DNA from: Vitrella brassicaformis CCMP3155
Taxonomy: Eukaryota > Protista > Chromerida
Reading direction: 5' to 3'
Length of the DNA stretch: 64,000 nt
Assembly: GCA_001179505.1 (NCBI GenBank)
Contig: CDMY01000281.1
Span: 62,001-126,000, forward strand
In this document: positions 1-64,000 of the stretch, one piece after another
Position numbering within the stretch: position 1 is the first letter of the stretch
How the letters are laid out: each line of letters begins with the position of its first letter
Notes under the pieces: generated by a model
Databases searched by the model: none
Told to the model about the DNA's origin: nothing
What the model saw: the letters and a program-made list of their open reading frames with translations, nothing else
Program-made: the position numbers and the translations under genes

Positions 1-115
1 AAGGCAGGCACTTTTCGTGTCTCTGCGTACTCTTACGCCTTGCCCCCCTCTCTCGCCCTCTCTGTCCGCACCTAATCTGCTCTATATCTCCCTCCCTCCC
101 TCCCCCCAGCGTCAC

Positions 116-3100
116 TCACTCCATCTCCGTCACGGTGGCGGGGAAGACGCGTCGATAGGCCGCTCTATAAGCGTTGACGTACTCGTTGTCCTTCGTGGGC
201 CGCCCCACCACGCTTGCCACCGAGTGCCTCGGCCCCTTCCCGCCCCCTCCCCGGCCGACGACATGAGTCAGCGCCCTCCGCACAGCCGACCCAACCTCCT
301 CCTCTCTCTCGTGCGACAGCCGCAGGCACCTCTCATAGCCCCCCAGCACCTGCCCGTAGACCCGCGCCACCTCAGCCCAGGTCAGGCCTGCCTGCTGGAA
401 GGCGCACTTGACGCGAACGTTGCAGGTGTCCTTGAGAGAAGGGTCGGTGGAGGTGGGGAGGTCGTCTGCTGGGAGGGTGAAGGTCGTGTGGTGGGGGAGG
501 TGGGTCTTGAAGGTGACGAGGCCGCCCCGGACGTCGACGCGCTTGACACAGGGGGAGTGGCGATGGGAGAAGAGGGCAACGAAGTCGGCTCGGGGGGTGT
601 TGCTCATCAGCCGATAGGTACCCTCCTGATCACATAGAGGGAGGGAGAGGTGCCGCCTCGTGCGGTGTGGTGTGTCTGCGTACCGGTCGTTTGAGTGTGA
701 TGCGTGCGGTGTGTGCCCGCAGCGTCTCCACCACCCGAAACGCATAGCGATATCGCATCCGATGCCGAGACGACAGACTCCTGACACACACGCACGCACA
801 CAAAGGCTCGATAGATTGCAGCACGAACAGGAAGGACGGCATTCCCTCTCCTTCATTGGCCCACCCCACCGACCTGAAGTGTATTCTCTGCGGTGCCTGT
901 GTGGGGTCTGAGGGGTCCTCGATGCGCACAAACAGCCCCCCGGCCTCTATCACATACCGCAGCTCTCTGCTACCCTCCAACACCTGCGCACGAGGGCCCC
1001 TCTCCCTCGAGACGTCGCCATCCGACCGGTCGCCGCTCTCCCCCACCTTCCCTCGATAGGGAAACACGAAGTCGCCCCGCTCGGTCACCTCCATCAGCCC
1101 CCACTTGGTGGTCACCTTCTGGGGCGGAACGTCTCGGGTGTCAAGCAGCTCCTGCAGCATGCCGTCCTCCTCACCCCTCATCGCTGGGGCGGTGGTGGTG
1201 GTGGTGGTGGCAGCGCCGCCCTCCTGGCCACCGCCGACGCCGACACCCCCACCACCGCCACACACCCCGCCGCCCACCGACATGCCCTCGTTGTTGCCGC
1301 CCCGGTCTGACTGCGCCGAGTGCTGGCTGATGCCGTATGCCGGGATGATCGAGTTCATGCTCTGCTCCAGGGACCGGTGCGACATGGCGCAGGACGAGCC
1401 GCACACCGACCCACCTCCTCCCCCGCCCCCCACTTGTTGTGCAGGGGACCCCCCACTGCTCTGAGGGAAAGGCACGGGCGTCGGCAAGGGGAAGAAGGAC
1501 CCACCACCACCCATTATCTGCTGTCTGCGGTGCGAGTGCAGGTCGGTCATGCTCAGCGGCCCTGCGGGGGTCACTCGCTGCGATGGGGCGAGGGAGGGCG
1601 ACTGGCCGGGCGTCGAGAAGCCGTACTGCGCTCCCCCAAACAGGGGATCATATGGCGACGACAGCTGAGGGTGTGCTCGCGCCGGCGTGTTGGAATACGA
1701 CCGCAACACCAGCGACGGCGGGATGGGGGGGCGGGGGAAATCGCCCTGTGACGGCGAGGACCGGGGAGGGAGGTAGGAGGGTGGCGGGTGGCTGCCCGTG
1801 GGGCTGGAGGGGCCGAACGGGCCTGTGAAGGGGATGTGCAGGCCTGCAGCATCCCTCTCAGGGCTCCCCCGCGGCAAAGGTGGCTTGACTTTGACATTGT
1901 GCGGGTCCGCCCTCGCCGTCCAGGGCGACGCAAACCTCTCATCATCAAGCCTCGGCAGCAACGGCGGCGGTTGATGGACATCGGCCTCACCTGCCGTGTC
2001 AGCCGGTGGCCTCGGCCGCTCTCGTGAGCCGCTCCGGTTGCTTCGGCGGTCATCCAGCACGTGCACATGTGGGCTCGCCATGGGCCGTGACGGGCTAGCG
2101 AGTGGCGAAGAGAAGGGAACCCCGCCCCTCCTCGCGTCTGGCTCGGGTGAGGCAGCCTGGTGGGTCGTGTGGCTGTGGCTGTGGCTGTGGCTGTGATGGC
2201 TGGGCAGCGGCTGCCTCGCCGGGCTCATCCGCACAGCCGACGGCGCCATGGCCATGGCGCCCCCATGATCGCTCGACGTGCGGGACATCATTGCACTGGA
2301 CAGCTGCGAGAAGTGCCGAGAGTCGTCTTCCTTTTCCCTGATGTCGTGGGTGTGGGTGCCTTCGCCGCCGCTGCTGCTGGAGCTGGTGCTCGGCCGGTCT
2401 CGCGCCTTCTTGATCCGGGGAATGTCCACCACTTTGTTCTTCTGCGGCAGCACACTGGTAGGGAGGCCGGCTGTTGCTGCTCCTGCTCCTTCTCCTGCCG
2501 CTGATGCCGACGCCGACGCCGAGCGAATGGTGGCGGTGACCCCGGGGACCTTCAGCGGCAGACTGCCGATTGACGGGGAGGAGAACGAGTTGTCTGCGTC
2601 AGAGTTGGAGCTGTAGGTCAGCGACGATGCCCGTGAGTCGCGCAGAGGGTTCCTGCTCTTCGCCGCCTTGCTCCCTTCCCCGCCGCGCTTGTTGTTGTGC
2701 CTGTCGGCCTGGGGGTCCTTGTTCGGCGACAGGTGGATGGCCGTCCCGGTGGACGAGCGGCGCGACGAGGTGCACCCCGACTCCTCGCCAGCAGATATCC
2801 GCCGCGGCGCGCCGTCGCCCCGCCGACAGGTGGTCATTGGCGAGACGGAGCTGTTGCTGTCGTCCACCTCATCCAGCCACTTGGGGTCATACCGGATGCG
2901 CAGCGGCAGGTCCACTGGCCCCTGCGGACGGCTGTGGTCCTTTACCGCACCTTTGGCCGCCAGCCGGAGGTAGGCGCCTCGAGCGGAGGAGTGGTCGCCA
3001 TGCACGTGGACGATCGACGATGCCGCCGAGCTGTCCGTCGCCCTCTCCCTCTCCCTCTCGGACAGCCTCGCTTCGTCATGCCCGCCACGGTCCAGGTCTA

Positions 3101-4008
3101 TCGGCAGCTCCTCCAACCTCGCCGCTGGCGACTGCGGCTCCTCCCTCTCCTCTTCGTGAATCACCGGAATGCCCTGACCCGGCGGCCACCTGGTAGCCAT
3201 GGTGGACGACACCTGGCTCACCGGCCGCACTCGGTGGTGGTCCCTCTCTCTCTCCCTCTCCCTCTCCCTCTCGCGCGGCGAGGCCATCATTGGCCCATGC
3301 GACACGAGAGTGGCCGAGGTGGAGAGGTCCGACATTCCCGCACGGCCGGGGAACGGCGGGGACGACTGGTCGGACGGCGGGGGTGCGGGATACGGTGACC
3401 GCTGACACGTGTCGATGGTCCTGGGTGGTCTGAGGGAGTCTGCGTCGCTGGACGGGGCGGGGGTGTGTGGGTGTGGGTGTGGCGGCAGGGGAGGCTTGTC
3501 TGGCGACGGGAGGTGGCGAGGCGGCACTGGGGGGGCGTCGTTCAGAAAGGGATGGTCGATGAGCGAGGGCAGGTTGGGCTGCAGGCAGTAGGTGGGATCC
3601 AGCAACCGACGCAACAAGTCGGCAGCCTGCCAACAGACACACCGAACAAACAGCCCAAACAAATGCCGCCCGCGATGTGGTGAACGAATGCACTTCTCCT
3701 CTCTCTCACCTGGGGCGATACGGCGTCCGGCAGTGGCTCGAGGTCGCTCGCCGTCCGCTCGAACGCCCTCACCGCGCCCACGCCCCGGCCCTCCACACGC
3801 CAGGGCGCCCTCCCCACAATCAGGTGGTACAGCACGCCGCCAGCCTGCCAGAGGTCGCCGGCAGCCTCATACTGCAGGGGGGGCAGATGCGATGCCGACT
3901 GCGGTATGGCTGGAATGAGCCCCGCCTGGCCGAAGTCGGTCAGGCGCAGGTCTAGCTCACGGGTTAGCAGGAGATTGGACAGGCTGATGTTGCTGAACAC
4001 CCAGAGAC

Positions 4009-4050
<42 letters not shown>

Positions 4051-4809
4051 AGAGGGAGGGAGAGTGTTGTTGTGGTTTTGATGGCATGCTTGATTGATGC
4101 CTGCCCACGCATCGCACTTACCCGTGTTTGACGTTGTTTTGGTGGAGGAAGTGTATGGTCTGCAGCAGCCGGCGCATCCACGACTGCACCCACAACTCGG
4201 GAAGCCCAACACTACCTGAACGAACGAACGCACCAACACCAACACCAACACAGAAAGAGGGACACACACAGAGAGAGGGAGAGAGTGAGTGCAGCTGGCT
4301 GGCTGGTACGGTACACCTGACCTCTCTGGTGCTGAAAGTTGAGCAGGTATCTCTTGAGGTCGCCATTGTCACAGTACTCGAGCACCAGCCCCTTGTGGTG
4401 GCGCGTGTCAAACGCCCCAAGCACGCGGCATATCCCATGGTGCCCAGCGCTCCCCTGGGTCTCGCGCATCGGGTTCGACCACACCAGATTGTGATAGAAA
4501 ATCTCGTTGTCCACCTGTGTGTGATGCAGACGTAGGACACACAAACCCACTCCATAGGACCATAGAGCCATGCATGCACTGCCAGTGCTCTCCTGTCGCC
4601 CTGTCACCTACTTGTGCGCGCAGCTCCGGCGTGTCCAGCTGGTTCTTTGTGTAGGTCTTGAGAGCGACCGGCCCCGCGTGGCTGGCGCCGTCGGTGTGGA
4701 GCACATTGGGCACGGCCCGCCAGACGGTGGCGTGCCGGGTCCCCCCGATGTGCTCCTTGCCGTGGAAGTTCGAGAGATCAAAGCAGCGCTGCTGCCCGCC
4801 GCATTCCAT
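116..4809 (-). CDS. PLK4: Polo-like kinase 4 (SAK/PLK4)-like protein, multi-exon; degenerate kinase domain plus cryptic polo box
   Basis: Spliced N-terminus has VALK, [36 protein letters not shown] (human PLK4: [23 protein letters not shown]) and DLWQAG. After a long S/P-rich linker, the C-terminus LDTRDVPPQKVTTKWG...RYRYAFRVVETLRAHTARITL...YRLMSNTPRADFVALF...GYERCLRL matches the PLK4 PB1-PB2 pattern (KYQYASRFVQLVRSKSPKIT...CILMENSPGADFEVWF...GHRICLAL). Confidence 0.85.
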
Positions 4810-5278
4810 CGCTCACCGCAAACCCATCACGCCAACGCTATCACAAGACGCCTCACCGAGGCCCTATCGACGGCCACATGCCTCACAAATGGCTGCAAGT
4901 GGCTCATCGCTCTCGTGGCTTAGGGTCCTTGTGAAACGGGATACTGAGAATGGCGAGCTTTTTTTTGTTGAGGAATTCTTGCGTTGAGGTTTTGAAGGCC
5001 TGATTTGATCAGATGCTGCCGAGCAAGCTCGAGATCGGCAGCATTGCGGCTGCGACAGCGGGTCTCAAGCGCCTCAGGGGAGAGCCATGCGGGGCAACGA
5101 GCGAGTCGCCTCACAAGGTAGGGGAGGTGGGCAGCACGACCCGACCAGAAGGGCAGGCTTCAAGTTGCCGCAGCGCAATGCCTCACTCCCACGTTGCCGG
5201 CCATTTCTGCCGTTGTGTTGACCGTGGGTATATACCGTCTTGCGTGTGTTGCAGAGGCGTTGCTACAATGTGCCGCTG

Positions 5279-7196
5279 ATGAAGCCGCCCCTGCCCGCCC
5301 CTCCGCCGCAGGGCGAAGTGCCAATTGCACCAAACTCTGACAACGGGGCCTCGGTGTGTGAGCTGACGACAGTCAGTCAGCCGATCGTGGCCGCGCGTGT
5401 GTATGTGTGTGTGATGGTCTTCCTTCGTGTGTGTGGGGCTGTTTGTTTGTTGTCAGGGTCGGCCGGTGCAGGCAGCGTGGAGCAGCGAGGAGGACGCCCA
5501 CCTGTACCATCTGGTCATTACCTGTGGCTCCAACAGGTGGGCAGTGCAGTGCCGCACAGAGAGCAGGCAGCGGCGGCGGCTCGGCTGTGGTTCATTCAGA
5601 CATCCGTGTGCTCTGGCTGGCCTCCCTCCCTCCCTCCCTCCCTCCCTCTGTGTGTTGTGCGTCCGTCAGGTGGCGCGACGTGGCCGCGGCCCTCAACCAC
5701 AAGTGGCACAACAACAGGACACGTAAGCTCCTCTTGTGTGCTATGGGCACCCGCCATTCGGCATTCCACATCTGTGTCGGTTTGTTCAGCGAAGCACTGC
5801 CGTGAGCGTTGGGTGCTGCACGTCGACCCCACCATCAAAAAGTTAGTCTCAGAGCCTTGTGTGCACCGACTGACTGGCACACAGGCAGGCAGACACATGT
5901 GGTTGTGTGCTCTGTGCGCCTGCACTGCACTCAGGGGCGAGTGGACCGAGGAGGAAGACCACCTCATCGTCGCCAAACAACGAGAATGGGTTCGTCACAG
6001 CGAGCCACGACACTTTACTGGTTGTCTGTGTGCGACGGACGTTGCCTGGTTGTGTCGTCTGTGTGCTCACTCACAGGGCAACTGTTGGGCTGACATCAGC
6101 CGTTGTCTGGAGGGCCGTGCGGTGCAGGACGTCAAGAACAGGTGGCACCAGCTGTGGCGGCTCGCGCAGCGACGCGACTTCCAGTCCATTCAGTTCGACG
6201 CCACCGACCCCAAGGAGGACCAACACATAAGGCGTACGCAATGCTTCCCCTGTCTGTGTCTGTGCTGTTGGATGGATGCCCTTCTGTCTGCCTGGTGTGG
6301 TGTGTGTCTGCAGTATCAGCCGTCATCTATATGCTGCACCATGGCCACAGCGCCCCCAAGACCACCACCACCACCACCAGCAAGACCAAAGGAACCGCCT
6401 CGCCACAAGAAGAAGGAGGAACACCCGGCCCGCTCCCTCCCCTCCCCACACCCCCTTCGATGCCTCCCCTGCCCTCCCCCTCCCCCGAGCCCTCCCCCTC
6501 ACTCTCCCCACCCACACACACACACGCCCACGCCACAAGGGGCGGCGGCAACGGCGTGAGCAGCGACTACCTTAACTACCTCTGGGTCATATCCCTCTTC
6601 GAGGCGCAGCTCAACGCCACTCTCGCCAAGGACAAGGACGGCACCAAGGATATTGCTAATGCTCCTGCTGCTGCTGCTGCCGGCGGTGGGTCGGCAGATG
6701 GATCAGCTGGTCCGTTGGAGGGATTGACGGCCAGCGAGCTGATCGAGGCACAGACGAGGTTTGTGCAGGACTACGTGGGCAGGCAGCTCAGGGAGGGGGG
6801 AAGTGGTGGCAGCGGCGGCAGTGGCAGTGGCGGCAGTGGTGGAGGGGACATGCCACTGCACCCAGGTAAAGTGAGTTGTTGGGTTAGGGTGACTGACGGA
6901 CGAATGAACAATGGCTGTTCTGTCTGTCCGTCTGTCTGTCTGTGTCTGTGTCTGTGTCTGTTGTGTCAGCCTTGCGGGCTCTGTCGTCCTTCTCGTCGGC
7001 GGCATCGGCTGGTGGTGGTGGAGGGGAAGCTTGCAACCACCTCCCCTTCCCGCCGTCACTCTTCCCATCACCCGACCCACAACACCCACAGCACCCACAC
7101 CAGCAACTGGAGCGGCGACTCGGTGTCTCACTCTCGTCGGCAGAAGGTGTCAAGGCGGAGAGGGGCGTGGCTACGGCGCCACTGGCCTTGTCGTGA
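5279..7196 (+). CDS. R2R3-type Myb DNA-binding protein, multi-exon
   Basis: Exons give WSSEEDAHL...RWRDVA...KHCRERWVLHVDPTIKK / GEWTEEEDHLIV...GNCWADISRCLEGRAVQDVKNRWHQL, i.e. two Myb repeats with regularly spaced Trp, then a low-complexity C-terminus. The start codon is uncertain. Confidence 0.85.
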
Positions 7197-8126
7197 CTAA
7201 GGACCGGGGGTGTGTGCCCCAAATGTATTTAACGGCGGATGCATGTGTGCCTGTGTCTGTGTCTGTGTGCGTGTGTGCGCGAACCTCTGTCTCTGCTGCC
7301 TGTGAGAGGGTGTATGTGTGTGTGTATCGGTGCTGCACGCACGATTCATCCGATTCTACTTACCGAGCGGCCTATTATGCCTGTGACCCCGTAGGTCAGA
7401 TCAATCGACTTATTTGGTTTGCGACTGATTTGGCTTGTAGTGAGGTGACCGGCGGCCAAGTGAACAGAGCAGAGACAGAACAGGACAGGACAGGACACAG
7501 CACGACTAAAGTTTTTCCGCGGGCTAGGCTTGTTTCGGTATCCTGAGTACGCGATGGCCCTTGTTGTCTGCTGGCTGGCTGGCCGATGAGTCAGTCGGTT
7601 AAGGTGTGCTCCTAGTGGTATGTGATCCGGATGCCATCACGGAAGTGGATAACAACAATTCAGTGCTGTATACTTGTCTCTCCTGCACCTTTCTGCTCGT
7701 CTGTCTGTTCGTCTGGTGGGGGCGTGTGTTGATGTCGCGTCGGGTGACGATGGCAGACGTGTGTTACTCCCACATGCGGCCGCCTCCGTCACCAGACGCG
7801 CCGGCACCGACACACGCCCCGCACCCGGCCATTGATGGACACACCGATGGCTGGATGTGTGCATGTGTTTCTCTCTGTCTGTCTGGGTTTGTGCTGGCTG
7901 TGTATGTGTATGTCTGTTCATCCAGACCGACCCATTGAGGCCGGCAGAGAGAGCAAAGACGGTCATGTGCATAAAATTAAGTGTCTTCCCCCGTTCGTTG
8001 ACTACGCAACAACGTGACGAGCGAAGCATTCGTGTCGATTTCCACTCTTCTCGGGTCCATCCATCCATCCGTCCATCCCTCCATCCATGTGTACACCCCA
8101 ACAGCATCGGTCGGTCGGTCTGTTGG

Positions 8127-9645
8127 TCAGGCGAGTGCCGCTTTGGGTTTGTTGAAGAATGGCTTGAGCGACCACTCCACCTCCACGTCGCGCATGTCCA
8201 CCGAACCCAACTCTATCCGATACAGACGCATCACGAACCTGCACACACAAAAGAGCACAGAAACGTACGTATCTCTTGCTCGGTTCGCACCCACCCATCT
8301 CTCGCCCCATCGACCCACCTCGGGCCCGCCTCAGTGAGCTGCAACTGCTCCTTCTGCTTCTCTTCTGCCCTCTCCTTCTTGCCCTTCGGCTGCCTCTCCT
8401 TCTTGCCCTTCGGCTGCCTCTCCTTCGCCTCGTCCTTGCCCGTCGCCGCCTGGCCTGCATCCACTGCGCACACACACACACACACCAACAACAACAACAG
8501 CACACATGGTACACGCCCTGTGTGTCTTCCTTCCCCGGTTGCGTGACTGACCGGCAGCAGCAGCAGCAGCAGCAGCAGCCTCTCCTCCGCCGGGCTTTGC
8601 CTTTGCCCACGTGTGGTGTCTGAAGTGGATGAAGTCGCCCTGGTTGATGAAGCTCATGCACCGCTGGCCAAGCGGCGCCGCCGGCGGGAACAGGTGCTTC
8701 AGGATCGTTTCGACGCGACGACCCAGCTTCGACTCGAACTGGTGGAAGATCAAGTGCGGGGAGACCTGCAGACCAGACACACACCACATCCCGAGGGAGG
8801 GAGAAGGGATGGGATGAGCGAGCGTCTCGTCTGCCGTCCACCCTCCGTGCTTCTCACACACACACTTCTGAGATGTTTGGCGGCTTCTTGGGCAGGTCGT
8901 GCCGCAGGGCCACCTCAGACAGACCGAAGTAGGCCGTGGGGCCATACGGCAGGTGGGAAACGATCAGCCCATCAGGCTCGCCTTCAGAACAAAGATGCAT
9001 CCAATGAAAGCCAACACGACCACAGACAAAATTTTCCAGATGGATAGATATCACCTCCCTCCCTCCCTCCCTCCGACCCTCTGTGCGTGCGCACCTCTGT
9101 GCTCGTGAACAATGACTAGATCTGTGACGTCGTTTGTTTGGCAGAGTCGCACGAGGTCCTTGAGGATGTAGGCACCGCGGTTGATGCGCTGGGAGGTGGG
9201 GAACAGCAGCCGCAGCTCCTTGGCAAACTGCGCCAGCCGGCTAGACGGGTCGCGCGCCGTCGTTATCAGCACCTTCGGGTCTTTCACTCCTGCAGGCCAG
9301 TCAGTCGGTCAAGACACACACACACCACACAGACAGAGGCAGCAACAGCCGAGAAATGGGGCTCAGTCGTCCATCGTGGCATCGCGGTCTGGCATCTCAT
9401 CTACCTCTACCTGCGTAGGCGTATTCGTCGTCGATCTGCGAGCGCATCTGCATGGTCCGGTCATCGTCGAGGTCCAGCGTGGGCCTCAGCCGCTTGTCGG
9501 CGCCCCTGAGCTCGGTGGGAATGCTCTTGCCGCCCTCGAGGGCGTCCTTGAGCTTCCGCTTGCGGTCGCTCACGGCGCGCTCCTTGTCCTCGATGCTCTT
9601 GCGGTAGAGATACTCCTTCCGCAGACGAACGTTCCGACGCAACAT
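8127..9645 (-). CDS. IMP4: U3 snoRNP protein Imp4 (Brix domain)
   Basis: MLRRNVRLRKEYLYRKS...DDEYAYAG / DPKVLITTARDPSSRLAQFAKELRLLFP..QRINRG...VHEHRG / PDGLIVSHLPYGPTAYF / PHLIFHQFESKLGRRVETILKHLFP / EAGPRFVMRLYRIELG..EVEW. Confidence 0.95.
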
Positions 9646-9956
9646 GCTGACCGATGATGTCAGGAGGGGCAGATTTCGGTCGAATCAGGTGCAGGGAGAG
9701 CAAGCACAGAGAGGGAGGAGAGGCTGTGCGGAGGACGAAGACCAGGCGAGCTCAATGTGCGAGCTGAGTCGACCTTCTGCGAGAGTAGACGTCGCTTGGG
9801 CAGCTGTTGACAATCCTGTGATCTGTTTCATCATTACTTCGGTTGGCTTGGCTCCTCGGTGTTTGTGTCTTTCTTGTGTCGATACGGCTGGCTGCTGGTG
9901 ACTGTGGTGCCTGAGTGAGTGATTGTTGCTGTTGGATAGTAGATGAAGGCGGCACC

Positions 9957-11207
9957 ATGGCGTGCTGCTCGACGGGCGTCGTAACCGGCACAGCGCGGCA
10001 GGCACCACCATGGCGACAAGTAAGTGAAGTCCTGGCACAGATCACATCGCACACAGCAAAGCACAGCACTGCTGACACACACACTTGCCTGTCTGTCTGT
10101 CTGTCTATCTGTCTGTGTGTGTGTGTGGTTTGTCAAAGGGACTCGGACTTTGTTTGTGGGACTTGACGGCGAGGAGTTCTTAGTCATCCGTCCCGACGGC
10201 GAGGAGTCCCGGCTGTGCAGATCCATCAAATCAGAGCTGCACGCCAGGTGCGCCGGCGTCAGCATAGAGTTCGTGCAGCCATACGGCCGACGAGACCACC
10301 CCTATCGACTGCTCCCCGGCTGCCCCTCCGTATGGCTCGCTCTCAAGCGCCGACCGGTTCTCAACTCCTCGGCGACCGACAGCCGCAAGAGGCCGCGGTC
10401 CACACCGGCGGCATCGGAGGACCTCGCAACCACCAGAGAGCTGCTGAGGAAAGGTACACAGCCCCCCCCCCCCCCCCCCCCCCNNNNNNNNNNNNNNNNN
10501 NNNNNNNNNNNNNNNNNNNNNNNNNNNNNNNNNNNNNNNNNNNNNNNNNNNNNNNNNNNNNNNNNNNNNNNNNNNNNNNNNNNNNNNNNNNNNNNNNNNN
10601 NNNNNNNNNNNNNNNNNNNNNNNNNNNNNNNNNNNNNNNNNNNNNNNNNNNNNNNNNNNNNNNNNNNNNNNNNNNNNNNNNNNNNNNNNNNNNNNNNNNN
10701 NNNNNNNNNNNNNNNNNNNNNNNNNNNNNNNNNNNNNNNNNNNNNNNNNNNNNNNNNNNNNNNNNNNNNNNNNNNNNNNNNNNACAGCCCCCCCCCCCCC
10801 CTCCCCACACACACATGGACACGCAGAAACCTAGGGGGTTGCTGTTGTCTACTGATTTGTTAGTGCGTACGCATCGGTATCTGCCGCCCGAAACCGAATC
10901 GCCCGACTCGAGCACGGTGTCGGGGGAGGCGGCCGATGACGTCCAGACGGGCGCCAGCAGGGCGTGGGCACGATCACAGCTGGTGCCCTCAAACACACCC
11001 GTGTGGCTTTTGAGCGTGGGGCTGTATACGCCCGGCCGGCCGCCAGACCCCCCTCTGGCGCCGGGGGCCAACCTGGGCATCCTGGAGCTAGAGATGGAGG
11101 GCGGCGCCGACACTCTCACCATCCTGACGCTGGACGTCACTTTCAACGGTGAGGGAGGGAGAGCGACCGATCCGATAGATATGCACAGCCAGGGCAGGCT
11201 TCCGACA

Positions 11208-11240
<33 letters not shown>

Positions 11241-12710
11241 CGTGTGTTTTGCAGACGACATTGCCCAGTCCACGGTCAACGAGGCGACAATGACGTGGAT
11301 GGTGCGTCACCTCCGGCAGCTGGCGGGAGTGAGTGATGCCAAGGACGAGAATGCCGCTGCAAAGGAGGACAAGGAAGCGGCGCAGCAGCCGATGATCCCC
11401 TCATGTGACCTTCGCAGCCTCTTCTTCTGCGGCGCGCGGCCGGCAGTCGACACATCGCCGGCCAGCGCCACAGGCGGCTCCCGACAGAGGCTCGGGCCAA
11501 GGATTGACTTCAACCAGCCGCCGCACCCCCTGCCCTTCACCCTCCCCACTCCGTCCACACGCCGCTACCCCGGGCCCTTCGTGGACGTGGACATCCACAA
11601 CGTGCCTCTCCCTCCCGTCGACTCGCCCGTCCCCTCAGCCGTCACTGCAATGAGCGATGACCTCTCCCCGCCGCCCAGTGAGCAGATGCCGTTCGGAACA
11701 AGCTTGCGGGAACCCAGGCGGCCGCCGAGAGGCGAGATCGAGGGCGAGGAGGGGGAGGGTGCAGGGGAGAGTGAGATCCCTGAAGGTGAGGGCGACGTGG
11801 GCGACGCTGAGGAGAAGCTCGGAGACACTCTATTGCCCAGGCCGCGGTCGGCGTACCCCCGCGCTCCAGGGATGCCATCTTGGAGGCGGGGGTACGAGAC
11901 GCCGACCACCAAGGCGCCGTCACTATTCGTGGGAGACCTCACCCTCGACTCGCAACGGTCGTCAAGGATGTCCACCCACACACCAGGGGAGGCGGCGACG
12001 GGGGCCGTGCCGACCGGTCCCAATGCCCGGCAGGAGAGCCTACCCTGCCATTTGATCTATCTGTCGTGCTGCGTGGGGCTGGCCGGCCCTGTGGACCACG
12101 CGAGGCTGATAGAGGGGTCCGGCCGGCGGCGGCGGCGCGACGGCGACCGGTACGAGTGGAAGATCTCTGACTCCCACTCACCTGTGTCGCGGAATGGCGA
12201 CAGGATGGCCAACATCGAAGACCTCACCTCGCCAATACCGTAAGTAACCACCTCACCACGCCAGCCACACCAAACGACACGACCCAGAACAACGAACGAT
12301 CCACCGTCTTGTCTGTCTTGTGTGTTGCCTGCAGGATTGAGGGGGCCATGGGGCCGTGGTCTCCCGGACCGTGGAGCCCTGTGGGTCGGCCGCGGAAGGC
12401 GCCCCCGCTGACGGAGAGCTCGGGGTACATGTCATGGAAAGGGGCCAGGAGGGAGGCGGACGAGCAGATGTCGCCGCTGTCGCCCTCGATGGAGCAGCGC
12501 ATCCCCAGCATCGCCACACTCACTGTCGAAGTGGCCGTCAAAAGCGACTGGTACGTGGGGAGGGAAGCCATGGACGGACGTGATTTGTGGATGGATGGAC
12601 CATCTGTCTGTCTGTCTGTCTGTCTGTGTGGTGTGTGTGGTGTCAGGGAGAATGAGAGTGAGCTTCAGGGAGGGAACCTCAGCGGCAGCATGCCGTCCAC
12701 ACCGAGATGA
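9957..12710 (+). CDS. Hypothetical protein, multi-exon, with S/P-rich C-terminal half
   Basis: Coding-like exons with GT-AG boundaries (GTRTLFVGLDGEEFLVIRPDG..., VWLLSVGLYTPG...LTLDVTFN, DDIAQSTVNEATMTWMVRHLRQL...). No family recognised. An N gap lies in one intron. Confidence 0.6.
10484..10783. other. Assembly gap (300 N)
   Basis: Run of n flanked on both sides by acag plus a poly-C tract. Confidence 1.
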
Positions 12711-15600
12711 ACGAATCGATGAGTCGAAGAGTCAGTGAGTGAGTGAGTGTGTCTGATGAGTGAGTGAGGCAGGCGGCCAGTCCATCCATCCATGCCGTGC
12801 CCGTGGGTTCCCATGGGTGTGGTGTGAGGTGAGAGGGCGGGGCAGACAGATTGCGCGCGGCCCTCAGGCTCTTTTTCGTACGCTCACTACACATACACAC
12901 AGGCCTTTTTCAACCATCCCACACACCTCACACACCCCACACACCAACACAGCGCAGCACAGAGAGCACAGAGAGTCTCTGGCGCGCTGTGCTCGTGTTG
13001 CGTGTCTGTCTGTCTGTCTGCTGGTCCCTCTGTCTGTCTGTCTGTCTGTCTGTCCATCTGTCGATTGCGTACTTGGGTGTGTAGACCGTAGCAAAGACTC
13101 CGCGCGAAATGCACGTGGCGGGCATTTGCGCAATTAGACCAACCGACCGACCGAATGAATTGGCAGGAGACGAGGGAGACGGGAGCGAGCGAGATCAGCT
13201 GGTGTATTTCACAGCATCGATCGACAGGGTGGAGGGAGGGATGGCCGCTTGCGATAGATGGGCAGGCAGAAAGGTCTCCGTCTGTCGAGCGGGCGAGCGG
13301 ACGGGCGGCAAGTGCTTTGTCGTTTTGTACTTGTGTGCATCATTGATCGATCCATCTGTCCATCCGTCCATCCATCCATGCATGCATGCGGCGTTCATTC
13401 GTTTCTGGGTCTTTTCCCCCGTCTGCCTGTCTGTCTGCCTGTCTGTCTGTCTGTCTGCCTGTCTGTCTGTCTGCCTGTCTGTCTGTCTTAATACCAGCTG
13501 CTTCGCTTCACTGACTGATCCATGCATGATTCGTTGGGTCCCTACCTCCTTCTCTGTTGGTATCCTTCTCTCCGTGTGCTGTGTGGTGTCGTTATGGGGG
13601 ATGGGGTGGGGTGTGAGTTTTGTCACTGACGGTCGATTCTCTGTCTAACCTCCATCCACATGGCTGGCTGGCTGCTGGCTTGGCTGCCCTGCCCCCAGAG
13701 GGAATGGATGGATGGATGGATGGGTGGATGGAGGTGGAATGCTTTCAATGTGATGTGCGCGTGGCGGGTGGAGGGAGGGGGGGAGGGAGGGATGGTGCTG
13801 CCCTAAACCTTGTGTCCCTGTGTGTGTGTGTGTGTGGATACCTCTGTGCATTTCGGCCGCTCTCTTACATACAAACAAGCATACCTTCTACACTCTCGCT
13901 GACCACACGGACGGGCACATTTGGTTATCCCTCCCTCTCATTCTCCTTCTCTCTGCCTGTCTGCCTGTCTTCCTGCCTGTGTGTGTGTGTGCATGATTGC
14001 CTTTATCAGTCAGTCTGTCTGTCTGTCTGATTGCGTGGCATTGAATGCACTGCATGGTTCCATGAGCGTCTCGTGTGTTTAGTGTGTGATCTGTGCGATG
14101 GATGGATGGATGAGCATGCCCTGCAGAGGTGCAGCAATGCGTTGTCTGTCTCTCTCCCTCTCTCCCTTCCTCTCTCCCTCCCTCTCTCTCTGTGTCCATT
14201 CTAAGTCTTTTCTCGCTCGCTGTCCGGCACGTCACATCACGTCTATCTGCCCGTCAGTCAGTCTGTCTGTCTGTCTGTCTCGGCTTGCAGCAATGTGCCA
14301 GGCGACAGGTGCACCATAGACAGCATTTCTGTCACCACCCGGCAGGCAGGCAGGGACAGCCGTCATTGCTGTCCTTCTTGCCATCCATCCATCCATCCAT
14401 CCCATTCCACGTCACTCCATGTATGGGTCTTGCTTGCTTCCGTGTCTAATTGATCAGTCAGTGGTCTTGCTTACTTGTGTGTGTACTGTCTACACAGACA
14501 CACAACACATACATGCATACGTACAATTGTGATGGATTTGTTTGGAGTGGCATGGCATGGCATGGCATGGGCGAGTCGATATCGCACGCAGCCCATCGTA
14601 CGTCACGGCGACGTGTCTGTCGTAGGAACTCAGCAACTACTCACTCAGTCAGTACACAGTACACTCTCACGTATGGTTGGTATGGGCGTACGCGTCACCA
14701 TTTTTATTTATCGGCTACATGAATGGATGGATGTGTGGTCAATGGTCAATGGTCAATGGCTGCATGCGCTGTGTGTTGCATTCCATTGGGGGAGGGGAGG
14801 GGCGGGCTGGGTGGCTGTGTGTGCGTGAGGGTATCCATCTCATGTCATCTCATGTCATCTCATCTCTCTTGCAAGCAAGTGTGTCTGCTGTGTAAGAGTG
14901 TGTGACACTGTGTGTGTGTGTGATTGTTTGCCTATGTATGCGTGTATGCGTGTATGCCCGCCCGTATTGTATGTGCGCCTTAGTGTCTGTCTGTCTGTCT
15001 GTCTGCCTGCGTGTGCGTGTGCCACAATGCCATGGATCCATGGCCAGGTGAGCCTGCCTTCAAAGCGAGAGGGAGGGCGCCTGCGCGTACTTACATCACA
15101 TTCCATTCCATTCCATAACATGTGTGGTCGTCGGTCGATCAGTGTGTGTGCCTGCGGGGGGGCCGGGTGGATTGGTACCTGTAGGCCTCGGTAGGTGGTA
15201 TTGATTGCTTGACGCCCCGCCCCCCAGCGAGATCTGTAAGGACGGACGGACGAACAGGTGCAAGGCAAGGCAAGGCAAGGCAAGGCGGGGCGGGGCGTGT
15301 GTGGTCGTATACATCGTACGTACGTGTAGGTCTCTATCTGTGTGTGTACCTTACGGACGGGCGGACGGATGGACGCTCTACCACACACACATGGCATTGC
15401 ACAAGACAGTCAAGCTGTCGATGAATGGATGGATGGATGGAACAATATTGTCTTGGCCATCATCATCAGCAAAGTGATCCCGACTCTGTGGTGTCGATCC
15501 AGAAACTTTATTGATGGACACCGAAATCCGAGCAATCGCGGCCCAACTACTAATTCGCATGCATGCACGCCGCGTGGGGGGCCCACCGTCTCCGTATTTG
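12711..15600. repeat. Microsatellite-rich intergenic region
   Basis: Dense (GTCT)n, (GGAT)n, (GT)n, (GGCAT)n and (CAAGG)n tracts. No convincing exon. Confidence 0.7.
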
Positions 15601-15619
15601 CGTGGTAGCACACCAAGCC

Positions 15620-16510
15620 ATGCAGATCCCTCAGAGCATCGCTGCTGCTGCGGCCATCCTGATTGTTGCCTCCATCACCCCGTCTGAGGGCGCTTTAACT
15701 CGACACGACGTTAACGCCGCCAGGCCCGTGAAGTTCCGTCAAGGTGAGCAGTTCCTGCAGGGGATGCGTGTGTCTCGTCTTTGAATGAATGGTGGGTGGG
15801 TGCAGCGTTGACGCAGAGGCTCGGGTCTCACGGCGATGGCATTGCCACCGACACTGTCAGCAGCATCCTGCAGAACGGCACAGGTGCGCCACCGCGTCTC
15901 GTCTCAGAGCTTCTGATGGTCAGATGGATGGGCGCGTGTTGCCGTGTGTGCAGCTGAGCAAGAATGGACGCTCGACTGCAGTGGACACACACGTGAGCTC
16001 ATGGGGGAGAGAGTGAGTGAGGCACCCTTCCAACAGCTGCCATCTCTGGTTGCAATGCGCGACATCAGGTTGCTCTCTGTCCGAGCCATGCACGGCGGGT
16101 GCCGGAGGAGACATGTTTGAGATGTTCCAGGAGTGCTACACCAAAAAGACTTTCCTAGACGTGCTGACCGACAAGTTCCGCGGGGCCATCAAGGACGGCA
16201 GTGCGCTGACTCTGAGGCAGCAGGTAAGAGCATCTATCGATCATGCTCGTCTTGAGCAATGTTTCCGGATGTCTGTACGTGTGGGTGTGTATGCGTCAGT
16301 GCACCCGTGCAAGCCGCAAGAAGGCCACTGACCAGTACTTCAAGGCCCTTCAGGTGAGCTCGTACCAGTGTGTGTGAGGACGCGCTCTGTGTCTCTGTCT
16401 CGTGTCAGATGAGTGAACACTACAACGGCTCCTACTACAGAAGAGCTCTGGGTCAGATCGATTCCGTCTTTGCCGACTGCGAGTGCTGCATCAAGGAGAC
16501 GGCAGTCTGA
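15620..16510 (+). CDS. Small secreted protein of unknown function, about 5 exons
   Basis: Signal-peptide-like MQIPQSIAAAAAILIVASITPSEG. Exons join in phase: ...KFRQ-ALTQRLGSHGDG...NGT-GCSLSEPC...MFQECYTKK...RQQ-CTRASRKK...ALQ-MSEHYNGSYY...DCECCIKETAV*. Confidence 0.7.
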
Positions 16511-17087
16511 CCAACTGACTGATTGAACAAGAGCCTCAAGGGCGGGCAAACAGACCGACCCGACATTAATTCTCAAGTTACATGCACAACAGAATCTTAT
16601 CCTTATCGACAGACACTGTTCGAGAGACATTGGGTCAGCTCAAAGGGAAGGAGGAAGTGCCAGTCTGTCAGACATTGCCTTGCATCGCACAACACCAGAG
16701 GACAGCTCCTGTCACCAACCAGGAGCCACGGCCAAGCGTGAGTGACCACCCCTCCCTCCAGATCTCTGTGCGCGTGCAGAAATCAACGCAACGAGGGAGG
16801 GGAAAAACTTCGGTGCGCACACCGGTCGATGACCGATCGTATGAGCGTTAGTCGGGACCCCCCCTCCCCACCCCGTCGTCAGCCAGCTACCACAGTAAGT
16901 ACGTCACACACAACACTTACTAACAGTCACCCTCTACCGACAGACAATACAGTTCGTTCTCCAAAGCACCACATGTAAGACCTGGCCTGGCCACCGATAC
17001 ATCAGAAAAACTCGTGCACTTGAAATACCCGGACGTTGCCATGCCACAGACATACTCATGAGCCAAAAAACCGCTCCGAGTGGTCAG

Positions 17088-18620
17088 TCAGTAAGTGAAG
17101 CTCTCCGTCATGATTCGGTCGGACGGCATGCCGCATCTCGCGAGCGTCGCCGTGACCTCCTCCATGAAGGTCTCTGCCCCACACACACCCACAGCTGCTG
17201 TCGCTGTCAGTGGTCTCCTCAGACCCTCCGGTGGTGTCGTAGATGTACTCGATGGGCCGCATGCACCTGCCCGCCCACATGAGCAGCCCGCCCCTCTCCA
17301 TGACCCGCCTAATGCAGCCCTCGTCGCCGCCCATCTCGCCAGCAGACCCACAGCCGCCTCCCGGGCCTTGCAGGTACACGCCGCCCAGCCTCTCTGCCAC
17401 TCGCTGCACCCGGCCCTTGTCAGCTCGCGTGATGGCCAGCGCCACAACCAGCTTGAACGGCAGGCTGCCGCTGTCGTCTTGGTCTTGCTGGTCTGCGAGC
17501 AGCTCGAGCAGCTCCTGGAAGAACGGAATGCTGGTGATCGATCGCGAGAAGTGCAGGTAGACAACAGTGCCCCTGTAATTGCCAGCCGAGAGGAGGCCGC
17601 GCAAAGAGGCGATGCATGGCGTGGCGCCCACGCCGGCAGAGAGGAGCATGACGGCTGGTGAGTGGTGCTGGGGGGCCGGGGGGACGAGGGAGGGGCGCAG
17701 CTCCGGGGGGTGGTTGGGGGATGCCGGCCATGCAGAGAACAGACTGAACTCTCTGTTTATTTAATGAAACCAACACGACAGACAGATTGCGAGTGAAGTG
17801 AGTCCCTCCCTGTGTGTGGCCCATCCACTCACTCCCTCACTCACCCAGCGATTCCGTCCATCTGGAGTGTGTGTCCCTCCTTGAGCATGGGGTGCATCTT
17901 GGGCGTGATCAGCCCGCCCTCCTGCCGACGCACCGATATCTCCACCCACCGCTGCCCCGCCGACACGATCACCGAACTGATCGTCCACGTTCGCACCACC
18001 TGGCCGCCATCACACCACACAACACAACACAACACAGCCCGCCACTGCATCACTCCCTCCCTCCAGCCACGGCAGTCAGTCTCTCTCACCTTGTCTGTGA
18101 GCCCCCAGCCCAGGTTGATGTCAGGGCCGAATGAGAAGATGGCGTACTGGCCAGGGAGGTGGGCCAGCGTGCCCTCGCCCTCCACTAGCAGCCGGAAGGT
18201 GCGGATGTCGGGCGTCTCGGGGCGAACGCCCACAACCGTCGCCTTCTTCGGCCACTTGGACGCCGACCCCTCTCCGTCAACCTGACCCATCTCTGTAGGT
18301 AGAAGGATGAGATGACAGAGGCACCACACACACACACACACACACATTGGTACAGGTGCAGTCGGCTGTGCACCACACCCACGCACCCATCTTTGCGAAT
18401 GAGTGCCACTTGCGCCACGGCCTTGTCAGTGACGGCAAAGTTGTACGGCGAGTAGTCGAGGAACGTCCACTTGAGGGGCAGCGGGGGCAGCAGGCGGCCC
18501 TCTTCGAGCGTGACTCTGACGGCCCTCTGTGCGCCCGGCAGGTGGGCGATGGACGACGGCTCCGTGATGATCTCTGCACGGCCCGTCAGCTGCAGCATGG
18601 CGCCACTCCTGACACACACA

Positions 18621-18654
<34 letters not shown>

Positions 18655-19940
18655 TATGGATGGATGACGCACGCACCGCGGGTACTGACCTGAAGTCCAC
18701 AACGAGTATTCCGGCCATTGGGACAACGACCAAGTTGCCGAGCGTCTACGTAAACACACACACACACACACACACACACATTGGAGCAGGCGCAAACAAA
18801 GAGCCCACACACATGCCAAGCAAGGCAGCTACGTTGAAGTGAAAGTTGCCGGTATAGTCGGGCCACTGGAATGTCCGCTCATCCAGCATCTCAATGAACC
18901 CGGGGCTTCCGCCTCGGTGCGACATGTCAACGCCCACACGTGGGTCGGCCATGTCTGCACCGCACCACAACGCCCCGCCCACAGACAGACAACACACAGT
19001 GAGAGAGAATCCACAATCTCTGTGTCTGCCGCCCGTGTGTGTGTTGCCGACCTGCTTGTGGAGTGACGTTAGTGCTGGCGATCCAGAAGCAGTCGGCGAG
19101 TGTGAGCATCTTGGTGTGCAGCGGGCTGAAGGTCGTGAAAGACTCCACAGACGCGCCGCTGCCGGCCGCTGCCGAAGCATCGTACTGCACAAACAGCAAA
19201 AGGACACACAACAAATCTACAGATCTCCGGGCCTCGTGGTATCTGTGCTCGTGTGACCGACCTGTCCGAGCCGGGCGGTGATGTATTTCGGGCAGTTGCC
19301 GAAGCTCACGTCGGCCTCCATGCCCCATCTCCCCTCACCCACACCCACGATGGTCCCATTCAGCCGATTCCGGCGCCGCGTGTGGAGCTCCTGGCTCAGC
19401 ACGCCCACCTTGCCTCCTTCTTTGACGCTCTCGGCGAAGACGTCCCCCTCGGCCACCGTTGACGTGAACTGCAGCTGTGTGGGCGAGCGGCCTTTGATGA
19501 AGCCTGGCGGCCCTGCGAGCATTGACGCCCATGGGCGGCCTTTAGTGTCCTGTGTGCCGACGAGTATGTAGGGGAGCTTCTCGTAGAGCTCGATGTGCTG
19601 CGGAGGGATGAAGCGACGGTTGACGATGCGACCGAAGTCCTGAGGGGAGGGCACCCACACACACGCAAAGGACGATGTCACTGGTGCGTGTGTTGTGCTG
19701 TGCCGCGCTGCGTTTGGCTTACTTGCAGCTTGTGGAACTCCTCAGCGGGCATGAACTGTTGCTGCAGCTGACGCTCGGCGTCCTGCACAGATATGACGGA
19801 CAGACAGACAGGCAGGCACAGTTGGTGCGTGTTAGGTGTAGTTTATGTGTGTGCTGTGCCTGTCTGTGCGTGTGTACGTGGAACGGTGACGGCGTTGCGG
19901 GGTCTTTGTAGTCCCATCTGTACGTCTGCACCAGCGCCAT
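17088..19940 (-). CDS. Pyridoxamine 5'-phosphate oxidase-like FMN-binding domains fused to a ferredoxin-reductase-type FAD/NAD(P) oxidoreductase
   Basis: GRPWASML.G.PGF, TRRRNRLNG, SFGNCPKYI, DMSHRGGSPGF, WPDYTGNFHFNTLGNL (tandem PNPOx-like domains); PGQY, RTWTISS, EISVRR..GGL, LLSAGVGATP, VCG..FM...I.TESF (FNR-type). The C-terminus needs a frame change; see findings. Confidence 0.85.
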
Positions 19941-20183
19941 GATCTCGTTCTCCTCTCAGCCAGTCAGTTGGTTCAGATGTGACTTCAACAAATGGCCCTC
20001 TCTCGGACGAGATGCCAACACGAGTCAATATCTTCTCGCTTGCTGATATAGCAGCCGCCCTGTCCTGACCGCAGCATCATCTTCCTCCCTCCTTTCGTCT
20101 CGTCACAAAGGAGCCTTTGACGATCCTGGCACAGACGCACCCCGGCCGCGCCTCCCTGGCCGTGTTTAAGAAATTAAGCCGCC

Positions 20184-22885
20184 ATGTGGTCGCCGGCGGT
20201 GTGGTTAGCGTTGGTCATCGCTCCGTTGATGTCGGTTCGGTGCGCTCCTCCACAGAGCGTGAAGCCAGGGGGGCTACGTGCGTCAGATGAGTGCAGCAAG
20301 CCGGTGTGGCAAGATCTGGCCGATGAGATGGGGACGATGGTCGCCATGCTGAAAACGAAGCAACTCGCGCAGTTGACGGTGAGCTGATTCGGTGTGATGG
20401 AGAGGGAGAGATGAGAGATCCACTTCCTCATTCAGTTCATTCTCTGTGTGCTGTGCTGTGCTGTGTCAGCGTCGGTTGAGTGAGTGGCTGTATCGGCTTG
20501 TCGGCAGCACACGTGTGGCCTTTGAGTGTGGCACGGCCGTGGCGGCCCTGTTCAACCTCCTCACACACACATACACACAGCAGGCAAGCCCACCCAGCGC
20601 CTGTGCCACGGGCGCCTCTGTGTACTGTATGTGTCGGTGTCTTTGGCCATGCATCATGATGTCTGTCTGCAGGGTCTCTATGTGCGCGCCCTCCGCACCA
20701 TGCAGCTGGCCGTGGCCTTTGCCGCAATGGACTACCAGAACAAAGGCATGGACCACACACGCGTGTGCCGTTGTCGTTGGTTGGACCTGTGTGTGTGTGT
20801 GTGTGTGTGTCGGTGCGGTGGGTTGGTGGATGGTTTCTCAGGTGAGGAGTACGTTGACCGTTCTCCGTGGCCGGTGCAGTGGCTGACGCTGACGGAGGAC
20901 GTCCAGAAGCTCAAAATGCTCCTCCACCAGGTGAGGTGACTTGCGCGACCAGAACTGAGTGAGCACCACAGCCTGCCTGACGGCACTCACTCGTTCATCA
21001 GATAGAAGCAGACGCCCAGCCGTGGCGCGCCCAGCCACTGACAGAGAGCTTAGGTAGGTACAAAACTGATATACCCAAAAAGTCATTCGATGGATGGCAT
21101 ACCGTTTTCTCGTCTCTAGCAGAGGAGCGTTCTTCTCTTTCGTCGTCGTCGGCGGCCAACTTGAGCATCAGCATCGCGACGGTGTGCGAGTACGACAGGA
21201 GGGTGACCCGGCTGGCTGAGTGGTCGCTCGCCAACAAGAAGGCCTACGCCGACGCGCACGGCTACCACCTCACACACCACACACACAGCCCCACCCTCAA
21301 CCTCACCATCGACGGTACTGAAGTGACTTGACTCACTCACTCGACACACACGCACACGCACCCCATATACTTCCGCTCTTGCTTGTGCTGCATGCAGATG
21401 GCGCCCCTCCCGCCGACCGCCCAGCCGCCTGGGGCAAGGTCGACGCCGTGCTGGGTGAGCTGCTCACGGGCCAGTACGACTGGGTGGTGTGGATGGACTG
21501 CGACGCCTTCATCCACAACCCCGCCATCCGCGTACAAGACCTCATCCATCGGGCAGGCGGGCAGACGGGAAAGCTGGCTGGGGAGGAGTTTGGCCGGATT
21601 GCTCGGCGGTTTGGCCGATGCACCACCACCAGTACCACCAGCGGCAGCAGCGGCGGCAGGAAGGGTGTGAGTGGTGGCGTGACGACCGTCAAGTGTGACG
21701 GCGGGTGCGGGGCTGGGCTTGGGGCTGGGCTTGGGGCTGGGCTTGGGGGTGGGAAGGCGTGTGACGTGGCTGCTGCATCGGTTTGGGCGTCTGCGAATGG
21801 AGAGGCAAAAAGGTGTGCCAGCACAGCGCACAGCCAGGAGGCAGGACAGAGTGCATCCATTCCATCTGTCTGTCTGTGGTCGTGCTTGTGTGTGTGTGCT
21901 GCAGTGGTGGTGGGCCTGTGTGGGAGCCCCTGCAGCTGTTTGACCACCAGCAGGTCAGTCAGGTGCTGTGCTGCGGGTGAAGCGACTGCCTGTGTGTGTC
22001 CAGCAAAACAAATGCGACCACTGCCCTGCCGCTTTGGCTTTCCACAGGTTGAGCTGATCGCATCTGAGGACGGCCTGATGCTCAACACAGGCACTGCGTC
22101 TCACAACAAGGAAGCTCTGGTGGACACGTGTCGGTGTGTGCGGTTAGTGCCTGCAGGTGTGTGGATGGTTCGGGCCTCCGAGTGGTCGGCGTCTTTGCTA
22201 CAGGGTGTGCGGGCGATGACCTTCGCCGACAACCCCGTGACACGCCACCCCTGGTGGGAACAAACCGCTATGGTAAGTGAGAATCAACACGCCAACAAAA
22301 ACACACACTTCTCCTTGACTGAATTCCGTCTGACAGCTGTATTTGCTGTTGCTTCCGTTCGTTCTGGCGGCTGCCAGCCGTCACGACACAAAGCCGGCGG
22401 ACCACACACACGAAGGTTGGTCACCCACCCACTCACAGCCCGAGAGAGAGAGAGACAAGTCTCACTCACTCATCAGTCAGTCAATTTGCGTTGGGTTTGT
22501 GTGTGTGGTGTGGTCACTGTGGTGCCAGACGGGTGGGGCTTCGCGCCGAGTGTCCGGCTGCTGCCCCAGCGGCACATCAACTCCTACCCCCCACTCATCG
22601 CCAGCAAACTCGCCTCACACGCACACGTCGATGAGGTATATGCGTCAGTGGGAGGGAGCCTTGGCGAGTTGGTGTAGATGTGTCTGCCTGTGCGTGTATG
22701 TCTGTGTGTCTGTCTGTCTGTCTGTCTGTGTGTCTGTGTGTGTGTGTGATCAGGGTGACTGGATCGTGGCCTTCAATGGGTGCAGGGTATACTCGTCCCA
22801 GGAGGTGTGCAACGCCTTGTTTGAGAGCTACTACCACCGGGCGAAGGCGAAGCTAGAGAGGTGGAAGCAGGAGCGGAAGGTTTAG
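20184..22885 (+). CDS. Glycosyltransferase family 34 (GMA12/MNN10-like) with N-terminal signal or anchor
   Basis: NKKAYADAHGY, AWGKV, YDWVVWMDCDAFI (DxD), SEDGLMLNTGVWMVR, WWEQTAM, LPQRHINSY, GDWIVAFNGC. Confidence 0.85.
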
Positions 22886-23403
22886 GAGCACCAGGGCCTT
22901 GAACGAAACCATCGGACAAACACACCGATTTGTGTGTGTGTGTGTGTGTGTGAGCGTGTGAGCGTGTCGGTCTCTCGGATCATGAGTCACATCGCGTTAA
23001 CACACAGAGTCCCCAAGTAGTAATCTTTGCCACAAATCGCACAGACAGCCATCTATATCCCTCAATCTCTCACTGACTGAAAAAAGACAACGGCCGGCCC
23101 TTTGACTGTGAGTGGTCATGCCCACCCCCGTCCATCGCTCGGCTGGCCACTGACTGAGTGTATCCTACAGCGCATCGGTAGCAAAAAGTGCCCGCACCAA
23201 AGTCGCCCCCCCCCACACACACACACGACCACCCGAGAGGGGCATGCATGGCACACAACACACATGAGAAAGAAACCACACACACACACACACACACTCA
23301 GGCCGTTCCTCCACTTGGAGGCCCCAAACCCTGAGTGCGTGCCGTGCACATGAGCAAACAGCACTGGCGGACACCTGCCTGCCCACCGAGACACACATCA
23401 CAT

Positions 23404-25733
23404 TCAGACGGCCGCCGCAAGAGAGGTGCCTCCACCTCCACCACCCAGCTGGTCATCGTCAGCTGGCTGCAGTGGGTTGCCGATCACCTCGGGCGCCACG
23501 CTGATGGCGTAGCTGTCCTGCCGGTGACTGCCAGAGAGCCGCAGCACGCGAGCCAACGACAGGAGCCTCGCCGCGCCCCCGCTCCCACTCCCGTTGCCGA
23601 TGACCACCCGCCGCCGCTGCCGCCTCAATCTTCTCTCTCGGCGCCTTCTCCTTCGCGCGCGTCGCAGCCAGCGAATGCTGAAAAGCCCCCACACAAAGGC
23701 CGTCTGCTGCTGCTGTTGATGGTGCTGATGTTGTTGCTGCTGCTGCTGCTGCTGGTTGGCGGCTGTGGTCGCTGTCGAGAAGAGGGAGAGGGTCCTGAGA
23801 GGGTGTCTGCGACATCGCCTGTGCACAAGGTAGCAGAACTCCCCCATCGCCATGGACACGCTGTCGAGGAACCGGTCGATTCTGCTGCACGAGGCAGAGA
23901 GGTAGGGCCCCCGGGCAGGGAAGAACGAGTTGTCGCTGCCCTGACGCTCGTTGGTGAGCGATGATGAGCGGGCAGAGGGCGGGGCGAACCATGAGGCGTC
24001 GGTGGGCGACGCGAGGGACTGGGCGATGAACCATGAGTGCAGGCAGCTGTAAAGGACCAGGAAGACCACCATGAACGGCAGGGCCACTTGGCCGTACTTC
24101 CACCTCAACACACGCACGCACACCCACACACACGCATCAACGTCTCCCTCTCTTCTCTCTCTCTCTCTCTCTCTGACTCTCTGTTTCTCACGTGAAAAAT
24201 GCCGCCGAATACGCCGCGAGAAGCGAGACCCACCGTGCCGTCCACACTAGGCCGAACCCCGAGTTGAGCACGTGTGAGGAGTAGTGTTGCGTGCCGTCCC
24301 CGCTGCTGCCGCCCTCATTCTTGAAGAACCTCTTGAGCCAGCACAGAGGGTAGAGCCGGGCGATGTCGAGCTCGATGTCCCAGAAGAGCATGGCGCCCGT
24401 GTAGAAGAAGAAGTAGACCAGGTCGAAGGACTGACCCAGGTGGGCCGGCGTCAGGGTCAGACCTGACGAGACGAATGAAAAAAGACAGCAACGAGAGCAC
24501 ACCCATATGCGTGTGTGTATGTGCCATGCCAGCCAGAAGTCCAATCCAGGTTCCCTCACTCACCGAATCGCGCAATGGCGAAGTAGTGGAGATACTCCAT
24601 CACAGCCAGGGCCGTCAGCATCGTCATCTCACGCGAACCACTGCCAGTGACAAAACCAGGCCACCCTCGCGTCAGCCGGAGGAACGATACCCTTAGCCGC
24701 AGGGCGACCAACGACACGAAGGCGATGGCGTACTGGAGGGCCAGGCGGGTGCTGCGCGGGGAGGGTGCGGGGGCGGCGCACTGGCCTTTGTGGAAGTCAG
24801 TGTAGGTGCAATGGGGGGGCAGCCTCTGCGCGGTTAGCCAGAAGATGGCCGTCAGCATGTAGAGAACCAGGTGGCAAAGCGTCAGCCATGAGCGGACCTG
24901 AGAGAGAGACAACACAAACCAACCAGCGAGTTTGATGTGTGTGTGGCGCTCGTTGGAATGCATTGGTCTCTCATGACACGCAGTCAGTCAGATTCACTCA
25001 CCAGTGGGATCTTGGGCAGCCACTGCGGCACGGAAGGCGCAGTGCACCCCGCCACTCGGTCCCACTTGCGCGCCATCCGCCGAGAGGCCATCGCCACACT
25101 CACCATCCCCCCCACGACAGCCACAAGCGCCGCACCAAACACACCAACCGCCACAAAGAGAAGCGCATCAGCAGCCCACGGCGCCACGAGCATCGCCAGC
25201 AGCACCACCAACCACACACCGGCACCCAGCCCCCTCATCCCCAGCTGAAAGGCCCATATGTCAGTGCTGACCACCTTTTCCTGCAGGGCACCGCGGTCCT
25301 TGTGCAGGCACCTCCGCTTCAGCCTGGATATGTGGTCCGTCCACAGTATCTGAAACATGGCCGGGGCGTCCTCGAGGGATCTGGTGAGCTGCCTGAGCTG
25401 CGGGGTGCACTGGGACAGACGCAGCAGGTCCAGTGGCGCACAAAACCGCAGCAAGGTCTCCTTCAGCCCCTCCGTCTGGACGACGCCCTCGAAGTTCACG
25501 TCGCTGTCGCTGTCGCTGCGGCTGTTGGCAGATGGGGGCTGTGCCGCAGCCTGTGCGTCCTGTGGTTGGGGTGCATTCGCCGTCAGTGCATGCTGCTGTG
25601 CGGATGGCTGTGACATCGGTGTGCCTGTCGGACGGAGGCCCCTCATGCTGACGCGGCAGAAGTAAGACGAGCGACGGAGCCCAGTGCGGATGCGCGCGCG
25701 CGAAGATGATCTTCGCTCCATTGTCGCAGGCAT
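23404..25733 (-). CDS. Multi-pass membrane protein with an N-terminal F-box-like segment
   Basis: EGLKETLLRFCAPLDLLRLSQCTPQLRQL fits the F-box pattern. It is followed by roughly 7-9 hydrophobic segments across four exons and a Q-rich tail. Confidence 0.6.
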
Positions 25734-25975
25734 GGATGCCACACCAGCACCAGCAGGTTGGAGGTGAGACCTCAAGCTCGCACGACCTCGGGGCTTGAGT
25801 GACGACTGTTTCAGGACTCGTTGGACGTGCTTGCATCTCTCAGATCAGTGTCACTGACGACACCCTTTCACAAGGTGGGCTGAGTTTCACCGGAACAGAC
25901 AGCAGCGCAGCCTTGATGATTTCCCTGCCTTGCCTTGCCTGCAGGTGGTGTGGAGCGACTGTGAGTGAAGATAAT

Positions 25976-28900
25976 ATGTCAGGAGCCCTGACCCAAGACC
26001 TCGTTCGTGTCCTACAAGGCCTCCGCCGGGTGGCAGGAGTGGTCGTCGAGTCGCCCGCACTGACCGCCCCGCAGTGGCGCAGATTCGACCCCTCACGCTT
26101 GAACGGCGACGCCCAGCTCAAGGCAGATGAGTCGGCCCATGAGTCAGCGGGGTCCGAAGAGGCGGCCTTCACGGCAGCGGGCTACGTGCAGATGGCCGAG
26201 TCGTTCAACCCATCACTGGCACGGCAGCTGCGGCGGCGGGAGCCGCCTGCACACGCCATTAGCTATGTGCAGCACCATGAGGAGGAGCACTACGGCGCCG
26301 CCAGCGATGAGCGGTGGGTGGACGACGGTGGCCCGGCTGTGAGAGTGGAGGAGTATCATGATCATGGTGTGGAGTTCGAGCCCATCCCGTCAGCTGCTGC
26401 GGATCATCATCTTTCTGACGAGCCGGCGTCGGGGGTGCGGACAGACAGCGCGGACAACAATGGGCATGAGGTGCCTGAGGCGGCCGCGTACTCGTCCTTC
26501 TCTGTCCCGCTACAAGCGTCACGCCGCGCCGATCTATCGGCAGTATCATCAACACCGGCAGCGGCAGCGTCATCGCGGCCGCCGTCGTCAAGTGATGTGT
26601 CGAGCCACCACCATGACGTTGATGCGTTCGTCAACGAGGGCGGCTCGTCGACGTCAGCCTCATCGTCTGCTGTGGCCGCTGGCCACCCCCGTGTGTATGA
26701 GAGCAGCCCGGCCCCGGCAGGCTTTGAGCCGCGAGAGATCGCCGTCCCTTCGCACCCCATGTCGCGCGTCATGCACTTTGGCGGCCTCTTCATGGGTTTG
26801 GCTGCCGGCACCCTGGCCGAGTCTGTCCGGCGAGTCTCTCGGGTGAGTGAGTGACTGAGTCAATGCCCACAGACAGCCAGAAGACGCCAGCTGTGGATGT
26901 TGCGGTGGTTAGGGTGAGGACACAGGCGACCTGCGGTCCCGCGTGTTGAGCCCGCAGAACGCCGAGAGGATATCTCTGACGCTGGCCAAGATGAGAGGCG
27001 CGGCACTCAAGCTGGGCCAGATGCTCAGGTAGGGACACAGGCACATGGGCACAGACAGACACACAGGTCGATGGAGAGAGAGAGAGTGGCCCACAGTGGT
27101 GTGTATGTGTGTGTGTGTGTGTGTGTGTGTCTCTGGTTGGTGTCAGTCTGCAGGAGGAGTATCTGCCTCCCATCCTCAGAGATGCCGTGCAGAGGGCCCG
27201 GTGAGGGAGGGAGGGAGGGAGTGAGTGAATGCCTTCCTGCCTGCCTGCCAGCTGTGCGGATGGGTGGTGGCTGTGTGCTCGTGTGGTGGTGATTCCTCTG
27301 TCCGCAGGAACTCAGCCGACATTATGCCCAAGAAGCAGCTGCATGGGGTGTGGTGATGGAGAGAGGGAGGGAGAGGCAAGGGGCAACACACAGGCGCACA
27401 CACCACTCGTCTGTGTGGGTCTGCAGGTGATGGAGAAGGAGCTGGGTCGCCACTGGCGCTCCAAGTTTGCGAGGTTCAACGAGATCCCCATTGCTGCCGC
27501 ATCCATCGGACAGGTCAGTCAGAGATCCATATCATCCCAGACAGACCTGTCTGACACATCCCATCCCACTCACAAGACGGAGCAAGGCAAGCAGCACCAG
27601 TAGATGTGTGTGTGTGTGAATGTGTGTGTCAGGTTCACGAGGCTTGGCTCCACGATGGGACGAGGGTTGCAGTGAAGGTGCAATACCCGGGTATGCACGG
27701 ATGCGTGGAGGACGGCTACCTGGCCCCATTCACGTCTTTTGTCAATGTGTGTGTGCGTGCGTGTGTGTGTGTGTGTGTGCCTTGGGGCAGGCGTCGATCG
27801 GTCCATCGAGAGCGACCTCAAAAACCTCCTCAGCCTGGTCAGTCTAGCTAAGTACATCACCCCGCATCCATCCATCCTTCCAGCTCTTCCTCCCTCCATT
27901 CACTCACTCTATCTTTGGTGTGTCCATCCAATTTGTGTGCCTATCGTGTAGGTGACCTACACCAATTTGGTGCCCAAGAGCATGTACCTGGACGTCTTGG
28001 CTCGCGAGATGAAGACCGAGCTGCTGGCCGAGTGCAACTACGAGAACGAGGCGGGGTTCTACTCCATCTTCAGGTCGGTCGGTCGCCCGCCCGGCCGGTG
28101 CCTGCACTGCACTCACGGGGTGTCCTGTGTGTCTCCTGTGTGGTGTCCAGGAAGCTGTTTTCTGGCCGTGGGGGGCTGTACGTGCCAGAGGTGATCCACG
28201 AGCTCTCGACGAGACATGTCCTCACCACCGAATTTGTCACCGGGGTCAGTCAGTATGCTCTGATATACATGACGTCCCACAGGCGGCCGACCGGTCGGTC
28301 TTTGGTGTGTGTCCTATATGCGTCATGCGTCATCTGTGCAGATCTCTCTGGACGAGGTGGTGACCACGATGGACCAGGCGACGCGCGACTCGATTGCCAA
28401 GCGGCTGCTGCACCTCTGCCTGCACGAGCTCTTCATCTACAAGATCATGCAAACGGTAGGCAGGTCACAACACAACACGACAGACACACCAGACAGACAC
28501 ACTGTGTATGTGTGTGTGGGTGTGTGTGGGTGTGTGAAGGACCCCAATCCCGCCAATTTTTTCTACCGAGTAGAGGACGACACTCTGTGCCTCATCGACT
28601 TCGGGGCCGGTGAGTGAGTGCACTCAGCCACACAGACAGACAGACAGACAGACAGCACAGGCGTAGACGCCTCACCGCACACACACCACACCCATTGTGT
28701 GTGGGGGGGTTGCCCTATCATATTATCAGGTCGTGCTTACCATCCCAAGTTTGTGGACGACTACATCCACGTGGTGCATGCGGCCGCCAGGAACGACTAC
28801 AACCGAGTGGTGCACTACTCCAAGGAACTCGGCTTCCTCAACGGTCGGTCAGCCGCCGTGCTGCATGCACATACACACACGTGTGGGAGGTGATGTGTGG

Positions 28901-29526
28901 CCGTGTGTCGTGTGGCGTGTGTCGTGTGGTGTGTCTGCAGGCAGTGAGTCGCGCATAATGCTCGACGCCCATGTGCGGTCCGTCGTGGCCGTCGGTGAGA
29001 CACACACACACACACAGACACACAGACACCCACGAGCTCACTGAACCGCCGGACTCCGACACTCAGGTGAGCCGTTCTCCGCTGAGGGGATGTTCGACTT
29101 TGCGAGCACCAACATCGTCAACAAGGCAAGCCTGTCTGTCCACACACCACACACATATTGGCTGTCTGGTCTATATCTCTGATGTGCGTCTGTGCGTCCG
29201 TCCGTCCGTGTGTGTCCGTGTTTGTGTGTGTGTGTGCGTGTGTGTGTGCAGGTCTATGAGTTGAGTCCGGTGATGCTTGAGCATCGGCAGAAGCCGCCGC
29301 CCCCCGAGGTCTACTCGCTGCACCGCAAGCTGGCCGGCTGCTACCTCCTCTGCATCAAACTCAAGGCACATGTGCCGGCCAAAGAGGTGCGGGCCCCTCA
29401 CACACACACACACACACGCCGCCGCCCCCCGAGTCTCTCCATCCTTTGCTGGTGTGTGTGCAGATGTTTGACGATGTGTATGCCCGCTATGAGTTCAGCG
29501 GCCCAGACACGTACCAGGGGGTCTAG
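25976..29526 (+). CDS. COQ8: COQ8/ADCK3 (ABC1/UbiB family) atypical kinase, mitochondrial
   Basis: MRGAALKLGQMLS, IAAASIGQVH, VAVKVQYPGVDRSIESD, ECNYENEA, VLTTEFV, MQTDPNPANF, LIDFGA, PPPEVYSLHRKLAG. Confidence 0.95.
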
Positions 29527-30035
29527 CTAGCTCGGCCCCCCTCGCACACAGCCTCTCCTGTCGGTCTTTTGCGTGTTCTGATTATGATGGTGGGTGGATG
29601 GATGGATGGATTCATGTGTGTCGAGTATACTGCAGCAAGCGACCTGACCGCGTGTGTCAACTCACTCGGTTGGCCGGTTTTGTCCAATGGGCTATCTCCT
29701 GGCTGTCTTGTCTGCCTGTGTGTTTGTCGCCGACAGTAGGTGCTGTTTGTCGTAAGGAGTCATGACTGACGCCCGAAGGGCTTTTCCTTTCTATCTTTGT
29801 CGTAAGGACAGATCGATGGGGAGTGTTTGTGAGTGTGTAGCATGCCTTCCTTCATGTGGACAGGGGATTGCATTGTGCATTCACCGACAAGTGAGAGATA
29901 GACCGCCGACTGACTCACCAGACACGTCAGTCAACGCATCAAGTCACTCATCGCGGCCAAAACAGCCACTCTCTCGTCCGTCGTTAACAGACCCCTCCCT
30001 CCCTCCCCCTCTCCCTTGCTGCACGCCCTCCCTCA

Positions 30036-31332
30036 CTATATCTCATCAACGGCCTCCAGGAACATCTCCCTCAGTGTGTAGAGCCTCTCGATGGCCCGCC
30101 TTTCGGCTGCGGTGAGGTCCTTATGCCAGAAGTCGATGTGCAGCACGTGCCTCTCGTCGTCTGTGGGGTTGAATGTCTCGTGCTGAAAGGTCGTGTCATA
30201 AACCAAGGCCCTCCCCGGCTGCCAGTGCCGCTTCTCCGCACCCACACGTATCCACGCAGGATAATGGCCGCCGTCCTCGCTCGTCGGCACGAGCACACCA
30301 AGCTGCAGCGACACACACATACACACACACACACAGACAGTGTGGTGTGCATGGCGTGGAGTGGCACTCTGAGCTTCTCGCTGGACCTGGGTGGTCAGCA
30401 TGAGGTTGTTGCCGTCGACGTGTAATGGGATCCCTGAGTGCGGTTTCTGCCGGTTGAAGCCAACGCATATGCGCTGGGCGACGGGGATGCTCTCCAGGAG
30501 GCGGGCCAGGGTGGGGCACAGGTACAAGGGGAAGCCGTCGACAGGGCGGCCGTTGCGCCACAGCTGTAAAGAAGACCACCCACTGCAGCAAAACGAACCA
30601 ACGAACGAACAACACACCGCCTGAAGTGAGTAAGTTGAGCGACGGTCGGTCCCATTGTCGACCTTTCATAGTTGATGCCTGTGACGCTGTCGTGCCTCTG
30701 CCCGGCCTCAAGGAGAGCGAGGTACTCCTCCCTGATTTTGGGATAAGCGCTCTCCAGCTCTTTGATCCATGGGAACTCGTCAGCCTCCCAGAAGGGCTGT
30801 GCCGTCAGGCCAGGGAAGTACGAGTGCATCTTGCCCCTGTAGGGCTCCACATACACATCCTTCGGCACCTCCCTGAGACCCCTCTGCACACACACACACG
30901 CACACACACACACATACATGCGCCCTTCTGTTGGCCACGTGTGTGTCATTCCATTCTTGCCTGCATCTCCACAAACAGTCTGAATCGCTTCAGCTCTTTG
31001 GCCGCAAACTCCAGTGCCAGTGCCTTGTCCATAAAAGACCAGAACTGGTCCTCTATCGCATCATTGTCCCCTTCAAGCAGCAGGGCGCTCTTGGTGCGCT
31101 TGATGGCCTTCCTCATCAGCGAGTCGATCTGGTTGTCCACCGAGGCCGGGCTGGGAGCGACAGGCACGCCGAAACCGACAGATCTCATCCTCAGCTGATG
31201 CAGCCGGAGATGGACTTGAAGAGAGCGTTGTTGATCCATCCGGGTGACAGATGCGGGCCATTTGCGCAGCAGGAAGCCTTTGCATTGCCTGAATGCAGCG
31301 ATGCCCAGCAGGAGCGCCAAAAACAACAGCAT
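30036..31332 (-). CDS. Aspartyl/asparaginyl beta-hydroxylase-family Fe(II)/2-oxoglutarate dioxygenase with bipartite targeting presequence
   Basis: FPGLTAQPFW, LESAYPKIREE, GW..LQL, IPLHVD (HxD), RVG.EKRHW..G.ALVYDTTFQHE (distal His), R.VLHIDFWH. N-terminus is MLLFLALLLGIAAFRQCKG|FLLRK. Confidence 0.85.
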
Positions 31333-31463
31333 TTTGTTCGACCGGCGAGCTTTTGAATCCGTTGACCGTTTGGTCCAAGCCAAATACGTAAGTCGTAAGT
31401 CTAGGCATGAGTTCATCGGTGGTCCTGTCATCTTATGCCGGTGTGTTTTGTGCAGGTGCCACA

Positions 31464-33057
31464 ATGTCCACGGCCAAGACGCTTTCGGTTCCCGATGGCA
31501 CCTCGGGCAACGAGCGCCTCTCCGCCTCCTCCCCCCCACCCCCCAGGCCGCTGCCCAGCCCCTCAGCAAACGTACACACAGGGGGGACCCCTAGAATGAA
31601 AGAAAACACCTTTTTGATTCATTCGCGCATGTGGTTTCTGCGCAGGAACGGTCCAAGAGTGCGGCCCCTCGTCCAAGTCTGGCGCGGACGGCCAAGAGCA
31701 AGCAGACCAAGAGCTGCACCTCTTTGAATGAGGCCTATGACAACTTTCGATGGCCGCTGCCAAAGATGTTTGGGTGAGGAGGGAGGAAAAAGACGTCGGC
31801 GGGGTATGTGTGGACGTCTGTCTGTCTGTCTGTCTTGTTTGGTGTCGTGCCAACAGGGAGGAGACGTACGCTTACACTGAGATCGAAATCCACGACCCTC
31901 GGGTGAGAACGTGGGTCGGAAAGCCTCTCGAAGGGGCAGTACATTTCGCAATATGTGTGTGTGTGTGTGTGCCTTGCATGCCACGAATGCACCTATCTAT
32001 GGTTTTTCAGTATAGCGACGAGCTGAAGCAGATGAATCGTGACCTCAAGGACGCGTTAGAGAAGGAGCAGATGGTAGAGAAGCAGTGGCGGATGTGCTAC
32101 GCCGGCCTCACCAAGGCAGAACACAGACGCAAGGTTGGTATGCCCAAAGACGCACACACACGCAAGAGACACCTCTGCCCTGTCCGTGGATCGTCGATGT
32201 CCTATCGATGTCGCCAGACACTGTCTGCTTCTGCGCCTGACAAGACCAAGTCCAAATTCGGTGAGGCCGGGAAACGAGGCCCTCACACAAGGAACACACC
32301 GGTAATGCACATTTGTGTCTCGGTCAGACCGCGTCGTGGAGGAGTTCCGCGTGCAGCTCGTCAAGCTGCAGGTGAGTGAGTGAGTGAGTGAGTGAGTCCG
32401 ACATGCGTTCAAGCCAGGCTTGCGCACATTCGTCTGGCTGTGCTGTCGTGTTTGTATCTGTTACTGTGTGTGTTGGCTGTTTGGTTGTGTCAGGAGGACC
32501 GTGACAAGTGCAAGCAGTACATAGCGGAGATCTACGCCCGCATCGATGTCATCAACAAGGTAGGCAGAGGTAATGATATTGGGTGGGTGAGAGGGAGGGC
32601 CCCGCCTAGACACTCACTTGATGCTGGCTGTGTGTGCCGTGTGTGCCGTGTGTGCTTTGCTTGCAGGAGATAAACAAGGAGAAGGCGCTGGAAGACATGC
32701 AGCGGGTAAAGAGACAGAGAACGGGAAAGAGACACTGACTGAAAACCGACGACCAAAGGCGTCCCCATGCCTGTTTCATGGCTGTGCTCAGGAGTGTGCT
32801 GAGAAGCTGATGCAGAAGAGTGGAGGCCAACACATGTATGTGTGTACGCAACGAGACACCAACGTCCAGCCAGCCAGAGACATGCTGTCCATGCTGTCTG
32901 CAGTCAGCAGCCGTTCCGTGTGGGTCAGCACTCGCTGTATCTTGGAGAAACTCTCAAGAAGCACGGCCACCTTGCCCCTGGCGGGCCCACCAAGCTGTCA
33001 GCGGGGGACACGAGAGAAGTGGACGACGAAGAGGCCTACGATGCTCTCGGTCGGTGA
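31464..33057 (+). CDS. Hypothetical coiled-coil protein, multi-exon
   Basis: Short exons with canonical splice sites: YSDELKQMNRDLKDALEKEQMVEKQW, DRVVEEFRVQLVKLQ, EDRDKCKQYIAEIYARIDVINK, EINKEKALEDMQR. The 3' end is uncertain. Confidence 0.6.
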
Positions 33058-34780
33058 GCATACACCACCCAGAACCCTTCCCTAGTGCAAAATTAACGTT
33101 ATGTGCCTTTTCTCTCGCTTGTCTGTTTCGGCTTGGCTGATAAGGAGACCTTCCTAGTCCGGAGGAGCTCTCCAAGAGCAGCGGGCAACGGCAGCTTGTG
33201 TAGCTAGCGGGAGGGCAAGGAGGGGGATGGAAGCTTGTTGTTGATATGATCCTTGGGTGGATGATCGTTTGTTCGTTGTTCTGCACTGCCTTGCATACGT
33301 GGCGGAGAGGTGTGTGGTGTGGTTTGCTGAATGCAGTCGTGGCAGCGAGGAGAGAGGGGGGTCGACGGGCATGGATGGATGGATGCGGGGGATGACATTC
33401 ACGGCACACAATGAGACCTGAGACGCATGAGGGTGGAGGGGACTGAGGGGAGAAGGGAGAGGGCTCTTTGACTGAGCTGAGTCTTTTTCTATCTAATCGT
33501 CGATGGCGTATCGGTGGCAGCACACACATGCCGCCAGTCTGTCGTGTTCAGCTGAACATGTAGCGGCACGCGGTAGAAAAAGAAAAAAGTCTCTCCTCTC
33601 GGCCGACGCATTTTCTCTCTCCGGTACCGACACTCTTTCTCCACTCTCGACCGGGGTAACCATACACCACACCGAAACGAAAAAGAAAGAGACACTTCTC
33701 TAACAGCCGTAGCCGACACACAGGTAGAGGTGTGTCAACGTGCGGTTACACACCATATCACACACCTGGAGGTGGCGTGTGTGGGTGTGGCAGAACTCGC
33801 CGTCAATCTTCAAACAGACAGAGACACACACGATAGGGACAGTATGTCCTGTGTAGTGGCTCCATGTTAGTGACCTAGAGTTTTCCCTTGAAGTGCCATG
33901 TGACCTGGGCGGTCCGAGAACCCGACACCCCGTACTTGAAGTTCCCGGAACGCGGCCCAGTGAATGTCTGGTTCAGGCGCCGGCCGGTGCCTGTCTCAAC
34001 TTCAACGTCGAGCTGTCAGCATGCGAATCAGAAACAGACAGAAATGTTGGAGAAAACACAGGACAAATACCTGGCCGTTGGCAAAGCACATTGTCCTGGT
34101 CTTGCCATTCAATTTGTCCTTGAAGGAGTAGGTGTCTCCATCGCATGGCTTCTCCTGCTCCTCCTCAGACGAGCGGGGCTCCTTGATGCACTTGCCCGTG
34201 CCCACTGGTGGGAGCCAGTCGATATCCGAGGACACCTTGTCGGCATTCGGCCAGGACACCTTCTCGACAGCGCACACCTTGGGCGCCTCGCACCCCTTGG
34301 CGTAACTAGGGACCCACACAACATCCCACCTCGCGAGGTCTTTCTCTGACCAAATGAAATAGAGCAGTGGAGACAAGACTTTGTGGGGATGCCGATGAGC
34401 CCTCACTCAAGTCGGTCCACTTCTCCTCTTTCCCAGCCTTGAAGAACACCGAGCAGGATGAGAAGAACAATGAGTCCCAGAATGGGCCTGTGCACATCGG
34501 ACACAATGTCATGATGGCATTGCATCCAGTGCCACTCGCAGCTATGCCGCGCCTCGCCCACCGTCATGTGCCTGGAAGAACGCTGCAGCCGTGCCGCTCT
34601 GCGGCTGTCCAAGGTCTGCAATCAGAGCCATGAAGAACGTCATGGTGGGTGGGCTGAGCTCAAATCGAGTCGTACAAGTGTGCAGTGAGCTGACAACGAA
34701 CCATTGCAGTCGGGCCCTTGCAGAGCGCATCCCTCTCCAGTGATCACGTCAGCAGCGGAGAGCCGAGCAAGGAGCAGGAA

Positions 34781-35294
34781 CACTACCCGACAAGGTGCGG
34801 CGAAAAGCTGGAGTTCCGGCCGGAAAGCTGAGAGGAGGCGGGGAAAGCTAGCTAGGCCCACAGAAGGCCAGCTAAGCCCGCGGAAAGCCAGCCAGCCACC
34901 CGGAAAGCTGGCCAGACCACCCAGAAAGCTGGCCTTCCGGGCCTCCCTGCCAGCTTTCCAGCCGGAAAGCTGGCCTGTCCAGCTTTCCAGCCGGAAAGCT
35001 GGCTTTGCCGACCTCCCTGCCAGCTTGCCAGCCGGACAGCTGGCTGTCCCGCCCTCCTGTGTGCTCAGAGGGCGGAAAGCTGGCCTTCTACACTGATGCG
35101 AAGGCCTCCACGGACAGCCCTGCGACTCTCTCCATGAATCATTGACTGTCAGTGAATGAATGCCATGCATTGGCTCCACCGGTCCCACACACTCACACAC
35201 ACACGCCGAACCCATCAATGAATGAACGAATGGATGGATGGACGGCACCAACACTCAACCACACTGATATCTCACTCACTCAATCACTCACTCA
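34781..35294 (+). repeat. Left inverted arm (514 bp)
   Basis: Reverse complement of 36086-36570 apart from a few substitutions and one extra 29-bp unit (514 minus 485 = 29). Confidence 0.95.
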
Positions 35295-35372
35295 ATCACT
35301 TGCTGCCATCCACCCACCCATCCACCCTCCCACTCACGTGTGGTGCACTCTCTCTCACACACAGACCGAAGG

Positions 35373-35407
<35 letters not shown>

Positions 35408-36085
35408 GGGCAGCGCTATGTCCTCTGCAGGTTGTGACCGAGCGTTGCTTCACGCCCGTCATGAGGCAGTCACCCTTCAAGGAGGCCATCGCAGCAGGGC
35501 TGAAGGCCAGGCCGAAGCGCACCATCGAGCTGCTAGAGACCCACCTCTCCGGCCTCGTCGAAAACAACGCCAAAGAATGGAAACAGTGCATGGAAGCGGT
35601 GAGTGTCCATGCAGAACAACACACCACGGCGGGCAGGACAGCTAACAACACGTCACCGATTGCTTTTGTCGTTGTGTGTTATAGGTGTATGTGTCGAGGT
35701 CCTGCACGGCTACCTCGATGACCGCGGCCTGCAGTCCTGTGGATTCTACAGCAACCCGCGTGCGTTCCAAAAGCCGCCGGTAGACCCGCTGATTTCTTCT
35801 GCTGTCATCAGGCAAACCTGTGACACACGACACACAGAGAGACATCGTATCAGGATCGGTGAGAGTCAGTGAGAAGGAGACACACATCGGTTGCTGTGTG
35901 TCTCAGTGTCTCTGTATGTGAGTCGGGTGTGTACTGTCGTGTGTGTCGAATGCACACGGCGGGCGGGGCAATGGGCCGGCGGGCGGCACCATCATCACAC
36001 CAGGACCTAAGGGAGACACACACACACACGAGCCCAGTGGAGACAGCAGCATGACTCCCTCTCGACTCAATCGCTAGTGAGTGAG

Positions 36086-36570
36086 TGAGCGAGTGATTGA
36101 GTGAGTGAGATATCAGTGTGGTTGAGTGTTGGTGCCGTCCATCCATCCATTCGTTCATTCATTGATGGGTTCGGCGTGTGTGTGTGAGTGTGTGGGACCG
36201 GTGAAGCCAATGCATGGCATTCATTCACTGACAGTCAATGATTCATGGAGAGAGTCGCAGGGCTGTCCGTGGAGGCCTTCGCATCAGTGTAGAAGGCCAG
36301 CTTTCCGCCCTCTGAGCACACAGGAGGGCGGGACAGCCAGCTGTCCGGCTGGCAAGCTGGCAGGGAGGTCGGGAAAGCCAGCTTTCCAGCCGGAAAGCTG
36401 GCAGGGAGGCCCGGAAGGCCAGCTTTCCGGGTGGTCTGGCCAGCTTTCCGGGTGGCTGGCTGGCTTTCCGCGGGCTTAGCTAGCCTTCTGTGGGCCTAGC
36501 TAGCTTTCCCCGCCTCCTCTCAGCTTTCCGGCCGGAACTCCAGCTTTTCGCCGCACCTTGTCGGGTAGTG
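36086..36570 (-). repeat. Right inverted arm (485 bp)
   Basis: Aligned by eye to the left arm. Confidence 0.95.
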
Positions 36571-36681
36571 AAGAAGAGACCGAGACACCAGCGGGCACCA
36601 TCTTTCTCGTCTTGCAACTTCTGCCACACGATCATCTGAAAGGTTTTACGCACAGAAGCCCACATCTTACCTAACACCGCA

Positions 36682-39497
36682 ATGCTTGTCCCGAAGCGTG
36701 TGCTGACAACCGAATCGCAATCGACGACTGCAGTGAGCACGGAAGCAACGGAGGCAAGAGAGGCGGTGGAGTATGACGAGGCGTATCGTGATCCCGAGGC
36801 GAGAGCAGGAGGGCAGCTGCAAGATGGCTATGCAGGAAGCGACGACACAGATGATGGGTGAGGCCGCTGCATGACCGGTGTCAGCTGCTTTTCTTAATTG
36901 GCAATGCTCCATCCGTGCCGTTGTGTGAGTTATGCAGCATGGCGCCGTCTGTGATAGGGCGTGGTAGTGCGTCGTCGCTCGAAGATCTGAAGGATCATGG
37001 TGGCGGCACGCCACACGCATCGCTCGCTGACGTGACGCCGCCATGCACGCCGCTGCTCGGCCTCTCAGTGGCATTCGCCGCTGTCACAGGTAAGCATCAC
37101 CTGCACCTGATCGTGGTGCTGACTGACCGATGTGCCTCCTGTGTGGCATTCACTTCCTGATTCCTTCAGGGATTTTGATGGGTTACGATTTCGCCATAGC
37201 AGCAGTGGTGCTGCAGCCGATCCAAGAGGACTTCAACTTGTGCAGCGGCCAGTTCACCTGCCGGGCAAAGGACCTGTTTGTGTCGCTCGTCGGGCCGGGG
37301 GCGATCGTCGGCGCCATGTCGGGCGGCAGCATCGCAGATTGGTTCGGCCGCCGTGTGGCCCTCGCCGCAAGTGACTTTTTCATCATATTGGCCGCCTCCC
37401 TCATGGCTTTAGGTACCTGCATCCAACACGTGTGGCGTGTCGCCCATTGCCCATGTGGTGTGTCTGTCGGTGTGTTGTGCAGGTCAATCGTTTTTTGTGG
37501 TGTTGATTGGTCGGTTCTTTGTGGGCATGGGGGCGGGCATCGGGCTGGTCAACTTCTCCACATACACGTCGGAGATATCGCCGCCCAAACGAAGAGGTGC
37601 ACTCGTCGTCTGCCAGGTGCGACGCGACGCGCCGAGGAATGAGACCACATCTCGTCTGTACGTCTCTCTATCGATCCATTTTGTCTTGTCTGTGTGTCAG
37701 GAGTTGTGTCAGTGAGTCTACGCTCACCCTGGCGTAGATCTCCGCTATGTACTGCGTGCATTGGCATTGTTATGTCTGTGTCAGATGCATCGGTGCCATT
37801 CTTGCTTTCCTGGCTGCCGTCAGTTTGGGGCCCTCCACCGAGCATGCAACCGAGAATGCGTGGCGGTGGCTGCTGGGTGCTGCAGGGCTGGTGGGCGTCG
37901 TGCAGGGGTTCGGTATCCTCCTGCTACCTGAAAGCCCCAGATGGTACGCGTGTGCGCTGGTGGGTGTGGACCCGCCATTCATCTTGTCTCTCTGTGTTGT
38001 CTCAGGCTGATGTTTCGGTATCGCGAGGAACGAGCCAGGGAGGTGATGCGGAAGCTGGGAATGGGGAGCACAGCCGACATCGACCAACAGGTACTCCGCG
38101 CCCCAGCACCCACTTGGCATTGCCAAACAAACACACACACACACGCGACCTTTTCTTCTCTGCATTCCATCAGATGGCTGCCATCCGCCGCGAGCGTGAC
38201 GGCGACAAATTCCTCGACGCGCGTACGGTCAGCTCCAATGGTTCGGATGAGTCGCTCTGCACTGCCGAGGACGAAACCGCCCACTCCCGGAAGAAGCGGG
38301 CGCCCCTGCGCGCCGACGAGGAGGGCGGCTGGGTGAAGAGGGTGGCGCTGCAATGGAGAGAGATTCGGGGGCACCGGAAGCAGATGCTCATGGCCGTCGG
38401 CTGTGCTGTGGCGGGGGTGAGGCGCACACATACGGGGCGGCTGACGGATGAATGACGTCCGCCTGTGTGTGCGCGTGACGTTCAGAACCTGACATTCGGT
38501 CCTGTGGTGTTTCCGTTGAGTGAGGACATTTTGCGGCTTGCTGGTGTGGGGCCGCTGGGGCGGTTTTGGGCTGGCCTCGGGATAGGGCTCATGAAGGTGA
38601 GATGCGTGTACACTCACTCGACTCGCGCCAGTACCCCCAGGCCCAGAGACAACCACTCTGCAGTGCACAGTGAGTGTGTGTCGTCGTCTCTTGATTCGTT
38701 CAGCTGTTCGGTGTCCTGCTGACGATGAGCACTGTAGATGTGTTTGGCCGACGTCGGCTGCTGTTTGTGGGCAATCTGGGTACGTGCTGCTGCCATCTGT
38801 TGCTCTCGGTGGCCTTCCTGTCTCACGTCCTCTATACGGGCCACTCCATCGACCTCAACGCCTCCTACACCCATGACCAGCCCGCGGAGCTATTGCCGCC
38901 CTCCCTGACGGCTGTGTTGGGGAGCCTGGGGGTGCTGCTGTTCATGCTGGCGTGGAATGTGGGCTGGGCCAGCATGATCTATGTGGTGGCGAGTGAGCTG
39001 CTGCCCAGCCGCATTAGGGGCGTCGGCATGAGCATGGTCGAGGTCACCTTCTGGGTGCTGGCCTTTGTCAACGGCAACACCATGGAACGGCTTTTCCTCA
39101 ACATCACGCCACAAGGCAAGTTGGTCGACACACGCGAGTCGAGTCGTGCGCATCTATCTATCTATGTCTGTCTGTCTGTGTGCCTTCAGGGACGTTCCTG
39201 CTGTATGCGTGTTTGAACGCATTATGTTTTGTGCTGATATGCGTGCTGCCGGAGAACACTGGCAAGTCACTCGAAGACATCAACGCGGCCCTCTCGCCAC
39301 ACACACGACATCATACAGCAGGAAGCAATGACGGCGATGGCGTCAAGATGGCCTGGCCCGCACCGGCCGACCAGCACAACGGCGGCGCTGTTGAGATGGC
39401 CCAGAAGGTCGGTCCTGTGTGTGTGGGCAAGAAGGTGCTGCACAAACAGTCCCGTGTGCTCCAATACGACATGATGGACGATGAGACCAGCGACTGA
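36682..39497 (+). CDS. MFS sugar porter family transporter
   Basis: GILMGYDFAI, ADWFGRR, GRFFVGMG.G, YTSEISPPKRRG, LPESPRW, DVFGRRRLL, YVVASELLPSRIRG, LPENTGKSLEDI. An upstream acidic exon (ATG 36682) splices in frame to the ATG at 36939. Confidence 0.92.
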
Positions 39498-40139
39498 CTG
39501 ACCGCTTGAGCGAGGGAGGGAGGGAAGGAAGGAGCGAGGGGTTGTTAGTACGAACGATATATGTGACGCGTGGCGGCCCTTTTTGGCCCCTCAATTATCT
39601 GTATGTCACCGCTGCTCGTGCGAACAACGTCGTGAGAGCGTGCAGTGCTCGCTCACTTTCTGGATGCATGTTATGTTGGATGGACTGTCGGACGCATCTG
39701 TCTGTTTTGCCGATATATGGCGCAATCAGCCGTCGTGTAAGTGGATCAAGCGTTCATTGCACTATAGTCCGCCAGACAGTCAGTCAGTCAGTCAGTTCAC
39801 GTCATTTCGACTGTATAGGTGTGGATGGGCTGCGCCTCTGCAGCTACGACAAATCACCCAAGGCACTCAACCCATCGATCGGTCAAGGCCGCTCGCTACA
39901 CCGCCTCCCTCCGCCCACGATCTAGCTATACACACACACATACACACACCCACATACACACAAGCAGGCAGGCAGCCACCGGCCAGACATCCGCAGCCAG
40001 TCGGCTCAGTCGTCGGCTAATTAGTGCGGTCGCTCATATACAGACGAACAGACAGACAGCCAGACGCGCCCATGCATGCACACACAAGAATGAGCCATGG
40101 ATAAAGGAGAGGCTGCTCGCTCTGGTCTTGCTGCCTCGC

Positions 40140-41426
40140 TCACGCCGCCTTCTGCAAGGACGAAGAGAGAGAGAGAGAGAGAGATGAGCCTGCCTCTCTC
40201 TTGTCTGTGTGGATTGGGTGCTTGGTCATATCTGCAGCATATCTGCAGGCAGGTTACCTACCTGGACGGGCAGGAAGAGTTTGAATTCGTTGGGGAGCTC
40301 GTCTTCGCTGTAGAGGCGGTCGCTGAAGTAGATGCGGCGGATGCGGCAGTTGGCGTGGATCTGCACACGCAAGGTCTCGATGTAGTTGGTGCCTGACACA
40401 CACACACACGCACAGGGAGGGGGAGAGCAGCCATTTTGAGTCTGGTGTGACGCGTGGCGGTTTGGCCGATCGACCGACTAACCGTATGCGCGTCTGGTGA
40501 AGTCGGACAGGTTGAACTGGATCTGGTTCCAGCCCTCGTCCAAACGCATGGGCATCGTGCAGATGAACGGCTTCACACGGGTGGTCGACTGCACTCACCC
40601 AATCACATCACACACGTATGGCACGGCACACACATGAATGGGCCCAGCTGGGGTGCGTCTGTGTATCTGTGTGTTGTGTGTGCCTGGTAGTTGGATGCGC
40701 GGAACCTCCGTCGGATGTTCTTGTCGTCGAGCACCTGAACCTCAAACGTGAAGTACTTCTTCAGCTGCACACACACGCGAACACACACACACACACACAC
40801 ACGTGTGAGAGCAGCCAGCTGTGCTTGACGCATCCTTCCATCCATCCCCTGTCTGTTGGCTCACGCACATTCTTCATGATCATGACAAGGAAGGGCAGCT
40901 TGATGCCCAAAGTCTTGTTCGGGTCGGCAGGGCAGGTGATGAAATTCGTAGACACGTTCGTACCTGAGAGAGAGAGAGAGAGAGAGAGAGATGTGGTGGT
41001 GTGCCTGGCCCGAGCTCCTCCCGCCGCCCACCCATAATCTCGAGGACGCTGGACTGAATGTCCGAGTCGGTGAGCCGTTTGATGTGCCCATTGCGGACTG
41101 AAGGAGGCACGTTGCAAGACAGACAGACACACAAATGAAGCTTGGCGACACTGCAGTGGCCTCAGTGCGTGTGCCATGCATGCCCACCCTTCTTGTCCCA
41201 AATCTGCAGCGGCTTGCTCCTGATGGAAGGAACAACACACACACACGCAGAGGGACAGGCAGACAACTGAGCGAGTGCGCGCATGCGCCCGTAAGCATGT
41301 TCTGCCGAGTATTTGGCAGCCAAAGCGTCGCCCTCATGTGGCATTTCGCCTCCCTGCCCCATGTGTGCCTCACCCGACGCTGTAGAGGATGGAGAGGAAG
41401 CCCGACTGAAAGGTGTTCTTGAACAT
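40140..41426 (-). CDS. CFAP20: Cilia- and flagella-associated protein 20 (BUG22)
   Basis: [35 protein letters not shown]...[114 protein letters not shown]. Confidence 0.98.
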
Positions 41427-41651
41427 GGTCGCGACGATGCAGGTACAACGTTGCAGGGGCACTCTCGAGGACGCTCAGGCCCTTCCAGCCCAGCCCCCTC
41501 CCAAGCGAGCTCGCGTCTCTGGGGGCGATGGGGGCGTAAGGTGGAGTGGCGCATGACCAGGTTGTGCACCCGCTGACCCGAGCCTTTTGTTTCCCCCTCC
41601 TTCCAGCCGGTTCGTGTGTCCTGCGCTCGGAGAGCAAGCAGCGACTTTTTC

Positions 41652-44600
41652 ATGTCGAGCAAGAGCTCGGTGTCTGGGAGGAACACAGGCTTCGTCCTCC
41701 CACATGTGGTGAGATTATGACACCACACACAGCCCATTGTGCATGCTTGTGGCCATAACATACACAAATATGCTTGCTGTGAGGACAAGGGTGGGAGGTG
41801 GGAGATCAGCTCTGAACTATTGCAGATGACACTGTGTGTGAGTGTGTTGGTTGCAGGCCTGGCAGGAGGGGCTCTTCGGCGTCCTGTAAGCACGAGACTA
41901 CTGACACAAGCACACACAACGAACACACTCACAGCGCCAGGACGGCACCATCCACTGCATATGTCCTACAATGGTCTCTGCAATGGATCTTGCGTTGTGT
42001 CGTGCTTCCTATCGTGCAGATATGTGTTGGATTCCGCGCGTGAGACGGCCGATGACGCCACCTTCCGCCTGACACATGTCTTTTTCAACGTCCTGGCGCT
42101 TGTCGTGGACGCAGGGTGCGATACATGTATGGTCCACGCGGCGATTTGCATATCCCTTTCTGCTGTTTGGATGTGTCCCTCCCTCCCACCAACGCACAGT
42201 CAGCTGATTCCGTTGCTGACATCTCCCACCGACGCACGCGTGTTCAAGTGCCGCCAGTTCGACCTCTTTAACGTCAAATGCCTCTTCATGCTCATCACCA
42301 GCCCGTTCGAGGCGCTCGCCGGAAACAACAAGATCCAGTACACCATCGTGGTTGTATTGCTGAACCTGGTGATGGTCGTTGCGCTGGTAAACGGCATCAT
42401 CGTGGCGCACACATTCCGCACACGGCAGGTCAACCTCATCACGCCGATCGTCATCATCAGGGGATTCGTCAGAATACTCGTGTGCGCCAGCAACGCTTAT
42501 ACACACGATCGGACATGGATTGAGAGATTTGATCTGTGTGTGCATATGGGTGGGTCGATCAGCACGGTGTTCTTCACGAGTGCGGTGGCTCTGCTTGCTA
42601 GCACCGGCTCGTGCGGCTACGTGAGGGAGAATGTCAGGGATTTCAACTGCTTTGGACCGGAACACACCGTCGGTATCCTGCCTGCCCTTATGGGGGAGGG
42701 ACCTGGCTGCAAAGCAAGGCCGGCGTCACCACCTCTGTCTCTCTTTCTGTCTGTCTGTGTCTCTGTCCACCTGTGTGTGTGCAGTCTTCATCTGGTCGAT
42801 GCTGTCTCTTGTGTGGATGATCCCCTTTGCCCTAGCCGTCGCACGTACGCATCAGCAGATAGATCAGCCACATATGCCGCGTACATCGATCAGCTCTGTG
42901 TGTGTGTGTGTGTTGTCGGCGTGGATGGCCATGCAGTGCTGTACAACAAGTTCGTCCCATTCGTGTACGACCAGTCGGCGGCGGCCCACGGGCGGAACGA
43001 GGTGCTGTTCATGGCCACCAAGGTGCTGGTCAACATCAACTTCATCATCTGCCGCAACGCCACCGACTACTGCCGCTACGGCACGGTCATCAACTTCCTC
43101 TGCCTCTCGGCCGTCGCCATCGGCTCACTCATGCAGGCGCCATTCCACGTCGGGTCAGTCAGTCGTCTGTCAATCCATCCATACCCCTCCAAGCGTCCAT
43201 CTGCATGACGTGGCGTGACGTGGCGTGGCAGGTACACGAATCGGATTCGTCTGGGCAGTCTGTTTTTCCTGGTGCTGTTCTCGCTGGACCCTTTCATTCC
43301 GACGCTGGGCGGCAACCGCAGCCTCATGTTCGGAATGTGCGCCCTCTTCGCCATCTTCGGTCGGTCGGTCGGTGGGCGGGAAGCCAGAAACACACACACA
43401 TGGATTGATGGATGGATGGATGGATGTCCGTGTGATGGAGAAGGCTACTCGATATCTCAGGTGCGCAAGAATCAGTACCAGGAGAAGCTGATATCCGAGA
43501 TGCACGAGGCCCACAACCATTACTCGTCAGTCAGCCATGCACGACGCACAGCAGCCCGCATCCATCCATCCATCCATCATAGCACATCTGTCGACTCCCT
43601 GCCTGTTGGCGCTGCAGGGAGACCTACTTGTCCATCCTGACCACAATCATCAACCCCGCCCTCGCCGGTAGGTACGGCTGTCGATCGACCTCTGTATGGC
43701 TGCCTGCACCGACATCATTCAGACACGATCCCCAAGTTCGCGCAGCAGGCGACGTCTCAGGACGTCCGTCGTGGCGGCGGCGGCGGGACCTCGCCACGAA
43801 GCAAGAAGAAAATCAAAAAGAAACAGGCCAGGACCACAGCCGAGGAGGCGAAGCCCGACCCTTCACCAATGGCCCTCGTGCCTGTCAGACAAGACGACGC
43901 ACTGGGTAGGTATCCAAAAAGATGTACACGGATACACGCAGACATGGTCGCTTTGAGTGTCTGTGTGTCTGTGTGTCTGTCTGTCTGATGTAGCTGCGGG
44001 TGCTGGGTCTGAGCGCGGAGCGGCTGACGAGTATCAGAAGCTCGAGGAGCAGATTCAGCACAAGCTGGCCAGCCGGCACTTTGTCAACTCCGTCAGCGAG
44101 AGGCTGCTCTTCGAGACGGACATCGAACTCATACTGAGATACTTCAGGTCCTCGCTGAGCCCGGCCAGACATGTATATCATGACATTGTACGAATTGCCA
44201 CTATCATCCATCTGTGCGGTGCGTGCAGAGACAATTGGTCCAACTTCAGTCAGCAGGAGCGGGATGTGGCGCACATGGTGATGCTTGAGACCTTCATCGT
44301 CATGCTGCAACGGTCGCACTATAAGGCATTCGCACTCATATGGTACGGGTGTCTTGGATTGGGTGGGTGAGACATTTGGCTGGCACTCTGTGTGTGTGTG
44401 GTGTGGTGTGGTGTGGTGTGGTGTGGCAGGTATGCATTGGTGTCAAAGGAATACTTCGGTGAGACCGTGTCGATATATGGCTACATCAAGAAGGCCCACG
44501 AGACGGCGGGAAAGTGCCAGCTAGACATAAAGTACCTCTGCTTTTTCCTCGAAAAGGAGATCGAAGCTACCAGGTACAAATGCGCACCCACCCCCAGAGA

Positions 44601-47600
44601 GAGAGAAAGAGGGAGAGAGAGGGAGAGAGGGCACACTCTCCGCCGCCCGTCGATGCGCAATGCAGGCAGTCTCAGTCCATGGGTGGTGACACCAAGATGA
44701 ACCTCGTGGAGTTGATGACGTATCGCAAATGGCGGCAAGCTGCCAAGATCAACCACATCAAGGCCCTGCAGTCCCTCAGCCGCTTCTGGAAGGTCATGTC
44801 GGCAAGCGACATGTCGCCCGCCGGCCGCTCCAAGGGCACAACCAACGAAATGAAGATACTCATCACGGGACTAAGAGCCGTTAGGGCAGCTGGTGAGACG
44901 AACGGCAACCAAAACAGTTGCACTCATATTCCTCTCGTCGCGCTCAGATGCGGCCTACAACACGCTGATTGCGAAATACCCGAAGAATCCTTCAAACTGG
45001 CTGCTGTACACAATGTTTGTGAAGGTGGCTTTGATGGACCGTGCCCGCGCAGCCCAGATGCTGCAGGAGAAAAAACACGGCGACGACTACCGCGGCGATG
45101 CTGCCTCGTCATCACACGCCAGCGGAGAGGTGCACCCGACAGTGAGACACAAGATGCGTTCGCAGCATTGTTGTGGTGCGTGTGTGTGTGTGTGTTAGGG
45201 TGGCACCAGCACTTACGTGAGTCACCGTGAGGAGGTGACCTGCAATCTGGAACAGAGGAAGCTCTCAGGGCTGAACGTGCTGCACCTTGTCTCGCTTCTC
45301 GGGTATGGGATCGAAATGCTGACTGACACGACTGCCTCACGTCTCACATGCCGGTATGGTGTGTGGCCGGTTGATGTTGGATGCATGTGCTGTGCGTGCA
45401 GTTGTGTCTTCTTGTTGGTGATGGCTGGCATCACCCACTGGGTGTCAGAGACGAGAATGGAATACACCTACAGGAAGCTCCAAGACCTGGTGAGCGATCC
45501 GGCCATGTGCGCGCATCCATCATCCACACGGGTGATTGGGTGATTGTGTGTTTACAGGACCACAACAGTCAGCCACTGACCCAGTGGTTTACACACGTTC
45601 ACAACCGTAACACGTTTGGGCTGTGTTTACAGGCGTGATGCTCAACCTGTGGACCGAAGTCTGTATTCAGCTGAATCTGGTCACCATCTACCAAGCCGCC
45701 AACCACGACAAGTACCCCTCAGCGTACGGGAAGCTCCTTGAAGCCGACGTAAGCGTACTGATCCACCAGCAAACAGACACACACACGTTTGTCGTGTGTC
45801 CAGCTGATCCTTGCGCGCAAGGCGGAGGAAATCGCGACGTCGTCCAACAGGATCGCCAACTTCGCCCAGAAGGAAGGCATGGACGACATCTTACTCAAGT
45901 ATCAGGAGCCCAACCTGAGGATAAGATTCTTCCGCAGCGATCGTAAGCGTGTGTGCGCTCGTCTGTGCACAATGCACGAATTCGTGCATTGTGCAGAGAG
46001 CAGGTATCACCGGGAGTTGTCGTTCCAAGAGATGGTGTCCGAGTACGTTAGTGCTTGCAGAAAAGTAACGACCGGCCGACCGAAGCGACTCACTTGTTTG
46101 CATGTCTGTCTGTCTGTCTGTCTGTGCGTGCACGTATGTGTGGGTGTGTACAGGTGGTCCACGATCTCGAGACGGAGGGCCGTGTGTCGCTCGAGTCGCC
46201 TGACCTGCGGTTCGTCAGCGAGCAGTGTGCGGGCGAACCCACGGCGGAGCTTCTTACCATCATGAGAATGCAGGTTGACCACGTAGGGATCCACAACAAA
46301 CAAGCAACGCTTCTTTGTGTGGATGAGGGGTAGGGTATCATGCCTTTTGTTTCATCAGGCTCAGGATGCGCTGCAGACATCGATAAACGTGCTGGGGGCT
46401 TGCAATGCCTTCATCATGTTCGTGTCGGTCGCCACGCTGGTGTTCAGCATCTATATCATCTCGAGGGGCCTGGGCGAGTACGATCGCTGGGCGTCCCTTC
46501 CCGTCGTTATGCAGGCAAACAACAAACACACAACCTGCTGTCGCAATCACCGCATCCCTCCTTGGTGTCTCTGTCCCTCAGATTGCACACACGCTCACTG
46601 CTATCGAAAGGAGGAAGCTGCGCAAAGAATTCAGACGGGTCAGTCAGTACTCCATTCTTCCTTCCAGCATCACCTGGACTGCATGCCTCTCTTTGATGCT
46701 TGGTTGATTGTTTGCTTTGCAGGCGGCGAAAGAGCCTGCTTTGCAGGCGGGAGAGGATGACCTGGCCGAAGTGTTAGAGGAGTGGATCAAACGTGATAGC
46801 GTATCGGTACGCCCACACAGCACTGCCGCCCGCTGCACACGTCCATCAATCACAATCACCCCCTCTTCTGTGTCGGTCTTGTACACAAGAGGCGCAGAAG
46901 CACCCTGATGGACGCCGACAAGCTGCCTCAACCCTCCGAGAGCGCACCACCGCCCCCACAGCCACTGCAGCAGCCTCCGCCTCCGGCAGATGACGGCTCA
47001 GCGCCTCCCCAGTACCCGTCTCCGAACTCCTCTCCACCGCTTCCCGTCTGTCAGGAGAAGATCACCCGCAGGGTGACAGGATTCCCCCGCGGACCGGCCG
47101 AAGCTGAGGAGGGTGAAGAGGCGGACGAGAAGGACACGGAAAACCAAGGCGATGTCAAAGAGGAGCCGCAGGGGGAGAGAGTGCAGCAAGAGGAGCCGGA
47201 GCACGCTGAGCGGCAGGAGGACCTGAGCCGAAGGCAATCGTTGGACCGCGCCACTGTCATGAAGGCGATACGGCGGGCATCCGTCACCCACATGTCGTTG
47301 TCGGACAAGCGTCAATCGGCGGCTGACTCGCCCCAAATAGTCGTCTCACCCCCTTTGGCTGCATCCTTATCTGCTCGCTTCGCTTCATTCCCCGACTCAG
47401 CGTCACATGAAGAGGTGGAGGAGGGCGTGGTGACCGCTCGGATCAGGGACAGCCCTCAGATGAACAGCGGTACTGAAAAGCTGAAGAAGAAGGTGTCCTT
47501 CCACGGCGACTCGCCACGAAAAGGGCTCATGTGCCCACCTGTGGGCACAATTGGCGGTGACATGCCATTGGACTTCTTCCCCCAGGACGACATCGGCGCC

Positions 47601-49845
47601 ATGGCCCTTCCGGTCTGCCAGTCATCCTCCGGCACCTCGTCGCACTGCATCTTGTCGTCCCGACAAGACGTGTCTCCTACAAACGTCGGCAACAACGATG
47701 TGGCGCCTGACGACCACAAGGGGCGAGAAGGCGGAGAGGCCAGGAGCCCGGAGATTACACACGAAGCTATTCTGCCGCTGGAGCCACCGACGGACACAGT
47801 GACCCCGGGAGCCAGCGTGATGGACGCCGATAACAGAGACGCAGAGCCGCCAGAGGTTCCCCGAGCTGCGCTGCGACTCCCGATTGAGCGCGCTGGCGGC
47901 GTGGCTGCCATCAGGAAAGGCTTGTTCAACTTGGCCAGGGCCAAGCCGACCGAGGCCGTGGAGCCGGTACCTGCGAAGGACGAGAAGAAGGGCGCGGCAG
48001 ATGCTGGGACACCTGGCAGCAGGGGGTCCATGTCGCCAGGAAGAAAAGCGCTCCAGTACGCCAAGGCCGTCTACCGCAACTCGATGTAGGAATGCTCCAC
48101 TCACCATCGCACAGACAGACGCAGGGAGAGCTGTGCTCAACTGGCTGTGTGTGTGCGTGCGTGTGTGTGTGTGTGGTGTCAGCGAGACGGTGAGTGAGTT
48201 GGTGGAGGAGGCGCACAGGATGTCTGAGGAGCTGCGGGCCAAGCCGGGGTGGGGAAGGGCCTTCGACTGCGTGACGACCTCGTGTCGCATCGTATGGTCG
48301 TCCGTTGCGGGGAAGGTCTCCAAGTGGATCTCACTCATATGGCTGGGCATGCTCACGTGGGTCATCGTCAGGCTCATCCTCACGCTCGACATGATGAGCG
48401 TGAGTGCGGCGGGCTTTAGGCACAACCACATGCATCTGTCTCTGCCACATGTGTCCGTGTGTCTCTGTGTCTGTGTCTCCCTCTCTGCAGTCATTGAGCG
48501 ACCGGAAGCACATAGTCTCAGAGCTGAAGGCTCTCCAGTTCCACATAAGGGAGGTGGCGGTCCTGGCACCCGACGTCGTGGAGAGAGACAGGTTTCCCTG
48601 GCGGACACTCATCAGCACATCGGGGCCCGACGGCGCAAGAGAGCAATTCTGGTACAACCTGCACGTTGCCGATGAAGAATTCGGCGAGCTTGTGCACGGA
48701 GAAAGTACAAAGAAGGCCGGTGGCGGCGGGATTGGCGGAACTTCAAGCTCCAGGAAGATCATGTACGAGCCTCACTGTTTCGTGGACGAGTCTTGCGACA
48801 ACCGAACACACCCCTTCCCGGGCAGCATAGACCTGGAGCACGGACTCTATGAGGGTGTCCTGGTGTGGATGCGGCGTGCATACGACTTCCATCACACGTA
48901 CGACCACATCCACGGCACCACGCGACGCCTCCGCCAGGCGGACCGCCACAGGCGGTCGCTCAGAGGGGGAACGGCACACCGGTCAGCAGAACAAACCATA
49001 CCAGAGCATTCTTGGCATTCTTCTGAGGCCGTGTACGTGCAGGGTGAATGGGAGCAGCAGTACTGCCTTTCGGCAGCTGTATGGGCGCGACTTTTCCGAA
49101 CTATTCCAGGAGGATGACATGCCACTCACGTACCGTACCCACACCAGCCCAAACGCGGCGACACGAAGGCGGCGGACTCTCTGTGTGTTGTGTTGTGCGG
49201 CATCGCAGGATTGATCTGGAGCGTCCCCTGTGGTTTTGGTTCCTCACGAATGCGGTCGAGTACGATCTCACTGCAGGACTCCTCCAGCTGGAGAAGACAT
49301 TCCTCGAGGTGTGTTCCAGGCAGGCACGCAGGCAGGGAGGCAGGGGACTTGAGAACGGCATGTGTCTCCTCTCCCCTCCCCCGACACAGGACACGGAGGA
49401 TGAGCTGGCACTCGACAAGAGTTTGCTATGGGCGCTGACGGCCGTGGCCTTCGCCATCATCGCCATCTGCGTAGCTATCTTCCACGTCGTCTTCAACAAC
49501 ATGCGCAAACAAGTATACTGGCCACCGAGCCAACCAAAACAGAATACAGAGAGAGACACAGCCGACTGTGTATGTGTGTCTCAGGTTCGGTACGCCGTGA
49601 CCTTCCTGTGGACGCTGCCGTGGGTGCTGACGGTGGATCACGAGCTCATCGCCCGCTTCTTCGACCCACACTACAAAGAGCAAGAAGATAACGAGTCGAG
49701 CGAGGGCGACAGCTCGCCTGTCTCGCCGCAAAAGAATACAAATGCCGAGGAAGTCGTTGCTGTAAAGACAGAGCCCTTTGCCGATTTGTTTGCCAAGGCC
49801 AAGCTCAAGGATGCTATGACCGGCAAGAAACAGGCCGCCGAATAG
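41652..49845 (+). CDS. Large multi-pass membrane protein, TmcB/TmcC (tiny macrocysts)-like
   Basis: N-terminal TM bundle (WQEGLFGVL..., NFNCF, LYNKFVPF) and a TPR-like block SLSRFW...AAYNTLIAKYPKNPSNWLLYTMF...MDRARA typical of TmcB/C proteins. Then paired TMs around large loops, a long S/P-rich insert and a C-terminal TM. More than 25 exons. Confidence 0.7.
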
Positions 49846-50301
49846 AGGCTCACGAGATGGCGGGTGCGTGTTCATTATTTCTCCTTTGGTGCTCATTTGT
49901 CGGGTGGGTGCGTGCTCATGCTCTGCTGAGGCCTCGAGGGGCGGTACACACTACAGGTCGAATGCAGGTCTTGAGAGGTAGGTCTTTCGTCCACACACCA
50001 TACCACATCACACCACACACGATACCTCCGTCTGTGTGGACGTGAGCGCGCGAAAAAAGAGAGACCGAGAGCGAACACATAAATGAATGTGCATCAAAAG
50101 GCTGGCTGCACTTTACTTACTGCATTCAGTCGCGGGGGCCGCATTGCAAATGATTCGGCCCCCCATACGAAGAAACACCACTCAAAGACACGCACAGACC
50201 CACAGATAAGAAAAGAACAAGACCAGCAAGTCAAACAAACAAACCGACCGACCGACCGACCGACCGACACACACTGGGGACTCCCTCCCCGTCGCCATTC
50301 G

Positions 50302-51384
50302 TCATCTCTGGTAGTGAGCCCTCCACACCCTTGTCTCAATGTCCTCGCCCAGCAGCCGCCTGGTCGCCTCGCGAGTCCCCTCGGACGGCAGCCCCTCAGT
50401 CGTGCATATCGTGACCGAGCAGCTCGAGGCCCGTCCGGTCGCCCACTCGCACAGATGCATCACGGCTACATGACCCCCCTCGACCCCGGAAGTGAGCGGA
50501 ATCAGCCGGTGGTGGTCATGGTGCCTGCGCTTCTTGTCGTACACATGCGTCTGTGTCGACTCGGTGTGGCCATCACTGGCAGCATCTTCGCTGCTTTGGG
50601 TTTTGAGCAGCGCACGCACCTTCCTGGAGCAAGGGGACGACGGCCGGAAGCTGCACGAGTACCGGCGGTGCTCAGACTGGTTGATGCTGCTCCGAGAGAA
50701 CAGAGCGACGAGGGCGAAGGCCACCATGCAGGCGTATGTGGGATGCACGTCGCCAACGAGCTCTGTCGGGGGGTTGCCGGGGTCGAATGAGTCCACCGGA
50801 AAGAGGTCGCTGGGCCTGTCGTGGACGACGCACGGGGCATAGGCATAGCTGTACGGCCGAAGCAGAGAATCTCCCTCCATCACTCGGAAGGCCCTCCCAG
50901 TGTCAGGATCCTCCAGGGTCAGCTCCTGCGACAGCAGCTTCCACTGCCGCACAGCTGCAGGCAATCGTAGGTATGCGTGGAGCCTCGTAAAGGCCGCAAA
51001 GGTGGCGTCGGTGAGCACCAGCGGCTGTTTCTTCCGCATGAAGAACAGCAGCGCCAGATGGGTCCTCCAAATCCTCCAATCGCCTCCATATTCCAGAAGC
51101 CACAGCCGCCTGATCAGCCTCTGAACCAACTCTGCGGTCCCGCCATACTCATTTCGGTGCGAGGGGAGCTGTGGGATGGGCACGACAAGAGACTCTCCGA
51201 AGCCGAGGGATTCCACAAAGGCTGCCAGACGGGCTTGGAGGTACTCGACACCCAGCAAATGCCACCGTCGCCTGTCCACCAGCCGGAGAGTGAGAACGAC
51301 GGCAAGATCTCGGAGGGGAAGGTACCAAGTGACGATGGACTTCTTCAACTCATCAGGAACCGCCGCCCACAGTGACTCACTCAT
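50302..51384 (-). CDS. Intronless lineage-specific protein with F-box-like N-terminus
   Basis: Uninterrupted ORF of about 360 aa. AVPDELKKSIVTWYLPLRDLAVVLTLRLVDRR fits an F-box-like pattern. First ATG at 51384. Confidence 0.75.
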   Translation of the reverse strand: MSESLWAAVPDELKKSIVTWYLPLRDLAVVLTLRLVDRRRWHLLGVEYLQARLAAFVESLGFGESLVVPIPQLPSHRNEYGGTAELVQRLIRRLWLLEYGGDWRIWRTHLALLFFMRKKQPLVLTDATFAAFTRLHAYLRLPAAVRQWKLLSQELTLEDPDTGRAFRVMEGDSLLRPYSYAYAPCVVHDRPSDLFPVDSFDPGNPPTELVGDVHPTYACMVAFALVALFSRSSINQSEHRRYSCSFRPSSPCSRKVRALLKTQSSEDAASDGHTESTQTHVYDKKRRHHDHHRLIPLTSGVEGGHVAVMHLCEWATGRASSCSVTICTTEGLPSEGTREATRRLLGEDIETRVWRAHYQR

Positions 51385-51738
51385 CCTCCGCACTTCTTCG
51401 ATATGGGATGAGGAAGTGGTACCGCGCTGATAGCAGCTGCCGGCGTTAGGTCCATTGCCTTCGCGTGGAGCTAAGCTCGCATGGGGGCGATCGCGTTGCC
51501 CCCAGCATCGTTTTCGCGAGAAGAATCGTTTCGAGCGAGAAGAATCACCGCCTCCCGCCCTTGTACCTGCTAATTGCGGGAGCTGCAGAGCCTTTTGCCG
51601 TGTTTTTGCACCATGTTCCCGGTTCCACCCCCTCCTCCCCCGTCAGTCGGCTCATTCCAGGGCAAGACCGCCCCACTACCCCATCAGCGGCCTTATGTGG
51701 GCCCCCCCGGTCCTCTGCCATAGTTCGGAAGGCCGCCA

Positions 51739-53374
51739 ATGCCGGTCACGCCGCCCAACGGGCGCTTCGTCCTGACGGTGCTGCAGAGAGGTCCTGGACC
51801 GGCCAGGCAGTCGCCTTTGCCACCCCCGCCCTCCATGCTAGGGTTTACACCGCCCACACCCCTGTCGGGCTGCCCGTCGGCCCGACACCGGACGCCGGCT
51901 GTCCCGTTTGTGCCGCCGAAATTCATCGCTCAACCTATTGTCAAGGTCGGTCAGTGCTTCTTCACGCTTCGGTCTTTTCTGCACTGCATGAGCTTCACAC
52001 GTGTGTGTGTCCTTTGGTCGCTGTGAGCAGGAGAGAGTCATCGAGATCGAGAAACACGAGATCGAGGAGCAGGTCGTGGAACTGCCCCAAACCGTGTACA
52101 AGGAGAAGTTCGTTGAGGTACCCAAGAAGGTACGCCTGTGTCAGACAGACAGACAGACAGACTGTCGGTCATATCTCCTTCCGCTAACAGGTCATCCAGC
52201 ATCGTATAGTTTATGTTCGCAAGCCTCGGGTGAATCGGGAGCCTTATCGGGTGAGCAGACTGTAGGAAAGATGGGCAGACGAGAGCACAGACGGGAGGAA
52301 AGACACACGCGTCTCCTCTCCTTGACCTGCGTCTTCCTTTCTCAGCCTGTCCAGGCCCATCGCATGGCCAGTGTGCAGCCACCGATGGACAGGAATATGG
52401 TGTCGTTGCAGAGACCGGTGGGCGAGAGACACCTGCTTACCAGCCACCGACAGACAGCATGACGTGTTATGTCTCTCTCCTTGTCTCTCCTTTGTGCAGG
52501 GTGTGCACGGCGCTGCTTTGGTGAGCCCACGTCTGCCTCACGTGCGCCCGCCAACTTTCGAGCACATGGCAAGCAAGAGCAAAGGAACCGTGATGGCTCA
52601 TGTCCATTTGTGCACATGCGCAGATGAGTAACCCGTTTGCGGCTCCGCCCCCGGCGCATGGTCCGTCGCGCAGGCTGGAGCATCTGTGGTCGCATCCTCC
52701 GCCGCCAGTCGAGACGGGGGTGCCGACGGTGGCGCGGGACATGGGAAGGGCCCCGGGTGTTGGCGATGTCGGTGGCATGGCCATGCCGCCCATGGGAACA
52801 CCGGCCAGGGTGGTGCAGTACGGTCAGACTGGTGCTGTTCGACAGGGAGCTGGCGGGACCTGCCTGACAGTTGGTAGTGGCATGGCGTCGCCCATGATGG
52901 CGCCCAGGACGAGCCACCAGTACACGCAGGCTGGCGCTGGTCGGGAGGCATCGCACGGCACATCCCTGACACACACGTGAGCGGGGCAATTGAGCTGACA
53001 CAGGGAGGGAGAGACGAGGCAGAGACAGAGAGACGTGAATGATGTGTGTTTATGTGTCTCCCGTGGGCTGTGTGTGCGTGTGTATGCAGGCGTGACGGTT
53101 CCCGTTTGGTACGCGTGGACTTATCGTCTCCCAGTCGCAGAGTATGCTCCCCATGTTCGCCGCCGGTGTGTCCACCGTTGCTCCGCTCGCCGCCCCCTGC
53201 CCGGCCAGGCGGCCCGCTCAACCAGCGGCGCGGCAACACTGCCAGGCGACAGCCGCCCCTGCCGCCATACATGCGCCGCCGCTCGTGAGGCCAAGACAGA
53301 AGGAAGGAGACACGAAGAGGCAACGGCCCGAGGGTTTGTGCGTTCATGTGCATGAGGCAATCAATGCGACATAG
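51739..53374 (+). CDS. Alveolin/IMCp-repeat-containing Pro-rich protein
   Basis: FVPPKFIAQPIVK-ERVIEIEKHEIEEQVVELPQTVYKEKFVEVPKK-VIQHRIVYVRKP is the V/E/K/P-rich alveolin signature. The 3' exon structure is uncertain. Confidence 0.65.
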
Positions 53375-53399
53375 CTGCATGGAGCTATAGGCGTTGATT

Positions 53400-56300
53400 G
53401 GACATTCAGATTCGATTGGACTGTCGTCTCATGTGCTTGACGACACTTACCAGACCATGCATGCCATTGTCGAATTATCCACCGGCACGGCGTGCAGCAG
53501 GTGCAAAGAAACATGGTGCATTGAGAATGCGTGTGTGTTCGGTCCGTCAACGCCAGAGTGGCTTTATAGGCATTGATTGATTGAGTCGTGAGTCAGTCAA
53601 GGTCAGGCCTGACAGACAGGCGATAGTGTACCCATACAAACCGTATCTATGTACGGCTGGCATTGGCTGGGAGGGAGGCAGCTGGACAAACAGACAGACA
53701 GACAAGACAGGCACAAGGCAGACAGGGAGAGAGAGAGGGAGGGAGGGAGGGAGGGAAGGCCTCCACATGTGGAGGCCGGCCGAGTATACTGACTGCCACC
53801 TACGCGTGCTGATACATACTTATCTCACTGTGTGGTGTTAGGGGCACCACATCATGATGCATGGCATGCAGCCAGCCGGAGTTGGCCAGTGCACTCACCC
53901 ACTCAATCACTCAACCACTCCATCCATCCATCCGTGTGCTGTGCTGGCTGTCAAGGCCGGCCGATATCTTATCTTACAGGCAGCAACTTGAAGAGAGAGA
54001 CGTGCGTGCGCACGCACATATGAGCACGCACCATCATGATGCTCATCTACGCAGCAGCAGCAGCAGCAACATCCACCACACATAGGGAAAAGACCAGATG
54101 TACCTAACTACATCACGCACACACACACGCACAGACGCACACCCTGCGCAATGGCATCATTAATATGCGCCAATGCATCTGTGGTAAGTACGTACGCATC
54201 AACTAGGGCCATCAATCCATCCATCGACGCAAGAATCAAATCCACATGTGGTGCCCTTCTTCCCAGGCAGTCCGCACACGCTCACGCAACACACACAAAA
54301 CTGGTGGGGCCCTCCCCTCCCTCCATCCCTCCCGCCCCGCCGGCCATCGACCATGCCTGCCTCCATCCATGGGCGTGATTCCAAAATCGTAAAGCCCCCA
54401 TGCCCCTCTGGCACTGCTGCCCCTTTCTCTCTCTCCCCCTAGCTTGGTAGGATCCCCCGTGTGTGTGTGATGGAGGGATGGGATGGCTGGTGAGTGAGTC
54501 AGTGAGTGGCCAAAATGTCCAGACGGACAGACGGACAGACAGACAGAAAGGATATGGGAGACAGATGGATGGAGAGGAGAAAGGACGAAGGTACACGAAC
54601 AGGCCCGTGCGTTAATGACATCATCTGTCCGTCTGTGTGTACGTCGCTTCAAAAGCAGCCATCCAGCCATCCATCCATCCATCCAGCGGCGGGTGCATAA
54701 AAGTGCCCACCCCCACCCCCACCCCCACCCCCACCCACAGCACACAACAACAAGTGACCATCCGAGAGACGCCACGCACCTAAATCCACAATCGCCCACA
54801 ACAGACAGACAGACCGGCACATGACATCGTTCGTATGAAAAGACAAGACAAAAGAGCCAAGTACCGACAGACATCCGAGGCCCAAGGTTCTGTGCTGCCG
54901 GACAGACGGACGTGGGTGATCTGACGGCCCCTGTTTAAACTGACAGGCGGCGGTCAATCAACCCATCTGTCTGTCTGTCTGTCCTTCCTCCCTCCTTCAT
55001 GGCGGAGACAAAAAATGGTCTCCACTTTGCCCCCGAGCCATCCATCCATCCATCCAACAATTCTCAATCCGTTCCTTCCTCCTTTACCGTCCGTCCGGCC
55101 CTCCCTACGCATGCAGCCAAAACGGGTGTGTGTATGTGTGTGTGCATGTTGGTACCAATCTAGATACACATAGATAGACATTCGACACGACAGAGACGAG
55201 ACGAGACGAGACGACACGACACACTTACTCGTTGACGGGACGGCACGGATGGGAAATAGTATTATTGCGATCGACACGAACGGCACGAACGACACTTAGA
55301 CAGACCGACGAGCGACACAGAGAAGGCGGCAAAACAGAGAGCACGGTGGGTGGACCGGTGGCGACTGAGGAGGAGAGGAGAGGGGACAGAACGCAACAGC
55401 GACAATCGACCGATCCAACGCACCAAAAACGGACCGCATCACATTCAAGGCACATAGAGACAGACAGACAGACAGATAGCCCAGCATGGACAGCATGGCT
55501 GGGTGGTGCGATCGCTCAGGGGGGCAGACAGACAGACAGCAGACAAGGGGTCGGCAGGCGGGCAGGCAGGCAGGATGGATTGACGGACGGATGGATGGAT
55601 GAAGCAATCCGTCTCACCTCCCTTTCGTCTCATCTGCCCTCTCTATTCAGCCAGCCCTTGTTTGTGTCACGCCCCGAGATCAACAAAAAGGCCGATCACC
55701 GGCGGCATGACCCACTCACTCACTCACTCAGGTCACTCTACAGTACATAAGGGCCCAGCAGCCCTCACCTCCACATCCATCCATCCATCCATCGAGCGAC
55801 CGACCCGGGACCCTCCCTGTCTGCCTGCCGCCTGTCCGTTGCCTGCCGCCCCACCTGCCAGCGAGAGTACAGAGGAAAGAAGACAGAAAGCCATTGATTG
55901 AGAATACAGAAGGTAGCTAGGTGGACAGAGAGACAGGTGAGAAGCGAGCCCTCATAGTGCATCCCTCCCTCCCTCCCTCCCTCCCCCACACCTCCCTCAC
56001 ATCATTATAAGCACCCCCCGTCCCGTCCTGTACACACACCAACACACACATACAGATTTAGGCACGACACGCAACGCACGGAGAGGAGACGAGGAGCGCG
56101 ATCCATCTTGGCCAGCCAGCCAGCCAGCCAGCCAGGCCGCCCACCCTCTGCTGTGCTCTGCCCTCTTCTCCCATCAAGCAATCGACCGGGCAGGCAGGCA
56201 GGCAGGCAGGCAGACAGCAGAAAAAAACCTCACAGACATGTAGTTCGTTTGGCTGTATGCTGATCTATGCAGTGTGATGTGATGTAATGTGATGTGGTGC

Positions 56301-56500
56301 AGGTGGTGAGCGAAATGACCACAGGAGGAAACATCCCCCTTCCAGCCATCCCCCCTCTAGCCATCCATCGAGAGTGAGAAAGAGATAATGAGACAGAGAC
56401 AGACAGAGAGAAGGGCGAGACGAGAGCGAACAGATAGAAAGAGCGGTCAGGAGGAGAGCTCCTGGGGACAGACAGAGAGGGAAAGCAAGCACAAACAACC
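53400..56500. repeat. Microsatellite-rich intergenic/3' region between convergent genes
   Basis: (CCAT)n, (AGAC)n, (GGCA)n, (GACGA)n and (CA)n tracts. No convincing exon. Confidence 0.65.
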
Positions 56501-56518
56501 ATGGAATGATGTGTCTGT

Positions 56519-59500
56519 CTATGACGTGTGCTGACTTGTGTGTTTCCTGAGTGGTTCACCCACCAGGTACTTTTCTTGCAGCAGAAGGAAGGCCATAGCG
56601 TTCGAAAAGGCTGTACCCCTGGCCAACACAACCAACACACAAAGAAGCATAGCATTGCCCCTAACCGACAGACAGACAGCCTGCCCCTCCCTCTCCCTCC
56701 CTGACCCACCTGATCGAGACGACGGCAAAGGACCCCCCCGACCCTCCCCCGATGACAGGCTGCCTGTTGACGGTCAGCTCAGCCCCCGTCCGGCTCATAA
56801 TGTAGGCCAAAGTGGTGGTGGGGGGGCCCACGGTAGATGCAGCGGCGGGGTCGGAGGGGTGCGGCGCCCACAGGGCCGACGCGCCGTTCCAGGGGAAGAG
56901 GACGTGCATCGTCGTCGGCCGCATCGACAGGGGCGGGTTGCCGCGGGACAGACCACTGCACATATCCACACATGCGTGGCGTCACGCAACGCAACACACG
57001 ACACACTGTGTGTGAGGGCGTGGCTTACGTACCTGATGCTGTTTGCCATGAGCATGAAGTGGTCAGGCTGTATCTGTGAGAAGGCCGCGGCGTCGCCCGC
57101 CGCCCCGCCCACACCACCACCAGCCCCATAGGCCCCCTGGAGCATGGCGGGGTGCAGCTGGCCGGCCATGGCGGGGCCGGGCGGGGGGGAGGGGCTCGTG
57201 ACGATGCCTGACCCCTCGTCGATCGACCTCTCCTGAAGCATCTCGTACACCTGACGGACGGACGGATGGAAAAGACGAGACGAGTGAGTTTGGGACTGTG
57301 TGTGTGTGTGTGTGTGTCTTTGTTACGATTTGGCACGCTTTGGCTCTGGCGAGAGGTGGGCCGGTGATGGTCAGGATGCTGGCGGACACAGACAGACAGA
57401 CAGACAAACAGACAGGTGTGTGTGTGACACATCTGACTGACATTGGGTCGTTGGCGCGCTCACCGCTCGTCAGTGCTGCTCTCCCTCTGCTCGCCCTTCT
57501 GGATCGACGCACCTGCAGCCGACACACACACACACACACACACACATACACAGTTGTTGACCGATAGCCAGCCATGGTGTGGCTGGGCTGTGTTGTGTGT
57601 ACCTGAGAGCCTCTGTATGCTCTGCACTTGAGACCCGGATCGGCCGATGAGGTGGGGAAAGACCATGGACGGCAGCAGCAGCCGCAGCGTGGGCGTCGGG
57701 CTGTTGCGCGTCTCCAGACACTGACACAGCATGTGCAGCGCCTGCACGATGGCCAGAGATACACACACACACACACACACACGCACACACGTATCAACAC
57801 ACCTTGCCGCCATGCGTGTGTCTTGTGTGTGTGGTGAGATGTGGTGTGTTGACCTTGCTCATGGCCTGCCATGTGCCCATGACGTCGATAACCTTGTCGC
57901 CCGGGTCGCAGGGCGGCACCGGCCCGTCGCCGATCTCCACCGTGGCCGTCGACTCGCTACGCACCTGCTTGATGTGAGCACCCTGGATATTGACACACAA
58001 CACAACCAGACAGACAAAGAATGACAACACCGAGCCGAGTGTGGTGTGGTGTGGCGTGGGTCGTCTCACTCACCTGCTTGCCGACGATCCAGCCCGTCTC
58101 CTCCTTGGTCACCACGAGCTTGGCTATCACATTCGACTTCCACGACGGGTGCAAACGAGTCGCTACTGCACGACAGACAGACACCCCACACGCGCGCACA
58201 CACAGATGGACGGACAGCCATGCCACCGTTGGTTGCGCCGTTTGCGCCATCCATCCATGCCATGCCGCCCCACTTCACTGACCAATGTTGCCCGATGCCA
58301 AAGGGTGTGCGGCCACGATGGGTGTGGGGGGCTGGCCTGCGCCCCCGGCAGCGGAGAGGAAGCCATTAGGGAGCGGGCCAGGGCCCGCCGGCTGCGAGCT
58401 GGGGTGGCCGCCCATGCCCATCTGGATGCCGGGATAGCTCGGGGGCGTCACCTGGCGCATACCCGACGACACACTCACCGGGCTGACGCTGGGGAACTTG
58501 GTAGGGTTGAGGTCTTCCCGTGTGATGCGGCCGCCCGCGAGCAGGTCAGCCAGGATGTTGTTGACGGCCGTCATGGCCGCCACGACGGCAGGAATCCGAC
58601 CAGTCACCGATATCCGCCGGTCGCTCACGCCGAACAACTGACATGACACACAAGACGAAACGACGAGCAGCATTGTGGCTGCCTGAGTGTGTGTGTGTGT
58701 GCGTGTGTACGTCTCTGGCGATCTGTATGTCGGCGCACGCCTCGACGCTGATGCTCTTGATCGTCGCCCCGCGCACACCGATAATCGCAGAACCTGACAC
58801 ACCACACACCACACACAGCAGGTGAGGTGAAAGGGCATTGATTTGATTGGTCTGGCAGACAGACAGACAGGCAGTCAGGCTCACATGCGGCGTCGGGCAC
58901 GACGAAGTAGAATGTAGAGGCGTGCGCCCCGTCCTCCTCCTCGAGATGCAGATCTTGCAGCGAATCCAGCACCAGAGTGCTGCTGTCGCCTCGGCCATAC
59001 CTGCACCACGCACACACAGTGTGTCGACGGCGTGGCGTCTGTGTGGTTCGCTCTCACACACACTCACCTGGTGCTATCAGCGCTGTCTGAAGGTACGGTG
59101 AGCGTGTGTGGTGTGCTGCTGTGCGAGAGCTCCCGCCTCCCCAGCTGCTTGAGCCGCTTCAGCACCAGAGCCAAAGCACGCTCCTTCTGCTGAGTGCTGC
59201 CCGTTATACGCACCACCTGACAGACAGACACACAGACAGACACAGGCCCAGAATGTGTGTGTGTGTGTGATCGGTTTGCTCGTGTGGTGTGATTGGATAC
59301 CTTTTCCTGGTGTGGCGACACGGTCCCTAGAGCATGGTGCTGCGCTATGATCCTCGCCTGCACCTGACAGACAGACAGACAGACCAACGTGTGTGTGGTT
59401 GGTCTGTCGTGGGTGTGCCTATCTGTGGTCGGTTCGTACCTCCCTCTCAAGTACGAGTATGTCAGCCCCCGACTGCTCCTTGATCTGCCGCACCACCGCC

Positions 59501-59799
59501 CCCTTGGACCCCACAATGAACCCCACACTCTCGGACGGCACCAGCAGTCGGTACGGCACCATGCCCTCCCTCCTCTCCCTCTCCACAGAATCCGACTCCC
59601 CCGGGTCGTCGTGGTGCGACGGCGGGCTCTTGGACACATCGTGGTGCGTGGGCGTCTCGGCGGTAGACTTGTCCATGCTGCCCTCGTCGAGTGCGTTGTT
59701 TGCGGCGGCCCCATTGCTGGCCTGGGCGCCGGCGTCCTCCTCGCCCATCCCGGCCCCTCCGCCCGCAGCCAAGGGTGCCGACGGGGGACTGCTACTCAT
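56519..59799 (-). CDS. Multi-KH-domain RNA-binding protein (four canonical KH plus one degenerate)
   Basis: GFIVGSKGAVV, SAIIGVRGATI, GWIVGKQGAHI and PHLIGRSGSQV carry GxxG loops. A fifth KH-like segment lacks GxxG. The stop position is uncertain. Confidence 0.85.
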
Positions 59800-60296
59800 C
59801 CAGCGGGGGATGAAGACGTACCCTTGACCCCTGATGGTGGGTATGGTGGGATGGTTGGTGAATGTGATGATCTGGTAAGTGGTGATCCACGCCACACAAC
59901 ACTGGATAGTCTTGGCGCAACGAAATGCGGGGAGCGGACTACAGGGACGGTGGGACAGCTGCGTGCGGCGCACAGGGGACGTCACGATGGGCTGGGGAAC
60001 GAAAATGAGGTCGCTGAACCGCCATTGTCGGCTTCGCCAAGGTGACAAACGAAAGTCAAGGCCACAAGCTGGGATGGGGCGCCCTGGCAGCCGGTTCGCC
60101 TCTGCCGCGATTGCGAGCCAGGATGTCTGAAGGACGAGCTTGGAGGCAGAGAAAGGGGAACCCGCCCCGAAGAGGCTCAAAGGCATACAGACGCGTCAGG
60201 AGAGCTATTCTCTTTCGGCAGATCTTTGATCATCACACCAGGTCTGGACACACAGAGAGATCTGTGAGTGAGTTCGAGCGTCCTCTCTCGTTGCTG

Positions 60297-60973
60297 ATGG
60301 CCAAGGGCAAGTTCAAGAAGCTGCGTGACACTACCCTGTCCCGCAAGGCCACGTCAACCTTCGGCAGCAAGGCGCGCGACACTGATGAGGTGGCCTTCTC
60401 GTTCCAGCAGTTCTTCATTGACCTGGTGGGGCACATACTCTATCGGCAGTTCCTGTTCCCATGCTACCCCGTCATGTGGCTGCTCTACGGCGGACGCAAG
60501 GGGGGATGGATGGCCATGAAGTAAGTGAGCTAAGCAGACAGGCAATCGAACGAACACTCACTGCAGTTGGTTGGTCGGTTGATCATGCTTGCCTCGCTGA
60601 CCCCGGCTGCTGCGGTGCACCGATTGGATGCCATCAGGAACCGGCATTTCCTGAGCTTCTCGTGGCACTCGTGGCTGCCTTTGCTCACTGTGTAAGCAAT
60701 GAGGGATGAGCCAGGCGCTGGTTCATTTTGTTTCATTGAGGCTTGTGTGTGTGTGTGTGTTGGTTGGTTGGTTGGTTGCCTGGCTGCAGTGTGTTCTACA
60801 TGATATCGTTTTACACTTACGTTTTGGGCCGTCCTGCGTCGGTCTACGCCATCGAGATCCTCCACATGGTGCTCGTGGTGCACCTGCACTCATTCACCGT
60901 CGCTGTTAAATACGGGTGGGTGCGGACCGCACTTAAGACAACACACAAACCCACACACAGAGGGAGGAGCACA

Positions 60974-61012
<39 letters not shown>

Positions 61013-63570
61013 CAGGTTTGTGTCGCGTCGCAGCTTCCGCGAGAGGCGAGAGCGGATGATCGACAACAACGAGTACGAGGAGGAAATGCTCATCAGCGGC
61101 TGGCTCAACGTCAAACCCTGCAGGGCGTGCGCTGAGCTCAGGGCCGCCACCGAACGGCTCAAGGTGGACCCCAATGCACGACTCAGATTCGCCATTGCCG
61201 AAGACAATGAAGGAGTGAGTGCGCGTGTGCGTGTGCAAGACAGAGAGAGACGGATTGTGTGTGTGTGTGTGTGCTTGTGTGTGTGTGGGTCATGTGTGTG
61301 TGTAGTTTGAGGACACGCAGCAGCTGATGCACTTCCTGTCGGGCGACCCCAAGGACTTCTACCACTGCAAGCACCTGCGGCCCTCACAGCTGCCCCCAGA
61401 CGACATCGAGCAGGGCACCGCCAACGACACAACTACCGACACGACCACAAACACGTCCTCCTCGCTCCCACGGGCGCCGTCAGAAGTCAGGAAGCGGACC
61501 GCCACGTCGAGTGTGTGCACCGAACTGGTGCTCTACGACCTGCCGATGATCAAGGTGGCGCATTACATCGTGGCCAACGTCATCCAGTACGGGCGTGTTG
61601 CCAAGCACACGATGGTGGGGCTGGGCGTGATTGCTTTCTTGACGACGCTCTTCCCGGGGATTGCGCGGATGGTCAACGGCTATGGCTTCTTCGGAAGCGA
61701 CGCTGCGGTGGGTCGGTCGGCCACATATAATAACAGAATACAGGGAGGGCGGGGAGGAGGGGAGCGTGGCTGTATCTCTGTCTGTCTGTCTGTCTGTCTG
61801 TCTGGTTCTCTTGGTTTGTCAGTCGTATGTGGTGGTGGCGTGCGGCATCGTCCCTATCTTCTTCTACACTTGGGTGAATTATATGTTCCTCATCACCGCA
61901 CACGCGTAAGAACACTACACCAGCCTGCCACCACAAGCCCTGCGTGAGGGACACAAACACTTTGTGTCTGTCCATGCGATGCGTTTGCCTCTCCTCCATC
62001 CATCCTATCAGTGACTTCGCGCGTCGGTGCACGTTGATGGCCTGCTGCGGCGGGCTGCTGACGCGTGACGAGGAGGACAAGGAGAGGGAGGTGCTGCAGG
62101 CCAGGGGCATGGGGGCCCTGCCTGTCCTGGACCTGGCGGACGTGTCAACCGTGCGGACGTTCCTCACACTCCGGAGGGTCCTCAAAGACTGGGGTGAGTG
62201 AGCGGGGGAGGGAGTGACACAAGCGTCTGGGTGTGTCTGTCATCGGGGGTCGATCACTGTCTGCCTGCCTGCCTTGTGTGTGCGTATGTATGTGGTATGG
62301 GCAGGTCGGCGGTATCTTCAGCGGATCACGATGTTCATCGGCTGTTTCTTCGTCGTCAATGTGGCGCTCATTGCGTGGTTCCTCTATGAGGTGAGAGTGA
62401 GTTCAGCAGCGGGGCCCCCGCCTCCACCACACAATACAAGGACATGCCAGGATCTGGCTGTATGTCTCTCTTTGTGTGTGCCTTTCCTCGATGGCTCAGC
62501 TCTACGCGCGCAAGGTGTTCGAGATACAGACCGTCATTATAGCAGGTGAGTGAGTGGATGGTGGGGGGGTCCACAGGACAGGCCACACACACAACACAAG
62601 AAAGATGACCTCTATCTCGCACACCACACCTGCCCGCTCGCAGGGACGCACAACCTTTTGCTGGGTGCGATCTTCATCTTCCTTGTCTTCAACGGCATGA
62701 CCATCAACAAGAGCGGCGAGCGACACTCATTCCTCCTCGTCAGACACCAGGACCGCATCGCCGCCATGATCCAGCTGCGACTCAAGGAACTCGCCGGCGA
62801 GCGGTGGCCACACAGCGGAGAGGAGGACGACCCTGCTGATGACCCAGCAGCAGCAGCGGACAGTGACACAAACAAGAAGACAGCAGAGGAGAGGGCCAAG
62901 TGTGTGGTGGACAGGGTGGAGCACGCCGGCACGGCATCGCAGGCATTGCCGACGGTGGCTTCGCTGCCCCCGGCTGTCAGGAGCTCGACGCGGGCAGACA
63001 GCATCACCAGCGACACAACATCCAGCAAGACACTCGGTGAGCCAGCTGGCTGCAGGGCAAGAACCAACCACACACACACACAGTCTCGATATGTTTGTTC
63101 TGGCAGACGGGCTTCTCTCCCCCCGTCAGCTGCCCACCCAGCCGTCCTCTTCGCTCAAGTGGACGAAGGCAGACACCAACCTCAGCGCGCTTCCCCCACC
63201 CAGCAGCGAGTCGCAGCAGCTGCAGACGCAGCAGCCGAGCAGCTACAACCAGGTCATGCAGGTGGACCCGGTGCTATATGAGCTGACCCTTGCCAAGGAC
63301 AGGCTACAGATGCTCGAGCACGAGATCAAGCTTGACGGGGACGAGGCGCCCATATCCATCTTGGGCTTCAAAGCAGGTGGGTGGGGGCGTGTGGGTGGGT
63401 GGGAGAGAGGATGCTGGCTGGAACGTCTCGTGTATGCCCGTGTGTGTGCGTGCGTGTGTGTGTCTGTGCTGGGTCGATCAGAGATGGAGCTGCTGAGAGC
63501 GGTCAGCGTGATCCCCATCGCGACGGTGACGGCCATCAGCGAGTTCTGGCTCAATGAAAGGGGGGCGTGA
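60297..63570 (+). CDS. PHTF-like multi-pass membrane protein
   Basis: LPVLDLADVSTVRTFLTLRRVLKDWGRR and the C-terminal LQMLEHEIKLDGDEAPISILGF...LLRAVSVI resemble the PHTF1/2 C-terminal region ([40 protein letters not shown]). Several TM segments. Confidence 0.6.
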
Positions 63571-64000
63571 TGGAGGGGGAATGAGTGCGAGATTGTGCGT
63601 CCTTCCTTCATGGCTGACTCCAACAACTCTCCCTTTATCCGTGTGCGTGTGTGCATGTGTGTATGTGTCTGTCGAGTAAGGGGCGCTTTTTGCCCTCCCT
63701 AGGTAGGTGTGTCCGTCGTCGTGTCATGTCTGTCTGTCTGTCTGTGCTGTTGTGTGTGGTCCGGTTTTGTTTATCGGATTGCCGGGGAGTGTCAGCGGGG
63801 CGCGCTGACACTCACTTTCATGAGAGTCGTTGCGTACGCGTAATGGGCTAGCCAATGGATGGATGGATGCACTCACACAGACATAGACACACACAGGTGT
63901 TGCTCGCGTCCATCGGCCGATATGGCTATGGCTTAGGTCTTCCCTTCACAGCACCACAACACACCACACTCTCACGCGTCATCCGCCGCCCCATTGCCGT

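Follow-up and report, generated by a model that had tools for sequence, protein, structure and literature searches.

Polo-like kinases (PLKs) have been reported as lost in apicomplexans and chromerids, yet the genome of Vitrella brassicaformis, an alga of this group related to malaria parasites, contains one gene built like PLK4. In animals, centriole duplication is usually regarded as being triggered by the kinase PLK4. What, then, is the Vitrella gene: a working kinase, the remnant of one, or a protein that has kept the layout of PLK4 while losing its catalysis? We found no paper naming PLK4 together with Vitrella.

The gene lies on the minus strand at positions 4809..116 of the window, the 64,000-nucleotide stretch of DNA that was analysed, and comprises seven exons (all coordinates below are on this strand). 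Translation of the exon model gives a product of 1375 aa, identical in sequence and length to the deposited Vitrella protein P0001, which bears no functional name. The kinase domain occupies exons 1–4 and the beginning of exon 5. Exon 5 (874..3626) encodes residues 257–1173 and two bases of the R1174 codon; it starts with kinase subdomain XI (HPF 281–283), continues through a Ser/Pro/Gly-rich linker of ∼790 aa without a Pfam domain, and reaches the beta strands of the first polo box (PB1) from about residue 1085 (window position ∼1142). Intron 5 (781..873, 93 nt) is in frame and stop-free, and an open frame at 630..3662 runs through it. The deposited model removes this intron, whose retention would add 31 residues to PB1. 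Exon 6 (684..780; residues 1174–1206) encodes the PB1 helix and the first strand of PB2, and is the most PLK4-like stretch of the protein (R-Y-R-Y-A-F-R-V-V...). Exon 7 (116..625; residues 1207–1375 and the TGA stop at 118–116) encodes PB2 with a long inserted helix and a closing F-P strand, where the protein ends without a PB3.

The C-terminus reads, by profile comparison and predicted structure, as a PLK4-type cryptic polo box (CPB), a tandem of PB1 and PB2. Aligned by hhalign to a profile of ten PLK4 CPBs, it matches at 98.1% with an E-value of 1.3e-13 over 117 columns. In a phmmer search of PDB sequences the PLK4 CPB is the only match (E 5e-5). The AF2 model of this region consists of two six-strand-plus-helix units with a pLDDT of 79.8; its input alignment was of PLK4 CPBs and the kinase-domain model was likewise built on a PLK4 alignment, which biases both toward PLK4-like folds. 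Compared with the PDB by Foldseek, the C-terminal model recovers PLK4 CPBs, including the human one, as all ten top hits (TM 0.71–0.73), with the CPB of ZYG-1 next, and structural comparison with the Atlas gives a PLK4 cluster as the best match.

The preliminary description of the locus had called the polo box intact and proposed a HMMER check for PB1 and PB2. This stands for the PB1–PB2 tandem, and the check came out positive with a local CPB HMM (48.5 bits) and negative with the curated Pfam models: Plk4_PB1 (PF18190) and Plk4_PB2 (PF18409), on which real PLK4s score 24–134 bits, find no match at E-values up to 1 in P0001, in its C-terminal part or in the genome. POLO_box (PF00659) has no match on P0001 or the locus. 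The claim does not hold for PB3. A PB3 HMM that gives 41–119 bits on full-length PLK4s reaches at best 3.7 bits in P0001 and in the 10 kb downstream read in six frames, and in P0001 nothing follows the strand that closes PB2. A donor-like GTGAGT site overlaps the stop codon, yet nothing PB3-like lies within those 10 kb, and a missed PB3 exon was rejected. The DSGxx[S/T] beta-TrCP phosphodegron is absent from P0001 and, in the same test, from the PLK4s of chytrids, Coemansia and Gefionella, so it marks the animal clade and not the whole family.

Both ends of the protein point to PLK4. The closest single-domain relatives of each are the PLK4s of chytrids (Cladochytrium, Fimicolochytrium, Spizellomyces, Sorochytrium), followed by those of animals, at an identity of only ∼30–34%. 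Among solved structures, phmmer ranks human PLK4 (66.5 bits) above PLK1 (58) and Aurora A (51) for the kinase domain. An exhaustive search of 1.84 billion representative proteins returned no close relative, alveolate or other. Its top scorers, tandem multi-kinase proteins of one oomycete and one ciliate and a mollusc RSK, were rejected as orthologues because their scores sum several domains and they have no C-terminal box. Word-index protein searches with exon 5, the C-terminal region and the kinase region found only P0001 itself or unrelated kinases, and feature searches of the Atlas gave polo-box-like leads below 0.9 only and no alveolate cluster. In a kinase tree of 101 rows, the terminal branch of Vitrella measures 3.76 against a median of 0.74, and its position is not fixed, with long-branch effects at play; in a tree of 35 rows its nearest rows are all PLK4, again on a long branch. 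The AU test on the 35 rows, with P0001 and PLK4 as one clade, fails to reject this grouping and is not proof of it (p 0.705, constrained tree 7.9 lnL better). The earlier claim of a PLK4 orthologue thus survives in that PLK4 is the best solved relative at both ends, and falls short of strict orthology: because PB3 is absent, the Pfam PB1 and PB2 models do not match and the kinase tree leaves the branch unplaced, we call the gene PLK4-like rather than a proven orthologue.

The proposed genome search for a paralogue with an intact HRD motif was run, and it turned up neither an HRD-intact polo kinase in Vitrella nor any paralogue of exon 4. When the genome was compared with a chytrid PLK4 kinase domain, the strongest match (C324, 132 bits) proved to be an EF-hand calcium-dependent protein kinase, and weak POLO_box matches (C331) stem from a C5orf34-like protein present in duplicate on either side of an assembly gap. 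The PLK4 CPB profile matches the genome at one place only, which is exon 6 of the gene described here.

With chytrid and then animal PLK4s as its nearest relatives at both ends and nothing closer retrieved from alveolates or elsewhere, the gene could have reached the chromerid lineage by horizontal transfer, the donor being chytrid-like or another opisthokont, and have degenerated afterwards. We consider this unlikely. The low identity speaks against a recent event, and the gene sits on a 136-kb contig with host-like G+C and six host-like GT-AG introns. Moreover, a protein with a kinase domain and Plk4_PB1 occurs in the malawimonad Gefionella, which suggests that the family may predate opisthokonts, and the chytrid sequences may merely evolve slowly.

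The kinase domain of P0001 combines retained and lost elements. Exon 1 (4612..4809; residues 1–66), whose translation is identical to P0001, contains the start codon, a degenerate glycine loop (I-G-G-T-R-H-A-T-V, with G22 G23 T24 R H A) that has lost its second glycine (G24T) and its phenylalanine (F26H), and the VALK lysine K51 (codon 4659–4657). Exon 2 (4322..4514; residues 67–130 and the first base of the G131 codon), assigned from its translation, the Pkinase profile (55–90) and the structural model, carries the alphaC glutamate E70 (codon 4505–4503), an insertion in the alphaC–beta4 loop that has low pLDDT in the model, and beta4–beta5. Exon 3 (4122..4215; residues 131–161 and two bases of the G162 codon), assigned from its translation and the Pkinase profile (96–121), runs from the alphaE helix to H161 (CAC 4126–4124) and ends in GG before a gtaagt donor. 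Exon 4 (3710..3992) supplies the last base of G162 and residues N163–Q256. It includes N163 (AAC 3991–3989) in place of the catalytic aspartate, S165, N168, the DFG motif at 181–183 (3937–3929), the activation segment (3928–3857) and subdomains IX–X. The glycine-loop degeneracy and the retention of K51, E70 and DFG are as first described.

The losses fall on catalysis and substrate binding. The HRD arginine is replaced by G162 and the aspartate by N163, in a column that holds Asp in at least 90% of 28 aligned PLK4 kinase domains. The segment from DFG to DxW has 24 residues, compared with 33–39 in PLK4s, bearing out the short activation segment without APE noted earlier; a 12-residue deletion removes the activation-loop threonine and the P+1/APE block (T-x-C-G-T-P-N...E). 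The subdomain XI arginine, which normally pairs with the APE glutamate, has become Q272. None of the 28 aligned CPB-bearing PLK4s has this combination of losses (D163N, R162G, G24T, F26H, the activation-block deletion and R272Q). Vitrella keeps 35 of the 58 columns in which at least 90% of these 28 domains agree, whereas even the true PLK4 that keeps the fewest has 48 of 62. A PLK4-kinase HMM gives the Vitrella domain 119–124 bits, about a third of the 314–458 bits of full-length PLK4s, and PLK4s with an equally divergent CPB still reach 324–369 bits. The kinase domain is disproportionately decayed relative to the C-terminus. It is still recognisable as a kinase, with a Pfam Pkinase score of 73–79 bits (above the Pfam cut-off) and a confident bilobal AF2 model (pLDDT 83.8, pTM 0.85). 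This model matches structures of Aurora, PLK4 and PLK1 at TM ∼0.8, a fold search that does not tell PLK4 from Aurora A or PLK1. A pseudokinase is defined by sequence as missing at least one of the VAIK lysine, the HRD aspartate and the DFG aspartate, and the Vitrella protein fits this definition, as was first proposed, because its HRD aspartate is replaced by asparagine within a recognisable kinase domain.

Taken as one explanation, these results suggest a real, intact, intron-bearing Vitrella gene that descended from the PLK4 (SAK) family and whose product has little or no phosphotransfer activity and a docking role through its CPB; we give this reading a probability of about 60%. The kinase domain retains its fold and the residues of the nucleotide pocket (K51, E70, N168, D181-F-G), and its phosphate transfer would be very poor or nil. 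The CPB would most likely dimerise and act in docking at basal bodies or centrioles, and the kinase-shaped domain may serve as a binding or conformational module instead of an enzyme. The basal-body localisation and scaffold role are proposed by analogy with animal PLK4. The scaffold-only role and the step toward PLK4 loss in relatives that were suggested at first are both conjectural. SAS-6 is encoded at two Vitrella loci, indicating that cartwheel machinery exists.

Loss of the HRD aspartate does not always abolish kinase activity. With the ATP-pocket residues intact, some residual or unconventional activity is possible, and the protein might be an atypical yet active PLK4-type enzyme that transfers phosphate with neither a canonical catalytic base nor a canonical activation loop. 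K51, E70, N168 and DFG are all kept, a well-folded kinase is predicted for the domain, and weak activity is known to persist in some kinases that have lost canonical residues. We nevertheless regard this as quite unlikely, given the joint loss of several independent elements of catalysis and substrate binding, in a combination seen in none of the aligned PLK4s, and the low kinase HMM score, since real PLK4s all score roughly three times as high.

Equally improbable, in our view, is a functionless relic, that is, a PLK4 gene in the process of being lost whose frame is open by chance or because its inactivation is recent. The very long branch of the kinase domain, the lack of a close relative among the representative proteins searched, the undetected PB3 and the reported loss of PLKs in apicomplexans and chromerids would all fit such a relic. 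However, the frame is still open over 1375 codons in seven exons, the splice sites are canonical, and the kinase residues that determine the fold can still be recognised, as can the CPB in full, both parts modelling confidently. Decay is focused on catalytic and substrate elements and is not evenly spread.

The replacement of H-R-D depends on the splicing of intron 3 (3993..4121), which is 129 nt long, begins with GTAAGT, ends with TTCAG, contains a CT/GA microsatellite and interrupts the G162 codon within the catalytic loop. With the donor at 4121 and the acceptor ending at 3993, the junction CAC GG|gtaagt...ttcag|C AAC yields H161-G162-N163 at the H-R-D position of PLK4: exon 3 (...AAA CAC GG) joined to exon 4 (C AAC ATC) reads K-H-G-N-I-S-L-S-N. 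This is the splice from which H-G-N had originally been read, and it agrees with both the exon translation and P0001. Human PLK4 and the PLK4-kinase HMM align without gaps over the junction, so splicing yields a catalytic loop as long as expected. The gtaagt/ttcag pair is the sole canonical donor and acceptor at intron 3. When all GT/GC..AG pairs around the intron were tried by script, none of the 39 open in-frame junctions encoded HRD or HxD, and the intron itself contains no R-D motif in any frame. That H-G-N results from a faulty gene model or from sequencing error at two critical codons is highly improbable: the G162 and N163 codons are each one base from Arg and Asp codons, but two separate substitutions would be needed, the APE-block deletion and ∼20 further differences from columns conserved in PLK4 do not depend on the junction, the only canonical junction has no HRD-giving alternative, and the deposited annotation concurs.

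A wider evolutionary scenario can be offered tentatively, as possible but on balance doubtful. The architecture of PLK4 kinase plus CPB would predate opisthokonts and have been present in the chromerid/apicomplexan ancestor, with catalysis lost afterwards and the CPB kept. The reported loss of PLKs would then be a conversion to a non-catalytic centriole or basal-body scaffold, with Vitrella as an intermediate that still has a kinase-shaped domain. A dead-looking gene with the layout of PLK4 and a well-kept CPB would qualify the view of PLK4 as a trigger kinase, the PLK4 family would, together with the Gefionella protein, reach beyond opisthokonts, and Vitrella would provide a natural experiment separating the catalysis-dependent functions of PLK4 from those that need docking only. 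To our knowledge, the control of centriole and basal-body assembly in apicomplexan parasites is not understood, and the Vitrella gene is a possible guide to kinase-less CPB proteins in these parasites.

Among known systems, PLK1-type kinases share a related kinase domain with the Vitrella protein (58 bits to zebrafish and human PLK1) and a generic polo-box fold. Unlike them, P0001 has no PF00659 match, and its C-terminal model superposes on PLK1 polo-box domains at TM ∼0.3 and an rmsd of 13–16 Å, suggesting that the Vitrella boxes are arranged in the PLK4 way and not in that of PLK1. ZYG-1 of Caenorhabditis, an active kinase and the functional analogue of PLK4, similarly has both a divergent kinase and a cryptic polo box (CPB, PDB 4nkb; E 5e-4 for the Vitrella model), but the TM-score of the model to the ZYG-1 CPB is 0.51 compared with 0.71–0.73 to PLK4 CPBs.

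The Gefionella okellyi protein (P0140, from a EukProt transcriptome) offers a non-opisthokont PLK4 architecture of kinase and Plk4_PB1. It has also replaced the HRD arginine with glycine (H-G-D) and groups with the Vitrella branch in the 35-row tree, a placement that carries a long-branch warning. Unlike P0001, it keeps the catalytic aspartate, a 39-aa activation segment with G-T-P-N...P-E, and a strong kinase score of 314 bits (230 bits with Pfam).

The PLK4/SAK proteins of animals and chytrids (human PLK4, PDB 3cok for the kinase and 4n7z for the CPB; the Spizellomyces 'PLK/SAK protein kinase') differ from the Vitrella protein, which has H-G-N, the degenerate glycine loop, the 12-residue activation/APE deletion and R272Q. 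The Vitrella protein also has neither PB3 nor the DSGxxT degron (the latter missing from chytrid PLK4s as well), its linker reaches ∼790 aa, PB2 carries an insertion of ∼50 residues, and it scores below the Pfam PB1 and PB2 thresholds. It nevertheless shares with them the kinase, long linker and PB1–PB2 in the same order, a PLK4-typical catalytic-loop context (...L-S-N-L-L-L-T-R...) and a CPB that closes with the conserved F-P strand.

The window, positions 62001-126000 of contig C281, has in its segment 3700-4809 the first four of the seven exons of a minus-strand PLK4-like gene. Reverse-complement reading and exon-wise translation place the exons at window positions 4809-4612, 4514-4322, 4215-4122, 3992-3710, 3626-874, 780-684 and 625-116, with GT-AG introns in every case. 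Exon 3 ends in AAA CAC GG ahead of gtaagt, and exon 4, preceded by a pyrimidine-rich tract and ttcag, starts with C AAC ATC; the catalytic loop thus reads K-H-G-N-I-S-L-S-N, with H-G-N in place of H-R-D. A word-index protein search with exon 5 recovered the deposited protein P0001 (1375 residues), which is identical to the exon-wise translations and bears out the splice proposed in the preliminary description. Its database description is 'unnamed protein product' of Vitrella brassicaformis CCMP3155, without the name PLK4. All whole-protein analyses used this stored record or portions of it. Intron 5 (781-873, minus strand; 93 nt) is in frame and stop-free with a weak donor, GTCGGT, and if retained it would lengthen the first polo box (PB1) by 31 residues, placed after its last strand and ahead of the helix. 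Divergent from the PLK4-like gene lies a multi-exon plus-strand gene (~5080-6800) which, by eye, reads like tandem Myb/SANT repeats, showing the motifs W...EED..L and N-R-W-H-Q-L-W-R. The composition dip to 28% G+C at 10484-10783 reflects a stretch of N between poly-C flanks, an assembly gap and not a biological AT-rich island.

The N-terminal part of P0001 is recognizably a kinase. Scanned singly, exons 2, 3 and 4 give weak Pkinase matches that are colinear on the profile (55-90, 96-121 and 127-198), and on the whole protein the Pfam domain scores 73-79 bits, over its cut-off. Among solved structures, human PLK4 kinase domains match best, at 66.5 bits (E 1.9e-17), with PLK1 at 58 bits and Aurora A at 51 bits behind them. 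In the structure-sequence alignment H-G-N falls directly on the H-R-D of PLK4, and the following L-S-N-L-L-L-T-R is a near-exact match. An HMM of the kinase domains of 34 PLK4s bearing a cryptic polo box (CPB), built with the Vitrella protein left out, aligns P0001 gap-free across the catalytic loop. The VAIK lysine (K51), the alphaC glutamate (E70), H161, N168 and D181-F-G are kept, as are the D-x-W-x-x-G motif (subdomain IX) and the H-P-F motif (subdomain XI). The AF2 model is a confident bilobal kinase (pLDDT 83.8, pTM 0.85), with low confidence only in the alphaC-beta4 insertion and the short activation segment; structures of Aurora A, PLK4 and PLK1 fit the model to much the same degree, so it does not discriminate the subfamily.

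What has been lost lies mainly in elements for catalysis and substrate binding. The glycine loop has T24 for G and H26 for F, the catalytic loop G162 for R and N163 for D, and the residue after DFG is Q184 instead of L. The entire T-x-C-G-T-P-N...E block is missing, leaving 24 residues between DFG and DxW; the 26 PLK4s where both motifs could be located all have 33-39. The arginine of subdomain XI, the usual partner of the APE glutamate in kinases, is replaced by Q272, so that both halves of the pair are gone. A degenerate glycine loop, a short activation segment without APE, and retention of the lysine, the alphaC glutamate and DFG had all been proposed from the sequence and agree with these results. 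Vitrella keeps 35 of 58 columns that are at least 90% conserved across 28 PLK4 kinase domains, whereas even the true PLK4 that diverges most retains 48 of 62. With the PLK4-kinase HMM, P0001 scores 119 bits versus 314-458 for full-length PLK4s. PLK4s with a CPB as divergent as that of Vitrella (a ctenophore, Coemansia and two unnamed) still score 324-369 bits, which indicates that the kinase has decayed disproportionately, compared with the remainder of the protein.

The claim that the CPB is retained holds by profile and structure, although not by Pfam: the P0001 C-terminus contains no Pfam domain, and Plk4_PB1, Plk4_PB2 and POLO_box exceed their cut-offs nowhere in the Vitrella genome. Against PDB sequences, phmmer with the C-terminus matches PLK4 CPBs only (E 5e-5). 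Residues 1060-1375 align to a profile built from ten PLK4 CPBs that Pfam had validated, with 98.1% probability and E 1.3e-13; the 117 columns span PB1 and the beginning of PB2. An HMM of the same ten scores 48.5 bits. In a 31-sequence alignment the similarity, interrupted by a ~50-residue insertion in Vitrella, runs on through PB2 to a closing F-P strand with which the protein ends. The AF2 model of this region, fed by an alignment made up of PLK4 CPBs, comprises two consecutive six-strand-plus-helix units (pLDDT 79.8, pTM 0.70). PLK4 CPBs fill the first ten places among its PDB matches (TM 0.71-0.73 by target, rmsd ~3.8 A), the ZYG-1 CPB comes next, and PLK1 polo-box domains reach only TM ~0.3; an ESM Atlas search by structure likewise put a PLK4 cluster first. 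At least 119 residues follow the CPB in all 23 PLK4s measured versus zero in Vitrella. The TGA stop overlaps a donor-like GTGAGT (115-120), which had suggested a missed PB3 exon further on; a PB3 HMM, on which those PLK4s score 41-119 bits, finds no third polo box in P0001 or in any of the six frames of the next 10 kb downstream (C281:52001-62000).

Searched exon by exon, the Vitrella genome (72.7 Mb, 1064 contigs) yielded neither a PLK4 nor a PLK1-type gene with an intact HRD, the paralogue whose presence the preliminary description had asked about. Exon 4 has no paralogue, and the CPB profile matches the PLK4-like gene only. What resembles the kinase domain of a chytrid PLK4 best in the genome (C324:103556-107230) is an EF-hand calcium-dependent protein kinase; by eye, its extra N-terminal region resembles a carbohydrate-binding module. 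The only sub-threshold POLO_box matches (C331:32674-32802 and 33641-33769) come from a C5orf34-like_N protein (30.4 bits), seen twice because the same sequence stands on both sides of an assembly gap. SAS-6_N exceeds its Pfam cut-off at C300:23512-23646 and C200:14184-14324 (55 and 40 bits). STIL is poorly conserved, so the lack of a STIL_N match in the genome is weak evidence, if one that fits the missing PB3. In animals, PB3 is described as binding STIL (PMC4530586).

An exhaustive HMMER search with P0001 residues 1-300 gave 20111 matches, none with E < 1e-30. The top-scoring tandem multi-kinase proteins are not orthologues; of 153 single-domain matches to the kinase region, ~40 carry a CPB. 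A kinase tree of 101 rows gives no placement to the Vitrella branch (3.76 changes per column, median 0.74). In a 35-row tree the nearest rows are all PLK4s, and a clade of Vitrella with PLK4 is not rejected (AU test, p 0.705), the constrained tree being the better one. PLK4 is the best solved relative at both ends of the protein, and the 35-row result is compatible with PLK4 descent without proving it.

In animals, PLK4 dimerises through its CPB, which also docks it to centriolar receptors. We suggest that the Vitrella protein would be incapable of efficient substrate phosphorylation and would most likely work via its CPB, serving basal bodies as an adaptor with no catalytic part, its kinase-shaped domain serving as a binding or switching module that could still bind nucleotide. 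Residual unconventional kinase activity is an unlikely alternative, suggested by the lysine, glutamate and DFG that persist beside the lost H-R-D. A functionless relic is about as improbable: 1375 codons over seven exons stay open, and the decay falls selectively on the catalytic elements. Horizontal acquisition from an opisthokont is similarly unlikely. The ten identified CPB-bearing matches are PLK4s of animals and chytrids (Cladochytrium, Fimicolochytrium, Spizellomyces, Sorochytrium); P0140, from the malawimonad Gefionella okellyi, combines Pkinase (230 bits) with Plk4_PB1 (40.9 bits) and has H-G-D for H-R-D, so that the architecture may occur outside opisthokonts, barring contamination, which is possible for this EukProt transcriptome record. 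A gene-model or sequence error is very unlikely, as a script that joined candidate donor/acceptor pairs and read local contexts of 22 residues found HRD or HxD in 0 of 39 open in-frame GT/GC..AG combinations around the exon 3/exon 4 junction, and the sole alternative acceptor for the same strong donor, 9 nt downstream, gives H-G-L.

Apicomplexan genomes are reported to be without clear PLK4 or PLK1 homologues (PMC4743101). Our literature searches found nothing pairing PLK4 with Vitrella, and nothing on alveolates for PLK4 with pseudokinase or for PLK4, cryptic polo box and Toxoplasma. The DSGxxT degron of animal PLK4 is missing from P0001, as it is from chytrid PLK4s. The ten identified chytrid and animal PLK4s all have Pkinase, Plk4_PB1, Plk4_PB2 and an intact HRD. 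P0050, an intronless PLK4-like protein of 1713 aa from a Logan contig (SRR23287145, gene 3001-8142), has an intact HRD and Plk4_PB1 at 29.5 bits, and its linker of ~700 aa resembles the long linker of the Vitrella protein.

What the first reader, a model, noticed from the sequence alone, without database searches (positions are those of the whole stretch)
35295..36085. Pack-CACTA-like cargo: intron-containing fragments of two convergent genes inside the element
The interior has host-style exon-intron structure on both strands. Plus strand: exon 35431-35598 (VVTERCFTPVMRQSPFKEAIAAGLKARPKRTIELLETHLSGLVENNAKEWKQCMEA, cag|...|gtgagt), then an exon from 35685 or 35699. Minus strand: exon 36006-35958, then an exon from 35817 (joined reading SWCDDGAARRPIAPPA-VCLMTAEEISGSTGGFWNARGLL*, stop at 35746-35748). 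Both pieces lack a 5' end, are cut off next to an arm, and overlap at ~35700-35817. Retained introns imply DNA-level capture, as in plant Pack-MULE and Pack-CACTA elements. I know of no such gene-capturing system described in this lineage.
Basis: partly seen in the sequence, partly recalled or inferred. Interest (0 to 1): 0.8.

Follow-up and report, generated by a model that had tools for sequence, protein, structure and literature searches.

The report
Patchwork centre of a small transposon
A small jumping-gene relic in the alga Vitrella carries a patchwork in its middle: one real exon of an orphan gene and a piece copied from another gene's probable intron. It is not two captured genes and it is a single case, so it is a modest curiosity rather than a gene-capturing system.

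Summary
The genome is Vitrella brassicaformis CCMP3155 (72,700,666 bp in 1064 scaffolds, as published). Window 34781-36570 is a 1.79-kb non-autonomous transposon with CACTACCCGAC... ends and two 0.5-kb inverted arms, 98% identical. Other first readers of this scan noted the same element on this same DNA.

Its 779-bp centre has three parts.
- 35301-35422 is the family's own sequence.
- 35423-35841 holds a real 168-nt exon (35431-35598) between cag| and |gtgagt. It matches an exon of the same length and boundaries on contig C701 (24/56 residues, E 5e-8). That is an old paralogue, not a donor.
- 35842-36072 is 95% identical to a repeated, probably intronic stretch on C429, downstream of a Peptidase_S74 exon.

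A sister copy on C838 has 26 nt where the window has parts two and three.

Its two "exons" lie in pieces of different origin, and its GT donor is AT in all C429 copies.

No close donor for the exon piece exists in the assembly. The C701 gene lies just inside the arm of a related transposon family, so the exon may be a relic of the element lineage's own gene.

Verdict: one host-derived insert is likely; Pack-type capture of two genes is only partly supported. Interest is low to moderate.

The parts
34779..34780 (.). possible 2-bp target-site duplication (AA), left copy
   Evidence: The flanks read ..caggAA|CACTA and TAGTG|AAgaag. A 3-bp reading (GAA/AAG) does not match. Removing the element plus 2 bp opens a 131-aa frame on the minus strand, against 96-97 aa for 0 or 3 bp. 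The C838 copy shows no matching duplication, so this stays unproven.
34781..35300 (+). left arm (long terminal inverted repeat) with the CACTACCCGACAAGGTGCGGCGAAAAGCTGG terminus and GGAAAGCTGG / CCAGCTTTCC subterminal repeats
   Evidence: Inverted repeats I1 and I2. The arms are 98.4% identical over 491 ungapped columns, with one 29-nt indel. The same terminus has sharp, unrelated outer flanks in 12 or more places. Of the AAAGCTGG / CCAGCTTT motifs in the 64-kb window, 14 of 15 lie in this element.
35301..35422 (+). family-own inner segment (CCAC/CAC-rich, then (GA)n, ending GACGGGCAGCGCTATGTC)
   Evidence: It is shared with copies on C838, C227 and C383. All four copies diverge from each other within 14 nt of GACGGGCAG / GCTATRTC / AACAG.
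35423..35430 (+). 8 nt ending in a 3' splice-site-like ctctgCAG
   Evidence: The C701 homologue has gctcCAG at the same place.
35431..35598 (+). exon A: a complete 168-nt (56-codon) exon of an orphan gene family
   Evidence: It shares 24/56 residues with C701:22495-22662(-). Length and boundaries are the same. dN is about 0.6 and dS about 1.7.
35599..35698 (+). probable intron (GTGAGT donor; acceptor at 35684 or 35698)
   Evidence: The signals are. The read-through frame shows a weak same-register similarity to C701 for 12-30 codons (p about 0.01), so an intron is likely but not proven.
35699..35841 (+). unmatched stretch; candidate second exon 35699-35819 followed by gtgaca
   Evidence: There is no DNA match in the genome. 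The similarity to C701 is not significant. Only a YL..GL motif lies at a comparable distance from exon A.
35842..36072 (+). piece 95% identical to a repeated segment on contig C429, carrying a 31-nt insertion in the window copy
   Evidence: The C429 copies lie 1.9-4.6 kb downstream, on the same strand, of an exon with a Peptidase_S74 domain. They are GT/CA-rich with no recognisable coding frame. They show no link to the transposon arms or to the C701 gene.
36080..36570 (-). right arm, the inverted copy of the left arm
36571..36572 (.). possible 2-bp target-site duplication (AA), right copy

Best explanation
Window 34781-36570 is a non-autonomous, foldback-type TIR transposon with CACTA-type ends in Vitrella brassicaformis. 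The centre of its palindrome was broken and rebuilt at least once, leaving three parts. (1) The family's own inner sequence, up to 35422. (2) About 420 bp with one complete exon and its splice signals. I read this as a relic of a gene carried by the element lineage itself, the counterpart of the orphan gene that lies inside the arm of the related family on C701. I do not read it as a recent capture from a host gene. (3) About 230 bp copied from a host locus on C429, probably an intron of a Peptidase_S74/MYRF-like gene. It was most likely pasted in as templated filler when a break at the palindrome centre, or an excision gap, was repaired.

Shown: the anatomy, the homologies, and the absence of parts 2 and 3 from the C838 sister copy. 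Inferred: the order of events, the repair mechanism, and the transposon origin of the exon. Nothing indicates that the fragments are expressed or functional.
For: The anatomy and family are. C838 has 26 nt where the window has parts 2 and 3. Four copies break within 14 nt of each other, as expected for a fragile palindrome centre.

For the exon as a lineage relic:
- It has no donor above about 70% identity in the assembly.
- Its only relative is an old paralogue (43% aa, dS about 1.7). That divergence matches the divergence of the two arm families, which are 62% identical over 127 nt and in register from base 1.
- The paralogue lies on the inner side of a family-2 terminus at C701:19690. Its open frames reach to about 630 nt from the arm's repeat array.
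- The locus also holds a Ty3/gypsy element.
- With about 50 such arms among about 22,800 genes, I estimate the chance of this adjacency at roughly 0.2-0.5% (inference).
- The C701 gene is a single-copy orphan. It has no Pfam, PDB or Atlas relative and no relative among 1.84 billion representatives.

For the C429 piece as host-derived: it is 95% identical to a locus without arms or C701-like sequence, next to a Peptidase_S74 exon.
Against: No autonomous element or transposase of this family was found. The C701 gene therefore cannot be shown to be transposon-borne. No second arm was found on C701 up to the contig end. Other solo arms abut ordinary host genes, for example Glyco_transf_61 on C411, so the C701 adjacency could be coincidence. 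The C701 gene is single-copy, which is unusual for a transposon gene. The direction of transfer between C429 and the element is not proven.
Confidence: 0.45

Rival explanations
1. Pack-type capture. Both foreign pieces were captured at the DNA level from host genes, and the element carried them to this site. One is the exon piece, from a now lost or unassembled paralogue of the C701 gene. The other is the C429 piece. The route could be the one proposed for Arabidopsis Pack-CACTA, in which neighbouring insertions and incomplete excisions lose one end (PMC6379663). It could also be template switching during gap repair.
For: The interior is absent from the C838 copy. The exon keeps both splice signals. 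The C429 piece is 95% identical to a non-element locus. The cargo comes from two loci, as in many Pack elements (PMC8903248). Solo, one-ended arms are common in this family, the product that the Arabidopsis model predicts. The C701 gene is single-copy like a host gene.
Against: There is no donor for the exon piece. Its only relative is 43% identical and sits inside the arm of a related transposon family. The C429 piece appears to be non-coding. Only one such element exists. The C227 copy carries other dispersed repeats, not a gene, at the same place. The target-site duplication is unclear.
Confidence: 0.3
2. No host capture at all. The whole centre is what remains of a larger autonomous element after internal deletions. 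The C429 repeat is a stray fragment of that same element, or received the piece from it.
For: No autonomous copy is available to exclude this. The shared segment is flanked by unrelated DNA in both loci, so the direction of transfer is open. C429 is a gapped, tandemly repeated region that may be partly an assembly artefact.
Against: C429 has no arm sequence and no similarity to the C701 gene. It lies within what looks like a Peptidase_S74-domain host gene. The segment occurs nowhere else in the genome.
Confidence: 0.1
3. Not one element. Two independent, truncated arm insertions in opposite orientation flank host DNA that has always been at this locus, a decayed paralogue of the C701 gene.
For: Solo truncated arms are the commonest form of this family.
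Against: The two arms are 98.4% identical to each other but only 86-92% identical to other copies. They end at the same inner position. C838 has the same paired design. No other exon of a C701-like gene lies in or around the locus. A sugar-transporter gene starts directly to the right. Removing the whole unit plus 2 bp restores an open frame.
Confidence: 0.05

Closest known systems
Pack-CACTA / Pack-TYPE transposons of plants (Catoni et al. 2019, PMC6379663; Gisby and Catoni 2022, PMC8903248)
   Same: It is a non-autonomous element with CACTA-type ends (plants CACTACAA, here CACTACCC) and no transposase. Its interior holds DNA from more than one other locus, including an exon with intron signals. 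The family is rich in one-ended remnants.
   Different: Only one piece has an identifiable outside source, and that piece looks intronic. The exon has no parental host gene in the assembly, and its only relative is transposon-associated. It is a single element with no evidence of mobility or expression. The expected 3-bp duplication is absent. The lineage is a chromerid alga, not a plant.
Internal-deletion derivatives of autonomous TIR elements (dSpm from En/Spm, Ds from Ac; my own knowledge)
   Same: Both ends are intact. The interior retains a scrap of an intron-containing gene. Unrelated filler sits at the deletion junction.
   Different: No autonomous parent has been found, so colinearity cannot be shown.
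Foldback-type elements and long-TIR MITEs (my own knowledge)
   Same: The arms make up 57% of the element and are built of short subrepeats. The middle is variable between copies.
   Different: The termini are CACTA-type and the family is low-copy.
Templated filler DNA at repaired double-strand breaks (my own knowledge)
   Same: Short stretches of 200-400 bp from ectopic loci are joined end to end at a break. A small local duplication (31 nt) lies inside one of them.
   Different: The junction donors are not all known, so microhomology could not be scored.
Giant non-autonomous families carrying non-transposase genes in Ectocarpus, called 'analogous to Pack-MULE' (PMC12477816)
   Same: It is a non-plant alga with TIR elements that carry genes unrelated to transposases.
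   Different: Those are large multi-gene families. This is one 1.8-kb element with fragments.

Membership tests
CACTA / CMC (En/Spm) superfamily | Terminal inverted repeats beginning CACTA | tested here: met
   Both ends, and 12 or more other copies, begin CACTACCCGAC(A/G)AGG with sharp outer boundaries.
CACTA / CMC (En/Spm) superfamily | Arrays of subterminal repeats in both orientations | tested here: met
   GGAAAGCTGG / CCAGCTTTCC units fill both arms. Of the core motifs in the 64-kb window, 14 of 15 lie in the element.
CACTA / CMC (En/Spm) superfamily | Target-site duplication of fixed length (3 bp in CACTA proper; 2-4 bp in the wider CMC group, from my own knowledge) | tested here: inconclusive
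   The window has AA/AA (2 bp); a 3-bp reading, GAA/AAG, fails. C838 has CTG/ATG with no 2-bp match. The frame test favours 2 bp.
CACTA / CMC (En/Spm) superfamily | An autonomous partner encoding a CMC-type DDE transposase | tested here: inconclusive
   PF02992 and PF12940 found nothing in the genome, but the controls were silent too. The interiors of nine other copies share no coding similarity and have no transposase domain. Earlier scan notes report low-copy CMC/RAG1-like transposases elsewhere in this genome; I could not fetch them.
Pack-TYPE (Pack-CACTA) elements | Bounded by the TIRs of a TIR family and lacking a transposase | tested here: met
Pack-TYPE (Pack-CACTA) elements | The interior matches non-transposon coding genes, with a parental locus outside TIRs | tested here: inconclusive
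   The C429 piece has an outside source at 95% identity, but that source looks intronic. Exon A has only a 43% paralogue, which lies inside the arm of a related family.
Pack-TYPE (Pack-CACTA) elements | Not a singleton: family members with the same ends and different or no cargo | tested here: met
   C838 has a 26-nt centre. C227 has other dispersed repeats at the same junction.
Pack-TYPE (Pack-CACTA) elements | Mobilised with its cargo (second copy, empty site or excision) | not testable with these tools
   The cargo occurs once in the assembly. No population or long-read data are available.
Deletion derivative of an autonomous element | Interior colinear with the genes of the autonomous parent | tested here: inconclusive
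   No parent was found. The only indirect support is that the exon's paralogue lies inside a related family's arm on C701.

The most novel reading that the evidence does not exclude
CACTA-like foldback elements of Vitrella pick up pieces of host genes at the DNA level and carry them to new sites. That would be Pack-type gene shuffling in an alveolate, outside plants, with this element as the first example (exon piece and C429 piece both host-derived).
Probability: 0.3. Interest if true: 0.5.

Novelty: new member of a known kind. Interest (0 to 1): 0.3.

Why it matters
If host DNA really was carried by this element, DNA-level exon shuffling by TIR transposons would not be confined to plants. 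It would also operate in a compact genome with few transposons, close to the apicomplexan parasites. As it stands, the case is one dead-looking element holding one exon and one probable intron scrap, with no sign of expression. Its practical value is smaller. It warns annotators that this exon is not a gene. It also points to two related, previously undescribed CACTA-like families and to an orphan gene on C701 that may be a transposon accessory gene.

Tried and rejected
1. A donor for the whole interior in the genome. Only family copies (35301-35422) and C429 (35886-36072) matched.
2. Exon B homology to C701. It was not significant in local, restricted or same-register tests.
3. Identity of the C701 gene. 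Pfam, the word search, 1.84 billion representatives (the three hits are repeat proteins), PDB sequences and the Atlas gave nothing. AlphaFold gave pLDDT 32, so no fold search was run.
4. The weak own-genome hits. They match the CA-repeat read-through of an intron and are spurious.
5. A transposase. PF02992 and PF12940 rang nowhere, and neither did the controls. tblastx among the interiors of nine copies found nothing shared. Pfam on their longest frames found only a host glycosyltransferase.
6. A link between C429 and the arms or the C701 gene. None was found.
7. The C227 interior as alternative cargo. It consists of other dispersed repeats, not a unique gene (45).
8. The TIR in metagenomes. 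There were no matches.
9. Reaching the rest of C701 through a Vitrella protein of the neighbouring gypsy element. The best hit was only 45% identical, so there was no handle.
10. More genome DNA.

Full report
ORGANISM AND ELEMENT. The window is G000:C281:62001-126000 of an assembly of 72,700,666 bases in 1064 contigs. These are exactly the figures published for Vitrella brassicaformis CCMP3155, where transposons make up only 1.5 Mb and class II elements 0.17 Mb (PMC4501334). Window 34781-36570 is a 1,790-bp element with two long inverted arms, 34781-35300 and 36080-36570. The arms are 98.4% identical over 491 ungapped columns, with one 29-nt indel. Both ends read CACTACCCGACAAGGTGCGGCGAAAAGCTGG, and the outer flanks are unrelated in every copy. 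The arms are built of GGAAAGCTGG / CCAGCTTTCC subrepeats. Of the core motifs in the whole 64-kb window, 14 of 15 lie in the element. The flanks allow a 2-bp duplication (AA) but not a 3-bp one. The C838 copy shows neither. Removing the element plus 2 bp opens a 131-aa frame on the minus strand. A sugar-transporter gene (Sugar_tr) starts just to the right.

THE FAMILY. A terminus pattern finds about 24 places in the genome, but only the window copy and C838:1901-3400 are paired. The rest are solo arms, truncated at different inner points or cut by contig ends or gaps. What follows the solo arms shares neither DNA nor coding similarity. In one case it is an ordinary glycosyltransferase gene. No transposase was found with PF02992 or PF12940, and the controls were silent as well. 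CACTA-type ends and subterminal repeats are therefore met. The target-site duplication and the transposase remain open.

THE INTERIOR IS A THREE-PART MOSAIC.
(a) 35301-35422 is the family's own sequence. It is shared with C838, C227 and C383.
(b) 35423-35841 has no DNA match anywhere in the genome.
(c) 35842-36072 is 95% identical to three copies of a 1.1-1.5-kb tandem unit on C429. The window copy carries a 31-nt insertion.
The C838 copy goes from GACGGGCAG through 26 unrelated nucleotides straight into its right arm, so (b) and (c) are specific to the window copy. The four copies that reach this region diverge from one another within 14 nt. C838 diverges after GACGGGCAG, the window after GCTATGTC, and C227 and C383 after GCTATATCAACAG. 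In C227 the continuation consists of other dispersed repeats. Breakpoints this tightly clustered suggest a fragile centre rather than random deletions (inference).

THE PLUS-STRAND EXON IS REAL. It lies between ctctgcag and gtgagt. Its only relative in the genome is C701:22495-22662 on the minus strand (E 5e-8; reciprocal 5.9e-10). The two share 24 of 56 residues. Both blocks are exactly 168 nt, preceded by CAG and followed by GT. The score is 118 against 25 +/- 4 for shuffles. Differences fall 22/23/35 by codon position, with dN about 0.6 and dS about 1.7. These are therefore old paralogues kept as coding sequence, not a donor and its copy. The upstream side of the C701 exon is clearly an intron, because the frame changes, a stop intervenes and the sequence is a CA-rich tract. 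A second exon from 35699 has plausible signals but no significant similarity. The read-through frame after exon A resembles C701 weakly for 12-30 codons (p about 0.01).

THE MINUS-STRAND GENE IS NOT SUPPORTED. Its first 'exon' (36006-35958) lies in the C429-like piece and its second (from 35817) in piece (b), two segments of different origin. Its GT donor is AT in all three C429 copies. Nothing at the protein level supports it. In C429 the shared segment is GT/CA-rich with no recognisable coding frame. It lies 1.9-4.6 kb downstream, on the same strand, of an exon with a Peptidase_S74 domain. It is therefore probably an intron of a MYRF-like host gene. C429 has no arm sequence and no C701-like sequence.

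WHERE DID THE EXON COME FROM? The C701 gene is a single-copy orphan. It has no Pfam domain. It has no relative among 1.84 billion representatives, PDB sequences or the Atlas. A structure model was useless. Earlier notes of this scan describe low-copy, two-gene RAG1/CMC-like transposons in this genome, and that prompted me to inspect the surroundings of C701. At C701:19690 a second TIR family begins: CACGACAAGGCAAGGTCTGGCCGAAAAGCTGG, followed by AGAAAGCTGTCT / AGACAGCTTTCTG repeats. It aligns with the window's arm in register from base 1, at 62% over 127 nt. This family has paired copies on C620 and C603 and many solo arms. The arm points into the orphan gene, whose open frames reach to about 630 nt from the repeat array. 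A Ty3/gypsy element lies on its other side. So both genomic copies of this exon sit on the inner side of arms of two related families, and the exons have diverged about as far as the arms have. With roughly 50 such arms among about 22,800 genes, I estimate chance adjacency at 0.2-0.5% (inference). This favours the view that the exon belongs to a gene carried by the element lineage and that the window copy is a deletion derivative. Against this view, no second arm and no transposase were seen on C701, other solo arms abut host genes, and the gene is single-copy.

MECHANISM (INFERRED). The element is a long palindrome. Its centre, or the gap left by an excision, was broken and repaired. One scrap of the lineage's own gene was kept, and about 230 bp was copied in from C429 as templated filler. 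The alternative is Pack-type capture of both pieces. The Arabidopsis model of neighbouring insertions plus incomplete excisions that lose one end (PMC6379663) would fit the many solo arms seen here. Pack elements with DNA from several loci are common in plants (PMC8903248). Pack-like non-autonomous families have been noted in a brown alga (PMC12477816). I found no report for chromerids.

VERDICT. It is one decayed element in a nearly extinct family, which makes it a new member of a known kind.

Noticed in passing
L035:9690-10000 (= C701:19690-20000): This is the terminus of a second, related TIR family: CACGACAAGGCAAGGTCTGGCCGAAAAGCTGG, then AGAAAGCTGTCT / AGACAGCTTTCTG repeats. By coordinates only, paired copies lie at C620:33398-34261 (0.86 kb) and C603:184605-186908 (2.3 kb), with about 15 solo arms.
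   Followed up: partly
L045:1-3336 and L047 (= C701:20720-24100, minus strand): A long multi-exon orphan gene with an acidic tract, a KG-rich tract, the exon-A homologue and a 278-aa terminal open frame. It is single-copy and has no relative in any library searched. It may be a transposon accessory gene.
   Followed up: partly
L035:3421-8925 (= C701:13421-18925): An apparently intact Ty3/gypsy retrotransposon, with a 660-aa frame, a 910-aa frame matching RT, RNase H and integrase families, and a further 156-aa frame. It lies directly left of the family-2 terminus.
   Followed up: no
L036:3303-4475 and 4853-8711 (= C429:11303-16711): An exon with a Peptidase_S74 (MYRF-type) domain is followed by 2.7 tandem units of 1.1-1.5 kb, interrupted by 300-N gaps. 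The tandem may be partly an assembly artefact.
   Followed up: partly
window 35401-35430; L039:535-560; L044:8535-8565; L037:2715-2745: Four copies of the family diverge from each other within 14 nt (GACGGGCAG / GCTATRTC / AACAG). Three of the junctions end in CAG, like a 3' splice site. The reason for this clustering is unexplained.
   Followed up: partly
L039:1-543 (= C227:1-543): The interior of the C227 copy contains a dispersed repeat of about 130 nt (12 or more places at 76-81% identity). It also contains two short segments that occur as inverted pairs on C491 and C1040, so a small MITE-like family may exist.
   Followed up: no
window 36682-39213 (+): A sugar-transporter (Sugar_tr) gene starts about 110 nt right of the element, at the candidate ATG 36682. 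The element may therefore sit in its promoter or 5' UTR rather than in an exon of a minus-strand gene.
   Followed up: partly
L020:2-937 (= C411:23811-24746): A Glyco_transf_61 gene lies within 500 nt of the inner side of a solo arm, which shows that solo arms of this family abut ordinary host genes.
   Followed up: no
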